Source: Nitrospirota bacterium (GTDB lineage: Bacteria; Nitrospirota; Thermodesulfovibrionia; Thermodesulfovibrionales; UBA9159). From it: a stretch of DNA of 64,000 nt. The notes under the pieces were generated by a model, which saw only the letters and a list, made by a program, of their open reading frames with translations, searched no databases and was not told the DNA's origin. The stretch spans positions 64,001-128,000 of the forward strand of contig CAVOUE010000010.1 of assembly GCA_963699545.1 (NCBI GenBank), in the 5' to 3' direction. Positions within the stretch are counted from its first letter, which is position 1. The number at the start of each line of letters is the position of its first letter. Positions 1-64,000 of this stretch are shown here, piece after piece. Position numbers and translations under genes: made by a program.

Positions 1-805
1 TTAGCAGCCGGCAAAGATATTCGGGAGTAATGGCGATCATCTGCGCCATCTCGTGGTGTTTCAAAGGTACTTGGATTTTGACCTGATGGGAAGACCCCTG
101 CACGTCTGCCGTAATTTCATAGAGCAGCTGCTTCAACCGATCAATGGCAGGCAGACAGCCGAGGCCAACAAGAGTCTCGCTCTGCTTGTAGTACTCCCGG
201 CTGAGCACGATGAGCATCTGGAATGAAAAGTGTGTGTCTGTCGATACATTGTTGAGGAAGGTCTCAGCAGATACGCTTCGCAGCGAGCAGTGCGTCAACG
301 TGGTTGCCGTGAATGAGTACGTTTTTCCGAGTAGCACCGCTGGGGCCCCTATCATCCAATGCTGCCGGCGAAGACCGGCGATTACTTCACGCCCTGTTTG
401 GACTGTCCGCGATAGCTTCAGGAGTCCGCTTTCCACAAGAAAGACGGCCTTTGCGGGGGTATCCTGCCTGAGTATATGGGTACCTGGGGGATATGCCCGA
501 GAAGGTCCCCAGCAGAAGGCATTAGTGTCTTCTTTGCGAATGTCTAAGAAGACATCTGAACCGCGCCTGCTTTTCCGAGAAGACCTTGTTATCAGCGCAT
601 CATACTGCTCTTTCGGTACGTGGCTGAGATCGATATAAAAATCAATCATTTTTTCGAAAATATCCGATGCATTCGGGGGATAGATGTTTTTGTAAGGATA
701 TGAATCCCAGAAGTTTCTTGCGGCCTCTATGCCATCAAGCTGCATTTTTTGGAAGAAGTCGAAAAAGCATTTTGTAAAAAGAAAATTATTGAGGAGGTTG
801 AGCAT
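1..805 (-). CDS. Crp/Fnr-family transcriptional regulator (3' end runs off window)
   Basis: Manual translation, not in the ORF track: open frame from ATG 805 with a cNMP-binding-like region (YPPGTHILRQDTPAKAVFLVESGLLKL) and a C-terminal HTH (LKHHEMAQMIAITPEYLCRLL). Start uncertain. Confidence 0.85.
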   Translation of the reverse strand, partial: MLNLLNNFLFTKCFFDFFQKMQLDGIEAARNFWDSYPYKNIYPPNASDIFEKMIDFYIDLSHVPKEQYDALITRSSRKSRRGSDVFLDIRKEDTNAFCWGPSRAYPPGTHILRQDTPAKAVFLVESGLLKLSRTVQTGREVIAGLRRQHWMIGAPAVLLGKTYSFTATTLTHCSLRSVSAETFLNNVSTDTHFSFQMLIVLSREYYKQSETLVGLGCLPAIDRLKQLLYEITADVQGSSHQVKIQVPLKHHEMAQMIAITPEYLCRLL

Positions 806-1333
806 AGATTTATCGTTTTTCTTCGCTAAACGTAGCTCCCAGGTTATTCAGGAAGAGTAATTCAGCTTCTAATCAATAAGTATCACAATATGTGTTGCTT
901 GTCAAATCGGTATACGCATTGCAAGCATTTTCGACATTACCCATTTTCCGACAAGTGCGTGTCGCCAGCAGAGCTGCACACATCGGATCTGAACGAGGCA
1001 ACTCGCTCGGTGACTGCTTCGCATTCGGTCTTACCTCCTGAAGGATCATCCGACTGAAAGACCTTCGCCAGACGCTCATCCCCAACCCTTTCCTCTTCTC
1101 CACGATATGAGCCGTTATGATTTTACTATGTGCGGATAGCGACATGAACTCCGCAAACTCGGTGTGATGTAATCGGTGAAGTCACCGCTGGGTGCTGACA
1201 ATACGTGCTCATATCTTTTTAGAACATTTCCGATGAAGGTTACTCTTGGAATTCCGCACGAGTGGTGTTAGGGCACCCAGGTTCCCGCGATGCAAGTTTT
1301 TCACCTCCATCTTGTCTCAAATGAGGCTGGTGT

Positions 1334-2086
1334 TTAGTCCTGTGAGCACTTCGCATCGACCTTACCCCTGTCTCCCATCTTCCTCTCGATCTGCGTGCAT
1401 ATCCCCCTGAGCATTCTCAGTTCCCAGCCGGTGAGGCCTGCCCTCCCGAAGAGATGCTTCAGGTTCCTCATGATCCTCGCCTCGAGGTCCCGGTCGCCTC
1501 TGGGGATATATTCAAGGAGTTTAAGGGTGGAGCGGAGGTGCCGGTAAAGCAGGTCGATCTCTGCACGTTCCACCAGTTCCGGGGCCTCTGCCCGGTAAGT
1601 CCCCTGGCTGAGTTCGTACGCCACAAGGAGCACGCTCTGGGCAAGGTTGAGTGACGGCGATGACGGATCAGAGGGGATGGTCATCAGAAAACCGCATTCC
1701 TCCACCTCCCTGTTGTTCAATCCTTTGTCTTCCCTTCCGAAGAGGAGGGCGACCCTGTTCTTTCGCGCTGCGGTGACGATCCTGTCAATGCCCTCCTTCA
1801 GGGGCAGAATGACCCCCCTCCTCTTACCCAGTCGCCTCGTGGTGCCGACGATCATGCCTTTGTTCTTCACCGCGTCTTCGAACCCAGCATGGATCGATGC
1901 CCCTTCCAGGAGATCAACGGCGCTGCACGCCATCTGTCTCGATTCCTCAGTAAGGAAGTTCCGTGGCCCCACCAGTTCGAGGTTCCTGAAGCCCATGTTC
2001 TTCATCGCCCTTGCAGCGGCGCCGATATTTCCCGGTTCTCTTGGTCCAACGAGGACAAATGAGATGTTGTCTTTCCAGTTCTTCAT
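1334..2086 (-). CDS. trmJ: SPOUT RNA methyltransferase, TrmJ/TrmH family
   Basis: Motifs PGNIGAAARAMKNMG, LFGREDKGL, SLNLAQSV. Confidence 0.85.
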   Translation of the reverse strand: MKNWKDNISFVLVGPREPGNIGAAARAMKNMGFRNLELVGPRNFLTEESRQMACSAVDLLEGASIHAGFEDAVKNKGMIVGTTRRLGKRRGVILPLKEGIDRIVTAARKNRVALLFGREDKGLNNREVEECGFLMTIPSDPSSPSLNLAQSVLLVAYELSQGTYRAEAPELVERAEIDLLYRHLRSTLKLLEYIPRGDRDLEARIMRNLKHLFGRAGLTGWELRMLRGICTQIERKMGDRGKVDAKCSQD

Positions 2087-2095
2087 CGCATCAGG

Positions 2096-2148
2096 GAAAA
2101 AGAAACCCTGTCCCGAAGGCTTCCGAGACAGGGTTTCTTACCACGAGC
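2096..2148 (-). terminator. Intrinsic terminator after the 2175..2918 gene
   Basis: Stem AGAAACCCTGTC/GACAGGGTTTCT followed by a T-run on the minus strand. Confidence 0.75.
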
Positions 2149-2174
2149 AAGGCCGGCTCTCCTGATCCCGGGGT

Positions 2175-2918
2175 TCAATTCTCACGAAACAACATTTCGA
2201 TGACCGGAATCTTCTTATATCCCTTTGGGACTTCAAACTCCGCTGCCGGGATATCCTTCTTCTCGAGTTTGACGACCTCATAGGTGACAGGTCCCCTGCT
2301 TCCCAAATAGTTTTTGCTTTTCATCTGCCATCCTCCCTGTTCCAACTTTCTGTATTCGGGGGTTTCTTCGACAGACAGGGGAAGCGAATCCGTAACGTTG
2401 GCAACGCTGAAAAGGCATTTCTCGAATTTCTTCATAAGGGTCCTGAAGAGGGACTCCAGGTCTTTCATCACTGCAGGATCAGAGGTGAGCCATACCTCCT
2501 CGTAGAGCGCTCCATCGGTCAGCACCTTATATTTCACCGTACCGTATCCCGCAATGACCCCTCCGTCCCCCTCGTTCACAACAGCCACCCGGGGCGCATC
2601 CTTGCCGGCCTTTTGCTTCCCCTGGTTCTCCTCCGGCATATTCTTCTTCATCTTGCTCATGCCGGCGACCACCGCCTCGCAGAAATCGTCGATGCTCTCC
2701 CTTGAATAGACCTGCCGTTTGACATCGACAAAGACAATATTCCCCTTTTTTGCGTCCAGGATCGAATACTGATCATCGCCGCTGGAGGTCGCCTTGAGCA
2801 TCCCGTCGGAAATGAGCGTTGTCGCCCCTTGATTGTCAACCTGAACCCATCCTGCAAAAGCAGAGACAGCGAACCCTGCTATCGCTGCGATGACAAAAGA
2901 TACTTTCAGAAGTCTCAT
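2175..2918 (-). CDS. Exported protein, DUF4412-like
   Basis: Signal peptide (..AVSAFA), IAGYGTVKYKV and C-terminal IPAAEFEVPKGY. Confidence 0.6.
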   Translation of the reverse strand: MRLLKVSFVIAAIAGFAVSAFAGWVQVDNQGATTLISDGMLKATSSGDDQYSILDAKKGNIVFVDVKRQVYSRESIDDFCEAVVAGMSKMKKNMPEENQGKQKAGKDAPRVAVVNEGDGGVIAGYGTVKYKVLTDGALYEEVWLTSDPAVMKDLESLFRTLMKKFEKCLFSVANVTDSLPLSVEETPEYRKLEQGGWQMKSKNYLGSRGPVTYEVVKLEKKDIPAAEFEVPKGYKKIPVIEMLFREN

Positions 2919-3069
2919 ATCGCTCCTTACCTCCTTCGTTCTGATGCGTACATGATATCACAAAATACTGAACGGCATACAGCAGGGCATCCGGCGGGGA
3001 ACGACCGGAATTGTGTCCCATGGCGCCTTTCTGTATGGATCAAGCCTTTTTGTGGTATCATGTATGTTC

Positions 3070-3804
3070 ATGGAAAAACGTCTCCAGAAGATCCTCTCGG
3101 AATTGGGTATAGCCTCAAGGCGGAAGGCGGAAGAACTCATCCTCCAGGGCAGTGTGACCGTCAACGGCCAGGTCGCCACCGTCGGAATGAAGGCCGACGC
3201 CGAACGAGATCATATAAAAGTCGGAGGGAAACTCGTGGCGGGTCCGAGCCTGAGGGGGGTCCGGAAGGTCTATCTCATGTGGAACAAGCCCAGGAACGTG
3301 GTGACGACATTGTCCGACCCCCAGGGAAGACCGACGGTGAAGGACTATCTGAAAGAGGTAAAATGCAAGGTATTCCCGGTGGGGCGGCTTGACTTCGACT
3401 CCGAGGGGCTTATCCTGCTGACGAATGACGGCGATTTTGCCAATGCCGTTATGCATCCGTCACGGGAGATGCCCAAGACCTATCTCGTCAAGATCAAGGG
3501 AGAGATAGAAGAAGAGAAACTCGATAAACTGAGGCGCGGCATGAAACTGGAGGACGGCATGACCCTCCCTGCCAGGGCGAAGAAAGTGAGGAAGTCGGAG
3601 AATAACTCTTGGATCGAGATGACCATATTTGAGGGAAGAAAAAGGCAGGTCAGAAGGATGATCGAAAAAGCGGGACATCTTGTGCTGAAACTAAAAAGGG
3701 TCGCGATAAACGGTCTGAAGCTGAGAGACTTAAAGCCCGGTGAACTGAGACCCTTGACGCAGGATGAACTGCATGCGATACAAAAAGAGATAGCGATCAG
3801 GTGA
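3070..3804 (+). CDS. rluB: rRNA pseudouridine synthase (RluB/RsuA family)
   Basis: S4 domain RLQKILSELGIASRRKAEELI and catalytic GRLDFDSEGL. Start placed at ATG 3070. Confidence 0.9.
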   Translation: MEKRLQKILSELGIASRRKAEELILQGSVTVNGQVATVGMKADAERDHIKVGGKLVAGPSLRGVRKVYLMWNKPRNVVTTLSDPQGRPTVKDYLKEVKCKVFPVGRLDFDSEGLILLTNDGDFANAVMHPSREMPKTYLVKIKGEIEEEKLDKLRRGMKLEDGMTLPARAKKVRKSENNSWIEMTIFEGRKRQVRRMIEKAGHLVLKLKRVAINGLKLRDLKPGELRPLTQDELHAIQKEIAIR

Positions 3805-3816
3805 AACGGAGGACCT

Positions 3817-5622
3817 ATGGTTCGTGACAGCGGTTGTGGCGATATCAGGGAGGCGGATATCGGCTCTACGATACACCTTGCAGGGTGGGTATTCCGAAGG
3901 AGGGACCACGGGGGCCTGATCTTTGTTGATCTGAGGGACCGGAGCGGTATCCTCCAGGTGGTCTTCAACCCCGATGGTGCAAAGGACGCCCATGAACTTG
4001 CCCATGGACTGAGAGGGGAGTTCGTGATCAAGGTTTCGGGTGTGGTACGACGCAGGCCTGAAGGGACCGAAAATCCTAACCTCCCCACAGGGATGGTGGA
4101 ACTCTCTGCAGACTCCCTTACCATACTCAATGAAGCCTCGCCCCTCCCCTTCCCTATGGAAGAGGCAGGGGAGGCCTCGGAGTCCCTGAGACTGAAGTAC
4201 CGGTATCTCGACCTGAGAAGACCGGAGTTGCAGCGCAATCTCATCGTCCGCCACAGGGTCACGAAGGTCATAAGGGATTATCTTGACGAGGAGAAGTTCC
4301 TCGAAATAGAGACCCCCATGCTCACAAAATCCACACCGGAAGGCGCCAGGGACTACCTCGTCCCCAGCAGGCTGAACCCTGGTCATTTCTATGCCCTCCC
4401 CCAATCACCTCAGCTCTTTAAGCAGATACTCATGGTTGCGGGCATGGAGAGGTATTTTCAGATAGTGAAGTGTTTTCGCGACGAAGATCTGAGAGCGGAC
4501 CGGCAGCCGGAGTTCACCCAGGTGGACATTGAGATGTCTTTTGCAGAGAGAGAAGACATCATCAGCCTTACCGAAGGCATGCTCCAGCTGCTCTTCAAGG
4601 ACGTTCTTGATATCGACGTCGAGGTCCCTTTCAGGAGGCTTTCGTACAGGGAATCCATGGAGAGGTTCGGGAATGACAAGCCGGACTTGCGCTTTGATCT
4701 CGAGCTGAAGGAGATGGCGGACCTTGCAAGAGGCGGCTCCTTCAAGGTGTTCCTGGAAATCCTGGGATCAGGGGGAAGGGTGAAAGCCCTCAACGGCAAA
4801 GGCATGGCGGGGATGTCGAGAAAGGAGATCGATGTCCTCACAGAGGACGCCAAGTCACTCGGCGCGAAAGGCCTTGCATGGATAAAGGTAAAGAACGGCT
4901 TTGAATCCCCCATCGCGAAGTTCTTTCCCGAGGAGGTCCTGAGGCAGATGGCTGAGAGACTGGGCGCAGACGACGGGGACCTCATGGTCTTTGTGGCTGA
5001 CAGGGAAAAGGTCGTCCATGATGTGTTGAGCCGGCTCAGGCTTGAGTTTGGAAAGAGCCTGAACCTCATCAGGCCGGTCTATAAGTTTGTCTGGATCGTG
5101 GATTTCCCCCTTCTTGAATGGGACGAGGAAGAGTCCAGATTCCAGGCGATGCACCATCCCTTCACTTCTCCGGTCGATGAAGATCTGCAAACCCTTTTTT
5201 CGTGTCATGTCTCCGAACTCCGGTCCTCTTCACGCGGACCGAACTCCGCACTCTCTTTGATAAAGGCCAAGGCCTACGATATTGTTCTCAATGGCTACGA
5301 GATCGGCGGCGGCAGCATCAGGATCCACAGGAAAGATGTTCAGAAAAAGATGTTCGAGGTTTTGGGGATCACCGAGGAAGACGCGAGGATGAAGTTCGGC
5401 TTTCTCCTTGATGCCCTTGAATTCGGGGCTCCTCCCCACGGCGGCATCGCCCTCGGCCTTGACAGACTGTTGATGCTCATGGTCGGCGCGTCATCCATCC
5501 GCGATGTCATCGCTTTTCCAAAGACCCAGAAGGCGGTATGCATGATGAGCGGCGCCCCCTCCACCGTAGAACCGAAGCAGCTGAGAGAACTCTTCATCAA
5601 GACACTGGATCTGGGCGCTTAA
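3817..5622 (+). CDS. aspS: Aspartate-tRNA ligase
   Basis: [44 protein letters not shown]. Confidence 0.97.
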
Positions 5623-5647
5623 AATCTTTGATTTCGAATCCGGAAAA

Positions 5648-5696
5648 GCGGCTTAGGGCAGGACCCTTTGGGGAATAGCTCCTGCCCTAAGCCGCT
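5648..5696. terminator. Hairpin between convergent aspS and degP-like genes
   Basis: 17-bp inverted repeat AGCGGCTTAGGGCAGGA/TCCTGCCCTAAGCCGCT. Confidence 0.7.
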
Positions 5697-5707
5697 CGCT
5701 CACTACA

Positions 5708-7174
5708 TCACCGGGGTGTCAGTGTTACAAAAGTCGTAGAGCCTTTCCTGTACACAAGTACCAGGATGCTCTGGGCCGAATTGATCTTTCCGGCCACCGC
5801 CATGTAATCCTTCATGTTGTGGATCTTCTTCTTGTCGATTTCCAGGATAACGTCGCTCTTCGCCAGGACTCCATCCGCAGGACTGCCTCCCCCAACCCCG
5901 GCTACCACTACACCGTCGATCTGTTTTGGTAAGGCAAGGGCCTTTCTCACCTCGGGCGAGATATTTCGGACATCAACTCCCTTGAGGAGATTATCGAGAT
6001 CCCCTGAAACCTTCTGCGTCTCTGCCGGCAACTCTTCGATGGCGAGCTGTAGTGTGACCGGCTTACCCTCACGGAGGACACCCAGCGTCACCTCTCTGTT
6101 CGGCGGCGTACTTGCGACCATGTTCCGCAGGTTTGAGGGCTCATCAACCTCTTTGCCGTCGTAGTGCGTAATGACATCGCCTCTTGTTATTCCGGCCTTT
6201 TCTGCCGGACTCCCCTGGGTAACGTCGCTCACAAGTGCACCCTTATCTTCCCTGAGATTGAACTGTTTAGCAAGATCCGGGGTCACCGATTGTACCGAAA
6301 CACCCAGCCATCCCCTCACAACCTTACCGTTCTTTATGAGGTTTTCCATAACCGCGTTCGCCATGCTGCTCGGTATGGCAAACCCGACCCCCTGATAGCC
6401 CCCGGAGGTGCTGAATATGGCGGTATTGATCCCCACAAGCTCACCTCTTACATTCACCAGGGCACCGCCGGAATTCCCCGGGTTAATGGCCGCATCGGTC
6501 TGGATGAAGTCCTCATAATCGGCAATGCCCATGTTGGCCCTGCCGGTTGCGCTCACGATTCCTGAGGTCACCGTCTGACTTAATCCAAAGGGGTTGCCTA
6601 TGGCAATCACCGTCTCTCCCACCTTCAGCTTCCCGGAGTCTCCCAGCCTTACTGCGGGAAGGTGATCCGCCTCGATCTTCACGACCGCAAGGTCGGTCTT
6701 CGGGTCGGCACCGATGACCTTCCCTTTGAACTCCCTCTTGTCCGATAACCTTATCTTGATCTCATCGGCGTTCTTCACAACATGGTTGTTCGTAAGTATG
6801 TAACCGTCCTTATCGACGATGACCCCTGAACCGAGACTAGCCCGCTTCTGCTCTCTCGGCCTTTCGGGCGAGCCAGACTCGTCGCCGAAAAACCTCCTGA
6901 AGAAGGGGTCATTCAAAAAAGGCGATGATCCCCCCCCTGTCTTGATGGTCTGGGTCGATGATATATTCACTACCGCAGGCTTGACAGCTGCGGTAACCTC
7001 CGCCATTGCGTCACTGATCTTTGAAAGTGTGTCGCTGGCGCCCCTGGATACTGTGGGCTCAGCCGCGTCGGCCTTCGCGCAAAAGCTGCCGTGAGGTGAA
7101 ACTGCCAGGCCGATGGTGAGGCCGATGATCAGAAACGTTGCTGCCCGGGAAAGGGACCTTCTAAGGACGTTCAT
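5708..7174 (-). CDS. degP: Do/DegQ serine protease with two PDZ domains
   Basis: TNNHVV, DLAV, INPGNSGG catalytic motifs. Start moved to ATG 7174 behind an AAGGAGG RBS. Confidence 0.9.
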   Translation of the reverse strand: MNVLRRSLSRAATFLIIGLTIGLAVSPHGSFCAKADAAEPTVSRGASDTLSKISDAMAEVTAAVKPAVVNISSTQTIKTGGGSSPFLNDPFFRRFFGDESGSPERPREQKRASLGSGVIVDKDGYILTNNHVVKNADEIKIRLSDKREFKGKVIGADPKTDLAVVKIEADHLPAVRLGDSGKLKVGETVIAIGNPFGLSQTVTSGIVSATGRANMGIADYEDFIQTDAAINPGNSGGALVNVRGELVGINTAIFSTSGGYQGVGFAIPSSMANAVMENLIKNGKVVRGWLGVSVQSVTPDLAKQFNLREDKGALVSDVTQGSPAEKAGITRGDVITHYDGKEVDEPSNLRNMVASTPPNREVTLGVLREGKPVTLQLAIEELPAETQKVSGDLDNLLKGVDVRNISPEVRKALALPKQIDGVVVAGVGGGSPADGVLAKSDVILEIDKKKIHNMKDYMAVAGKINSAQSILVLVYRKGSTTFVTLTPR

Positions 7175-7315
7175 ATCGCTCCTCCTTGATGGTTCAGTAA
7201 ATTTTATAAGTGCCGGCAATTAGTTTAATGATAAAACATGAAGAAAAAGTGAAGACGATACCATGCCTTGGTCAACGGGCGGTCCCACGGCACTCGTTCT
7301 CGCCTCCCGACAAAT

Positions 7316-7458
7316 TAGTGTAGTGCGTCTAACGCTTCTTTACATTACTTCCGAAGCTGTCATTCCCGTGAAAGCGGGAATCCAGACCGAAAAGACTGGA
7401 TTCCGGGTCAAGCCCGGAATGACAAACAGAGTAAAGGGACTTTTGCCGCAATACACTA
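7316..7458. mobile_element. MITE-like element carrying a REP/RS3-like double hairpin
   Basis: Imperfect terminal inverted repeats TAGTGTAGTGCG/CGCAATACACTA enclosing TGTCATTCCCGTGAAAGCGGGAATCCAG...CTGGATTCCGGGTCAAGCCCGGAATGACA (7358-7424). Confidence 0.6.
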
Positions 7459-7483
7459 GGTGCGATGAATAAGCTGAGAACAT

Positions 7484-9067
7484 CTATTTTGATTCGATAT
7501 ATCCCAGATGGACCTGAGATTGAAAAATCTCTTTGAAATTTTGGTTCCCTGAGAGGGTTAGATGCTTTACCCTTTTCGCAAGGAGGCAGGCATTCTGAAA
7601 AGCCGATTTGGACAATGCCATCATCACGGCACCAGTTGCTGGAGTGTTGCCCACATTTTGTATCTTCCGTAACTCTGAAGGCGGAAGAAGCCCGGTTGTC
7701 AGAACATCCCTTGGGTTGATTCGGCTTGCAAAGACACCTGAAAAGAAGATTGCGTTGATCTCATCTGCCCTTAGATTGACATGGGCGAGCACGGTGTCCA
7801 GCGCAGCCCTTGTTGCGGCCTTTGCAAGAATGAATTGTTGTATATCATCTTCACTGACCGTCACATCAGGTGAAAGAATTACCTCCCGACCAGATTTGCC
7901 CCGACGCACTAATTTTTGAGGAATTCTCTCAGGAACCACGGCACCAAACTGATCCAGAGCACCGGCCCTCAGAAGTTCCCCAATCAGACTAAAAAGCCCC
8001 GAACCGGTAATACCGACAGCTGACTTGTTCCCGATCACTGAAATTTCAAAGGCCCCTTTAGCGAATCTCACCTTCTCAATAGCTCCTTCAACACCTCTCA
8101 TACCGCAGGAGATGCCCACGCCCTCAAATGCCGGTCCTGCAGCGGTAGAGCAAGCGACAATAGTTTCCTTTGTGACGACAACTACCTCGGCATTTGTGCC
8201 TATGTCTACGAGCAGGTTTGGAGGTTCTGGATTCAGAAGCGAAACAGCCAGAAGTGCAGCTACTGTATCCGAACCAACAAATCCTCCAACAACAGGGGGA
8301 ATGTGAATAGTAGCTCTCCCCAGAGGGCCCTTCTTAAATGGGGAAAAATGGACAGGACTGTCTATGCCCGATTCATAGGGACATCTCCCTAACTTATCAG
8401 GACTCAGCCCCAACATGAGCGTTTCCATCGCAGTATTCATCACCACTACAACGTCAGTTATCCTCTTGCCTTTATCCGCTGTCAGTTTTGCAAGCTTTTC
8501 CATATCTGAAAGAGTCAAATCCATAAAGGTTTTTCTTGCTTCATCCCAATGATGCGAACAATAAGCAAGACGAGTCATCACATCCGCCCCAAAAATTGAT
8601 TGACCATTGGCAATCGTCGCGGAGGCGATAAGTTTCCCTGTAACGGGGTTCAATAAATGCCCAACTATATTCGTAGTACCCAAATCAACCGCCAGGACGA
8701 CGCCCTCGGAGGGACGATCTTGCCATGGATCAACAGGGAAGCTTAAGTCTTCTATTTTCAACTTGTGTTCAGAGGCCGATACCGGTTCAGGGATTTCTAC
8801 GACCATATCGACCTCCGGGTAAAGTCCACAAGCCAGCCTTATTCCTTCATTTATCTCATCGGTAGAAAGGTGGCTACGTTCAAATTCTGACGGGGCGGGA
8901 GCCATGTTAAAGAGACGAACCCTGCACTTCCCGCAAATACCTTGGCCGCCGCAATAAGAGTTCAAACTCATTCCGGCTCTTGTCAGAACCTGGAACAGGC
9001 TTTCTCTATGGGAAATAGGTAATATCGTTCCTCGGGGAAGAACGGTTATTCTTGCGAACCCAGTCAT
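7484..9067 (-). CDS. Reductive activator of corrinoid proteins (RACE; 2Fe-2S + ASKHA ATPase)
   Basis: CGGQGICGKC...RLAC, DLGTT, FGADVMTR, DIGTNAE, GPAFEG. Confidence 0.9.
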   Translation of the reverse strand: MTGFARITVLPRGTILPISHRESLFQVLTRAGMSLNSYCGGQGICGKCRVRLFNMAPAPSEFERSHLSTDEINEGIRLACGLYPEVDMVVEIPEPVSASEHKLKIEDLSFPVDPWQDRPSEGVVLAVDLGTTNIVGHLLNPVTGKLIASATIANGQSIFGADVMTRLAYCSHHWDEARKTFMDLTLSDMEKLAKLTADKGKRITDVVVVMNTAMETLMLGLSPDKLGRCPYESGIDSPVHFSPFKKGPLGRATIHIPPVVGGFVGSDTVAALLAVSLLNPEPPNLLVDIGTNAEVVVVTKETIVACSTAAGPAFEGVGISCGMRGVEGAIEKVRFAKGAFEISVIGNKSAVGITGSGLFSLIGELLRAGALDQFGAVVPERIPQKLVRRGKSGREVILSPDVTVSEDDIQQFILAKAATRAALDTVLAHVNLRADEINAIFFSGVFASRINPRDVLTTGLLPPSELRKIQNVGNTPATGAVMMALSKSAFQNACLLAKRVKHLTLSGNQNFKEIFQSQVHLGYIESK

Positions 9068-9948
9068 GCGATCTTAAACAACGGATGGGACAAATCCGGA
9101 CATTTTCCCCTTTCCATCATGGACTGGCCGAGGGCTGCTTCCACCATCGCAACTGCTGGGAAAACCGTGTCGGCGAGGGCCATCGGACCATAAATTACAA
9201 ATTCTCCGCCCCAGGCCACTGTGAGGGCGTTTATAACTGCCGTTGCCGGTTTTTTGAAGTTGTCCCCTATCTTGGCTTTTAGGCCGGACCATGTGCTGAT
9301 TGCATTGTGGGCGGCTGCGCCTGGCAGGTATCCTAATTCCTTCGCTTTGGACATGACCTCCTTTGCTGTCCCCATCGAAGGCAAATCGATTATTCCGGGA
9401 TCTATGAGGAAATCGCTTACCCCTTCCGACTTGAGTTTAGCAATAAGACCATCCTCTTTTGTCATCATTCTTATTTTGCCTTCGGCCGAGAAATCGGCGC
9501 TTTCGACCAGCAGTACCACCGCGGCCTTAACCCCGCACTTCCCGATTGCTTCGAACTCTTCTTTCGTGCTTTCTTGCGAGATGCTGTTGTAGATGACACG
9601 ATTGGAGAGGCCCTTGGCTGCCATGTGGCGAATCCCTTCTATTTTCACGACGCTGCTGGTTCCATCCACCATTATAGGTCCTGCGAAATTTTCCACGACA
9701 AAGTCTAAGTAGGTCTTCATAGCGCTTGGCGTAGATGCGAGCACATCGGCACAGCAGGGGATACCGGTAATTTCCGACCACTTTGATTGCAGATCGATCA
9801 ACTTTCCTGCTTCACTTTTATCGAACTGGCCCGTGAGCGGATCGGTCACTATCTTCTGCCTGTCGTAAAAAATGCTTCCGGCAAGAAGGGCAGGCGTCTC
9901 ACCTAAATCCCCGCCCATATTTATTCCACAAACCTTCCTCACTCCCAT
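9064..9948 (-). CDS. MtrH/MtgA-like methylcorrinoid:tetrahydrofolate (pterin) methyltransferase
   Basis: GGDLGETPALLAGSIFY..KIVTD..GQFDK, YNSIS and FVIYGP, typical of the MtrH family. Confidence 0.85.
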   Translation of the reverse strand: MGVRKVCGINMGGDLGETPALLAGSIFYDRQKIVTDPLTGQFDKSEAGKLIDLQSKWSEITGIPCCADVLASTPSAMKTYLDFVVENFAGPIMVDGTSSVVKIEGIRHMAAKGLSNRVIYNSISQESTKEEFEAIGKCGVKAAVVLLVESADFSAEGKIRMMTKEDGLIAKLKSEGVSDFLIDPGIIDLPSMGTAKEVMSKAKELGYLPGAAAHNAISTWSGLKAKIGDNFKKPATAVINALTVAWGGEFVIYGPMALADTVFPAVAMVEAALGQSMMERGKCPDLSHPLFKIA

Positions 9949-10047
9949 AATGTTCTCCCTAAATTTTATTTATAACTCAAAATCTCATAAAGCTCAGAGC
10001 CCCCCTGGGTGAAGCACATCTTTTAGATACACTCTAGGATTAACTCC

Positions 10048-10087
10048 TTTAAGGGAAGCTCCTGAATTTGGCGGAGCTTCCCTTAAA
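10048..10087. terminator. Intra-operon hairpin between MT1 and MT2
   Basis: 15-bp inverted repeat TTTAAGGGAAGCTCC/GGAGCTTCCCTTAAA. Confidence 0.6.
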
Positions 10088-10143
10088 CGGTTGTCTTAGC
10101 TGATCTCAGGAATCCAAAAACAGCGGTTACCTTAGTGCTACCA

Positions 10144-11224
10144 TTACATAACCATTTCTACCGGTCTCGGGTAAGACTCCCGGATGAATGATACGGTCAG
10201 ATCATCATTGTAAACGGTGTCCTTAGCGGCTTGAACCATTGCCAGGATATTTGCCTCAGGCGTTCTCGGATTCAGGTCGCAGCCAGACCCCAGGATGAAA
10301 CCCGAGCCGTTTCCTGCCTCTTCGATGACACTCCGGGATTTCCAATAGACCGCTTCCGGAGTCCCGTAAAGCATGTAATCGATGGGATGGACATTACCGG
10401 AAATACAAATCTTCTTACCGACTTTTGCCTTGCACTCCTTCATGCTTATCGGATGGTCAACCTGTAATGCAAGGGCGCCCACGCTTGCCATCTGATCCCA
10501 TATCAGAGAAGTATCAGCACAGGTATGGTTCACTCCAACAACACCTTTGGACCAGGAGAAGTTAAATATCTCCTTAAGATAGGGAGCGGTGAATTCTGCA
10601 TACTGCTCGGGGAGACAGGATCGTGTTCGAAGAGAAAGGCTCAAGGGCAACAATGGCATGTGATCCTGCCGTGATCAACGCTTCCCAATAGGCGAGAGAG
10701 ACGTCTGTGCAGAAGCGAAGCAGTTTGTGCACCCATTCCGGGTCTTCGTAGGTCGCCATGAGGAGTTGCTCGGGGCCGTAAAGTTGACTGGCTGTCGTAA
10801 AAGGGCCGCCCGTTACAGGTACAATGATCTTTGTGTTATCGAGTCGTTTCTTCAGAAGTTCGATTTCCTTGCAAACATAAGGCATCCTTCCGTCCTTTTT
10901 GGGATCGGGCATCTTGAGTTTCTTGATGTCGCTTTTGTTTTTGATGAAGTAATCGACCACTACCGGGGTGTGCTCATAAACCTTCACCTTGGACCCGAGG
11001 CATTCTGCTTCCACAAAGAGGTCAGATCCTGCAACTACCGCGTCATCTTCAAATCTCTCAGCCCCCGCAAGCTTCCCTCCTACCATCTTTTCAGGATTAT
11101 AGAGACACTCCTCGGTGGTGAAACCTGCCACCCTCAATGACCGCGTGATGGAAAGTGGAGTTACCGGTACACGGTCCGGTTTCTCAAGTTTTACTGCTGC
11201 AACTATCCTTTCTAGTGAATTCAT
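10144..11224 (-). CDS. MtaA/CmuA (UroD-fold) Zn-dependent methyltransferase, split by a 1-nt frameshift near 10610
   Basis: ORFs 10574..11224 and 10144..10659 join as ..ILSP|EQYAEF. Motifs PDRVPV, DGRMP, GPFT, H-T-C and GSGC (Zn ligands). Extra base lies in a G/C run. Confidence 0.85.
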
Positions 11225-11269
11225 TTTTTTGCCTCCTTCTTATTGAGGAAATATTTGCTTTGCTTCTTA

Positions 11270-11917
11270 TCATGCTGCCAGGCCGATGAGCTTTTTTGCG
11301 GCGTGAACCGCCGTTGGCGCGTCAAAGCCACCGTAAGCGTCGGCCCCGATTTTTGCAGCCACTTTCTCGCTGGTAGCTGGGCCGCCGATAAGTATTTTAG
11401 CCTTGATACCCGCGGCCTTGGCCAGTTTGCAAACCTCTTCCATCTTGTCCAGGCAGATGCTCATAATAAGGGACATACCGATGAGGTCGGCATTCACCTC
11501 TTTTGCCTTGTCGATGAAAGCTTGCGGTTCCACGTCCACTCCAAGGTCGTAGACCTTAAACCCGCCGGCCCTCATCATCATACCGACCAGATTTTTGCCG
11601 ATGTCGTGCAGATCCCCTTTTGGAGTGCCAAGCACCATTGTTGCCTTGTAGTTCCCTTCCTTGCCCGCAAGTTTTTCTTCCACAAGTGCCTGTCCTGCTC
11701 CCAGGGCTTTGGCTGCCATTAGAACGTGAGTAATGAATCTCTCTCGCCTGAGCCACATATTTCCCACCTCTGTGAGACCAGCCGCGAGGCCGCTCGTGAT
11801 AATTTTTTGGGGGTCTACGCCTGCCTGAAGGGCTTCCCTTGTTGCAGCTTCAGTTTCTGGGACAGACATCGAAACAATAGCCTGCCGAATCCTGCCAAGT
11901 GAGTCTTTCTCTGACAT
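11270..11917 (-). CDS. Corrinoid (B12-binding) protein, MtaC/MtbC type
   Basis: Cap domain plus GDLHDIGKNLV (DxHxxG), DLGVDV, IGG. Confidence 0.92.
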   Translation of the reverse strand: MSEKDSLGRIRQAIVSMSVPETEAATREALQAGVDPQKIITSGLAAGLTEVGNMWLRRERFITHVLMAAKALGAGQALVEEKLAGKEGNYKATMVLGTPKGDLHDIGKNLVGMMMRAGGFKVYDLGVDVEPQAFIDKAKEVNADLIGMSLIMSICLDKMEEVCKLAKAAGIKAKILIGGPATSEKVAAKIGADAYGGFDAPTAVHAAKKLIGLAA

Positions 11918-11977
11918 TTTCCTCGTCCTCCTTTTTCCGAATTTTCAGGGTAAGAAATATTCATCCCCGATAAGATA

Positions 11978-12008
11978 ATTGTTACCATATATTAATATAT
12001 GTTGTCAA
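11978..12008 (-). promoter_or_regulatory. Candidate promoter/operator of the corrinoid operon
   Basis: Minus-strand TTGACA (12003-12008) with a perfect 16-bp palindrome CATATATTAATATATG (11986-12001) in the spacer. The -10 is weak. Confidence 0.5.
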
Positions 12009-12114
12009 GTGATAATAGTTGTTATAATATGTTTACTTAGAAATAGATATGTGATAAGATAATCAAATTGAAGGTCGAAGGCAAAATCAGTAAAATAATC
12101 CGGAGGGAAGGAAT

Positions 12115-12867
12115 ATGGAATTCCTAACGATACAGGAAGTTGCTCAAATTCTCAAAACACATACCAACACCGTTTATAAGATGTGCCGTGAAGGTAGTTT
12201 GCCATGTGTCAAAATAGGTAAGGAGTGGCGTATCGACCGGGCCAAATTTGCAAAGTTCATGGAGAGCGGGACCAAACAAAAGATGGAAGACCCGCTTCAC
12301 GGGTTTATTAGTGATGCCCTTAAAGGTGGTCATGTTCTCGGCGTTTTTACTGAGCAAGATGATATTGCTGAGTTTGAACTGGAATTTTTTAAAGCAGCGC
12401 CGAAGGATGGACGGCGGTTTCTTAAAGCGTGCTGGTGGCAGCATCCGGATGATGTCCGACAGTATCTTGCCAGGGGAGATTTCCCGGTGGAGGCGATGGA
12501 AGCTTCCGGGTCATTTGTCATAGCAGATTTAGGAAAGATCTTTTGCAGTTCCGGCCCGGTCAGCGCAGCAGAGGTCTGGATAACCGCCACTGAGGATGCC
12601 TTAAAACATGGTTTGAAGGGTCTAATTGGCTCTGGTTCCCCTCATTTCAACTGTTGCGGCAGCCACAGTGCCTTGTTAGAGTTTGAAGGCGCTTTAGACA
12701 AGGGATTAAAAGGTTTGCCGGTTGCCGGCGTTTGTTCTTACTTTATGGACAATGACGTGCCGGATGCCTTTCCCAGGTTTGTTGACCTCGTGGCGGATCA
12801 CGATAGGTTCTTTGTTAAGACAAAGGATGGCGGAATTTTCGCTAAGAATATAAGCTCATTCTCCTAA
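12115..12867 (+). CDS. Excisionase/MerR-like HTH + MEDS sensory domain regulator (DcmR-like architecture)
   Basis: FLTIQEVAQIL..TVYKMCREGSLPCVKIGKEWRI (HTH_17), then GGHVLGVF..SGSFVI..ALKHGLKGL..LLEFE..VCSY matching the MEDS pattern. Confidence 0.75.
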   Translation: MEFLTIQEVAQILKTHTNTVYKMCREGSLPCVKIGKEWRIDRAKFAKFMESGTKQKMEDPLHGFISDALKGGHVLGVFTEQDDIAEFELEFFKAAPKDGRRFLKACWWQHPDDVRQYLARGDFPVEAMEASGSFVIADLGKIFCSSGPVSAAEVWITATEDALKHGLKGLIGSGSPHFNCCGSHSALLEFEGALDKGLKGLPVAGVCSYFMDNDVPDAFPRFVDLVADHDRFFVKTKDGGIFAKNISSFS

Positions 12868-12976
12868 TGCGCCAGAAAAGTGGTATATTCAGAAGAAAGT
12901 TCTTATCGTACTATGGCAGAATTCATCCAGGAAAACTCACAGAGCCTTAAGAGTTAAACCATCGTATATGTTTCAC

Positions 12977-13066
12977 CTAAAGCCAATACTCGGGATATCT
13001 TCTGTTCTTTGAAAGGTTATTCACCACAAGGGCAACGATCAGAAGGATGCAGGCGCCGAGACCTGC
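12977..13066 (-). pseudogene. Isolated 3' fragment of an HPP-family gene
   Basis: Encodes AGLGACILLIVALVVNNLSKNRRYPEYWL*, 26/29 aa identical to the end of the HPP gene at 22813. Confidence 0.85.
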
Positions 13067-13080
13067 AATAGCGGGATTCG

Positions 13081-14442
13081 TTATTTTGTCTTTCTCATTT
13101 TTTTCAGCGCCTTTGCTATCTGACCCGTAATACTTTTTGTTCTTAGCTGAACATCTATCTTCCCGATATCTTCCATGACTGTATCTTTCTCGACCGCGAT
13201 CGACGACGATTTCCGCATGGAAAGGACCTGACTGGGATATACACTCCTGTGTCCGGTCATTAAGAAACTGATAATGCAGGAAATCGCAGCATAGGGCCCC
13301 ACGGACGCACCGAAAAGCTCTATGGCCATGATGCTTGCGGAAATAGGTGTATTCGCCGCGCCGGCAAGCACGGCTACCATTCCAAGAGCGGCGAACATGG
13401 CCGGGTCCAGTCCCAGTACGCTCCCAAACATGTTGCCCGATGCGGCCCCGACGAAAAAGATCGGCGTAACAATCCCGCCGCTCCCTCCGAAATTAAGGGT
13501 AATTGACGTGAAAAGCATCTTAAAGAGAAAAGCCAGTTTAGGTGTCTCCCTACCCTGCAGGGCGCCCTGGATAGTGTCTAACCCGAGGCCGAGGTACCGG
13601 CTTGAAAGAAGAAACGAAAAGATCGCAAGCACGGTTCCGCCCGCCACCGCCTTGTACGACATCGCCAGCTTTATCTTCTGGCTCATATCCTTAAAATATG
13701 TAAGCATCTCCACGAACAAGAAGGAACAAAGACCGAAAAACACGCCGCTGAAGCATACCTTGAGAAAAAAGAAACTGCTGAAAACGGGGACGAACTTCAG
13801 CGGCTCATGAAAATAGGTGATTCCCATGAGCGACGAGACGTGAAACCCAACAATGCCCGCAACGAACGAAGGGAGCAGTACGTCATAAAGCAGACCACCT
13901 ACAAAGAGCACCTCAACCCCAAATATTGCTCCGGCAATGGGGGTTCCGAATACGGTTGAAAATCCTGCACTGATGCCGCATATGACCAATCTTCTGCGGT
14001 CTTTATCATCGAACTTCAGCAGGTCGGAAAGTCCCGATGCAAGACCAGCGCCTATCTGAGCGCACGGTCCTTCTTTCCCCGCCGAGCCTCCAAAAGCAAT
14101 GGTGATGATCGTCGCGGCAAGTTTTACGGGAACAACCATCGGATTTATTTTCCCCGCACGTTTGTGCACCGCCTCTATCACCTTCTCTGTCCCGTGTCCT
14201 CCAGCTTCAGGGGCGAGATACTTCACGATAACAACGCTTAATAAAAATGCCACCGGGAGCAACAGATAATAATACTTGTACCCGTTTGTGAAATCAATTC
14301 CCAGTGCAAGCAGCTTGAGGAATACCGCCGTTGATGTCCCTACCACAACGCCCACACAGGCTGCGAGAAAGATCCATTTGCTGATGCTCACGAACAAAAC
14401 GGAGCTTTCGAGAATCTTTTTCCTCATTACGTTAATCTCCAA
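13081..14442 (-). CDS. ClC-family chloride channel/antiporter
   Basis: GGSAGKEGP, FGTPIAGAIFGVE, GGIVTP, multiple TM segments. Confidence 0.88.
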   Translation of the reverse strand: MEINVMRKKILESSVLFVSISKWIFLAACVGVVVGTSTAVFLKLLALGIDFTNGYKYYYLLLPVAFLLSVVIVKYLAPEAGGHGTEKVIEAVHKRAGKINPMVVPVKLAATIITIAFGGSAGKEGPCAQIGAGLASGLSDLLKFDDKDRRRLVICGISAGFSTVFGTPIAGAIFGVEVLFVGGLLYDVLLPSFVAGIVGFHVSSLMGITYFHEPLKFVPVFSSFFFLKVCFSGVFFGLCSFLFVEMLTYFKDMSQKIKLAMSYKAVAGGTVLAIFSFLLSSRYLGLGLDTIQGALQGRETPKLAFLFKMLFTSITLNFGGSGGIVTPIFFVGAASGNMFGSVLGLDPAMFAALGMVAVLAGAANTPISASIMAIELFGASVGPYAAISCIISFLMTGHRSVYPSQVLSMRKSSSIAVEKDTVMEDIGKIDVQLRTKSITGQIAKALKKMRKTK

Positions 14443-14624
14443 TGATCTTCGGGATTATGTATTATAATTGTTTCTTCCGCTCTTTGACAGGCCTCTCACC
14501 CGACGGCAAGATGATGATGGGCAACAAAGATATGATGAAAGCGCTGAAGAAGGTGAGGAGAAAATGAACTCGTGTGCCTTCTTGGGTTAAAAGTCTTTGC
14601 TGCGCTTTCCGAATTGTCAGGCAA

Positions 14625-15623
14625 TTACTTTAGAAGATATAAGAGCGCCATATTGGCTATATAAACGACAATGATTCCGATGGAATCCCACGCCAGAAAC
14701 AACCTTTTTTTCTCTGCCCTGTAAGTCAGACCGATAACTGCGACAGAGGTCATGGCAATAGCGGATAAGGCCGATATTACATGACTGGGATTCGTGAAAG
14801 ACAGGATGGGGCCTTTTACGAAAAAGATGTCGTCAATAGCGAGAATGAAGATGTTAAAAATATTACTTCCGAAGAGATTGCCGATTGCAAGGTCTATGGA
14901 AGCCATTCTTACGGCTGCTACAGAAACCACTGCCTCGGGAAGGGATGTGGAAACCGCGATAAATATGTTCGCCACAAACGTCTGTCCAAGCCCCGTCGCC
15001 TCGGCAATGCCTTCACCGACCTTAGGTAAGAATATCGCAGCAATTACGACAATGCCCGCATTGATAACATAATGCAGAATGGCGTCTTTTGTTTTCACGC
15101 TTTCATATCTGAGTTCTTTGGCGATCTCCTTCAGGAAGGTGGCCACCTGTCTCTTCTCATAAAAATAGACTAACCTCATTGCAATGAAGTAATTAATCAC
15201 AAACAGGAAAGTGTAGGCGCCGATCCAGCCCAACGGAGTGGCATATTCCGCAAAAGAGATACTTAAAGCAACGATACTGAGAAGAAGGATTCCGAAGCCT
15301 GCCGATAGGACATGTCCGTGATGGGCCTTTGTGGAAATCGGCACTGGTTTATAGAGAGCATCGAGGATCGCGAGAATAAGCATATTGAATACGCAACTTC
15401 CAAGCACATCGCCGACGGCTATATCCGGCACACCGGCATAAGTGACGGAGCTTACCCCCGTGACGAGTTCCGGCAGGGATGTAACAGAAGCCATGAGCAC
15501 AACACCAATCCATGCTCTTCCCATGCCTGTCTTTTCAGCGATCATATCGCCGTATTTTGAAAGCTTCGTCCCGGAATACACAATCGCCGTTGTACAGATT
15601 AGAAATTCAAGCCAGAGAAGCAT
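14625..15623 (-). CDS. Sodium:calcium (CaCA family) antiporter
   Basis: Two alpha repeats TSLPE..G(D/N)(V/L)(L/F)GS. Confidence 0.88.
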   Translation of the reverse strand: MLLWLEFLICTTAIVYSGTKLSKYGDMIAEKTGMGRAWIGVVLMASVTSLPELVTGVSSVTYAGVPDIAVGDVLGSCVFNMLILAILDALYKPVPISTKAHHGHVLSAGFGILLLSIVALSISFAEYATPLGWIGAYTFLFVINYFIAMRLVYFYEKRQVATFLKEIAKELRYESVKTKDAILHYVINAGIVVIAAIFLPKVGEGIAEATGLGQTFVANIFIAVSTSLPEAVVSVAAVRMASIDLAIGNLFGSNIFNIFILAIDDIFFVKGPILSFTNPSHVISALSAIAMTSVAVIGLTYRAEKKRLFLAWDSIGIIVVYIANMALLYLLK

Positions 15624-16044
15624 CAGAACCTCAGAGTATCAGATTAAAGATTTCACTTGCAAAATTATATCAGAATCTCATAACGAAAAGAGATTGTTGA
15701 CTTTCAGACCAAGATTCAAGGTGTTGCCGACAAGGTCACAGGATGGGGTTTTTATAAACGCTATGATGGGTCCTCACATGATGGGCAAGGTCAGAATGGG
15801 TTCCCGTTCGTGTTGGTTTTAAAAAACGAGGCGACAGCCCCCTGCTCGACTCTCAAGAAGTCGACATCGTCGGACTGTAAAGATTCTTGACAATTACCGC
15901 TGTGCAGGATGTTCTTTAAAAAGGGGTATGTGACTTTCCGGGTCCAGAAATCAACAAATGTTTCTGGAGGTAATATGTTTTGATAGTCGGGCCGCTATCT
16001 ATTTTAGTTAGCGGCTTTTTTATTTGGAGGCGAAAGACCGGAGA

Positions 16045-16701
16045 ATGGATCCTTTTGAATTCAAACAGTGTATAGGCCTTCTTAAAGCAACCGGAAGGAA
16101 GGCAAAGAATCTGCATGAGCTGCGCGCCGGAATAGAGGGAGCGAGCAAAGAATCTGTTTATTATCACACGTCTCAGTATTTATTAAAGGCGCGCAAGCTT
16201 GAATACACCAATGAGTTTGCACAATGGGCAGGTGAGAGCCTTGGGGAAAGAGTGCTTGCAGAGCATCTTTCTATTGTAGACCCTTATGAGTTTAAGGACT
16301 TTGTTGATCTGAAGGACAAGTTGCTGACCGTGATCGATGATTATCTGGAGACCTTCCCTGAGCCGAGAGAGGTAATTCCCGGCAATGAGTTCTATTTTAA
16401 CGAGACGATTACCCTGGTGATGTCTTCAGGGATGGAAGTGGATAACCTTGCTGAATTTCTTGTCGCTGCAAGGCATCTTGACGACAGCTCGATATACTAT
16501 CACTTTTATGAGTCAAGAACGCGGCTCGGCGGCGAGGATGATTTTACCAATTGGCTTGAGGACTCACTCGGAGAAACAGAACTTGCGGAAAAAATGAGGG
16601 CAATCGATCCTTTCATGTACGGAATAGAAGGAACGAGGAACCTCATAGTTAAGATGGTCGAGGAGAGGGTTAAAACAACAATGGAGAGCTTAGAGATATG
16701 A
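16045..16701 (+). CDS. DUF5752-like protein (internally duplicated)
   Basis: Repeated SxYYH..(N/D)(E/D)FxxW..SLG..LAE..DP module directly upstream of TreT. Confidence 0.7.
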   Translation: MDPFEFKQCIGLLKATGRKAKNLHELRAGIEGASKESVYYHTSQYLLKARKLEYTNEFAQWAGESLGERVLAEHLSIVDPYEFKDFVDLKDKLLTVIDDYLETFPEPREVIPGNEFYFNETITLVMSSGMEVDNLAEFLVAARHLDDSSIYYHFYESRTRLGGEDDFTNWLEDSLGETELAEKMRAIDPFMYGIEGTRNLIVKMVEERVKTTMESLEI

Positions 16702-17948
16702 ATTCTACGGAGGAAAACGGGAATGCCCTGCAGCTGGAGCTTAGGGATTATGTCGAGATCGCCCCAAGAGTTGACCTGTTGGTTATCCAGAAGCTTGCCG
16801 AGAGGTTCTCAGGACGTAGCTTCTTGCATGTGAATTCGACGAAAAGCGGCGGCGGGGTTGCCGAGATTCTCCAAAGGATGGTAGCCATTTTGAAGCGCCT
16901 CGGGATCAATACACGTTGGGAAATCTTACGAGGCGACACGAGATTTTTTGAAATAACAAAGAAGATCCATAATTCCCTTCAAGGTTCTATTGAAAGAATC
17001 ACGAAGGAAATGTGGCAACACTATTATGAAGTCAACAGGCAGAATGCCGAGAATATAAGCCTTGACGCAGACCTGGTTCTAATACATGATCCCCAGCCTG
17101 CGCCGCTGATAGAATTCAGAAAGACGGGAAGATGGATCTGGAGATGCCACATTGATGTCTCGAACCCCTTAAAAGAGACATGCGATCATCTCAGGCAATA
17201 CTGCGAGAAGTATGACGCTGCCATCTTTTCCTCTTCCAGATTTGCTCAATTACTTCCGATAGACGAGTTTATTATTCCGCCGTCGATAGCTCCTCTAAGC
17301 GACAAGAACAGGGAACTTCAAAAAGACGAGATTTCGGTTGTGCTGAAAAGGCTTAATGTGCCGGGTGATAAACCCATTATCCTTCAGGTATCGCGATTTG
17401 ACAGGTTCAAAGATCCGATAGGAGTAATCAAGGCATACAAACTTGTTAGAAAGTACAATGACTGCAGGCTTGTCCTCGCCGGAAGTCCCGCGGACGATGA
17501 CCCTGAAGGGGAAACCGTCCTGAATGAAGTGAGGGAATTCGCGGGGGACGATCCGGATATACACATTCTTCTCCTGCCGCCGTTCAGTGACATTGAGATA
17601 AACGCATTGCAGAGAGCGGCCACCGTTGTTTTTCAAAAATCTTTGAAGGAAGGGTTCGGGCTTACGGTCTCTGAGGCGATGTGGAAGGGGAAGCCTGTAA
17701 TAGGTGGCGCAACAGGCGGCATTCCACTTCAGATACTGCATGGTGTTACAGGATTTCTTGTGTATTCAGTGGAGGGTGCGGCATTCAGAGCTAGACAGAT
17801 CCTTAACAATCCTGCTATGGCAAAGAGGATGGGCGAAAAGGGCAAAGAATACGTACGGCAGAATTTTCTCATAACCAGGCAGGTGAGAGATTATCTTTCT
17901 TTGTGGTACACACTGGAAAACAAAGGGAAAAGTGTTCTGGAGATTTAG
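16698..17948 (+). CDS. GT4 glycosyltransferase, trehalose synthase TreT-like
   Basis: VNSTKSGGGVAE, IHDPQP, WRCHID, SRFDRFKDP, EGFGLTVSEAMWKG. Confidence 0.85.
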   Translation: MNSTEENGNALQLELRDYVEIAPRVDLLVIQKLAERFSGRSFLHVNSTKSGGGVAEILQRMVAILKRLGINTRWEILRGDTRFFEITKKIHNSLQGSIERITKEMWQHYYEVNRQNAENISLDADLVLIHDPQPAPLIEFRKTGRWIWRCHIDVSNPLKETCDHLRQYCEKYDAAIFSSSRFAQLLPIDEFIIPPSIAPLSDKNRELQKDEISVVLKRLNVPGDKPIILQVSRFDRFKDPIGVIKAYKLVRKYNDCRLVLAGSPADDDPEGETVLNEVREFAGDDPDIHILLLPPFSDIEINALQRAATVVFQKSLKEGFGLTVSEAMWKGKPVIGGATGGIPLQILHGVTGFLVYSVEGAAFRARQILNNPAMAKRMGEKGKEYVRQNFLITRQVRDYLSLWYTLENKGKSVLEI

Positions 17949-20215
17949 ATGAAGATTACGTTTCGCCTTATCGTTTCACTTCTTATTGTGGTAGCTCTGA
18001 CTGCCATTGTTTTTTCGTTTTATCAAGTCAGCGCTGAAAGGCTACGTCTCACATCCGAGTTGGAACGGCGAGCTATCGTCCTGGCAGAGAGTTTACAGGA
18101 ATCTGCTATACCTCTGGTGCAGTCAAATGCACTCCCCAGATTGAATCGCCTTGTCGAGCGATTCGGAAACCGCGAGAGGCTCAAGGGAGTTGCCGTGCTC
18201 GACGGGCAGGGAAATATAATAGTAACAACAGCCGGGCTCAAGTCTCACATACTCCAGCCCTTGCCCCAGGCGGTCACCTCCGTCGCGGAAAGGAGACCAG
18301 TGGACGGCTTCTTAGCCGTCGAGGGAAAGAAAACTTATATTTATGCGCTTCCCTTGTCGGCGGAGGATCAACTTATAGGTTCTCTTGCGCTTTTTTATGA
18401 TGCTTCCTACATTGGCGTGAGGCTTGAAGGCATATGGAAGCATAACCTTTTTCGGTTTTTGACATTATCGGTTCTGATCGCGGTGATTACCCTTTTGGTG
18501 ATAAGGTGGAGCATCACAGGTCCGATTGCAAACTTTGCAGAATGGATGAGGGAATTGCGAATGGGGAAAAGCAAAATCAGCCAACCGGTTCCTTCCGTAA
18601 GGGGAGACATTTTAGCGCCGCTGATTACAGAAGCTGCCCACTTGGCGAAGAGTCTCGCGATTGCACGGGCACGGGCGGAAGAGGAGGCGAGGTTACGTGT
18701 TCAGGCTGAATCACTCTGGACGGCAAACAGGCTGAAGGAGCATATGCGTGTTGAACTCGGAGGCAAGAAACTGTTTTTGATTTCGAACAGGGAACCTTAT
18801 ATGCATGTTAAGGATGGCCGCAATGTCAAGTGCATCACCCCGGCAGGCGGATTAGTCACCGCGCTTGATCCGGTCATGCGGATATGTGACGGCGTCTGGA
18901 TTGCCCATGGAAGTGGAGAGGCGGATCGCGAGGTTGTCGATGCCGGCGACAGATTGCGCGTGCCTCCCGAAGAACCTGCCTATGCCTTGAAGAGGATATG
19001 GCTTACCAAGGAAGAGGAAACGGATACTATTATGGTTTTTCGAATGAGGGACTTTGGCCCTTATGCCATATTACTCACACACGTCCCATTTTCCGGTTGG
19101 AGGATTGGGTTCTATTACCAAAAGGTAAATGAGAAGTTCGCGGAGGCATTGCTGCAAGAGGTCGCCGATGAAGAATCTCCTCTCGTTCTGATCCAGGATT
19201 ATCATCTTGCATTGCTGCCGTTTCTGGTCAAAAAGAAGCGCCCGGATGCAAAGATAGCGCTCTTTTGGCACATCCCGTGGCCCAATCCTGAAGCGTACGG
19301 CATCTGTCCCTGGCATCGGGAGATCCTTATGGGGATGCTGGCGGCTGATATAGTCGGCTTTCACATACAGTTCCATTGCAATAATTTTCTGGATACGGTC
19401 GATAGGTTCCTGGAATCAAAGATCGACTGGGAGCAGTTCTCTAGTGAGCCGCGGCGGGCACACGACGTTGATAAAGCCCTTTCCCATAAGTGTCAGTTTT
19501 GAAGCGCGCTTCGGATAAAGAAATCGCAATCCGTGAGAAGACAAGTTCAAGAGAAAACATACTTAAGGAGATAGATGCACATGCGGACTACCTCGGGGTC
19601 GGCGTCGACCGCATCGATTATACCAAAGGCATCCCCGAGCGATTCAGGGCAATTGAGAGGTTTCTGGAAAAATATCCCGAATTTGTGGGCAGGTTCACAT
19701 TTGTAGAGCTTGGCGCGCCGAGCCGTACGCATATCAAGAAATACAGGGATCTCACAACGGAGGTCGAAGAAATGGTTGACAAGATCAACTGGAGATTTCA
19801 GACAAAGGGATGGAAGCCTATTGTCTTTCTTAAGGCGCACCACAGCCACGAGGAGATAACCCGCTTCTATAAGACAGCCGACATCTGCATGGTGACCTCC
19901 CTGCATGACGGTATGAATCTGGTCGCCAAGGAATTTGTGGTAGCGCGTGATGACGAAGACGGGGTATTGGTTCTCAGTCAATTTGCCGGCGCGTCGCGTG
20001 AACTGAAGGATGCGGTGATTATAAATCCTTATGATATCGAGGATATGGCGGATGCGATACATCTTTCGCTTACAATGGAGCCCTCGGAGCGAACTGAACG
20101 GATGCAGAGGATGCGGGCTGTGGTCAAAGAGCATAATATCTATCGCTGGGCTGGAAATCTGATCACGTCATTGGCACGCCTGAGACCTGTGGGAATGCAG
20201 AATGGGAGAACTTAG
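17949..20215 (+). CDS. otsA: Trehalose-6-phosphate synthase with N-terminal TM-periplasmic-TM-HAMP-like sensor region (frameshifted)
   Basis: SNREPY, GGLVTAL, QDYHL, FWHIPWP, GVDRIDYTKG, DGMNLVAKE. Frameshifts near 19020, 19110 and 19440. Confidence 0.85.
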
Positions 20216-21018
20216 TAAGATCGCGCAGCCGCGATATCTTTTCGGGGATCTAAATGAAACCCCTTTTTAAAGAAACTCGCGCGCGATCGCACGGTTGCAT
20301 TGTTTCTTGATTTTGACGGCACATTAGTTCCCATTCGGCAAGACCCTGCAGAATGTTTCCTGTCTGAAAAGATAAAAAAACAGTTGCGCTCGCTGGCAGA
20401 CTCTGAACGCATCCGTCTGACGATTATGAGCGGGAGGTCTTTGTCCGACGTTAGGAAGAGGGTCGGTATACGTAAGATTTATTACGGCGGCAATCATGGA
20501 TTGGACATCACCGGCCCGAGTGCGAGATATACACACGCAAAAGCTTTATCTGCCAAACCTCTTATGAGGCATGTAAAGCATCTGCTCAAACGTGAGATAG
20601 CGGGTATTAAGGGCGCGTGGCTCGAAGATAAGAAATTTACGGTGAGCCTTCACTTCCGCACAGTGAAGAAAGGACATGTGCAATTACTTAAGAAATGTTT
20701 TTGTAGAGTTGCAAGTGAATTCCTGGAGGACAGATCACTGGGCGTAATCAAGGGAAAAAAGTCCTTGAACTGACGCCTGATTCAACGTGGAACAAGGGCA
20801 GTGCGGTCCTCTGGATTTTACGGCACTTCAAAGGTAAGTGGTTGCCCATCTATGTGGGTGACGACACAACCGACGAGGCGGCGTTTACGGCCCTTAAAGA
20901 AGGAGGCATTACTATACGGGTCGGAAAAGCGAAGAGTACCGGTGCGAAACACTATGTCAAAGGCTATTGGCAGATTCCGCAATTATTGGAACAAATTCAG
21001 GAGTACATCTCTGTATAG
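20202..21018 (+). CDS. otsB: Trehalose-6-phosphate phosphatase (frameshifted)
   Basis: FLDFDGTL, SGR, then WNKG and YVGDDTTDE in a shifted frame. Indels in T-run ~20265 and A-run ~20758. Confidence 0.82.
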
Positions 21019-21293
21019 CGAAGTCAAGCTATTCATAACCGTTCTTCAGGCCCAGAAGTGTGAAGAGACAGTGGACGGAGGTCAAACATGCTGGTCAAAT
21101 CTCAGGGTGGGGACTCCACAACGAAGATTGTTTTGAAAAAAAGACAGTAGCATGACAGCGTTTAATTTCTATAACTTTTTCAGAACCAAGGAGAACCGCT
21201 TGGTCTCCCGTCAAAGGGCACAAAATTAAAGATTATATCGATTTCTGATCGGACAGGTTGGAACGGTTTCCACAGTATTACATAATATTATTA

Positions 21294-22360
21294 TCATTCT
21301 TTTCTCGCGTTTACCTTCACAGAGTGGAGCCCTTTGGCCCCGTCAGGAAACGATCTGAACAACTTTCCCAGGAGAAATGAAGACTCCTGGACCTTGCCTG
21401 ACCTGTCGAACCCCCGAACGGTTATCGTGTACTCGCCCTCCTTCGAGGGTTTCCAGTCGTACCGCCAGAGTGTCCACGACCACTTCGAAAGCGGTGACTT
21501 GAGTTCTGCGTCATGCCATGATCTTTCATCGTCCGGAGAAACCTGAACCTTGCTTATGCCGTACCTGCCGCCAAAGGCGATCCCGCCGATAACGTAATTC
21601 CCGAGCGGTATCGTCTTTCCCTCCATCGGCATGAGGATATGCGATCTCACAGGAATGATCGCCTCATCGGACCATCCCCTCTTCTCCCAGTATCCCTTGA
21701 AATTGTAATTGACAAGCTCAATCTTCGAAAGCCATTTGACGTGCTTCATTCCATAAATGCCCGGAACAATCGCCCTTAGAGGATAGCCGTGCTGCTTTGG
21801 CAAGGGTTCTCCGTTCATCCTGGATGCGAGGAAGACGTCTTCCGCGAGCGATAAAGAATACGGGATGCTGTCAGTGTAACCATCATCCGCATAAAAGGCT
21901 GTCTTCACGATTCCCTTTTGCGGAACTGCCCTCTCTATGACCTTTCTCAGGGTCACACCATCCCACAGGGCATTGCTGATGGCATCGCCCCCGACCGGAT
22001 TGCCGATACACTCGAGCGTAACAAACTCGGTCTTGTCCCTCATCTCTTCGAGCTCCTTCAAACTGAGCGTATATGGCTTTTCGACGAGACCCTCGATCCT
22101 CAACCTGAATGCCGCAGGATCAATGGTCGGCACCGTATCTGAATAGGTGGTGATATAGAACTCGTTATTGGGAGTGATCTCTTTTGCCATAAATCCCATA
22201 AAATTTACCGAGCCTTTCATGAGAAGGGAATGTTTTTCCTCTTCGGTAACTGCCTCGGCATATTGATATATCCCATCGAAGACAGAAACTCCGAATCCCA
22301 GTCCTATGGTTCCTATGCCAAGGCCTCTGAAGAAATCTCTTCTGGTATAGTCTTTGTCAT
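21294..22360 (-). CDS. Tat-exported sulfite-oxidase-family molybdoenzyme
   Basis: TRRDFF Tat motif, TLECIGN, HGYPLR, GMKHVKWL. The RBS-preceded ATG at 22360 is one base out of frame (probable indel). Confidence 0.82.
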
Positions 22361-22449
22361 CTTGCCCTCCTGAATGTGCTGTTATTGAGAGAGCCTGAAA
22401 GTATTGTGTTCCAGTATACCGGGCTCCTCTCTGAAAGGAGGTGAAAGTC

Positions 22450-22668
22450 ATGTATTGGAATTACGGTTGGGGAATGGGATTCGGATGGATCTTTATGGCT
22501 ATTTTCCGGGTACTGGTCATCGCAGGAATTGTGTATCTTGTCAAACTGGTTGCTGTTCGCTCTGGGAAAAAGCAGGATACTGCGCTGGACATACTGAAGA
22601 AGAGGTATGCCGGAGGGGAGCTGACGAAGGAAGAATTTGACAGAATGAGGGATGACCTTATCAAGTAG
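22450..22668 (+). CDS. SHOCT-domain small membrane protein
   Basis: GWGMGFGW TM segment plus ALDILKKRYAGGELTKEEF. Confidence 0.8.
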   Translation: MYWNYGWGMGFGWIFMAIFRVLVIAGIVYLVKLVAVRSGKKQDTALDILKKRYAGGELTKEEFDRMRDDLIK

Positions 22669-22812
22669 TATTTGCCATCGCCGCTAAGGAGAAGATCGAA
22701 CGAGCGATGGGATCAGCAACTGCTGGAGACATAGCGATGAACTCGCGGACAAGAAGTGCCCTCTACGAGGTCATTATAAATCAAATTTTAGCCAGTCGTG
22801 TCTGCAGGCGGC

Positions 22813-23353
22813 CTAAAGCCAGTACTCAGGATATCTTCTGTTCTTCGAGAGGTTGTTCACCAGGAGAGCGACGATCAGAAGAACGAGGGCGCCGAGGCCG
22901 GCGGGGATAAAGGCATACAGGAAACCAAGGCTGTGAATTTTCTCCCCACCGATCACCGCGATCAATGCCGTTGCACCACCTGGTGGATGGAGCGTCTTCG
23001 TGATGAGCATCAGCCCAATGGCAAAGGCTACGCTCAGGGCCGCCGCGATCCAAAGGGTACCACCAAACAGTTGAAAGCACGCGACTCCGGTAAGACCCGA
23101 TATCACGTGGCCCCCTATCAGGTTGCGGGGCTGGGCAAGCGGGCTTTTGATAGCGGCGTAGACCAGTACGGCAGACGCTCCAAAAGAACCTATTAGCAAC
23201 GTCGAATCCGCAGGTTCAAAATAGTTCACTGACATATAACCACATATGCCGATTCCCATTGCAGAGCCGAGCCACGACCAAAGCACCTCTGTGAAACCGA
23301 CCGCCCGGGGGGCTCTTGGCGCCGCCCTTCATCTTTGCGATGTAATCCTTCAT
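22813..23353 (-). CDS. HPP-family membrane protein (frameshift near 23305)
   Basis: GSFGASAVL, SPLAQPRN, HPPGGATAL. ATG at 23353 overlaps the CBS gene stop. Confidence 0.85.
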
Positions 23354-23940
23354 CTCTTCCCCGTGGCCCTGACAATGTCGGCCCTTGAGATAATCCCGAT
23401 GAGCTTATTTTTCTTATCCACGACAGGGAGCCTTTTGATCCTCTTTTCATCCAGGATCTTCGCCACTTCTTTTATATCCGCGTCGGGCCTCGTGGTTATG
23501 GCAGGTGATGACATTATGTCACCCACAAGATGTCCTGACTTGCGCTCGGGCAACGGCTCCCCAAGGATGTGCCGCAGAATATCTCTGAAATTATGACCGT
23601 CCCTTATCCCCGTCATGGAAAGGATATCCGCTTCCGTGACAACGCCGAGGACACTGTTCTCCGCATCAACGACCGGAAGACCGCTGATCCTGTTTTCCGA
23701 AAGAAGCCTTGCCGCCTCCTGAATATCATCGTACTTCTTGAGCGCCACCACTTCTTTCGTCATTATCTCATCCACCAGGACCTTATCGACAAGCCGTTCC
23801 CTCGCATGTCTCAACGCAATAGTATAGATCTTCTTCAGGTCTTCCTCCGTGATATCCACATAGGCCTTTATCTCCTTCAGCGCAGCCCGGAGGTCTTCAT
23901 CTGAAATATCCACATCCCCTTGTTTTCCAGCCATTGGCAT
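23350..23940 (-). CDS. CBS-domain protein
   Basis: Two CBS repeats (ISGLPVVD, IKRLPVVD..GIISRADI). Confidence 0.85.
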   Translation of the reverse strand: MPMAGKQGDVDISDEDLRAALKEIKAYVDITEEDLKKIYTIALRHARERLVDKVLVDEIMTKEVVALKKYDDIQEAARLLSENRISGLPVVDAENSVLGVVTEADILSMTGIRDGHNFRDILRHILGEPLPERKSGHLVGDIMSSPAITTRPDADIKEVAKILDEKRIKRLPVVDKKNKLIGIISRADIVRATGKR

Positions 23941-24060
23941 ACACTCCTCTCCCGGTCGTGAGGGTTGCCACAGATTAGCCTTTCCCGCAGACCATCTGTT
24001 ATGATTTATATCACAAATGCGCGGGGATGGCAACGGCTGCCTGCAAACGGGATCTATCGA

Positions 24061-24741
24061 ATGACCAGAATAAAACTCACTGAAACAGGAATAGATGAGG
24101 CCGTCAATGAGGCGAGCGCGGTCTTACTGCGGGGCGGCATTGTCGCTTATCCTACCGAAACGTTCTATGCGATCGGGGTGAAGTTCGACATGCCGGAACC
24201 TCTGAAGCGGCTTTATGAACTTAAGAAGAGGCCTGCGGAGAAAGCTATGCCCGTCATCATCGGCCACAGGGGATTGCTTTCCGGGGTAGTATCGGAAGAA
24301 TGGCTCGCACATCTTCCCGGTCAAGCGCAGTCGCTCATGGAGAGTTTCTGGCCTGGCCCCCTCACCATGCTTTTCCCTGCGAAAAAAGGCCTCTCGGAAT
24401 TCCTCACTGCCGGTACCGGGATGATAGCGGTGAGAGTCCCGGGAGAATCCTTCGCCCTCCAACTGGCAAAAAAGGCGGGGTTCCCCTTTACGGCAACCAG
24501 TGCGAACCTCTCCGGCATGCCCCCGGCCGTAAATGCGGAGGAAATTATGCGCTCCTTTGGAGAACGCCTCGATCTCATCGTCGACGGCGGCCAAACTCCT
24601 GGCGGTCAGCCATCCACCATTGTTGGCGTATCAGGGGCCGGGATAAGGGTCGTTCGCGAGGGCGCCATACTCCGCAGGGAGATAGAACATTGCTTGCACA
24701 GGGAAGCGCTCAAGGGGAAGATAATTAAAGGCATGGGATGA
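24061..24741 (+). CDS. tsaC: L-threonylcarbamoyladenylate synthase (TsaC/Sua5)
   Basis: YPTETFY, KKRP, WPGPLT, TSANLSG, PSTIV. Confidence 0.9.
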   Translation: MTRIKLTETGIDEAVNEASAVLLRGGIVAYPTETFYAIGVKFDMPEPLKRLYELKKRPAEKAMPVIIGHRGLLSGVVSEEWLAHLPGQAQSLMESFWPGPLTMLFPAKKGLSEFLTAGTGMIAVRVPGESFALQLAKKAGFPFTATSANLSGMPPAVNAEEIMRSFGERLDLIVDGGQTPGGQPSTIVGVSGAGIRVVREGAILRREIEHCLHREALKGKIIKGMG

Positions 24742-26265
24742 TCCTTATATACCCCCCTGTCGCAAAACCCACCGAACCACCCCCGGGTATCGCACACCTC
24801 TCCGGAGCCTTGAACCGGCACGGGGTGAGCCATACCGTCCTTGACGCAAATATCGAAGGGCTCCTTCATATCCTGCGACAGCCTCACCATGCACCTCTTG
24901 ATCCGTCTGACAGGTGGACAGCACGCGCATTCCGCAATTGTGCAGACAATCTCTTTGCCCTGAAAAGACTTGGCACATACGACAATGCAGATCGCTACAG
25001 GAAGACCGTCCTCGAAGTGAACCGGGTCCTCCAGTCCTCGTCAGCGTCCACTGATATCGCCGTGGGTCTGGCAAACTACGAGGACAGTGAATTGTCCCCT
25101 TTAAGGAGCAGAGACCTTAACAGGGCCGCTGAAGATCCGGAACGAAACCCCTTTTATCCGTATTTCGAGAAAAGGCTCGCGGCGCTCATGGAGGAAAAAC
25201 GGCCGTCGGTTGTGGGGTTCTCTCTGAATTACCTGAGCCAGGCCCTCTGCACTTTTGCCATGGCAGGTTTCATCCGCAAGAACTTTCCGGGGGTTACCAT
25301 TGTTCTGGGCGGCGGACTGGTCACCTCGTGGATGAGAAGACCACACTGGAAGGATCCTTTTGGCGGGCTGGTGAACCATCTCGTTGCGGGACCGGGAGAA
25401 TATCCGCTGCTCTCCATGGCCGGTATTCATGATATCAAAAAGGACGTTACCCCGGATTATTCTTCCCTCACGGCCAATGACTACCTCTCTCCCGGCCTCA
25501 TCCTCCCTTACAGCGCTTCACGAGGATGTTTCTGGCACCGGTGCTCATTCTGTCCCGAAAGGGCCGAAGACAACCCCTATATTCCGGTTCCGGTGCCCCG
25601 GGTCGTCTCGGATATTCCCGAGCTTGCAAGAAAAACTAATTCAGTCCTGGTGCACTTTCTTGATAATGCGATGAGCATATCTCTCATGGGGGCGCTTTCA
25701 AAGACTGCCGGAGGTGTGCCGTGGTACGGTTTTGCCCGGATAAGCCGGGAACTCACGAATGGAGATTTTTGCGCTGCGCTGAAGCGCTCGGGATGCGTGA
25801 TGCTCAAGCTCGGTCTCGAATCCGGCGATCAGGGAGTGCTGGACGGGATGCAGAAGGGCATCGACATCGAGACCGCATCACAGGCATTGAAGACGTTGAA
25901 AAAGGCAGGGATCGCCGCGTATGTATATCTCCTCTTCGGTACCCCGTGGGAACGGCATCCTCGGCAAAAAGGACCTCGAGTTTACGGTGAGGCACAGGGA
26001 CGCGATCGGTTTCCTGAACCTCGCCATATTCAACATGCCTGTCTGCTGGTCTGGAGCTGAACAGCTTGAAACCCGCAGCTTCTATGATGCCGACCTTTCT
26101 CTGTATACCGATTTTCTTCACCCTGCGGGGTGGGACAGGAGACGGGTGCGATCCTTTCTTGAGAACGAGTTCAAGAGACAAAGGGATATCTCCTCCATCC
26201 TGAAAAAAGACCCTCCCCTGTTCACCTCGAACCACGCGCCTTTTTTTGTGATGAAAAGGGGGTGA
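24738..26265 (+). CDS. B12-binding radical SAM protein (frameshift near 25950)
   Basis: LIYPP N-terminus, IVLGGG, SRGCFWHRCSFC, GLESG, LLFGTP. C-terminus continues in ORF 25921..26265. Confidence 0.78.
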
Positions 26266-26391
26266 TATCGTGTCTATCCTGCTGATAGTAACGTTTCCGA
26301 CAAGGTAGGCTCTGAGATGTTTTCGGCACGGTTTGTCTTTCCGTAGCTGATACCGGCCTTGCAAAGGACTTAACATTTCTTGGGCAACCGA

Positions 26392-27366
26392 CTATTGAAT
26401 TCTGATCCGATAATGGAACAATTCTTTTAGAAAACTGAGCTTTTTCTTTTCATCTGCGAGTATATCAACGAGATTGAAATGCACGTCAATTTCCCTGTCT
26501 GTTTTTAGTTGTGCATATACCGCCTCAGTAAAGCAGCTTGCAAGATAAATTGTCAAACAGTGAGCATTCTCTGATTTTGCTTTTGCAAAAGATTTCTTAG
26601 CCTCACCCAATCGCGTCTGCGCTCCAGCCTTATCCATGCTGCCTTTGATTTCAATTGCAGCAATCAGCTTGTCTTTAGCATCTCTTATCGAAACATCAGG
26701 CTCATGCGAAAAAATAATCCGCCACAAATTTTTTAGGATGATATGAGTCTGTTTCTGACTTTTGCCTTTGATTTTTACAGCCTTTTTTTCTAAAGATTCA
26801 AAGAATCCTTTCTCATGGGCATAGTCATAAATAATGCCTTCAACAGCCTTTGCCGCTCCTTTTCCGATTACATTGACCCATGTTCCCTGAATTTCCGTTC
26901 CCACTTCAGCAATAAGAGCTTCTCTGGCCAGAGAAAGAGAGAATCCGTCAGTATCTATAACTATACTTGAGATAAGCTGATTCAATATTTTCGAGATTAG
27001 TTGAAGACGTGTTTCATGATTCTCTTTGCTTAACCGGGGCAGTTTCCCCGACAAAATTTGACTCAGCCCCTTTTGGGAAAGAGCCGCCAGGTTTCTGTAG
27101 TATTCAATTATTTCAGGACACGCTGCCAAAATTGTCGGATGGCAAAATACAAGGGCAGGGTTAACTGATATTCTTTGGACGATAGAGAGTGCCTCCCTGG
27201 ATATTCCGAGATGAGGAGAAGCCCAAGAAACTTTATTGGACGCACATTCTTCAACACGAGAAAAAATCTTGGTGAGGTTCTTCTTTTCAAGAATGGAATA
27301 GAAAAGCTTAGCTCTTGCTATGTAGGATTTTATTAAAGCATCCGACAAAGTATCTTTCCTTTTCAT
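26392..27366 (-). CDS. Type II restriction endonuclease, XcyI-like (PD-D/ExK)
   Basis: EPDVSI..AAIEIKG..RLGEAKKSFAKAK, coupled to the MTase, AT-rich. Confidence 0.7.
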   Translation of the reverse strand: MKRKDTLSDALIKSYIARAKLFYSILEKKNLTKIFSRVEECASNKVSWASPHLGISREALSIVQRISVNPALVFCHPTILAACPEIIEYYRNLAALSQKGLSQILSGKLPRLSKENHETRLQLISKILNQLISSIVIDTDGFSLSLAREALIAEVGTEIQGTWVNVIGKGAAKAVEGIIYDYAHEKGFFESLEKKAVKIKGKSQKQTHIILKNLWRIIFSHEPDVSIRDAKDKLIAAIEIKGSMDKAGAQTRLGEAKKSFAKAKSENAHCLTIYLASCFTEAVYAQLKTDREIDVHFNLVDILADEKKKLSFLKELFHYRIRIQ

Positions 27367-28829
27367 TGAATGAACTCACCACAACGCTTTGACCACACAT
27401 AGACGCATTTTCGCAATTCATTGCGCCCATATGCACCCATCTGCTGGCTGCTGTTTCCTTTGCCTCGCGGCAAGACCCAAATGCAATCAACCGTCAGCCC
27501 GGCGCTCTCAGCAAATTCAGAAAGGATCAAGTCTACAGGAATTTCTTCACCATGGTAACGAACATTGTCATTAACCATTATTATACGACCGCCCGGTGCG
27601 AGAACTCTCGAAAGTTCATGAATTATGAGATTCATCTCAAAAAAATAGTTCTCGATCATGTTGGGAATATTGTTATTATTTAGATCGCCTCTATTTCTCG
27701 CTTTATAAAGAAGCCCTAAGACCTCATGCAAAGCTTCCTGTTTATCGAAAGTCCGTACGGCAGAGTCAAAGAAGGCCTGCTTATTCCGTCGCTTATATTC
27801 AACAAATAATTGTTCCCGCTTGCTCTTGTTTTCAACTGTTGCAGAGAGAAGCGTCTGCCGTAAATTCTTTAGCGCTTCTTCGTCATAACCGATGAAAGCC
27901 AACTCGACTGCATATGTTCTGGTATAATCGTACCGATTACAATAGGGAGGCGAAGTCAGAATAAGGTCAAAAGAATCAGCAGCCAAATGAGGCAACTCCT
28001 TTAGGCAAGAGCCCTCGATTATTTTCACATTACGTGAGTAAGAGCCGCCGTTGCGCTGTTTAATGTCGTCCAGCATCATGTGCAATTTATTTGTTATTGC
28101 GTGTCTGAAATCCGGAATAACACCCTTATCAAAACTTGACTTTAGGTCGCGCTCCGACCGATAATCCCACCGAAGGTATTGCCCATCCTTCCGCGTAAAA
28201 CTCACTTCTTCGAGAATGGAAAGGCAGGCAAACCAAAAAAGGTAACGAACATCTTGCTCCCCAATTTCATTTAGAAATGTCATATAGGAAGCAATCGCCT
28301 GTTCTGTCGCTTTCCGGAAAGCCTTCTCGGTAATACGCAAATGCGGGAACTGGAAATCGCTTCCCGTCTTTTCCAATGGATACTCTTTAAATCTGAGCAA
28401 ATAGTTCTCAACCAACCGAATGTCGACCTTAGCCGCCTTCAGTCTGGCTTTCATTGCAGCAACGCCAACAGGCAAGAGTTCGATACCTGTAGCATTCCAG
28501 CCAGCTTTTGTTGCAGTGGTTAAAGTAGTGCCTGCACCGGCAAATGGATCCATAATCTTCGGCGCACCCTTCTTGACAGGCCGAAACCTTTGTATAAAAA
28601 AACGGACGAGTTCAGAAGAAAAGGCTTCTTTGTATTTCAGCCAGCGATAAAACGGCACATTTTTATTCGCTTGAAATGACACAATCGCCCTTGAAAGATC
28701 GCCATTAATACTTAACTTATCCGCATACTTCCGAAATAGAACCCTTCTCTTTTTATCGGTCCTCGGAATCGACGCTGGAATGATTGGCCGTTCAATTAAA
28801 GTGATATTCATGGAGCCACCTTTCATCAA
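27363..28829 (-). CDS. N4-cytosine-type DNA methyltransferase
   Basis: DPFAGAGTT (motif I) before TSPPYCNRYDY (motif IV). Confidence 0.85.
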   Translation of the reverse strand: MMKGGSMNITLIERPIIPASIPRTDKKRRVLFRKYADKLSINGDLSRAIVSFQANKNVPFYRWLKYKEAFSSELVRFFIQRFRPVKKGAPKIMDPFAGAGTTLTTATKAGWNATGIELLPVGVAAMKARLKAAKVDIRLVENYLLRFKEYPLEKTGSDFQFPHLRITEKAFRKATEQAIASYMTFLNEIGEQDVRYLFWFACLSILEEVSFTRKDGQYLRWDYRSERDLKSSFDKGVIPDFRHAITNKLHMMLDDIKQRNGGSYSRNVKIIEGSCLKELPHLAADSFDLILTSPPYCNRYDYTRTYAVELAFIGYDEEALKNLRQTLLSATVENKSKREQLFVEYKRRNKQAFFDSAVRTFDKQEALHEVLGLLYKARNRGDLNNNNIPNMIENYFFEMNLIIHELSRVLAPGGRIIMVNDNVRYHGEEIPVDLILSEFAESAGLTVDCIWVLPRGKGNSSQQMGAYGRNELRKCVYVWSKRCGEFIQ

Positions 28830-29146
28830 GATAGAACATTATAGCAAAATCAGTTCGACAAGTGCCGTAGACCTCTACGACCTCTCTCAGAGAACTTTCA
28901 TAAATCCAGTCCATCCCTCTTCAGCCTCTTTCTCAACCACGTCCGGTCGACACTGGAAAAGTCTTTGTAATTGCTTGATAACCAGGTCCCACACGAAGTC
29001 TCAATTCTTTTCATATGAATATGTAGCAAGCTTTCCTTTTGATACAAGGACCAGTCCGCGAAAAGCACAATCCTGATATATCCAAGCCGGATAACCACCG
29101 CAGTCGGCCTTCACACCGGCACCCTTGGACATGCTTGATTTCATAA

Positions 29147-29473
29147 TCATCTGCACTCCTCAGTAGTAGCCAAGTCGGTCAGGTCTTCATGTTCAAGACT
29201 TAGGGTTTCGGCGATGGACAAGGCCGACTTGTCATAAACTTCGAGGGTCCCTAAGAGGATATCGGCTTTTCTCAGGGCTCGCACGAGTTCTTCAAGGCGG
29301 TGAGTAACGACGTGAAAGACAAGACTTCCCCCATAATCCTCAGTCTCGTAGTTTGTCTCTATGCCGAGATTATCGGCAATTCTCTCAGCCCTTTCGAGCT
29401 GTGACGCCCTGGCCGCGAGAAGACCCAAGTCATTCTCCCTGAGATATATTGTGACATACAATCTGTTTGTCAA
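29147..29473 (-). CDS. Hypothetical protein
   Basis: 108-aa ORF with a GAGG RBS before TTG, no recognised motif. Confidence 0.55.
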   Translation of the reverse strand: MTNRLYVTIYLRENDLGLLAARASQLERAERIADNLGIETNYETEDYGGSLVFHVVTHRLEELVRALRKADILLGTLEVYDKSALSIAETLSLEHEDLTDLATTEECR

Positions 29474-29603
29474 TTATTATAGAACCTCCTTTCATTTAGG
29501 TAAAACTCAAAGAAAAGGTGAAAAGCCCCCATCCTTCTCCATCCGCTTCCCAATAACATGTGGTGAATGCCAAAAAGCCTTCGCCACATGCGCATGTTAT
29601 CGG

Positions 29604-30006
29604 TCACTTTCCGAAATACTTCAATATCCTCTCCCTATCCTCACTCTCCTTGTCACCCTTATAATAAAGCTCAATGAACTCTATCCTGTCCTCTTCTTCG
29701 TGATAGGCATAGATGACCCTTATCCCCGAATGCGACGCCCTTCCCCTTCAGCGCCTTGCAGGCGAACTTCTTGGCCTTATATATTTTCGGTGAATGGATG
29801 CCGAGATCGGATATGTGAAGGATCGCCCCGCTGTCTATCTTCTGCTTGTGAAATATATTCATCGCGACTTTAATGAACGTCTCCAAATCCTCCTCAAGAG
29901 AAGAGAACCGCTTAACAAGCTTCTTGAGGTCCTTCTCGAATTCCGGGACATGGGAAATCTCCTTGAACAGTTTCCCGACGAATGGACTGTAAAACGTCTC
30001 ACTCAT
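29604..30006 (-). CDS. RelE/HigB-like toxin (frameshift near 29737)
   Basis: EFEKDLKKL..KIYKAKK..KGKG joined to SGIRVIYAY..IELYYKGD in the shifted frame. Confidence 0.7.
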
Positions 30007-30792
30007 CCGTTCTCTTCCGCATACGCCCGCACGGAATAAGGCGGTGTGCGGTAAAAGACTGATTCATATTCGATGACCTCGCCGTCGTCGGTCGTAAGCC
30101 AGGGCACGTCTCCGTGGGAATAGGCGCTGATCTGGCTTCCGTTCATCTCGGAAAGCCTGTTCAGAACGTCGTCGATCACCTCGATCTCGCTTGCCTTGAA
30201 CTTCGTAAGGTCCGGTTTGTTTCGCGGCAGGTATTTCGTCTGGGGGTAGTTGAAATAGTCGCTCTTTACCTTCTCTATTTCCCCATTCTTGATCATCTGC
30301 TCCACGATCTTGGCAAACTCGATAGGCGTGGGACCATATTGATTCTTCATATACGTCGCGCCAATCAAGCTGCTCTTCATATTTTTCATAGAAGTCGAAA
30401 TCAATAAAATAGAGGAGCTTGTAGATGACCGTCTCGCCGATGTTAGGCTTCGAGCCGACCTTGTTAAGGATATACAGCAGCACTTCCTTGAACTTCTGAA
30501 GATTCTTTTGAGGCACACTGATCCGCATTCTGGGCTTGAGTTCCTTTTCTTCTTTTCCTTCATGCAGGCAGACTTCCGGCTCTTTCCCGGGATTGAGCAG
30601 GTCATCCACAGGTACATGAAATATCTGCGACAACTTGAGAAGCTCGTCGGTAGCGATCTTCCGTGCGCCGCTCTCGATTTGAGAGATGGCCGGACGGGGT
30701 AGTTTCATGCTCCTCGCCAGTGCATCCTGGCTCATTCCGGTCTTTTCCCTTAATTCCCTGATCCGGCGCCCTATTTTTCCATAAATATTCAT
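30003..30792 (-). CDS. XRE-HTH + DUF4065 (Panacea/SocA-like) antitoxin (frameshift near 30365)
   Basis: IRELREKTGMSQDALA HTH, then KLLYFIDF..GATY..YGPTP..SAYSHGDVPW. Confidence 0.8.
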
Positions 30793-30980
30793 TGAATTCC
30801 TCCCTTTATAACACCATACTATCATATGTAATGATTATCTGTCAATGTAATGTTTGATAAACTTACAAATTGGCAGGCGTCGATAAGAAGAATTCCGAGG
30901 CATGTGCACCTGTACAGTTCTACGGTTTTCTTTACCTTTTTTGCTATAATACAGCAATTTCAGGGAGAGTGGGAGAGGAA

Positions 30981-32049
30981 ATGAAGGCTTTGATCCTGAG
31001 CGGAGGGAAAGGGACCCGTCTGAGGCCCCTCACCTACACCACCGCAAAACAGCTCGTTCCCGTTGCAAACAAGCCGATCCTCGGCTATGTCATTGACCAC
31101 ATAAAGGACGCCGGGATAAAGGACCTTGGGGTGATCATATCCCCTGATACCGGGGACGAGGTGAAGAGATATATTGACGGGGGGAAGAGATGGGGGATAC
31201 GGGTGACGTTCATTCCCCAGGAAGAGCCCCTCGGCCTGGCCCACGCGGTCATCACCGCCCGGGATTTTCTCAAGAACGATGATTTCGTGATGTATCTCGG
31301 TGACAATCTTTTGAGCCATGGGGTAAAGGATGCCTTGAAAAAATTCAGGCGGGAGTTCCCCCAGGCATTGATCTTCCTGAAGGAGGTCGACAACCCTAGG
31401 CAGTTCGGCGTGGCAAAACTTGATCGCAAAGGGAATATCGTTCAGCTGATCGAAAAACCAAAGAGGCCGCCGTCAAATCTTGCGCTTGTGGGGGTCTATA
31501 TGTTCTCCCGGGAGATACATGACGCCATCTCACGGATCAAACCGTCCTTCAGGGGAGAACTGGAGATCACTGACGCCATACAGGAACTGATCCATATGGG
31601 CTATGAAGTGAGAAGTCGAGATCCTTCGCGGCTGGTGGCTTGATACGGGCAAGAAGGACAGCCTCCTCCAGGCGAACACCGTTGTCCTTGACGACTACAT
31701 AAAGAGAGATATTCGGGGTTCTGTCGACGCGAAGAGCCAGATAACGGGCAGAGTGACCATCGAGCAAGGCGCCGTAGTGAAGAACAGCATTGTGAGAGGC
31801 CCGGTCATCATCGGCAAGCAGGCAAAGATCAGCAATGCCTTTATCGGGCCCTTTACCAGTATCGGTGACGGAGTGACCATAGTGAACTCTGTTGTCGAGC
31901 ATTCAGTGGTCTTGAATAATGCTTTTCTCTCTGGAATAGAGCGGCTTGAGGACAGCCTCATAGGGAAAAGCTCAAGGGTCATAAAGAACGCTTCCCGTCA
32001 TAAGGCCCTTCGTCTTATGGTGGGAGATGACTCCACAGTAGAGGTCTGA
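30981..32049 (+). CDS. rfbA: Glucose-1-phosphate thymidylyltransferase, long form (frameshift ~31615)
   Basis: LSGGKGTRLRP, KQLVPVANKP, RGELEITDA, C-terminal hexapeptide repeats. Confidence 0.9.
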
Positions 32050-32050
32050 G

Positions 32051-32509
32051 GTGTTCGTTGACGGGGAGATCGCCGGGGTCCTGATCCGGCAATTCAGTCA
32101 GTTCCACGACCGGCGCGGGTGGCTCTCTGAGCTGTACAGGATCGACGAAGCAGGTGAATACCGGGCCGTCATGGCATATCTGTCAGTGACCAATCCCGGG
32201 GTCACGCGGGGACCCCATGAGCATATCGAACAGACCGACTATTTCTGCTTCATGGGCGTCTTTACGCTCTACCTCTGGGATAACAGGAAACATTCTCCGA
32301 CGTATGGAAAGAAAATGGTCATAGAGAACGCCGACAGGTTGATCGCCGTCGTACCACCCGGTGTTGTTCATGCCTATAAGAATTCCGCGGAGAGCGAGGG
32401 AATCGTCCTGAATTTCCCTGACAGGCTCTATGCCGGCTGGGGGAAAAAGGAGAAGGTGGACGAGGTGAGATACGAGGATGACATTGAAAGCCCATTCAGA
32501 ATTCATTAG
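32051..32509 (+). CDS. rfbC: dTDP-4-dehydrorhamnose 3,5-epimerase
   Basis: DRRGWLSE, RGPHEH, PPGVVHAY, operon context. Confidence 0.85.
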   Translation: MFVDGEIAGVLIRQFSQFHDRRGWLSELYRIDEAGEYRAVMAYLSVTNPGVTRGPHEHIEQTDYFCFMGVFTLYLWDNRKHSPTYGKKMVIENADRLIAVVPPGVVHAYKNSAESEGIVLNFPDRLYAGWGKKEKVDEVRYEDDIESPFRIH

Positions 32510-32513
32510 GAGG

Positions 32514-32541
32514 TTTTAGCTGACAGCTCTCAGCTATTAGC
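32514..32541 (+). repeat. Heptamer tandem repeat
   Basis: TTTTAGC TGACAGC TCTCAGC TATTAGC. Confidence 0.6.
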
Positions 32542-32545
32542 GTAC

Positions 32546-33553
32546 ATGCGAATACTGGTCACCGGCGGCTGCGGCTTTATCGGTTCGCACTTCATCAGGC
32601 ATCTCCTTGCCAAGTACCCCGGCTATTCGATCATCAACCTGGATGCCCTCACCTATGCAGGGAACAGGGAGAACCTGACAGATGTCGAGGGAAGGGAAAA
32701 CTATACGTTTGTAAAGGGGAAGATAGAAGACGCTGCCCTTATAAAAAAGCTCGTCGACAACGTTGACGCCGTTGTCCATTTTGCTGCGGAAAGCCACGTC
32801 GACCGCTCTATCGCCGATGCCCAGCCGTTTCTCATGACAAATGTCATCGGGACCTATACCCTCATGGAGGCGGCAAAGAACGCCCTGGTAAAAAGATTTG
32901 TCCATATCTCCACAGATGAGGTCTACGGCGCTTTGGGAGAAAAGGGCACGTTCACGGAGGACACCCCCCTCAGACCCAATTCTCCCTATTCTGCATCAAA
33001 GGCGGCGGCTGATATGTTCGTGAGGGCATACCACGAGACCTTCGGATTTCCCTCCCTCATCGTCAGACCTTCCAACAATTACGGGCCCTACCAGTATCCG
33101 GAGAAACTGATCCCCCTTATGATCACGAACCTTTTCGAAGACAGACCGGTCCCGGTCTACGGCGAGGGGAAGAATGTGAGGGACTGGCTCTTTGTTGAGG
33201 ACAACTGCGGGGCCATCGATCTCATCCTGCATAAGGGGAAAACGGGTGAGGCGTATAATGTGGGCGGCAATGCCGAGAGGAGAAATATCGATATCGTAAA
33301 GAAGGTCATGGAGATCATGGGGAAGGACGAATCGCTCATCACCTTTGTGAAGGACAGACCGGGTCATGATTACCGCTACGCCCTTGATACCTCGAAGATA
33401 GAGCGGGAGCTGGGATGGAAGCCCTCACTGGATATGGATTCGTATCTGAGGAAGACGATCCGGTGGTATAGGGAAAACGAGTGGTGGTGGCGGCCTCTGA
33501 AGGAACGGTTGTCCTCTGAGAGCAAGGGGTTCTGGGAGAGCAAGAAGACATGA
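32546..33553 (+). CDS. rfbB: dTDP-glucose 4,6-dehydratase
   Basis: GGCGFIG, AAESHVDRS, STDEVYG, YSASK. Confidence 0.95.
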   Translation: MRILVTGGCGFIGSHFIRHLLAKYPGYSIINLDALTYAGNRENLTDVEGRENYTFVKGKIEDAALIKKLVDNVDAVVHFAAESHVDRSIADAQPFLMTNVIGTYTLMEAAKNALVKRFVHISTDEVYGALGEKGTFTEDTPLRPNSPYSASKAAADMFVRAYHETFGFPSLIVRPSNNYGPYQYPEKLIPLMITNLFEDRPVPVYGEGKNVRDWLFVEDNCGAIDLILHKGKTGEAYNVGGNAERRNIDIVKKVMEIMGKDESLITFVKDRPGHDYRYALDTSKIERELGWKPSLDMDSYLRKTIRWYRENEWWWRPLKERLSSESKGFWESKKT

Positions 33554-34388
33554 ATATCCTCGTCACCGGTGCAAAGGGGATGCTCGCCTCTGACCTGATC
33601 CCGATCCTAAGCAAAGGACATAAGGTCATTTCCGTGCCGGAAGAAAGTACTCGATATCACGGTCAGAGACAGTGTACAGCATGCCGTGCGTGCGGTATCC
33701 CCTGATTGTGTGATCAATTGCGCGGCATACACGCTGGTCGACAAGGCGGAACAGGAAAGGGAGAAGGCATTTCTCGTGAACGGCATCGGCGTCCAGAATC
33801 TCGCACTGGCGTGCCAGGACAGGAGCATTCCCCTCTGCCACATAAGTACTGATTATGTCTTTGACGGCACCAAGGCCACGGCCTACACCCCCTTTGACAA
33901 CACGAACCCGATCAATATCTATGGGGAATCCAAACTTGCCGGGGAAAAATACATTCAGTGGATCATGAACAGATTTTACATTGTGCGGACGAGCTGGCTC
34001 TACGGAAAGAATGGAAGCAACTTTGTCTCCCACTATCCTCAGGCTTGCACAGGAAAAAAAGGAGATAGAGGTCGTGCAGGACCAGAAGGGTTCTCCCACG
34101 TCGACGATCTCCCTTTCCCGCGGGATACACAGGCTTATCGATTCAGGGGCCTATGGAATCTATCACTTCACTGACGATACCGGAGGGGGGATCAGCTGGT
34201 ATGACTTTGCACAGGAGATCGTGAGGCTGTCGGGAAGCAGTACCCGGGTCCTTCCCACAACGACCGACCGTTTCCCGCGGCCGGCAAAGAGGCCGTCGAA
34301 TTCCGTCCTCGATATATCGTTCTTTTCACAGGTGACGGGGTATAGACCCGCTGACTGGAAGAAAACGCTTCGGGAGTATATATCTTAG
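33550..34388 (+). CDS. rfbD: dTDP-4-dehydrorhamnose reductase (two frameshifts)
   Basis: TGAKGML, NCAAYT, STDYVFDG, YGESK, RPAKRP across three frames. Confidence 0.88.
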
Positions 34389-34399
34389 TTTTCCCTCTC

Positions 34400-35287
34400 T
34401 CAATCGCCCTGCGGAACCCTCTTCCACCGCCTGTGCATCCAGAGCCACTGAGAAGGATTCTCCCTGATATAGTCTTCAATGAACCCGGAGAACCTTTTTG
34501 TGTCTTCCTTCATCGCCTCTTCCGGATCGCTGTTTGAGGAGAGGACGACCTCGGGGTGAACCGTTATTTCATGCCCGCTCTCTGTCCTTCTGATAAATGC
34601 GGCCACCGCGGGAGCGCCGGTCTTCCTCGCAAGCAGCGCAGGCATCTTTGTCGTCCAGGCTCCTCTCCCGAGAAACTCTGTCACATACCCTTCTTCCGGA
34701 AGGACCGCCTGATCCATGAGTATTCCCACACAGCCGCCGTCTTTCAGGGTTCCCAGGATAGCCCGCAGCGCACCCTTCTTGTCAATGAGCTTGTTGCCAA
34801 AACGGGACCTTGCCTTCACGAGGAACGTATTGAGATAGGGATTGTTCAGCGGTCTGACCACAACAGAGATGGGAGCAACCCTGTAGGATGCCAGGATGGC
34901 CAGGAGTTCCCAGTTGCCGCAGTGTCCCGTAATCAGGAAGACCCCCTTCCCCTTGGCCCTGGCCTTCTCGAAATGCTCCATGCCCTTAACAACCGTTCTT
35001 TCGAGTATCCTCCTCCCCGTTCCGCAATTGATCCTCACGATCTCGATGAACGACCTGCCAAGGTTCCTGAAATTCTCCCTGATCACCTCTTCGGGAGACC
35101 CTGAAAGGGACAATGCCCCGAGAGCAGCACATGTTCTCAGGTTATCGACAGCGATTGTTCTCCTGCTTTTCCATACATAGTACATAAGGAGGCCAAGGAG
35201 TTCGCCTCCTTTCACCGGCATGAGGGAAAAGGGGAAGGTGAAGACAAGAATTGCGGCAGCCTGAAGACCCCAGAGGAATTTCTTCAT
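34400..35287 (-). CDS. Lipid A lauroyl-type lysophospholipid acyltransferase
   Basis: GHCGNWE, LMDQ, QWLWMHRRWK. Confidence 0.85.
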   Translation of the reverse strand: MKKFLWGLQAAAILVFTFPFSLMPVKGGELLGLLMYYVWKSRRTIAVDNLRTCAALGALSLSGSPEEVIRENFRNLGRSFIEIVRINCGTGRRILERTVVKGMEHFEKARAKGKGVFLITGHCGNWELLAILASYRVAPISVVVRPLNNPYLNTFLVKARSRFGNKLIDKKGALRAILGTLKDGGCVGILMDQAVLPEEGYVTEFLGRGAWTTKMPALLARKTGAPAVAAFIRRTESGHEITVHPEVVLSSNSDPEEAMKEDTKRFSGFIEDYIRENPSQWLWMHRRWKRVPQGD

Positions 35288-37784
35288 TGTTTCGCATTGC
35301 TCACCCCGCGCAGGGTCTTGCGGCTCCTTTTGGATTTCTGAGTCTTCTCCCCTTCCTGGGACCTGGAATCCTTCTTCTGCTCGTCTTCCTTATCCTCTTT
35401 CTTTTCCCTGAGGGCCTCGGAAATTTCGGTAAGCCGTTTCATGACGAGATAGTTTACACTTCCCTCCGGGTACGTCCCGTCCTCTTTCAGCTCACCCGCA
35501 GGCATACCGGTAAGGATATCGATCCCTTCATCGACCATATCAATGGGATAGATCGAAAATCTGCCTTCCCGCACAGCATCCACCACTTCCTTCTTCAGCA
35601 TAAGGTTCTTCACATTCCGCCTGGGGATGATCACCCCGTGAGTGCCGTCCAAACCCCTGAGCCTGCAGAGCTCGAAGAAGCCTTCTACCTTCTCGTTCAC
35701 CCCTCCTATAGGCTGGACAGCCCCGGTCTGGTCCATCGAACCCGTGATTGCCAGGTTCTGCTTCAGGGGAACTCCTGAGATGCTGCTGGCAAGGGCATAA
35801 TACTCGGCACAGGTGGCGCTGTCTCCCTCCACCATGTCATAGAGCTGTTCAAAGGTGATGGAGGCCGAAAGGGTTATGGGTTTCTTGGTAGCGTACTTGC
35901 TGCCGAGATAATGGGTGAGAATCAGGATCGCCTTTTCATGGATCCTTCCGCTCATCTTCGTTTCACGCTCTATGTTCACCACCCCTGCTTTGCCTGCATA
36001 GGTCAGGGCGGTGATCCTCGACGGTTTCCCGAAACCGTAATCCCCCAGTTCCAGAACCGCAAGACCGTTCACCTGTCCCACCTTTGCCCCGGACGTATCC
36101 ACGATCAGGGTACCTTCTTCCATCAACTCCCTGAGCCTCTCCTCTATCCTGTTGCTCCTGTAGATCTTTTCGTTGATCGCCTTTTCGACGTGCTCCGCCT
36201 TCACAATACGGCTGCCGGCGGTCTTTGCCCAGTAGGTGGACTCGCGGATAAGGTCCGCGACGTCGCTGAACCGAGAAGAGAGTTTTTCCTGATGCTCGGA
36301 AAGCCGGGAACCGAACTCTACGATCTTTGACACACCCGACCGGTCAAAGGGGAGCAGCTTTTCCTCCTTGCAGAGAGCCGCGACGAACAGGGCATACCTC
36401 CGGATGTTCTCCACGGTCCTGCCCATCCTGCTGTCGAAATCCGCCTTCACCTTGAACAGCTCCCTGTACTCTTCGTCGAGGCTGTACAGGAGGTAATAAA
36501 GATACGGGCTTCCCACCAGGACGACCTTCACATCCAGGGGGATGGCCTCGGGTTTGAGGGCCGTGGTCGAGATAAGCCGGTACTGTTCCCAGACGTCCTC
36601 GATCTTTATCTCCCTGTTCCTGATACCGCGTTTCAGGGCATCATATGCAAAGAGGTTCTTGAGCAGATCCAGGACGTTGATCACAATGTACCCTCCGTTC
36701 GCCCTGTGGAGGGACCCCGCTTTTATCATGGAGAAGTCCGTAACCGCAACGCCATACTGGAATTTGTGCTCTATCCTGCCGAACAGGTTGTAGTATGCCG
36801 GGTTGCTCTCAAAGACACAGGGCGCGCCCTTGCCGTCCTTCCCGTCCTTATTGTTCACCAGGACATTCACCGTATAGCGGGTAAACGTCGGTTCTGTCTT
36901 CGGCATCTTCATGAAGGGCAACGGCGGCGCCTGTTCTTCCGCGGATTTGAAGTCATCCATGTGCTCCAGCATATCTTCCTGGACATTCTCGAGATAGGTG
37001 AGGATCTTTTCGTTCTGTGCGTGCTTCCTCCTGATATCCTCTATGAGGTGCCCCACTGCAGAGAGGGCAGCGTCCCTTTCCAGTTTCAGGAGTTGTTCCT
37101 TCAGCAGCTTTTCTCCTTCCCTCACCGCCCTTACCACATCGTCCAGTTTCTCCTGCAGTAGCTTGCCGAGTTCCTCTATCTTCTTTTTGGTTTCTGCCTC
37201 AAGCCCCTCAAATTCCTCCTCGGTAAGAGGCTCCCCCGTCTTCTTCACCGGCACGATCAGGAACCGCTCACCGTCTTCCTTATAGAGAACCCTTTTGCCT
37301 GCGCCTCATTCTCAAGGCTGCCGAAGAGGTCTCGCTGCCTTTTCTGGAACTCCTCCATTATCTTGCTCTTCTGTTTCTCGTACTCCTTCGACTCAAAGAC
37401 CTTCGGGATATCGACCCGCAAGGTCTTCACCATCTCTTCCATGTCCTTCTGGAACAGGACGGCCTGCCCCGGTTCGAGAGAGATCGCCAGGGGCGCATCA
37501 GGGTCCCGGAAGTTGTATACATAGCACCAGTCGGAGGGAACAGGTTTTGTGACGGACTCCTTTTCGAGAATTCCCTTGATGGTGGACATCTTCCCGGTGC
37601 CGTTCTCCCCGAGGAGAAAAATATTGAACCCCGAACTGTCAAGGCTCAGGCCGAAATGGATGGCATTGAGCGCCCTGGCCTGGCCGATGGTTCCCTCGAG
37701 AGGCGGGAGTTCATCCGTGGTTTCGAATTGCAATGCTGTTTCGTCGCAACATTTGTAAAGCTCATCCACACTGAGACGCTTCAT
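35284..37784 (-). CDS. Lon-like (LonC-type) protease (frameshift ~37260)
   Basis: IGQARA, GENGTGK, GSLHRANGG, GQVNGL, EGDSA, GGVNEKVEG. Confidence 0.85.
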
Positions 37785-37896
37785 TACTCACCTCCGCTCA
37801 ATATTCGTAGAATGCCACTCGATGATCTCGGATTCCCCGGGACTTCAGATGTCCCTTTCCTGCAACCCGCAAGCGGGAATCCCGGTGTGTTTCATG

Positions 37897-38799
37897 TCAG
37901 GCCCTGGGATGGTGCTCACGATACACCTGTTTCAGCCTGTCCACGGTCACCTTCGTATAGATCTGGGTCGTGGAGATATCCGAATGTCCCAGCATCTTCT
38001 GAAGCGACCTGAGGTCAGCCCCTCCTTCCAGCAGATGTGTCGCAAAACTGTGCCTCATGGTATGGGGCGAGAGTTCAATGCCAAGCTGCTTCCCGAAAGC
38101 CTTGACGGTCTGCCAGAACCGCTGGCGCGTCATGGGCGCACCCCTCCCGGTCACGAAGAGGTATTCAGAATGACGTTTCTTAAGGAGAGCAGGCCTGAAA
38201 CCGCTTATATATCGCTTCACCTTCTCCATGGCACGATGGTTCATGGGGACAACCCTTTCTTTCGACCCTTTCCCCACGATCCTGAGAAAGCCGCCTCCAA
38301 AGTTGATATCCTCAAGTCTGAGGGTCACGAGTTCGCTCACCCGAAGACCCGACGAATAGAGAAGTTCGACCATTGCAGCATTCCTGAAGAGCAGCGCCGC
38401 CGCGACCGGTCTGTCCCCGGACACCGCAGGATGAGCGGAAGTGGAGAGCACCTCCTTCACCTGCTCCAGGCTCAGGGCCTTCGGCAACCTTTCCCACCTC
38501 TTTGGCGATTGCAGGTTCTCTGTGGGGTCCTCCTGAATGATCTTCTCCATGAGGAGGAATTTTGAGAGCCCCTTTATCGAGGAGATCATCCTGCAAATGC
38601 TCGAAGCAGAGTATGCCTTATCCCTCAGGTGCTCCAGGTGGTCGATGACATCCCCCTTGGAAAAGGCGTCAAGACCCGTTCCACGGGAGGCGAGGAATTT
38701 CCCGAACATGGTGAGATCGGTGCGGTAGGACTGGATGGTGTTTTTCGCCAGCCCCTTTTCCACAGAGACGTACGCGAGGAATTTCCTAAGTATATCCAC
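37897..38799 (-). CDS. xerD: Site-specific tyrosine recombinase XerD
   Basis: EKGLAKNT, GLRVSE, GKGSKER, HTMRHSFATHLL, GHSDISTTQIY. Confidence 0.9.
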   Translation of the reverse strand: MDILRKFLAYVSVEKGLAKNTIQSYRTDLTMFGKFLASRGTGLDAFSKGDVIDHLEHLRDKAYSASSICRMISSIKGLSKFLLMEKIIQEDPTENLQSPKRWERLPKALSLEQVKEVLSTSAHPAVSGDRPVAAALLFRNAAMVELLYSSGLRVSELVTLRLEDINFGGGFLRIVGKGSKERVVPMNHRAMEKVKRYISGFRPALLKKRHSEYLFVTGRGAPMTRQRFWQTVKAFGKQLGIELSPHTMRHSFATHLLEGGADLRSLQKMLGHSDISTTQIYTKVTVDRLKQVYREHHPRA

Positions 38800-39571
38800 A
38801 GACCAGATGCTCCTCAATGCCCGTTGACTGCTTCAGCCTCCGGTAAAGGATGTCCGCAATGGCATGAAGGTTGACGGTGTCCTCCCTGTTATAGCTCAGC
38901 AGCAGCCTCTTCGCTTCATCACTTCCCCTCTTTGACAGCTCCCACAGCCTCACCGCATCGTAGCCGTCCATACCCCTTACCTCTTCGCCCCGTTCGATCC
39001 CGAAGAGTGTCTCGATCTTCTTCAACCCGCCGCGAATTCCCAGCCTCTTTGCGGCGAAGCAGAGATCAAAATGAGGAATATCGAACCGCACTTCAGGGAA
39101 CGACCTTTGCAGAAAGGGGATATCAAAAGAGGCGCCATAGAAGGTTATGAGGCACTTATATCCGGAGAGCGCCTTATCGAGGTTGTCGGCCGTGAGGTTT
39201 TCTCCCGCAACAAGGGATGTCCAGTCAAAGCCGTCATACAGACCGACCACCGTGACGTAACCGCCCCTGCCCGGCATGAGACCGTTGGTCTCTATATCAA
39301 GATAGACTGCGTTGTCCCTGAAGATCTCAAAGAGCCGCCAGTGTTCCCTCCTTCTTATGGACCTCGCAAAGAAGGCAGCGTCCCTCTCTTCCAGCTTCAG
39401 GGCCGCTTTGGAGAGCGACCCGTCAAAAGAGGGTTTCCTTTCAGGGCTGATAAAGCGGATATCGCCTGCGTGGATGAAATCGCTCCAGGTGAGAATTCCG
39501 TCCTTCCAGAGTCTTCTCTCCAGTTTCTCACCGATGCCGTTAAGGATGCTGAACGTATTCCTGATCATCAA
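38786..39571 (-). CDS. YprB-like RNase H-fold exonuclease
   Basis: YLDIETNG, FYGASFDIP, YNREDT. Confidence 0.8.
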   Translation of the reverse strand: MMIRNTFSILNGIGEKLERRLWKDGILTWSDFIHAGDIRFISPERKPSFDGSLSKAALKLEERDAAFFARSIRRREHWRLFEIFRDNAVYLDIETNGLMPGRGGYVTVVGLYDGFDWTSLVAGENLTADNLDKALSGYKCLITFYGASFDIPFLQRSFPEVRFDIPHFDLCFAAKRLGIRGGLKKIETLFGIERGEEVRGMDGYDAVRLWELSKRGSDEAKRLLLSYNREDTVNLHAIADILYRRLKQSTGIEEHLVCGYT

Positions 39572-39820
39572 TCATTCCTTTTTTTCTGGTGTTTATTATA
39601 CCTGTTACCGTGTATCTATACAATAGAGTTCCCTCTGCCGGGGATGATGAAATACGTGAATACAGCATTGATGAGAAGGATCTGCACAGGGCACGCACCG
39701 ATGGGTGACAACGCGGACATGGGCCATTTCCGGAGGAATGCAAGTTGTAATCCAGAACGGAGTCAGTGCCAAGACATTGAAGATATCAGTGAGTTCAGGT
39801 GTTCGGCGCTTTGGTATAGT

Positions 39821-40570
39821 TCAACCCCGGGGAGGTTCCTTGCGCTGTGTACCGTACAGGACGAGCATTTCTTCTGTATACTCGCCCCTTTCATCATAAA
39901 TAAAAAGCGGCCTCTCGACCTTCAGACCCACCCTTCCACCGTGAAGCGCCTCCAGCAACACCATCTTCGCCTCCGATGAGGCGCTGGAATGAACGAACCT
40001 CAGCCGTTTTACCTCCATCCTCTTCTCTCTCAGGGAGCCGACGATCTCTGCAAGTCTTCCCGGATGATGAATGAGGAAGAATCTTCCCTTTGTTTTCAGG
40101 AGATAATGGGCAGCGTTTATCAGTTCAGGCAGTTTCAGTCTTATCTCGTGGCGTGCGACGGCCCTTTCTTCCTCGGGATTAACAAAACCCGATCGTTCCT
40201 TTCTGAAGGGAGGATTCGAAACCACCACGTCAAAGGAACCGGCCTCTACAACAGGAGAGATAAGGGAACCCATCTCTCGAACGTCCCCTTTTATCACTTT
40301 GACCCTCTTCCCCATACCGTTAAGGGCAACGTTCTTTTCCGCGACCGAGGCAAGGCTGTCCTGGAGTTCGAAGAGAGAAACATCGGCAGAAGGGTACTTT
40401 TTCGAAAGGAGGAGGCCGATGACCCCTGAACCTGCCCCGAGGTCAGCGATCTTGTGCGCGAGGGGAACATGCACAAATGAATACAGAAGAAGGGCGTCCA
40501 CAGAGAAGCGGTAGCCCTTCTTTGACTGATAGATCTTGACGTCCCGTATGTGATCCAGTGTGAAGGCCAT
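39821..40570 (-). CDS. tRNA1(Val) A37 N6-methyltransferase-like
   Basis: GYRFSVDALLL, DLGAGSG, SNPPF, ARHE. Confidence 0.85.
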   Translation of the reverse strand: MAFTLDHIRDVKIYQSKKGYRFSVDALLLYSFVHVPLAHKIADLGAGSGVIGLLLSKKYPSADVSLFELQDSLASVAEKNVALNGMGKRVKVIKGDVREMGSLISPVVEAGSFDVVVSNPPFRKERSGFVNPEEERAVARHEIRLKLPELINAAHYLLKTKGRFFLIHHPGRLAEIVGSLREKRMEVKRLRFVHSSASSEAKMVLLEALHGGRVGLKVERPLFIYDERGEYTEEMLVLYGTQRKEPPRG

Positions 40571-40607
40571 GACTGCTCTCCCCTGTTACACGTAAGCGGC
40601 TTCTCCC

Positions 40608-41102
40608 TCAGAGGGTGGCAAAGAGATAGATCAGCAGGCAAACGGTCAGGACGATACGCAGGATAAGGCCGAGTTTCCTCATCTCGAGAAAAGCGCATAC
40701 CTTCCCGACGGTGAAGAACAAGACAAGATAGAGGACAATCATCAGGACCGGCATGAACATCCTGCCTTTTCTGAAGCCCTGAAGAGACGCCTTGAGTTTC
40801 TCCCATTGAAATCCCTCAGGCTTCTTTCCTTTCTCCTTCCCGGTATCTTTTCCCCCTTGCAAAGCCTTTTCAGATGGTTTCCCTTTCCCTTCATCCCTCT
40901 CCCGGGTGACGATGACCTGACCCCTGTATTCTTCCGGGACCTTATGGAGATCGTCTGTAAGAACGGCCGTGCCGTTCTTGTCCACGTACTTGTATATGTC
41001 CGCAGAACCGCTGCGGACGAAAAAAAGGATCGGGATGATGACCAGAAGACATGCTGTCCTCCCTATTCTCACGTGGTTCACCCTATCTGTCCTCCCTGTC
41101 AT
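40608..41102 (-). CDS. DUF4124-domain membrane protein
   Basis: ADIYKYVDKNG..TD plus C-terminal TMs. Confidence 0.7.
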   Translation of the reverse strand: MTGRTDRVNHVRIGRTACLLVIIPILFFVRSGSADIYKYVDKNGTAVLTDDLHKVPEEYRGQVIVTRERDEGKGKPSEKALQGGKDTGKEKGKKPEGFQWEKLKASLQGFRKGRMFMPVLMIVLYLVLFFTVGKVCAFLEMRKLGLILRIVLTVCLLIYLFATL

Positions 41103-41787
41103 TCAATAATGGAACGAGGTCACCTATCCTGTCAATAAGATGATCGGCATGGGCAAGGACTTCACGCGGCCGGTATCCATAGGTGACTGCAACGGTGGCA
41201 ATCCCCGCCGCCTTTCCGGCATCGATATCGTAATTGCTGTCTCCCACGATCATTGCCCTCCCGGGATGCACCCGCAGGTCCGAGAGGACCTTCCGGACGG
41301 GAAGGGGAGAGGGTTTTTTTTCGGGAGTCGTATCGCTCCCGACGATCATAAGAAAGTGGCTTGACAGTCCGAGGCCATCCAGGACCTTTCTCGAAAGCGT
41401 TTCCATTTTGTTTGAAATGACAGCTTTTTTATACCTGTCCAATTGGTCCAGCGTCTCCCGCACACCCGGGTACTCCCTCGTGAAATCGAGGATGTGCTGT
41501 GAGTAGTATTCAAGGAACCTGTCCTTAACGTCGGCCCGGATATCCTGAAGACTCCGGGGATTCTGCTGGAATGCTGCGACCGCGCTCCGGAGAACGCCGT
41601 TTCCCCGGGAATCCACGATCTTTTCTATGAGACGGGTTATGCCCTCGCCGATCATCTTGATGGTGTCATCGACGGTAAGGGGCTTGACCGCATAGGGCTC
41701 CAGCGCGTAGTTCAGCGCATTGGTAATGTCAACGCTGGAATCTACGAGTGTGCCGTCCAGGTCAAAGATGACAAGCTCTATGGACAT
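41083..41787 (-). CDS. HAD phosphatase (phosphoglycolate phosphatase-like)
   Basis: FDLDGTLVDS, KKPSP, VGDS..D. Confidence 0.85.
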   Translation of the reverse strand: MSIELVIFDLDGTLVDSSVDITNALNYALEPYAVKPLTVDDTIKMIGEGITRLIEKIVDSRGNGVLRSAVAAFQQNPRSLQDIRADVKDRFLEYYSQHILDFTREYPGVRETLDQLDRYKKAVISNKMETLSRKVLDGLGLSSHFLMIVGSDTTPEKKPSPLPVRKVLSDLRVHPGRAMIVGDSNYDIDAGKAAGIATVAVTYGYRPREVLAHADHLIDRIGDLVPLLNDREDR

Positions 41788-41828
41788 GCCACGGATTATA
41801 CCACAGAGGAAGAGCGGACAGAACGAAG

Positions 41829-42758
41829 TTACTCTTCCTTAAAGAGCCATGTCGAAAGATACCGCTCGCCCGTATCGGGGAGCACCACCACAATGAGTTT
41901 CCCCCGATTTTCGTCCCTTTCAGCAACTTTCAGCGCTGCCCAGAGTGCGGCGCCGCTGGATATCCCGCCGAGAATCCCCTCTTCCTTTGCAAGGCGTCTC
42001 GTCATGATGCCGGCGTTTTCGTCCGAGACCGTAATGATTTCGTCTATGACTTCCCTGTTCAGCACATCGGGGATAAACCCGGCCCCGATACCCTGTATCT
42101 TGTGCGGTCCTGCCTTTCCTCCGGACAGAACCGGCGAGGTTTCAGGCTCCACTGCAATCGCCGTGAAGCTCGTCTTCTTCTTCTTGATCACCTCGGCGAC
42201 ACCGGTAAGGGTTCCCCCGGTTCCGACGCCGGAGACAAGGATATCCACTTTGCCGTCTGTATCTCTCCATATCTCTTCAGCCGTAGTCTTCCGGTGGATT
42301 TCGGGGTTCGCCGGGTTCTTGAACTGCTGGGGCATATAGGCGTTGGGTATCGTTGTTGACAATTCTTCGGCCTTTCTGATTGCCCCGCTCATCCCTTCCG
42401 CCCCCGGGGTCAGGACCAGTTCAGCCCCAAAGATCTGGAACAACTGCCTCCTCTCAACGCTCATCGTCTCCGGCATGGTCAGGACGAGCCTGTATCCTTT
42501 TGCTGCAGCTACGAAGGCCAGGGCGATACCGGTATTGCCGCTTGTGGGTTCAACGATCACCGAATCCTTTTTCAGAAGACCCCGCTTCTCAGCGTCTTCG
42601 ATCATGGCTACGCCGATGCGGTCCTTTACGCTGGAGAGGGGATTGAATGCCTCCAGCTTGCCAACGATAGTTGCTTTCGCTCCCACGGTGATCTTGTTCA
42701 GTCTCACCAACGGGGTGTTCCCTATAGTTTCCGTTATGGTGTTGAATATCTTCGCCAT
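41829..42758 (-). CDS. cysK: Cysteine synthase A
   Basis: SVKDRI, PTSGNTG, GTGGT, ERYLST. Confidence 0.95.
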
Positions 42759-42871
42759 GCATACCTCCTCTTCATAAGCTCCACTATTATAAACTTTCAT
42801 CAGCCGTCTGGAAAAGATTTTCCCGCGTGGGGCCCGGGACGGTTCTCCGCCCCTTTCTGACGAGGGATCGG

Positions 42872-43222
42872 TCAGGCAACCAGGACTTCGAGACTCTCTT
42901 GCACCGAAGCCTCTTTGTTCAGCACAAGGTAAAGACCGAGATGGCCTTCGTCGGTATAACCGAACATGATCCTCTCCCGCGTAAGCTCGGATACCGTGTA
43001 TGCAAGGTCCTCCAGCTTCTCGTTCACCTCAGAAAACGTTCTGTCCCTGAGGTCATAGAGTTCGAGGATATCGATGATGTCGTCCAGTTCTCCTGTGTTA
43101 TAAGACTCCAGCAACATCCCGCTGCCCCCGTCCGATGCATTCTTCTCTGCCCTCTCTTTTGCTTTTGTGATCTGATGCCTCAGTCTCTCGAGACAGAGCC
43201 CGTATATTTTCGCTCCTTCCAT
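42872..43222 (-). CDS. Hypothetical protein
   Basis: 116-aa ORF with a GAGGAGG RBS downstream of a sigma54 promoter. Confidence 0.65.
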
Positions 43223-43271
43223 CCGTTTCCTCCTCACTTCGGGTTTCCCATAAGGGTACGGACGGGAGAAA

Positions 43272-43287
43272 AGCAATGACCGTGCCA
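43272..43287 (-). promoter_or_regulatory. Sigma-54 -24/-12 promoter
   Basis: TGGCAC-GGTCA-TTGCT matches the TGGCAC-N5-TTGC consensus. Confidence 0.8.
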
Positions 43288-43385
43288 GCCTGAAAAGGCA
43301 TCAAAATAAGGACCTTCCTTCATCGGGGAAAAGGGTGTTGATTAAAGTATTAACATTATGTATAGTAAATATACAATACCTGTCG

Positions 43386-44735
43386 ATGAGAAAGATCGTC
43401 CTGTTCACAAAAGATGCCACTCTGAAGAAAGAGCTCTCCGCCGCTCTCCCGGGAGACTATTCCTTCCCCGCTCAGCTGGCCGGACCGCGTTCCATTGTCC
43501 TCTTCGACATCGACACCATGAGGGCCGGCGACATACGGGAAATGAGCGAGAAGCACTTTGTGGTCGCCGTCACAAAACAGAAAAGGACTGACCAGGTCAT
43601 GGAGGCGGCAACCTTCGGCGCCTATGAGACGGTCCATCGCCCCATGGGAAAGGACGTCCTCCTGAGGCTCCTCGATGAACTGCACGATCTGGGAGAGGAG
43701 ACAAGAACCTTTATCGCGGTCGCGCCTCCCTCATCCGCCGCCACGACCTGTGCGATCGTAGGTCATTCGCCGATCATCATGGATACGTGCAAGAAGCTGG
43801 CGCGGCTCTCGCAGGTGGAGGCCCCTGTGCTCATCACAGGAGAGACCGGGACCGGGAAAGAGCTGGTTGCCGAATCCGTTGCGCAGCTTTCCTCCCGCTT
43901 CGGCAAGCCCTTCGTTGTGGTCAATTGCGCGGCGATGCCCGAAACTCTTCTTGAGTCAGAGCTTTTCGGTTTCGAGAAAGGCTCCTTCACCGGGGCTGTT
44001 GCTGCAAAGGAAGGCATGCTCAAAATCGCCAATGAGGGATGTGTGTTCTTTGATGAGGTGGGAGAACTCCCTCTCTCACTCCAGGGAAAACTGCTCCGGT
44101 TTCTCCAGACACAGACCTTTTATCCCATCGGAAGCACGAGGGAACGCCAGGTGAATGTCCGGGTCATATCAGCCACCAACAGGGATCTGCCTGCCATGGT
44201 CAAGGAAGGGAGATTCAGGGAGGACCTCTATCACCGGCTGTCTGTCACCTCGATCCACATCCCTCCCCTGCGGGAGCGTAAGGGAGATATCCTGCCCCTT
44301 GTTCATTTTTTCGTCAACCGTTACCGGAATACCGCTCCCCGGCCGATCAGGGGTATTACGAAGGCATTCCAGAAGAAGCTCCTCTCCCATGACTGGCCGG
44401 GCAATATCAGGGAGCTCGAGAACATCATCCGTTCTGCTATCGCCCTGAGCAAAACGGAATACCTCACCACCCACGAGCTGAAAGAACTGGGAGACCGTTC
44501 CGCCTCCCGGGGCGGGACAGCGGCTTCCGAAACCCTTTCCTCTGCGTTGATCCCTGCCCTGAGGGAAGCCATAGAAAAAAAAGAGAAAGACATTTTTGGA
44601 ACCATTCATCGCGAGGTGGACAGAACTATCCTTGATTATGTGCTGACGTATACGAGGGAAAATCAGTCCCGTGCCGCACGCCTTCTCGGCATAAACCGCC
44701 TTACGCTGAGGAAGAAAATAGGATTACTACGGTAA
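43386..44735 (+). CDS. Sigma-54 enhancer-binding protein with degenerate receiver domain
   Basis: GETGTGKE, GSFTGA, FFDEVGE, WPGNIRELEN, Fis-HTH. Confidence 0.9.
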   Translation: MRKIVLFTKDATLKKELSAALPGDYSFPAQLAGPRSIVLFDIDTMRAGDIREMSEKHFVVAVTKQKRTDQVMEAATFGAYETVHRPMGKDVLLRLLDELHDLGEETRTFIAVAPPSSAATTCAIVGHSPIIMDTCKKLARLSQVEAPVLITGETGTGKELVAESVAQLSSRFGKPFVVVNCAAMPETLLESELFGFEKGSFTGAVAAKEGMLKIANEGCVFFDEVGELPLSLQGKLLRFLQTQTFYPIGSTRERQVNVRVISATNRDLPAMVKEGRFREDLYHRLSVTSIHIPPLRERKGDILPLVHFFVNRYRNTAPRPIRGITKAFQKKLLSHDWPGNIRELENIIRSAIALSKTEYLTTHELKELGDRSASRGGTAASETLSSALIPALREAIEKKEKDIFGTIHREVDRTILDYVLTYTRENQSRAARLLGINRLTLRKKIGLLR

Positions 44736-44769
44736 CGGGCAGCAGCTCTCTCCCGTGGCTTTCACCTTT

Positions 44770-45846
44770 TCACCTGTGCTTGTCATCGCGGCCAGGCTCT
44801 CTGAGCAGGTTTTCTAACTGCTCGCGGTACTCGGTCAATGCTTCCTCAGCCCGTTTTTGCTCTGTGACATCATGCCATATGGCTTGAAAGACTTTACGGC
44901 CGAACAGATCCAGTACCCGGGTAATGACGCGAACATCTCTTATCTCTCCGTCTTTGGTTTTATGCTTCACTTCGAATTCGGCGCTGCCCTCACTCAACGA
45001 TTCCCTGATCCTGTCCTGTATCTTTTCCGTACTCTCGGGATTAATATCGAAGAGACGGAGCTTTGCGAACTCCTCTCTTGAATAACCAAGCTCACGGCGA
45101 GCCGTTTCATTGAATTCGATTATTTTCCCCTTGGTATCTATGATCAAAATACCGTAAGGGGACTGCTCGAATATTGCACGGTACCGAAGTTCCGTCTCAC
45201 TCTTCTTCATCAATTTGGTAATGTCTTTTGAAACTACACTTACGGCAGCTGTTGCCCGATCCCGTCCCTGGACCGGACTTAAAGTGCGAAGAAAGTACTT
45301 GGCGTCCCGTTGACTTCTGTGTTCTTGCTGTAATGATTCTCCTCTCTCAAACACCGTATATACTTTTTCGCAAAAGGCTTTTGTCTCTTCTGGTGAATGA
45401 AAGTCACCAAAGGCCCTGCCCACATATTCTTCATCAAAGACAAAGCCTAACCTCGATCGATGCTTTGCGTTCAGGAATAAGTACTCGCAATTCCTATTGA
45501 CCAGGTATATTGAATCATCGGTAGCCTCTACAAGGGAACGAAACTTGGCCTCGCTCTCCTGCAGTGCTTCCTCGGACCTGTTAAGGCCTTTGATGTAAGA
45601 TGTCAACGGTTCATAAACAAGAAAATACATTACCGGGAAAAGTATAATTACCATCAGCCCCGCATTCAAGAGTGAAAACTTAATGTCGATGGACAAAGGA
45701 GAGAAAATCGATAAAAAGAGATTAACAAAAGTCGACGACGCGAATATTGAGGCTATGATCACAATGAGAAGACTGATCGGACGAACAAACATCCCTCTGG
45801 ACTTTCTGCTATCTTTCTTCATTTCAATATGTGCGCTAATTCGCAA
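44770..45846 (-). CDS. Membrane-anchored double-PAS protein without output domain
   Basis: 2 TMs, ESEAKFRSLVE PAS1, RYRAIFEQSP PAS2, ends shortly after DVTEQKRAEE. Confidence 0.75.
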   Translation of the reverse strand: MRISAHIEMKKDSRKSRGMFVRPISLLIVIIASIFASSTFVNLFLSIFSPLSIDIKFSLLNAGLMVIILFPVMYFLVYEPLTSYIKGLNRSEEALQESEAKFRSLVEATDDSIYLVNRNCEYLFLNAKHRSRLGFVFDEEYVGRAFGDFHSPEETKAFCEKVYTVFERGESLQQEHRSQRDAKYFLRTLSPVQGRDRATAAVSVVSKDITKLMKKSETELRYRAIFEQSPYGILIIDTKGKIIEFNETARRELGYSREEFAKLRLFDINPESTEKIQDRIRESLSEGSAEFEVKHKTKDGEIRDVRVITRVLDLFGRKVFQAIWHDVTEQKRAEEALTEYREQLENLLREPGRDDKHR

Positions 45847-46020
45847 TAGTATACCATGCAGGCCTTAAGGCAAATACAAACAGATATGTAACCTTCAGTT
45901 CAACAGGCTTTAGGTCGTGCACTCCATAGAGTTCTGACCGAAACACGCACCACGCAAATGTCGCTATTGCTGTTTATTTGCCTTCTATTTCAGGAAGTTA
46001 ACCCTTTTGGCAGCAGAGTG

Positions 46021-46181
46021 AAATAAAAAAGTGGTGCTTGCTTCTTCTCATCTCTCAGCAGTTTGTACAGTTTGAGACATACAGCTTAAGACTCTTACGT
46101 CCTACAACCTACGTCTTGCTACTTTACATCCTTTCGCTGAGCTGAGAAGAGCAAGACCACCACTTTGGTGAGCCACTCTTT
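46021..46181 (-). ncRNA. Candidate structured small RNA/leader
   Basis: Own sigma70 promoter, ~30-bp imperfect long-range stem (46028-46059 with 46136-46166) and a terminal T-run. Confidence 0.45.
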
Positions 46182-46187
46182 AATTTA

Positions 46188-46216
46188 CTTATACGCCTAA
46201 TCAGACCGGTTGTCAA
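46188..46216 (-). promoter_or_regulatory. Sigma-70 promoter
   Basis: TTGACA-N17-TATAAG. Confidence 0.7.
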
Positions 46217-46299
46217 GTCTTTTTTTTGAGGTGTCCGGTGGCAAGGAAATAATGGCGGCATGGTAAGGCAGGAGTTTGAGCCGGAGAGGTATGAACCCC

Positions 46300-46710
46300 C
46301 TATTTTGAACCCTTTTTCTCCGCTACCTGCACCCTGATGGTCGACCTTTCGATGGCTGCTGTCGCCCTGGCAAAATCTATCTTTTCGGCCTGCTTCAGCC
46401 TCTCTTCCGCCCTCTTCATGGCTGCCTTGGCCCTTTCCACATCAATATCTTCAGCCCTTTCGGCACTGTCCGCAAGGATTGTGGCTTTCTCCTGACTCAC
46501 CTCTGCGTACCCCCCGCTCACGAAGAAAAAACCCACCTCGGCGCCCTTCTTGTAGGCAAGCATTCCGACCTTCAGGGCGGTGAGGAACGGCGCATGCCCC
46601 GGCAACACACCGAACTCCCCCTCGCTCCCGGTGGCGGTGAACTCATCCACGTCATCGCCGAACACAAGGCCATAAGGCGTAACTATGTCTAACCTCAGTT
46701 TATCTTCCAT
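46300..46710 (-). CDS. atpC: ATP synthase epsilon
   Basis: [18 protein letters not shown]. Confidence 0.95.
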
Positions 46711-46751
46711 TCAATCAACTCCGCACGGTTGTCCGCTTAACAACCCGGTCG

Positions 46752-48197
<1,446 letters not shown>

Positions 48198-48252
48198 TCA
48201 TAGCGCCAAAGTATCGAAGCATGTGCTCGAACTCCTGATACTCTGACACGTA

Positions 48253-49119
48253 CTATTTTAACGCTTCCACACCGCCGACTATGTCCATGAGCTCTTTGGT
48301 GATGGACGCCTGTCTTGCCTTGTTATACTGAAGTGTCAGATTGCCGACCATGTCATCCGCGTTCTTCGTGGCGTTCCCCATTGCGGTCATCCTGGCCGCC
48401 TCTTCCGAAGCCGTGGACTCCAGGAGCGCCCTGAAGATCTGGATCTCAACGTTCTTCGGCAGGAGTGCACTGAATATCTCCTCCTGGGAAGGCTCATAGA
48501 GGAAGTCCTTCGCCGGCTCATCCTCTCCTTCGGCCTCAGGGGATACCAGCGGGAGGAGTCTTTTCACGGTGACCTGCTGGGAGACAACCGATATGAACTC
48601 GTTGTAGATGAGCAATACCTCGTCCGCAGCCTCGCTGATATAGCTCTCGATGATATTAGCGGCGATTTCCTGGGCGTGGGCATAGGTCACCCTCCCGGAA
48701 AGCCCCGTCCATGACCCCCGCACCGGGATGTTCCTCCTCTTGCAAAAATCAACGGCCTTTTTACCGATAACGCTCAAGACCGCTTCAAAATTGTCCGCCC
48801 TCAAATCGGCAACGAGTTTGTGAGCGGTCTTCACGAGGTTCGAATTGAATGCGCCGCAGAGGCCCCTGTCACTGGTAACAACCAGTATCTCGATGGTCTT
48901 CCTCGGCCTGAATGCCAACAGGGGATGCGCCGCGCTTTCCGCACCGACTGCCAGGCTCGTGAGGACGGCATGCATCTTGTCCGCATACGGCCTCATCTCG
49001 AGCATCCTCGTCTGCGACTTCCTCAGTTTCGCGGCCGCCACCATCTTCATGGCCTTGGTGATCTGGCGTGTGTTGTTGACCGCCCTTATCCGTCTCTTGA
49101 TATCCCTTAGTGTCGGCAT
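48253..49119 (-). CDS. atpG: ATP synthase gamma
   Basis: ITKAMKMVAA, DRGLCG, RQASITKE. Confidence 0.97.
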   Translation of the reverse strand: MPTLRDIKRRIRAVNNTRQITKAMKMVAAAKLRKSQTRMLEMRPYADKMHAVLTSLAVGAESAAHPLLAFRPRKTIEILVVTSDRGLCGAFNSNLVKTAHKLVADLRADNFEAVLSVIGKKAVDFCKRRNIPVRGSWTGLSGRVTYAHAQEIAANIIESYISEAADEVLLIYNEFISVVSQQVTVKRLLPLVSPEAEGEDEPAKDFLYEPSQEEIFSALLPKNVEIQIFRALLESTASEEAARMTAMGNATKNADDMVGNLTLQYNKARQASITKELMDIVGGVEALK

Positions 49120-49146
49120 TCAATCACCGCTCATCCTGCATCTGCA

Positions 49147-50655
49147 TTACGCAGTGAACCCTTTCTTGAATTCTTCAACAGCGCTGACGACCTTCGCCTT
49201 CAGGGCGTCATCAATGATCTTCTTTTCCCTGAGTTCCGCCCTGATCGCCTCCCTGTTATCCCGTATGAACCTGAGGAGCCCGTCTTCAAATTTGCCGACG
49301 GCCTCCACGGGAACGTCGTCAAGATATCCGTTGGCCCCTGCGAATAAGACTATGACCTGTTCCTCAAAAGGCAGGGGTGAATACTGGCCCTGTTTCAGGA
49401 GTTCCACCATCCGCTTGCCCCGCTCGATCTGTGCAAGGGTCGATTTGTCGAGGTCTGAGCCGAACTGGGCAAAGGCGGCAAGCTCTCTGAACTGGGCAAG
49501 GTCAAGCCGCAAGGTTCCTGCAACCTGTTTCATCGCCTTGGTCTGGGCAGCGCCGCCGACACGGCTCACCGACAGACCAACGTTGACCGCAGGCCGCACA
49601 CCGGCATAGAAGAGTTCCGGCTCAAGGTATATCTGACCGTCGGTGATGGAGATAACGTTCGTCGGGATATACCCTGACACGTCGCCTGCCTGCGTCTCGA
49701 TGATAGGCAGTGCAGTAAGGGACCCGCCGCCAAGTTCCTTCGAAAGTTTCGCGGACCTCTCGAGAAGCCTCGAATGGAGATAGAAGACATCGCCGGGATA
49801 CGCCTCACGTCCGGGGGGACGCCTGAGAAGCAGGGAAAGCTGCCGGTATGACGTAGCCTGTTTGCTGAGGTCATCATAGACGATCAGCGCATGCTTCCCG
49901 CTGTCCCTGAAATATTCGCCGATGGCGCACCCGGTAAAAGGAGCGATGAACTGGAGAGGGGCGGGTTCACTGGCGGTGGCGGAAACCACGATGGTATGGT
50001 TCATGGCCCCGTTATCCTCAAGAATCTTCACCATGCGGGCAACGTTGGAGCGCTTCTGGCCCACTGCAACGTAGATGCAGATTACATCTCCGCCCTTCTG
50101 GTTGATGATGGCATCGATCCCGATGGCGGTCTTGCCGGTCTGCCGATCGCCGATGATAAGTTCTCTCTGGCCCCTTCCGATGGGGATCATGGAATCGATG
50201 GCCTTAAGCCCCGTCTGAAGGGGTTCTCTCACAGGCTGCCGGTCAACGATACCCGGCGCCACGATATCCACCATCTTTGTTTCGGTGGCCTTTATCGGAC
50301 CTTTTCCGTCAATAGCCTGTCCTATGGCATTCACCACTCTGCCGATGATCGCATCACCCACCGGCACGGACATGATCCTCCCGGTGCGTTTCACAATATC
50401 CCCCTCTTTGATGAGGGAGTCTTCACCGAAAAGAACAGCGCCCACCATGTCTTCTTCCAGGTTCAGGGCCATACCGTACACGCTGTTGGGGAATTCGAGG
50501 AGCTCGGAGGCCATACACTTTTCGAGGCCGTAGACCCTGGCGATACCGTCTCCCACCGATATCACCGAACCGATCTCGCTGACATCCACTTTCTTTTCAA
50601 AGTCCGTTATCTGCTTCCTTAACAGTTCACTTATCTCCGCGACATTAATCTCCAT
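49147..50655 (-). CDS. atpA: ATP synthase alpha
   Basis: [20 protein letters not shown]. Confidence 0.98.
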
Positions 50656-50659
50656 GGAA

Positions 50660-51199
50660 TCACCCCTTTATAAGATCATCTTTTAAGAGCCTCAACTGGC
50701 CTTTTATGCTGCTGTCATACATTGTGCTCCCCACCTTCACCATGATTCCTCCAAGAAGGGAGGGATCCACCACATATTCGATGTCAATCTCTTTACCGGT
50801 CAGTTTCTTCAGCGAAGCCTTCAGGGCTTCGTCATATTTCCTGTTTGTATCGATAGGGGTCACCACTGTCGCCTTCGCCCTTTTCTTCTTTTCAAGGTAC
50901 GCTGCGGTTATAAGGCTGATGAGCTCGGAGAGCGAAGGGATGACCATCTGCTCGGACAGAAAAAGGATAAACTTCACCGTGCTGTCTGAGAGGTTCAGCC
51001 GGGACGATACCTGTTTCATCACTTTTTCCCGCTCCTCCCTGCTAAAGTGGGGGTTTTCCAGTAACCCTCTGAACTCTTTGCTCTTCTCCATGACAGCGTT
51101 TACTGCAATGAGTTCATCAAGCGCCTTTGGCACGGCATCAACGCCCACAGTATTGAAGAACATCTTTGCATATCGTTTCACTGCCTGCTGCCGCTTCAA
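50660..51199 (-). CDS. atpH: ATP synthase delta
   Basis: [20 protein letters not shown]. Confidence 0.93.
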
Positions 51200-51837
51200 T
51201 TCTTCGTCTCCATCCTCTTGACGGATTCTTCGATAAGCCTGACCTGCTCTTCTCTGGTAAGCTTCTCCTTCAATTTCTTTTCGGCCAGCTCCATGGCGAT
51301 CTCCACAGCCTCTGCCTTTATCGCTTCCCTGGCAAGCCTCAGCTCGTAATCGATATTGTTCCTGGCCTGCTCAAGGATTTTTGCCTTCATCTGCTCCCCC
51401 TGCTGGACGAGAAGGGTCTGTTCCTTCTCAGCCGAAAGCCGTGTGCGGGAGAGGATCTCTTCCATTTCCTTGTCCTTGAGTTTCAGTCTCTCCTCAACCT
51501 CGGCAAGCGCCTTCTCCGCAAGCTCCTTCGCCTCCCTGGCCTCCTTGAGGGTCTTTTCGATGATTTCAGTCCTCTTCCGCAGAAATTCTTTGAGTGGCTT
51601 ATTCATGAAATAGACGAGGACAGCCACAAGAATCGCGAAATTGAGTATCTTCCAGCGATATTCTTCCCATAGTCCCCCGTGGGCAGCCTCTTCGGCGCCG
51701 AAGGCGAACGCTACCAACGCAAAATGAAAAATGCAAAATACAACAATGAACAACGAGCGATGGGCGATGAGCGACGAGGTCCTTTTCCCGATTTCTTTAC
51801 TGATGGCTGATAGCTGTTCGCTTTTCACTGTCTTCAC
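51196..51837 (-). CDS. atpF: ATP synthase subunit b (with N-terminal extension)
   Basis: WKILNFAILV TM plus coiled coil, operon position. Confidence 0.88.
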   Translation of the reverse strand: MKTVKSEQLSAISKEIGKRTSSLIAHRSLFIVVFCIFHFALVAFAFGAEEAAHGGLWEEYRWKILNFAILVAVLVYFMNKPLKEFLRKRTEIIEKTLKEAREAKELAEKALAEVEERLKLKDKEMEEILSRTRLSAEKEQTLLVQQGEQMKAKILEQARNNIDYELRLAREAIKAEAVEIAMELAEKKLKEKLTREEQVRLIEESVKRMETKN

Positions 51838-52253
51838 GCTCCCACCAGCTTTTTCACGATCTCGTCTGAGAATTTCTCGACATCCGAGCGAAGTTTCTGC
51901 CGGGCATTGTCAGCCTCCGTCTTTAATTCCGCCTTTGCCCTCTGGATGTGTTCGTGAGCCTGCTTGTTGGCACTTTCCAGGATCTCCTTCTGGCGCAGCA
52001 GCCCTTCTTTCCTTGAGGCTTCAAATATCTCATTGGACTTGTTTGCCGCTTCCTTGAGTTCACGGCTCACGGTCGCCAGGGCATCCTCTTTTCTTTGGTT
52101 CATCTCCCTGGCCGCATCCAGGGACCCCTTGATCGAATCTTCCCTTTCAGTGAAGAGTTTCACGAGAGGTTTGAACAGGATTATGTTGAGGACATAGAGC
52201 AGGACAAGAAAATTCAGGAGCAAGACAAAAAACCATTTGTTGAGCTCTAACAT
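51834..52253 (-). CDS. ATP synthase subunit b'
   Basis: LLNFLVLLYVLNIILFKP TM plus coiled coil. Confidence 0.85.
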   Translation of the reverse strand: MLELNKWFFVLLLNFLVLLYVLNIILFKPLVKLFTEREDSIKGSLDAAREMNQRKEDALATVSRELKEAANKSNEIFEASRKEGLLRQKEILESANKQAHEHIQRAKAELKTEADNARQKLRSDVEKFSDEIVKKLVGA

Positions 52254-52469
52254 CTCGGCTTTTCCCTCCTTGAAAGTGTGAGCCTAAGCAGGTTATCACA
52301 TGAGCAAAAACCTTGTCAAGGAGCATTTCTGCAGGAAAGTGATCATGATGCATTCTCCGCTGCATCCGCAAACCCCTTCCAATGGCCGCTTTCTGAAATT
52401 ATAAACAGAACATAACTGCTGATTAAAAACTTTAATGAAACTTGTGCTAGCATATTGAAGGAAAAAGCG

Positions 52470-53639
52470 ATGTTCTCTCAAAGGCTTCAGGAATTCTACC
52501 AGCAGGGGCTCAACCGCCTCATAAAAGACCGCTCTTCCGTGCAAAGTGCGAAGATATGTCTTGACGGCAGAGAACTGATCAATTTTGCCTCCAATGATTA
52601 TCTCGGTCTTGCAAACCATCCGGAGATCGTAAGGGCTGCCGCGGAGTCCATGAAGGAATTCGGTTTCGGCAGCGGCGCGTCACGACTGCTGGGGGGCGGG
52701 AGCATCCTTCACAGGGATCTGGAAAGGAAGATAGCGCAGTTCAAGGGCACAGAAGCTGCGCTGACCTTCAACAGCGGTTATGCCGCCAATACAGGGATGA
52801 TCCCTGCCCTGGTTGGAGAAGGGGATATAGTTTTGAGCGACGAGTTGAATCATGCCAGCATCATAGATGGCTGTAGATTGAGCCGCGCCAGGACGCTGCT
52901 CTATAAGCACAGGGACGTAAACCATCTGGAGAAGTTGATGAAGGGATCTCCGATGGCCAAAGGAGGGAGACGTATCATCGTGACCGACACCGTCTTCAGC
53001 ATGGACGGCGACATTGCTCCGGTAAGAGAAATATATGACCTTTGTCTTTCTTTAAACTCCGAACTCGCAACTCCGAACTCCGTACTTCTCTATCTGGACG
53101 ACGCCCACGGGACAGGTGTCCTGGGAAACGGGAAAGGTGCGCTCGCGCATTTCGGCATCGAACCTGAGCCGTGGATCATCCAGATGGGAACATGCTCTAA
53201 AGCCCTGGGCTCCCTCGGCGCCTTTATCGCAGGCAGCAGGCATGTCATCGAATGGGCGATCAATACGGCGAGAAGTTTCATCTTTTCTACCACGATCCCG
53301 GCATGTGCTGTTGCCGCTTCTCTCAAAGCATTGGAGCTCATCGAGCAGAGACCCGAAATGATCCGGAAACTGTGGAGGAATCGCACAATACTGGTTGAAG
53401 CTCTAAGGGAAATGGGCTTCGACTTAGGAAAGACTGAAACTCCCATCATCCCTTTGAAGATGACAAGCGTCGAGGACGCATTGAACCTTTCGCGCTCTTT
53501 ATACGAGAAAGGTATCTATGCACCCGCCATACGCCCGCCCACAGTGAAGCAACCGAGGGTGAGGATCACGGTCACAGCAGCACATTCAGAGGAGGACATC
53601 CGGGCACTTGTGGAGACACTGGAAAGCGTTCAGGGATGA
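52470..53639 (+). CDS. bioF: 8-amino-7-oxononanoate synthase
   Basis: FASNDYLGL, LNHASIIDG, FSMDGD, DDAHG, SKALG. Confidence 0.9.
   Translation: MFSQRLQEFYQQGLNRLIKDRSSVQSAKICLDGRELINFASNDYLGLANHPEIVRAAAESMKEFGFGSGASRLLGGGSILHRDLERKIAQFKGTEAALTFNSGYAANTGMIPALVGEGDIVLSDELNHASIIDGCRLSRARTLLYKHRDVNHLEKLMKGSPMAKGGRRIIVTDTVFSMDGDIAPVREIYDLCLSLNSELATPNSVLLYLDDAHGTGVLGNGKGALAHFGIEPEPWIIQMGTCSKALGSLGAFIAGSRHVIEWAINTARSFIFSTTIPACAVAASLKALELIEQRPEMIRKLWRNRTILVEALREMGFDLGKTETPIIPLKMTSVEDALNLSRSLYEKGIYAPAIRPPTVKQPRVRITVTAAHSEEDIRALVETLESVQG
53052..53086 (+). repeat. Heptamer tandem repeat inside bioF
   Basis: TTAAACT CCGAACT CGCAACT CCGAACT CCGTACT. Confidence 0.75.
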
Positions 53640-53731
53640 TTCCATCAATTGCGGATTCTTTCCTGTGAGAGCTGTAGACCAAGCGTTCTATGGAACAACT
53701 CACTTCCCTCCTTGCGCGTATTTCATAATAA

Positions 53732-53759
53732 AGCAGGCGAGTCAAAAGCCTCGCCTGCT
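53732..53759. terminator. Hairpin between convergent bioF and ccp
   Basis: AGCAGGCGAG/CTCGCCTGCT. Confidence 0.55.
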
Positions 53760-53833
53760 CATGACGACTGATAAGCTCATTGATGGATCTCTAACCGTCC
53801 ATGATACTCCTGCTCTTCTCACTCACCGGCTGT

Positions 53834-54877
53834 TTAATCCAGTTTAGGTTTCGGAGTCTGATCGGTTGGGACCGGCAAAATCGGGTATTCGACTTTCGGT
53901 TGGATACCGGTGGTCGCCTTTAAGAATCCGACGATCTTGTTCGCCTCGCCTTCGGCGATCGTTGCGCCTAATTGGGCAGATCCCATGACCTGCACCGCCT
54001 CTTTGAGACTCCACACCTTGCCTGAATGAAAATATGGCGGCGTCAGCTCTATGTTCCTGAGGGACGGTGACTTAAAGACATGTTCATCCCCCTTAGTCCC
54101 GGTTACTTTGAACCGGCCCATATCTCCGGCCATGATCTCCTCTTTCGGTTTTTCCACTACACCAAAGGGGAAGTATCCGGTCCCGCCCATATTTAAGCCG
54201 GAATGACAGACAGCGCAACCCTTATCCATGAAGAGCTTGAGGCCCTCTTTCTCAGTGACATTGAGGGCATTACCGTCTCCCTTGAGATACCTGTCAAATC
54301 GTGAACCGGGTGTAATAAGAGTAGCCTCAAATGCTTCTATAGCGTCCGCCATGTTGTCAAATGTCACAGGATCTTTATCGGATGGGAAGACCTTTCCAAA
54401 CATAGCCACATATTCAGGCATGCTTTTCACCGCCTTGATTACCAGCTCAGGCGTGTTGTTCATTTCAACAGATGCCTGAACCGGCCCCTTTGCCTGCTGT
54501 TTCAGATCCTCTGCCCTTCCATCCCAGAACTGCGCGATGTTAAAGACAGAGTTCAGCACGGTGGGCGCATTCCTCGGGCCTTTTTGCCAGCGGTGGCCTA
54601 CTGAGGTCTCCTGGAAGTCAGCGCCGCCCATCCCCACATTGTGGCAGGTGTTGCAGCTTATGAGGGCGCTCGCAGAGAGTCTTGGCTCAAAATAGAGCAT
54701 CTTGCCCAATTCCACTTTCACAGGTGCAAAGGATTTCCCTTTTACCGTCGGCACGTTCTCCGGAAGCGGTTTGAACATGCCCTGAGCCCTTTTCATCACA
54801 TCGTCTTGAGCAAGAACGGTGGACGCCATAAACATCAGCAAAACCATCGCGAGCGCGACGAATCTTATTGTTTTCAT
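53834..54877 (-). CDS. Di-heme cytochrome c peroxidase
   Basis: Signal peptide, CNTCH, QFWDGRA, CAVCH, PYFHSG. Confidence 0.92.
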   Translation of the reverse strand: MKTIRFVALAMVLLMFMASTVLAQDDVMKRAQGMFKPLPENVPTVKGKSFAPVKVELGKMLYFEPRLSASALISCNTCHNVGMGGADFQETSVGHRWQKGPRNAPTVLNSVFNIAQFWDGRAEDLKQQAKGPVQASVEMNNTPELVIKAVKSMPEYVAMFGKVFPSDKDPVTFDNMADAIEAFEATLITPGSRFDRYLKGDGNALNVTEKEGLKLFMDKGCAVCHSGLNMGGTGYFPFGVVEKPKEEIMAGDMGRFKVTGTKGDEHVFKSPSLRNIELTPPYFHSGKVWSLKEAVQVMGSAQLGATIAEGEANKIVGFLKATTGIQPKVEYPILPVPTDQTPKPKLD

Positions 54878-54970
54878 GTCATTCCCTCCTTCAGATTCAT
54901 AATCAGCAACGAGGTCATTACGCGTCGTTTCCCCTCTTCCTCCCTGGCATGTCCCAACGGAAGAAGCGCG

Positions 54971-55443
54971 TTATTTTTCTTGCACCTGCGTCGTCAAAAA
55001 AATAGGCAGCGTCATATGGGAAATCTGGTCCTGGAGTTCCTCGATTTCGTCGATATGCCCGTCCTCGTCATTCAGGATATGTTCGAGAATTTCCGGGTCG
55101 CGAAGTCGTTAACTTCGCCCGCCAGTTTTATTGCTGCATTGTACGCCGCGATAGCTCCTTCTTCAGCGGCATGGTCATTGGCGACCTGTTTGGGAATGTC
55201 GCTGCCGATGTGTATCCCCTTCAGATTTGATACGATAGGAATGCCTTCGAGAAAAAGTATTCTCCCGATGAGTTTCTCAGCGTGCTTCATCTCGACAATG
55301 GCTCGCTTTTCAATATGTTTGTGCAGTTTCTCATAGCCCCAGCCGGCGCATATCTCGGAGTGCACCATGTACTGGTTGATTGCGCTAAGTTCGTCAGCAA
55401 GAAGTGAATTTAAAGCCTCGACAAGTTTCGGATTTCCTTTCAT
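54971..55443 (-). CDS. bfr: Bacterioferritin (frameshift ~55092)
   Basis: MKGNPK..ELSAINQY..EMKHAE, with EILEHILNDEDGH in the shifted frame. Confidence 0.88.
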
Positions 55444-55665
55444 CTTACAAAACCTCCTTTTCAGATATTATTATGTTCGACTTGACCGTTGATATTGTAT
55501 CATGTTTTCGGCTGTACCTTCGTCAGTTGCGTCTATCCTTATCCACCCCTCCGGCCGCTGCGGTTGCCTCACCGAAAGTCAAGGCTTCCAGGCATGAGGC
55601 AACGACAGTTTTTTTTGGCTGCTCCCTCCCCGATAAAGGGAGGGAGTCCGTTGAATGAATCGTTC

Positions 55666-56196
55666 TTACTTAACCACACCACAGGCTACACGCGCTCCGC
55701 CGCCACCCAAAGGAGCCGGCTGATCGGAATAGTTGTCCCCGCCTGCATGGATCATGAGAGAGCGGCCCTTGACATCGGACATCTTGAGTCGCGGAGCAGT
55801 GACGGCAGTGGATGCTGTTCCGTCAGCCCCGACGGTGAGTGCCGGAAGATCGCCGAGATGTCCCTTGCCCTCGTGGCCTTCATGCTTGCCTGTTGCGGCT
55901 GGATCATAGTGTCCGCCTGCGGCAAGGCCGGGAACCTGCTTGCCGTCCTTCATTCCTGCCGCGCAGTCAGGGTTCTGGTGAACATGGAACCCATGGAGCC
56001 CAGGCGTCAGATCGGTGAGCTTCGGGGTGAATACCAGACCCTTCGGTCCTTCGGATATCGTGATTGTGCCGATGCTCTTTGCCGACACCCTGTTCGTTCA
56101 CCAGATTCATCGTTACCACCGACGTCAGCGGCAAACACCGGGAACGCCGCCAGAAGTGCCCACGACAACAACTGACAGCGATAGTGATAGTTTCAT
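55666..56196 (-). CDS. sodC: Cu/Zn superoxide dismutase (N-terminus frameshifted)
   Basis: [30 protein letters not shown] plus ATG at 56196. Confidence 0.9.
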
Positions 56197-56291
56197 TTGT
56201 GTTCCTCCTCTGTTTGATTATGTTGAAGGTTCATGCCTTAGCTTACTGTTTTTCTCCCAGTTAGCAGCCCGTGCAGACCTTTATGCCACGA

Positions 56292-58547
<2,256 letters not shown>

Positions 58548-58728
58548 TTATTCCATTTTTCGATCCGACTGATGCGCCAACAAGCAAGTAATTAACTGTT
58601 TTCGTCAGTTTCTTCTTTTCTGCCATACAATCTCCTTTCCTACCTTCATGTGTGCTTCTGCAAAAGGCTGAGCACTGAAGTTGGACCCTCAAGGCAGGGT
58701 GTGCTATTCTTCGTGCCGACCTTCTCAC

Positions 58729-59223
58729 CTAAATAGGAACGTATTCCGAAGCGCCCGGAAGAAAAACGTTATCGTCTTCTTCTTGCCCCTGCACTCTTTA
58801 CAATAACCGTAGTATTCAAACCGCATGCCCTGACAGGCTCGAAAACCGGTCTTCTCTTTACCATCTCGGAGGAGAACAGGCACTTCACTCTCAAAATCCT
58901 CTATCTTTCCACACGTTCATGCAGATCAGATTGAGATGATTTGAAACCGTAATATCATAACGGTTATCTCTGTCATAAAACTCAAGTTCCCGTATCAGTC
59001 CCTCTCTTTTCAACATATCCAGGGTGTAATAAACCGTTGACAAGCTGATTTTAGGCAACTTCTTCCTGATCCCTTTGAAAATATCTGCAGCTCCGGGGTG
59101 CGACATGTCATTTGACAGAAACCTAATAATCTCAAGTCTCTGGGGGGTCAGTTTATATCCCTTCTCCCGGAGACTCGCTGTTAATTTCTGTTCTTTGTCC
59201 TGTGGCCCTGGATGGCTCTTCAT
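58729..59223 (-). CDS. Fur/PerR-family regulator (frameshifted 3' half; end approximate)
   Basis: KLTPQRLEI, HPGAADI, SLSTVY, NHLNLIC, later YGYCKEC. Confidence 0.8.
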
Positions 59224-59246
59224 CTTCGGAATGATTCCTGATTAAA

Positions 59247-59274
59247 AGTATACATCTTTTTTGTGCTTTGTCAA
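59247..59274 (-). promoter_or_regulatory. Sigma-70 promoter of the Fur/PerR gene
   Basis: TTGACA-N16-TATACT, followed by the GGAATCATTCC dyad (possible autoregulatory site). Confidence 0.55.
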
Positions 59275-59479
59275 GTTAAGTATTGTTACCTTCCTTTTGT
59301 TGTTTCATCGGTGGATACCAGTGCTCCCCCTCGAAAGAAAAGCAGCGAGGCGGGGGCACGCCGAAGATGGCCAAGTCGTTGGCGCGTTAAAGGCCAATGC
59401 AACCATGGCTTGCTCATTGATTCCCGATCCTAAGACGGTCGCTCTCGCCCATCTATACACGCGTATATCTCCAGCGAGC

Positions 59480-59716
59480 TTAATCAAATTTCTTCTTTTC
59501 ATCACAATTCTTCCCCGAACCGCTAATAACAACTTTTTTGCAGCCGCACTCCATATTGCCCTTTGCCTTTTCAAAAGCCTCCCTGCCTTCCCTGAATGAA
59601 AGCCCCGCAATCACGATCGCTCCTATCGACTCGAGGCCGCCGGATCCGGTAAGTTCATAACCTGCACTCGCCATGAGGAGGACCGCAGAGAGCTGAATAC
59701 ACACACGTTTGCGCAC
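59480..59716 (-). pseudogene. C-terminal fragment of a membrane (cation-transporter-like) protein
   Basis: Two TMs ending REGREAFEKAKG..CGC, with no N-terminal part. Confidence 0.4.
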
Positions 59717-59761
59717 GCGGTTCCCTTTTTCATTTCACTGAAACAATGTTATATTTCCTCT

Positions 59762-61009
59762 ATGCACCATTCAGGCAGCAGGCTTCCCTTCCACTACGGC
59801 TGGGTCATCGTCTTTACCGGAACCCTCTGCATCCTTGCGTGCCTCGGTTTTGGACGTTTCGCCCTGGGCATGCTCCTGCCCTCCATGGCATCCACCCTCC
59901 ACCTGAGCTATTCCCAGATGGGGTTTATCAGCACCGCAAATTTCCTCGGATACCTCATTTCAGTCCTTGTAAGCGGCTTTCTTGCCGTCAGGATGGGAGC
60001 GCGGAGAGTCATCTTCTTTGCCCTGCTCCTTGTGGGGATCTCGATGATGCTGGTGAGCCGTGCAAAAAGCTTTGAATACGTCCTTGCCCTCTACTTCCTG
60101 ACCGGTATCGGAAGCGGGGCGTCCAACGTACCGCTCATGGGTCTCGTCTCCCACTGGTTCGCCAGCACCATCCGGGGCAGGGCAGCGGGATTCATTGTCA
60201 TAGGGAGCGGTTTCGCCATCATCATCTCCGGGAAGCTCATCCCCTTCATCAACAGGCTTGTGGGTCAGGAGGGATGGAGAATGAGCTGGCTCGTACTGGG
60301 ATGCCTTGTTCTGATGGTCTCTTTCATCGGTCTTTTCCTCCTGCGGAATAATCCTGAGGAGAAGGGCTTACGGCCAATCGGCAGTGATGATACTGCGCCC
60401 TTTTACTCACAGATCATCGACAAGATGGCAGCGAACGTTTACAGAAAACACGTCATCTATCATCTGGGTGCCATCTATTTCCTCTTTGGCTACACCTATG
60501 TGATCTATGCCACGTTCATCGTTACCACCCTGGTCAAAGAGAGGGGGTTCCCCGAAACAGTGGCGGGTAATTTCTGGTCATGGGTCGGTCTTTTAAGCCT
60601 TGTTTCAGGACCGGTCTTCGGCACCGCGTCCGACAAACTGGGCAGGAAGACAGGCCTCATTATCGTCTTTTTCCTCCAGATGCTCGCATATCTCCTGGTC
60701 GCAACAAAACTGCCAGGCGCGTTCCTGTACCTGTCCATCGGCTTTTATGGTATCGTTGCCTGGAGCATACCATCCATCATGGCAGCAGCCGTGGGCGACT
60801 ACGTGGGCGCGCAGAAGGCGGGCCAGGCCTTCGGCTTCATTACTTTTATCTTCGGTTTCGGTCAGATCATCGGCCCTGCGGTGGCAGGCGTCCTCGCGGA
60901 AAAAACCGGAAGCTTTTCACAAAGCTTCTCTATGGCTGCAGTATTTGCGGGAATCGCTATTCTGCTCGCTGCATTTCTGAAAAAGCCGGCATCAAGGCAA
61001 AAGCAATAG
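59762..61009 (+). CDS. MFS transporter (YbfB/YjiJ-like)
   Basis: GFGRFALG, ~12 TMs, SDKLGRK. Confidence 0.85.
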   Translation: MHHSGSRLPFHYGWVIVFTGTLCILACLGFGRFALGMLLPSMASTLHLSYSQMGFISTANFLGYLISVLVSGFLAVRMGARRVIFFALLLVGISMMLVSRAKSFEYVLALYFLTGIGSGASNVPLMGLVSHWFASTIRGRAAGFIVIGSGFAIIISGKLIPFINRLVGQEGWRMSWLVLGCLVLMVSFIGLFLLRNNPEEKGLRPIGSDDTAPFYSQIIDKMAANVYRKHVIYHLGAIYFLFGYTYVIYATFIVTTLVKERGFPETVAGNFWSWVGLLSLVSGPVFGTASDKLGRKTGLIIVFFLQMLAYLLVATKLPGAFLYLSIGFYGIVAWSIPSIMAAAVGDYVGAQKAGQAFGFITFIFGFGQIIGPAVAGVLAEKTGSFSQSFSMAAVFAGIAILLAAFLKKPASRQKQ

Positions 61010-61144
61010 GCTGGGAATAATATGCCAAAGGGGGCAGAAAGCCTCCCGAGAGACGCGGAACGACAGACCACCAGTCTCTTTGCCGGCATACTCGCTACCC
61101 AGGAATTCAGGAATAGTCGGTCACGACAGATACTGAGAAGCTCA

Positions 61145-62227
61145 TCAGCGAAGCTGTATGCACTCCACGATGTCCAGCTTCCCGAAGTCCATGCATCCGT
61201 TACACGATATGCAGTCAGCCACCTCTTTGCCTTCTCTGAACTTGTTCGGAAGTTCCGGCTCCCTTATCAACGGCCTTGAAAGAGAAATGAGGTCTGCCTC
61301 GCCTTTCCCGAGTACGTCCTCCATGACGGACCGGGACCTCATACCACCAACGACAATGACCGGTATATGCAGCTTGCTTTTAAACGTCTTTCCGTAACTT
61401 CTGAAATATGCCTCGTCGGCAGGGCTCAAAATATCAGGCTGGGCGGTCTTCAGGTTCGACTCATACATCCCCCCGCTCGCTTCAACGGCGTCAAGCCCCA
61501 GTTCCTCGAGCCGAAGGGCTATTCTCACCGCTTCATCGACCTTCAATCCGCCTTCCATGAGATCATCAGCATTCATCTTTATCAGGAGAGGATAATCGTC
61601 CCCCACCTCTTTCCTCACCACTTTATAGACCTCTTCCGTGAAATGGAATCTCCTCTCCTCATCTCCACCCCAGTAATCATCGCGCCTGTTGGTGTAGGGG
61701 GAAAGGAATTCGCTCACAAGGTAGCCGTGGGCCCCGTGGATCTGGACGGCGTCAAACCCTGCGATCCTCGCCCTCCTTGCGGCATCCGCAAAGGCATCGA
61801 TGACCTTCCATATCTCTGCGTCGGTCATTGCCCTGGGCATTATCTTCGTTGAAGTGTCATACACTGCTGATGGAGCCAGAGGGTCGCTGCCTCCCAAAAG
61901 GATAGGGAAGGACTGCCTGCCTCCGTGCACAAGTTGAATGGCGATCACGCCGCCGAGCTCATGCACGGCAGAGGTGAGCTTCCTGAGCCCCTGGATATAA
62001 ATGTCGCTGTGGATGCAGGTCATCTGGGGAATAGTCCTCCCTGACGGATGCACCAGGGCATTGCCGGTGATCATGAGCCCTATCCCTCCCCTCGTGAGAT
62101 CTTCATAGAGTTCGATCAGGGACTCTGTCACAAAACCGTCCTCGTCCGCCCTCTTCTCGTAGGTGGCGGAACGAACGAGACGGTTTTTGAGATTCAAACC
62201 GCTGAAAGAAAAAGGTTCAAATATCAT
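61145..62227 (-). CDS. NADH:flavin oxidoreductase (OYE family)
   Basis: NRLVRSAT, IHGAHGYL..FLSP..NRRDD, CISCNGC. Confidence 0.9.
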   Translation of the reverse strand: MIFEPFSFSGLNLKNRLVRSATYEKRADEDGFVTESLIELYEDLTRGGIGLMITGNALVHPSGRTIPQMTCIHSDIYIQGLRKLTSAVHELGGVIAIQLVHGGRQSFPILLGGSDPLAPSAVYDTSTKIMPRAMTDAEIWKVIDAFADAARRARIAGFDAVQIHGAHGYLVSEFLSPYTNRRDDYWGGDEERRFHFTEEVYKVVRKEVGDDYPLLIKMNADDLMEGGLKVDEAVRIALRLEELGLDAVEASGGMYESNLKTAQPDILSPADEAYFRSYGKTFKSKLHIPVIVVGGMRSRSVMEDVLGKGEADLISLSRPLIREPELPNKFREGKEVADCISCNGCMDFGKLDIVECIQLR

Positions 62228-62237
62228 GATTGCCTCC

Positions 62238-63206
62238 TCACAATTTTAATCGTATAGCCATTCGTATCGCCTCTATCATGCTGGATGGATCTGCGATCCC
62301 TTTCCAGGCGATATCGTACGCAGTCCCGTGATCGGGTGACGTCCTGATAATGGGCAACCCCACCGTAACATTCACTCCCGTATCAAAGGCTATCATTTTC
62401 AGAGGGATCAACCCCTGATCATGATACATGCAGACAACGATATCGAGCTCGCCTTTATAAGCCTTCCGAAATATCACGTCAGGAGGATAAGGACCTTCCA
62501 CTCCAATCCCTTCCTCCCTTGCCGCCTCTATCGCAGGAACGATCTCCTCCGCCTCCTCCGTCCCCAGTATCCCCGATTCGCCCGCGTGGGGATTGAGCCC
62601 GGAAACAGCGATCACCGGTCTCCCGACGCCCAACATGTCACAGGCCTTCCTAGCGAGGCGGATGGTCTGCAGCACTCGCTCCTTCGTCACAAGGCCGGGG
62701 ACATTCCTTAACGCCGTGTGAATCGTCACCAGGATGACCTTCAGGGGTCCTCCGGCAAGCATCATGGCATATTCTTTCGCCCCTGTGAGTTCAGCGAGCA
62801 TTTCCGTATGCCCGGGCCAGGGGAAACCGGCAAGTTTCACCGCTTCCTTTGAGATGGGCGCGGTAACCACACCATCCACCCTTTTTTCGACCGCGAGTCC
62901 CACCGCCTTCCTTATGTAGCGGACACAGGCCGCCCCGTTTTCCTTGTCCGGTTTTCCCCTCTTAAAGGTGCTCAGGGATCCGGAGTGGATGCACCACAGG
63001 GAGGCAGGTGAAGAAACGGCTTCATCCACCCTCTCGATCTTCCGTATTGCCAGGGGAACCCTGAACGCGGAGACTGCTTCTTTTATCACAGAGAGATCAC
63101 CGATGACAATGGGCAGACATTCGCCGGATATGGCAGGCAACGCCTTAACGACCACTTCAGGCCCTATGCCTCCGGGATCTCCGGTGGTTATGGCCAGCTT
63201 TTTCAT
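62238..63206 (-). CDS. pdxA: 4-hydroxythreonine-4-phosphate dehydrogenase
   Basis: GDPGGIGPE, GHTE, NPHAGE, YHDQG, SPDHGTA. Confidence 0.93.
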   Translation of the reverse strand: MKKLAITTGDPGGIGPEVVVKALPAISGECLPIVIGDLSVIKEAVSAFRVPLAIRKIERVDEAVSSPASLWCIHSGSLSTFKRGKPDKENGAACVRYIRKAVGLAVEKRVDGVVTAPISKEAVKLAGFPWPGHTEMLAELTGAKEYAMMLAGGPLKVILVTIHTALRNVPGLVTKERVLQTIRLARKACDMLGVGRPVIAVSGLNPHAGESGILGTEEAEEIVPAIEAAREEGIGVEGPYPPDVIFRKAYKGELDIVVCMYHDQGLIPLKMIAFDTGVNVTVGLPIIRTSPDHGTAYDIAWKGIADPSSMIEAIRMAIRLKL

Positions 63207-63344
63207 GGTGTGAGCATGTCCTTACGGATAGTGCTATGCCTCCTTTAATGATTTCACTATAATAATACCAGACGGGAATAATTTCTATTTCAGCGGAGGG
63301 GGAAAATGGGTTGTGAAGATGCTGCTTCCTGCTGGAAGCTCATT

Positions 63345-64000
63345 ATGTCCGATATTTCGAAAAACAGAGGACTACTGTCTGTCATAGAGAAGTTTGCCCG
63401 CGAAAACAGAGCGCCTGCACCCATAGTGTTCGGCACTTCCGGCTGGCGGGGCGAGATCGGCACCGATTACACTTTCAACAACGTGCGGGTGGTGACGTCG
63501 GCCATCATCGAAATGTTCAGGGCCGAAGAGGGACCCGTGCTGCAGGCCATGGGGGTGAACGGCTTTGAGGAGATAAAGAGACGGGGCGTGATCGTGGGCC
63601 ATGACAACAGGTTCCTCGGCCCTGATTTCGCCATGGAAGTGATTGGGCTTCTCCAGAGGGAGGGCATCAGGACATGGTATGCGGGGGAAGCGCCCACTCC
63701 GGAATTTTCTGCCGGGATCGAGATGTTGCAGGCAGCTTGTTCCATAAACCTTACCCCTTCCCATAACCCTGCAAATTACGCCGGCTTCAAGTTCAACCCC
63801 TCTGACGGCGGTCCCGCGGGATCCGAGATCACTGAGAGGATAGAAGAGATCTCCAACAGGATGATGAATGAGGCGGTTGTTATTGCAGCGGGAAGACCTG
63901 AAAGGTCGAGAAGATCGATCTTGCTGCGCTGTACCTCGACTACATAGAACAGCGAAAGACGCTTGACCTTAAAGCTATCCGGGAGTTTGTCACAACCTCG
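63345..64000 (+). CDS. Phosphoglucomutase/phosphomannomutase family (partial; frameshift ~63905)
   Basis: FGTSGWRG, GHDNRF, TPSHNP..NGxK-like FKFN. Confidence 0.85.

Follow-up and report, generated by a model that had tools for sequence, protein, structure and literature searches.

A putative unfused, CmuA-related corrinoid methyltransferase cassette in an uncultured sulfate-reducing Nitrospirota bacterium

Introduction

The pairing of a methyltransferase with a corrinoid carrier is textbook biochemistry. Three corrinoid routes for methyl halides have been described: Cmu, in which CmuA of Methylorubrum extorquens CM4 and of the anaerobic cmuBCA clusters works with the second methyltransferase CmuB; Mec, the dichloromethane system of Dehalobacterium formicoaceticum and its relatives (bioRxiv 10.1101/2021.08.30.458270); and Cdm (CdmB/C/A), the chloromethane system of Acetobacterium dehalogenans. 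It has been argued that haloalkane methyltransferases arose several times in their superfamily and are commoner than known (PMC13222342). Clusters of cmuBCA with an adjoining 'excisionase' gene were reported in five anaerobes; in 2014 the gene was taken to indicate horizontal transfer, and chloromethane activity had been shown for none of these clusters at that date (PMC4197683).

Here we describe a cassette in a 64,000-nucleotide stretch of contig CAVOUE010000010.1 (the window). A preliminary description had read it as a complete candidate corrinoid system carrying the methyl group of a small volatile C1 compound to tetrahydropterin, and this core reading holds on the gene content, the grouping of its first methyltransferase (MT1) with CmuA and the cmu-linked regulator. 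Two independent lines of evidence, namely the MT1-CmuA trees with a shared residue triad and the occurrence of the regulator at cmu clusters, link the cassette to the chloromethane (Cmu) system and not to Mec or Cdm. We propose, with confidence evenly balanced, that it may be an undescribed, unfused, Cmu-related anaerobic system that transfers methyl groups from methyl halides (CH3Cl, CH3Br, CH3I) to tetrahydrofolate.

Gene content and host

The four co-oriented minus-strand genes and the divergent regulator gene recognized earlier are borne out by Pfam matches (Table 1). MT1, a corrinoid protein, a second methyltransferase (MT2) and an activator are all co-encoded, as in three-component corrinoid systems with a RACE protein, and the RACE and MT2 genes overlap by 4 nt. 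The host of the cassette is an uncultured sulfate reducer with dsrAB in its genome. A check for Wood-Ljungdahl and tetrahydrofolate genes, suggested by the preliminary description, identified acsB, acsC/D, two fhs and three metF; folD was not found in the host genome, which is 87% complete. Among relatives bearing the cassette, folD is present in 5/5 and acsB in 4/5. The host also possesses many other corrinoid systems, including further URO-D-type methyltransferase loci.

Table 1. Coordinates of the cassette features and of the adjacent palindrome in the window
Feature	Position	Strand	Basis
HTH_17 (excisionase-type) + MEDS one-component regulator, 250 aa	12115..12867	+	Pfam
Divergent control region, putative operator	11918..12114	-	Alignment of 7 homologous regions, phase test; function inferred
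Stand-alone corrinoid (B12-binding) protein, 215 aa	11270..11917	-	Pfam B12-binding, B12-binding_2
MT1, MtaA/CmuA-family Zn methyltransferase, 359 aa read through	10144..11224	-	Pfam URO-D in two frames
Run of four C (coding strand) with the extra base that splits MT1	10609..10612	-	Comparison of homologues and runs
Decayed 5' remnant of a cobW-type GTPase gene	10090..10121	-	Nucleotide match to cobW start of locus L047
Perfect 15-bp inverted repeat at the cobW/small-gene deletion site	10048..10087	.	Repeat scan
MT2, MtrH-family methyl-corrinoid:tetrahydropterin methyltransferase, 294 aa	9064..9948	-	Pfam MtrH
RACE/RACo reductive activator (2Fe-2S + ASKHA ATPase), 527 aa	7484..9067	-	Pfam Fer2, Raco_middle, RACo_C_ter
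REP-like palindrome, outside the cassette	7359..7423	.	Genome repeat search

The split MT1 gene and its active site

A run of four bases in the MT1 gene holds one base too many, which splits the reading frame. Three bases are found at this site in 6/6 compared MT1 homologues, and contigs of 4/4 independent sequencing runs, from relatives approximately 90-99% identical, have one base fewer at 10609. Because the extra base is absent from all these homologues and runs, the frameshift, placed at 10610 in the preliminary description, is very likely an assembly error, and a true pseudogene is unlikely. Of 27 host genome loci examined, 6 are multi-frame, MT1 among them; acsB and acsC/D are also split across frames.

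The predicted HxC..C zinc ligands are found in the read-through protein as His233, Cys235 and Cys315. The two MT1 frames, scored separately, match the MtaA/CmuA family TIGR01463 with 117.2 and 93.2 bits (curated cut-off 235.4). The model of an intact homologue, 93% identical to MT1, has a pLDDT of 93.4 and MtaA (4ay8) as its best fold match, and an ESM Atlas query with homologue P0018 returned generic URO-D clusters only. MtaA, the methylcobalamin:CoM methyltransferase (4ay7/4ay8), is the best solved fold (TM 0.84, 27% identity) and has a His-Cys-Cys zinc site; however, K51 of MT1 aligns to Ala in MtaA, and R28 has no Arg counterpart there. A CoM-methylating role for MT1 is unnecessary, since a separate MtrH-type enzyme is encoded. 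No solved CmuA structure appeared in the PDB searches.

The His-Cys-Cys zinc site is also the thiol-activating site of MtaA, which is in line with a rival proposal that the cassette demethylates methanethiol or dimethyl sulfide (DMS): zinc would bind sulfur, HS- or CH3S- would leave, and the methyl group would pass to tetrahydrofolate, with halides perhaps accepted too. A CmuA-type enzyme is reportedly a halomethane:bisulfide/halide ion methyltransferase, so the shared site would handle HS-; the host is a sulfate reducer, and methyl sulfides are described as abundant in anoxic sediments. However, nearly all copies of the regulator family in the Bacillota genomes described below lie at cmu loci, the other URO-D-type methyltransferase loci of the host could do thiol chemistry, and genes of sulfur metabolism are not a conserved part of the cassette: DsrE and a disulfide oxidoreductase occur next to L055 alone. 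We regard methyl sulfides as rather unlikely substrates. If they were used, MT1 would become a candidate for the enzyme with which sulfate reducers consume methyl sulfides, an enzyme gap that to our knowledge is still open.

Phylogenetic position of MT1

In every tree, the MT1 clade is joined by CmuA and by a small number of unnamed stand-alone proteins, with support of 0.997 in FastTree (270 rows), SH-aLRT 98 in the quick PMSF tree (61 rows), 99/98 under LG+G4 (35 rows), 100/97 in the careful PMSF analysis (20 rows), and 100/98 after deletion of the R28 and K51 columns (34 rows). AU tests reject MT1 joined to the next-nearest group (p 0.02 and 0.006), with the groups named after earlier trees had been seen. 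The phylogeny proposed in the preliminary description thus places MT1 with CmuA and outside 225 generic MtaA/CmuA-family rows, in MT1 trees that held no labelled MecE, MecC, MtsA, MtsD/F/H or MtpA rows; the MT2 trees likewise held no labelled MecF.

The same grouping is marked by a triad, R28, K51 and E120, a clade criterion that was derived in this analysis and not taken from a published definition. These residues occur in 37/37, 37/37 and 36/37 rows of the MT1 clade, and the triad is present in 11/11 CmuA and 7/7 sister proteins, whereas among other family rows the three are found in 2/220, 1/224 and 0/225, none of which carries two of three. The link to CmuA rests on the trees and the triad, because identity is 30% (over 350 aa) and CmuA ranks only 169th of 233 non-clade rows by raw MT1-clade profile score; CmuA also lies on a long internal branch. 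The stand-alone group P0231, L153 and L154 is closer to CmuA than the MT1 clade is in both methyltransferase and corrinoid, and its MT2 clusters with CmuB. Judged from these comparisons, MT1 and the methyltransferase domain of CmuA are sister lineages, and R28, K51 and E120 become three residues of interest in CmuA itself.

Corrinoid protein and MT2

The expected DxHxxG motif of the corrinoid protein is present as DLHDIG, a His-on motif. The protein falls in its own clade of 16 rows; a sister relationship to the B12 domain of CmuA was considered, but the tree gives the clade no firm placement. MT2 matches the PDB structures 8z9u (185 bits), MtgA 6sj8 (175 bits) and MtrH 9qtp (122 bits), and scores 203.8 bits against the MtgA profile, below the 550-bit cut-off. 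Its closest solved relatives, MtoA (8z9u, identified by eye) and MtgA, transfer methyl groups from methyl-corrinoid to tetrahydropterin, but their partner MT1s are of O-demethylase or MttB type, outside the window MT1 clade. MT2 and CmuB have a Pfam family in common; orthology is ruled out by 29-32% identity and a separate clade in the tree.

Regulator and control region

The regulator had been called DcmR-like. The N-terminal HTH domain and the MEDS domain stand, the latter with 47.7 bits against a cut-off of 29.8 and as the sole MEDS match in the host genome, but the name DcmR-like draws only on the shared MEDS domain. MEDS has been described as sensing simple hydrocarbon derivatives, and HTH-MEDS proteins are also found at epoxide clusters (PMC11507031), so that the domain alone names no halomethane. 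We collected 87 regulator homologues, and H73, K104, C106, W107, Q109, P111, E129, W155, E191, C207 and H229 are invariant over 70 rows. The nearest folds to the regulator model (pLDDT 92.6) are KaiC/RecA-like, with weak matches, and no solved MEDS protein was matched in the fold search.

In a Bacillota group rich in dsrA, 8 of 401 genomes carry fused CmuA (66-69% identity to M. extorquens CmuA; 70-74% for CmuB). All eight of these anaerobic cmuB(C)A clusters have a regulator of the same HTH_17-MEDS family divergently upstream, each 35-40% identical to the window regulator. The 401 genomes contain nine full-length copies of the family, of which eight are the cmu-linked ones; no methyltransferase gene lies within about 10 kb of the ninth. 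Since the eight cmu-linked regulators form one clade, their linkage may reflect a single ancestral event. Sensor-domain residues are common to the cmu-linked regulators and to those of loci homologous to the window cassette (target loci), and the window protein shares the features of the cmu-linked family: HTH_17 and MEDS with a CWWQ-P motif, divergent from a methyltransferase operon. A regulator annotated as excisionase family (P0440, 45% identical) from Desulfomonile tiedjei, whose genome also has cmu genes, nests among the target-type regulators. In 401 genomes around G390, the regulator turned up in G390 alone. The 'excisionase' beside anaerobic cmu clusters is thereby recast from a sign of horizontal transfer to what is probably a dedicated sensor-regulator.

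In the control region, a conserved TTGACA starts at 12008 (minus strand), and short direct repeats of AACA type lie over it with a 10-bp phase. For 9 target and 7 cmu regions, which are related and not independent, 0/2000 shuffles gave as strong a phase in either set, and the phased-repeat promoter layout is common to target and cmu loci. A promoter/terminator scan gave no excess over shuffled sequence.

Comparison with known systems

In common with Cmu, the cassette has a methyltransferase of the same URO-D-fold lineage with the R/K/E triad and His-Cys-Cys ligands, a corrinoid carrier and an MtrH-family second methyltransferase, and with the anaerobic cmu clusters it also shares the divergent HTH_17-MEDS regulator and the phased-repeat promoter. 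CmuA fuses methyltransferase and corrinoid domains, whereas these are separate ORFs in the window and in the homologous loci with both genes; identity to CmuA contrasts with the 64-84% among reported cmuA homologues; the corrinoid motif is NTQDIG in CmuA and His-on in the window; and the cassette has an MT2 that is not CmuB, its own RACE activator and, in most homologues, CobW. No cmuC match was found in six target regions (L136-L138, L150-L152) and no such ORF in the window, and fmdB is absent from the target loci checked. By gene content and sequence, the cassette is not Cmu itself.

The proposed link to mec and dichloromethane was not upheld. Mec likewise combines a stand-alone corrinoid protein, MtaA/CmuA-family methyltransferases, an MtrH-type MT2 and RACE, but has three URO-D methyltransferases (MecC, E, I) instead of one, a MecJ that has no counterpart here, and the two-component pair MecA/MecD in place of a one-component MEDS regulator; compared by eye, MecE and MecC lack R28 and K51. 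Five short MecE/MecC motifs matched 0/266 methyltransferase homologues, and membership in Mec is ruled out on gene content. Cdm is also a three-component anaerobic system that ends at tetrahydrofolate and has an MT1 of the URO-D superfamily. However, CdmB scores 42.5 bits against the MT1-clade profile (MtaA 159), and CdmB is zinc-free and CdmA MtqA-like (PMC13222342), whereas the cassette combines a Zn-site MT1 with an MtrH-like MT2; Cdm membership is ruled out on gene content and profile scores.

Distribution, gene loss and neighbors

The cassette is conserved but patchy, as the synteny survey envisaged in the preliminary description revealed: it occurs in 6/390 genomes of the class, with named homologues from Nitrospinota, Desulfobacterales and Thermoleophilia. 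Most homologous cassettes have a CobW GTPase gene after MT1 and a small conserved gene. Both were lost from the window copy, which is thus not 'minimal' by design. The cobW remnant matches the start of the L047 gene with 78% identity over 32 nt (E 0.002), and the intact gene has a CobW Pfam match.

The loss of both genes, together with the folD result, the many corrinoid systems of the host and the spontaneous alkylation of Co(I) corrinoids by haloalkanes (PMC13222342), could fit a cassette that is not used for growth, in which methyl halides would be scavenged to protect corrinoid enzymes, or halide or sulfide would be methylated in reverse from methyl-tetrahydrofolate, or the window copy would be decaying. 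Yet close relatives do not have the frameshift, the relative L011, also without cobW, keeps all five genes intact, and the presence of an activator and an MT2 of its own points to sustained turnover; we consider such roles highly improbable.

Among neighboring genes, one of small anion-permease type recurs at both kinds of locus: HPP in 6/8 cmu loci, and HPP, NrtS or CLC in 5/15 distinct target loci (10/15 are without, some loci being incomplete). The adjacent CLC gene was rejected as a conserved chloride exporter, as it is present in 1/15 distinct target loci, the window only. HPP and NrtS, which we take to be nitrite/nitrate permeases, would suit another donor, as would the low identity to CmuA, the separate corrinoid and MT2 lineages and residues such as H85, N232 and Q254, invariant in the MT1 clade and absent from CmuA. 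A distant CmuA relative may have moved to a different small donor with an anionic leaving group (e.g. a methyl ester, nitro compound or methylated metalloid) sensed by the regulator, in the way that substrates switch among close superfamily relatives (CdmB versus O-demethylases, PMC13222342). Against this, the cassette has the triad as well as the sensor-domain residues in common with Cmu, and homologous cassettes have no conserved gene for a substrate-binding protein or for a transporter of organic substrates, as expected for a membrane-permeant gas. Such a switch appears unlikely.

Proposed methyl-halide pathway

If the cassette acts on methyl halides, RACE with ATP and low-potential electrons would hold the corrinoid protein as Co(I), as is known for the family. 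CH3-X would bind at the MT1 zinc site, the Co(I) would take the methyl group, and the shared Arg28, Lys51 and Glu120 may stabilize the small anionic leaving group. MT2, by family knowledge, would pass the methyl group to tetrahydrofolate, an acceptor suggested by the host fhs and metF, and methyl-tetrahydrofolate could be oxidized or assimilated through the Wood-Ljungdahl enzymes encoded by the sulfate reducer. The HTH_17-MEDS protein would bind the phased repeats over the operon promoter in response to substrate, with either sign of control conceivable, and CobW, where present, probably supplies zinc or cobalt.

More broadly, and with somewhat less than even confidence, we suggest that the cassette may be a fourth corrinoid methyl-halide route, in addition to Cmu, Cdm and Mec. 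It would then belong to an ancient, unfused, CmuA-related lineage that has spread among sulfate-reducing Nitrospirota, Desulfobacterales, Nitrospinota and Thermoleophilia, be controlled by a methyl-halide-sensing HTH-MEDS family hitherto labelled excisionase, and constitute an uncounted anaerobic methyl-halide sink. If this is true, oxygen-free methyl-halide consumption has been overlooked, and at 30% identity the enzyme would escape cmuA-based surveys. Small, conserved and self-contained, the cassette of these sulfate reducers and further anaerobes is a candidate for expression and assay in the way that was done for CdmBC.

Base composition and edge repeat

The cassette, described before as more AT-rich than its flanks, has 48.5% GC, compared with 54.6% in the left flank and 48.2% in the right one; it lies at the 9th percentile of the genome (mean 52.1 +/- 2.7%). 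Of 10 homologous loci, 3 have a cassette GC below that of the flanks, 3 show about the same value and 4 have the cassette above, and AT-richness was dropped as a mark of recent transfer given this inconsistency. The edge element formerly termed MITE-like is a 65-bp REP-like palindrome. It does not delimit the cassette, because it is absent from the edge in all 8 homologous loci scanned; it is a genome-wide repeat with 5 to 8 copies in the host and matches in many relatives.

The cassette and its genes

The cassette is real and conserved, and among corrinoid methyl-transfer systems it is apparently a variant that has not been described. Gene content, conservation, tree position, the residues, regulator family and promoter layout in common with the chloromethane (Cmu) system, and the downstream C1 genes were all observed directly. 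Four co-oriented genes and a divergent HTH/MEDS regulator had been read from the sequence in the preliminary description, and all five were confirmed by the ORF list and the Pfam scan. The MEDS domain of the regulator scored 47.7 bits in that scan against a cut-off of 29.8.

Genes of the corrinoid methyl-transfer cassette in the window
Product	Position	Strand	Basis and remarks
RACo activator (RACE)	7484-9067	-	ORF list and Pfam scan; 4-nt overlap with MT2
MT2, MtrH-family methyltransferase	9064-9948	-	ORF list and Pfam scan
MT1, URO-D-fold methyltransferase, two frames	10144-11224	-	ORF list and Pfam scan
Corrinoid protein	11270-11917	-	ORF list and Pfam scan
Regulator, HTH_17 and MEDS, divergent from the minus-strand genes	12115-12867	+	ORF list and Pfam scan

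The split in MT1 comes down to a single extra base within a run of four (10609-10612); with the run taken as one step, the gene encodes a protein of 359 aa (P0001). Three bases occupy this run in all six homologous genes compared, and contigs of close relatives from four of four sequencing runs have one base fewer at 10609. The host assembly is error-prone: 6 of 27 tested loci, a set with a few redundant antisense frames, are multi-frame, MT1 among them, and acsB and acsC/D are likewise split. The MT1 gene is most likely intact, and the genuine frameshift considered earlier is unlikely.

The cassette had also been described as more AT-rich than its flanks and as bordered by a MITE-like element. 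The first statement holds against the left flank (48.5 versus 54.6% GC) and not against the right, which is equal (48.2%); the GC content of homologous cassettes follows that of their own flanks. The element is a REP-like palindrome with 5 to 8 genome copies that is widespread in relatives. Neither the composition argument nor the MITE argument holds. Copies of the palindrome sit between the regulator and corrinoid genes in two homologous loci (L047:2499-2860 and L136:919-996).

Distribution and gene order

Homologues of MT1 numbered 265 at E <= 1e-30; among the best 120 of these, from which identities were taken, 36 were 50-90% identical and the others at most 40%. The MT1 clade profile, compared with 1.84 billion representatives, gave a single match at 620 bits, the second falling to 325 bits, and by this drop in profile score the clade is one discrete family. 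Its named members belong to Nitrospirota, Nitrospinota, Desulfobacterales, Thermodesulfobacteriota and Thermoleophilia, and the closest named homologues are Nitrospirae and Thermodesulfovibrionales records, which probably places the host in that lineage. Within the host's class the family was found in 6 of 390 genomes from four families, host included, with up to five candidates scored per genome.

The corrinoid gene lies directly upstream of MT1 in 14 of 18 metagenome loci, the other four starting at or inside MT1. The same loci contain MtrH (12), RACE (7), the regulator (7) and a CobW GTPase (15). Most missing genes fall at contig ends; the exception is L063, which lacks RACE despite a 6-kb flank. 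In the usual arrangement the regulator gene points away from a row made up of the corrinoid gene, MT1, cobW, a 120-aa gene, MT2 and RACE. In the window, cobW is reduced to a 32-nt remnant. The 120-aa gene follows cobW in most cassettes, both being relocated to the cassette edges in locus L055, and it has no Pfam or NCBIfam match (L013:9110-9466, L014:9668-10033).

Relationship of MT1 to CmuA

The MT1 clade joined CmuA in all trees of the comparison proposed in the preliminary description, at 30% identity between MT1 and CmuA sequences from plasmid records. In a 270-row tree the clade, CmuA and five unnamed stand-alone proteins group with support 0.997. The grouping recurred in subsamples that we chose from these rows plus a few added loci: SH-aLRT 98 on 61 rows (mixture model, quick search), 99/98 on 35 rows, 100/98 on 34 rows with two diagnostic columns taken out, and 100/97 on 20 rows under the mixture model. 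The MT1 trees were built without labelled MecE, MecC, MtsA, MtsD/F/H and MtpA. The alternative, in which MT1 pairs with the next-nearest group, is rejected by AU tests (p 0.02 and 0.006); these groups were named once earlier trees had been inspected. In raw score of the MT1 clade profile, CmuA comes no higher than 169th among 233 rows. The profile gives CdmB 42.5 bits and MtaA 159 bits, and the predicted fold of MT1 matches MtaA best.

Three residues, R28, K51 and E120, mark the group. They occur in 37/37, 37/37 and 36/37 target rows, respectively, and in all CmuA (11/11) and sister (7/7) rows; outside the group the counts are 2/220, 1/224 and 0/225. The His-Cys-Cys zinc motif is retained. Compared by eye, the triad lies close to the first loop of UroD, which bears an arginine, and from this position it may line the active site. 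MecE and MecC, compared in the same way, lack R28 and K51.

Regulator family and the anaerobic cmu clusters

The regulator family comprises 87 clusters. In passages of PMC4197683, an "excisionase" adjoining cmuBCA in five anaerobes is taken as a sign of gene transfer. The "excisionase" beside the anaerobic cmuB(C)A clusters (loci L123-L130) is an HTH_17-MEDS protein. In a survey of 401 genomes from a Bacillota group rich in dsrA (present in 52/301), we found eight that encode fused CmuA, at 66-69% to the M. extorquens protein, together with CmuB at 70-74%. A member of the regulator family, 35-40% identical to the window regulator, lies divergently upstream of cmu in all eight. The regulator search of the same genomes gave ten matches, namely these eight, one HTH-only protein and one full-length protein around which about 10 kb contained no methyltransferase. 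The cmu-linked regulators form one clade, so their association with cmu represents few independent events. One of the loci, L129, lacks cmuC.

Regulators linked to cmu and to the target cassette have H73, K104, C106, W107, Q109, P111, E129, W155, E191, C207 and H229 in common. In both sets of control regions, short direct repeats recur in 10-bp phase over a TTGACA that is conserved, and none of 2000 shuffles was as strong in either set. The phased layout would fit the head-to-tail binding of HTH_17 proteins. A same-family regulator (G953, L149:9568-10323) retains most sensor residues although no methyltransferase is nearby; it flanks a SAM-methyltransferase gene. The structural model of the MEDS domain (md5aa5c761a06) weakly matched KaiC/FlaH RecA-type folds (E between about 1e-4 and 1e-5), in keeping with a degenerate ATPase fold.

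Differences from Cmu and a second unfused cassette

The methyltransferase and corrinoid domains are fused in CmuA, whereas in the target they are separate proteins. The corrinoid motif of CmuA is NTQDIG, while that of the target is His-on; the corrinoid tree gave no clear placement for the target protein. MT2 is separate from CmuB in its tree, and its closest solved structures are MtoA and MtgA. Neither cmuC nor fmdB was found in the target loci screened. The cassette most probably works like Cmu, yet is not a member of it.

Of the 15 distinct target loci, 5 contain a gene for an HPP, NrtS or CLC protein, and an HPP-family permease gene lies between the regulator and cmuB in six of the eight cmu loci; such anion-permease neighbours hint weakly at anion export.

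A second unfused cassette (L153:9345-12731 in G118:C31; L154:129-3021 in G001:C62) contains NrtS, a stand-alone triad-bearing methyltransferase, a corrinoid protein, MtrH and, in L153, a MerR regulator. All three of its enzymes branch nearer CmuA/CmuB than those of the window, and as a split Cmu this cassette may be the stronger candidate.

Proposed function

From what is known of these families, RACE would reduce the corrinoid protein, MT1 would load a methyl group onto it and MT2 would unload the methyl onto a tetrahydropterin, probably tetrahydrofolate. The donor would be a CH3-X compound with a small anionic leaving group, presumably sensed by the regulator. Among such compounds, CH3I reacts with free cobalamin even in the absence of enzyme. 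The preliminary idea of methyl-halide or methyl-sulfide use stands, with specific support for the link to Cmu; its comparison with the dichloromethane (mec) cassette does not. We consider methyl halides an evenly balanced proposition as the donor. Methanethiol or DMS is possible and another compound rather unlikely, while a protective, reverse or decayed role for the cassette is improbable.

Titles, abstract openings and passages from a full-text search, which covers literature other than subscription journals, contained neither a description of the MT1 clade nor an assignment of MEDS regulators to cmu. The comparison literature comprised PMC13348062 and passages of PMC13222342, PMC4197683, PMC11507031, PMC3621897, PMC9768040 and PMC6299022. 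The mec literature was represented by parts of a preprint (bioRxiv 10.1101/2021.08.30.458270), whose supplementary marine mec datasets could hold related cassettes.

Host genome and other features of the window

The host genome encodes acsB and acsC/D, has dsrA scoring above the cut-off, and gives two matches for fhs and three for metF; several further MtaA/CmuA-family loci are also present. No folD was found in this genome, which is 87% complete; among cassette-bearing relatives, folD is present in 5/5 and acsB in 4/5.

One host locus (L039, G000:C9:1-20000) clusters a BMC shell gene, a PanB-like gene, two metF, fhs and a pterin-binding methyltransferase with several URO-D methyltransferases, RACo, a corrinoid protein and a Prismane/CODH-family gene. 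In another (G000:C4, L044:8374-12088), a second, divergent dsrAB-like pair lies directly 3' of a URO-D-type methyltransferase. Two similar corrinoid operons (L042 and L043, in G000:C3 and C1) encode URO-D methyltransferases, MtrH, RACo and NMT1-type binding proteins, and their close relatives are common across the host's class.

Within the window, a CLC chloride-channel gene (13081-14442, minus strand) is convergent with the regulator; no such gene was found next to the 14 further distinct homologous loci that were screened. A plus-strand gene run at 16024-20773, which we take from its sequence to resemble trehalose synthesis, has apparent frameshifts near 19490 and 20773. Some 10 kb away from the cassette, an HPP-family gene and a CBS-domain gene form a pair (22813-24033, minus strand), and a low-GC pair at 26392-28829 (minus strand) resembles, by eye, a DNA methyltransferase and a restriction endonuclease.
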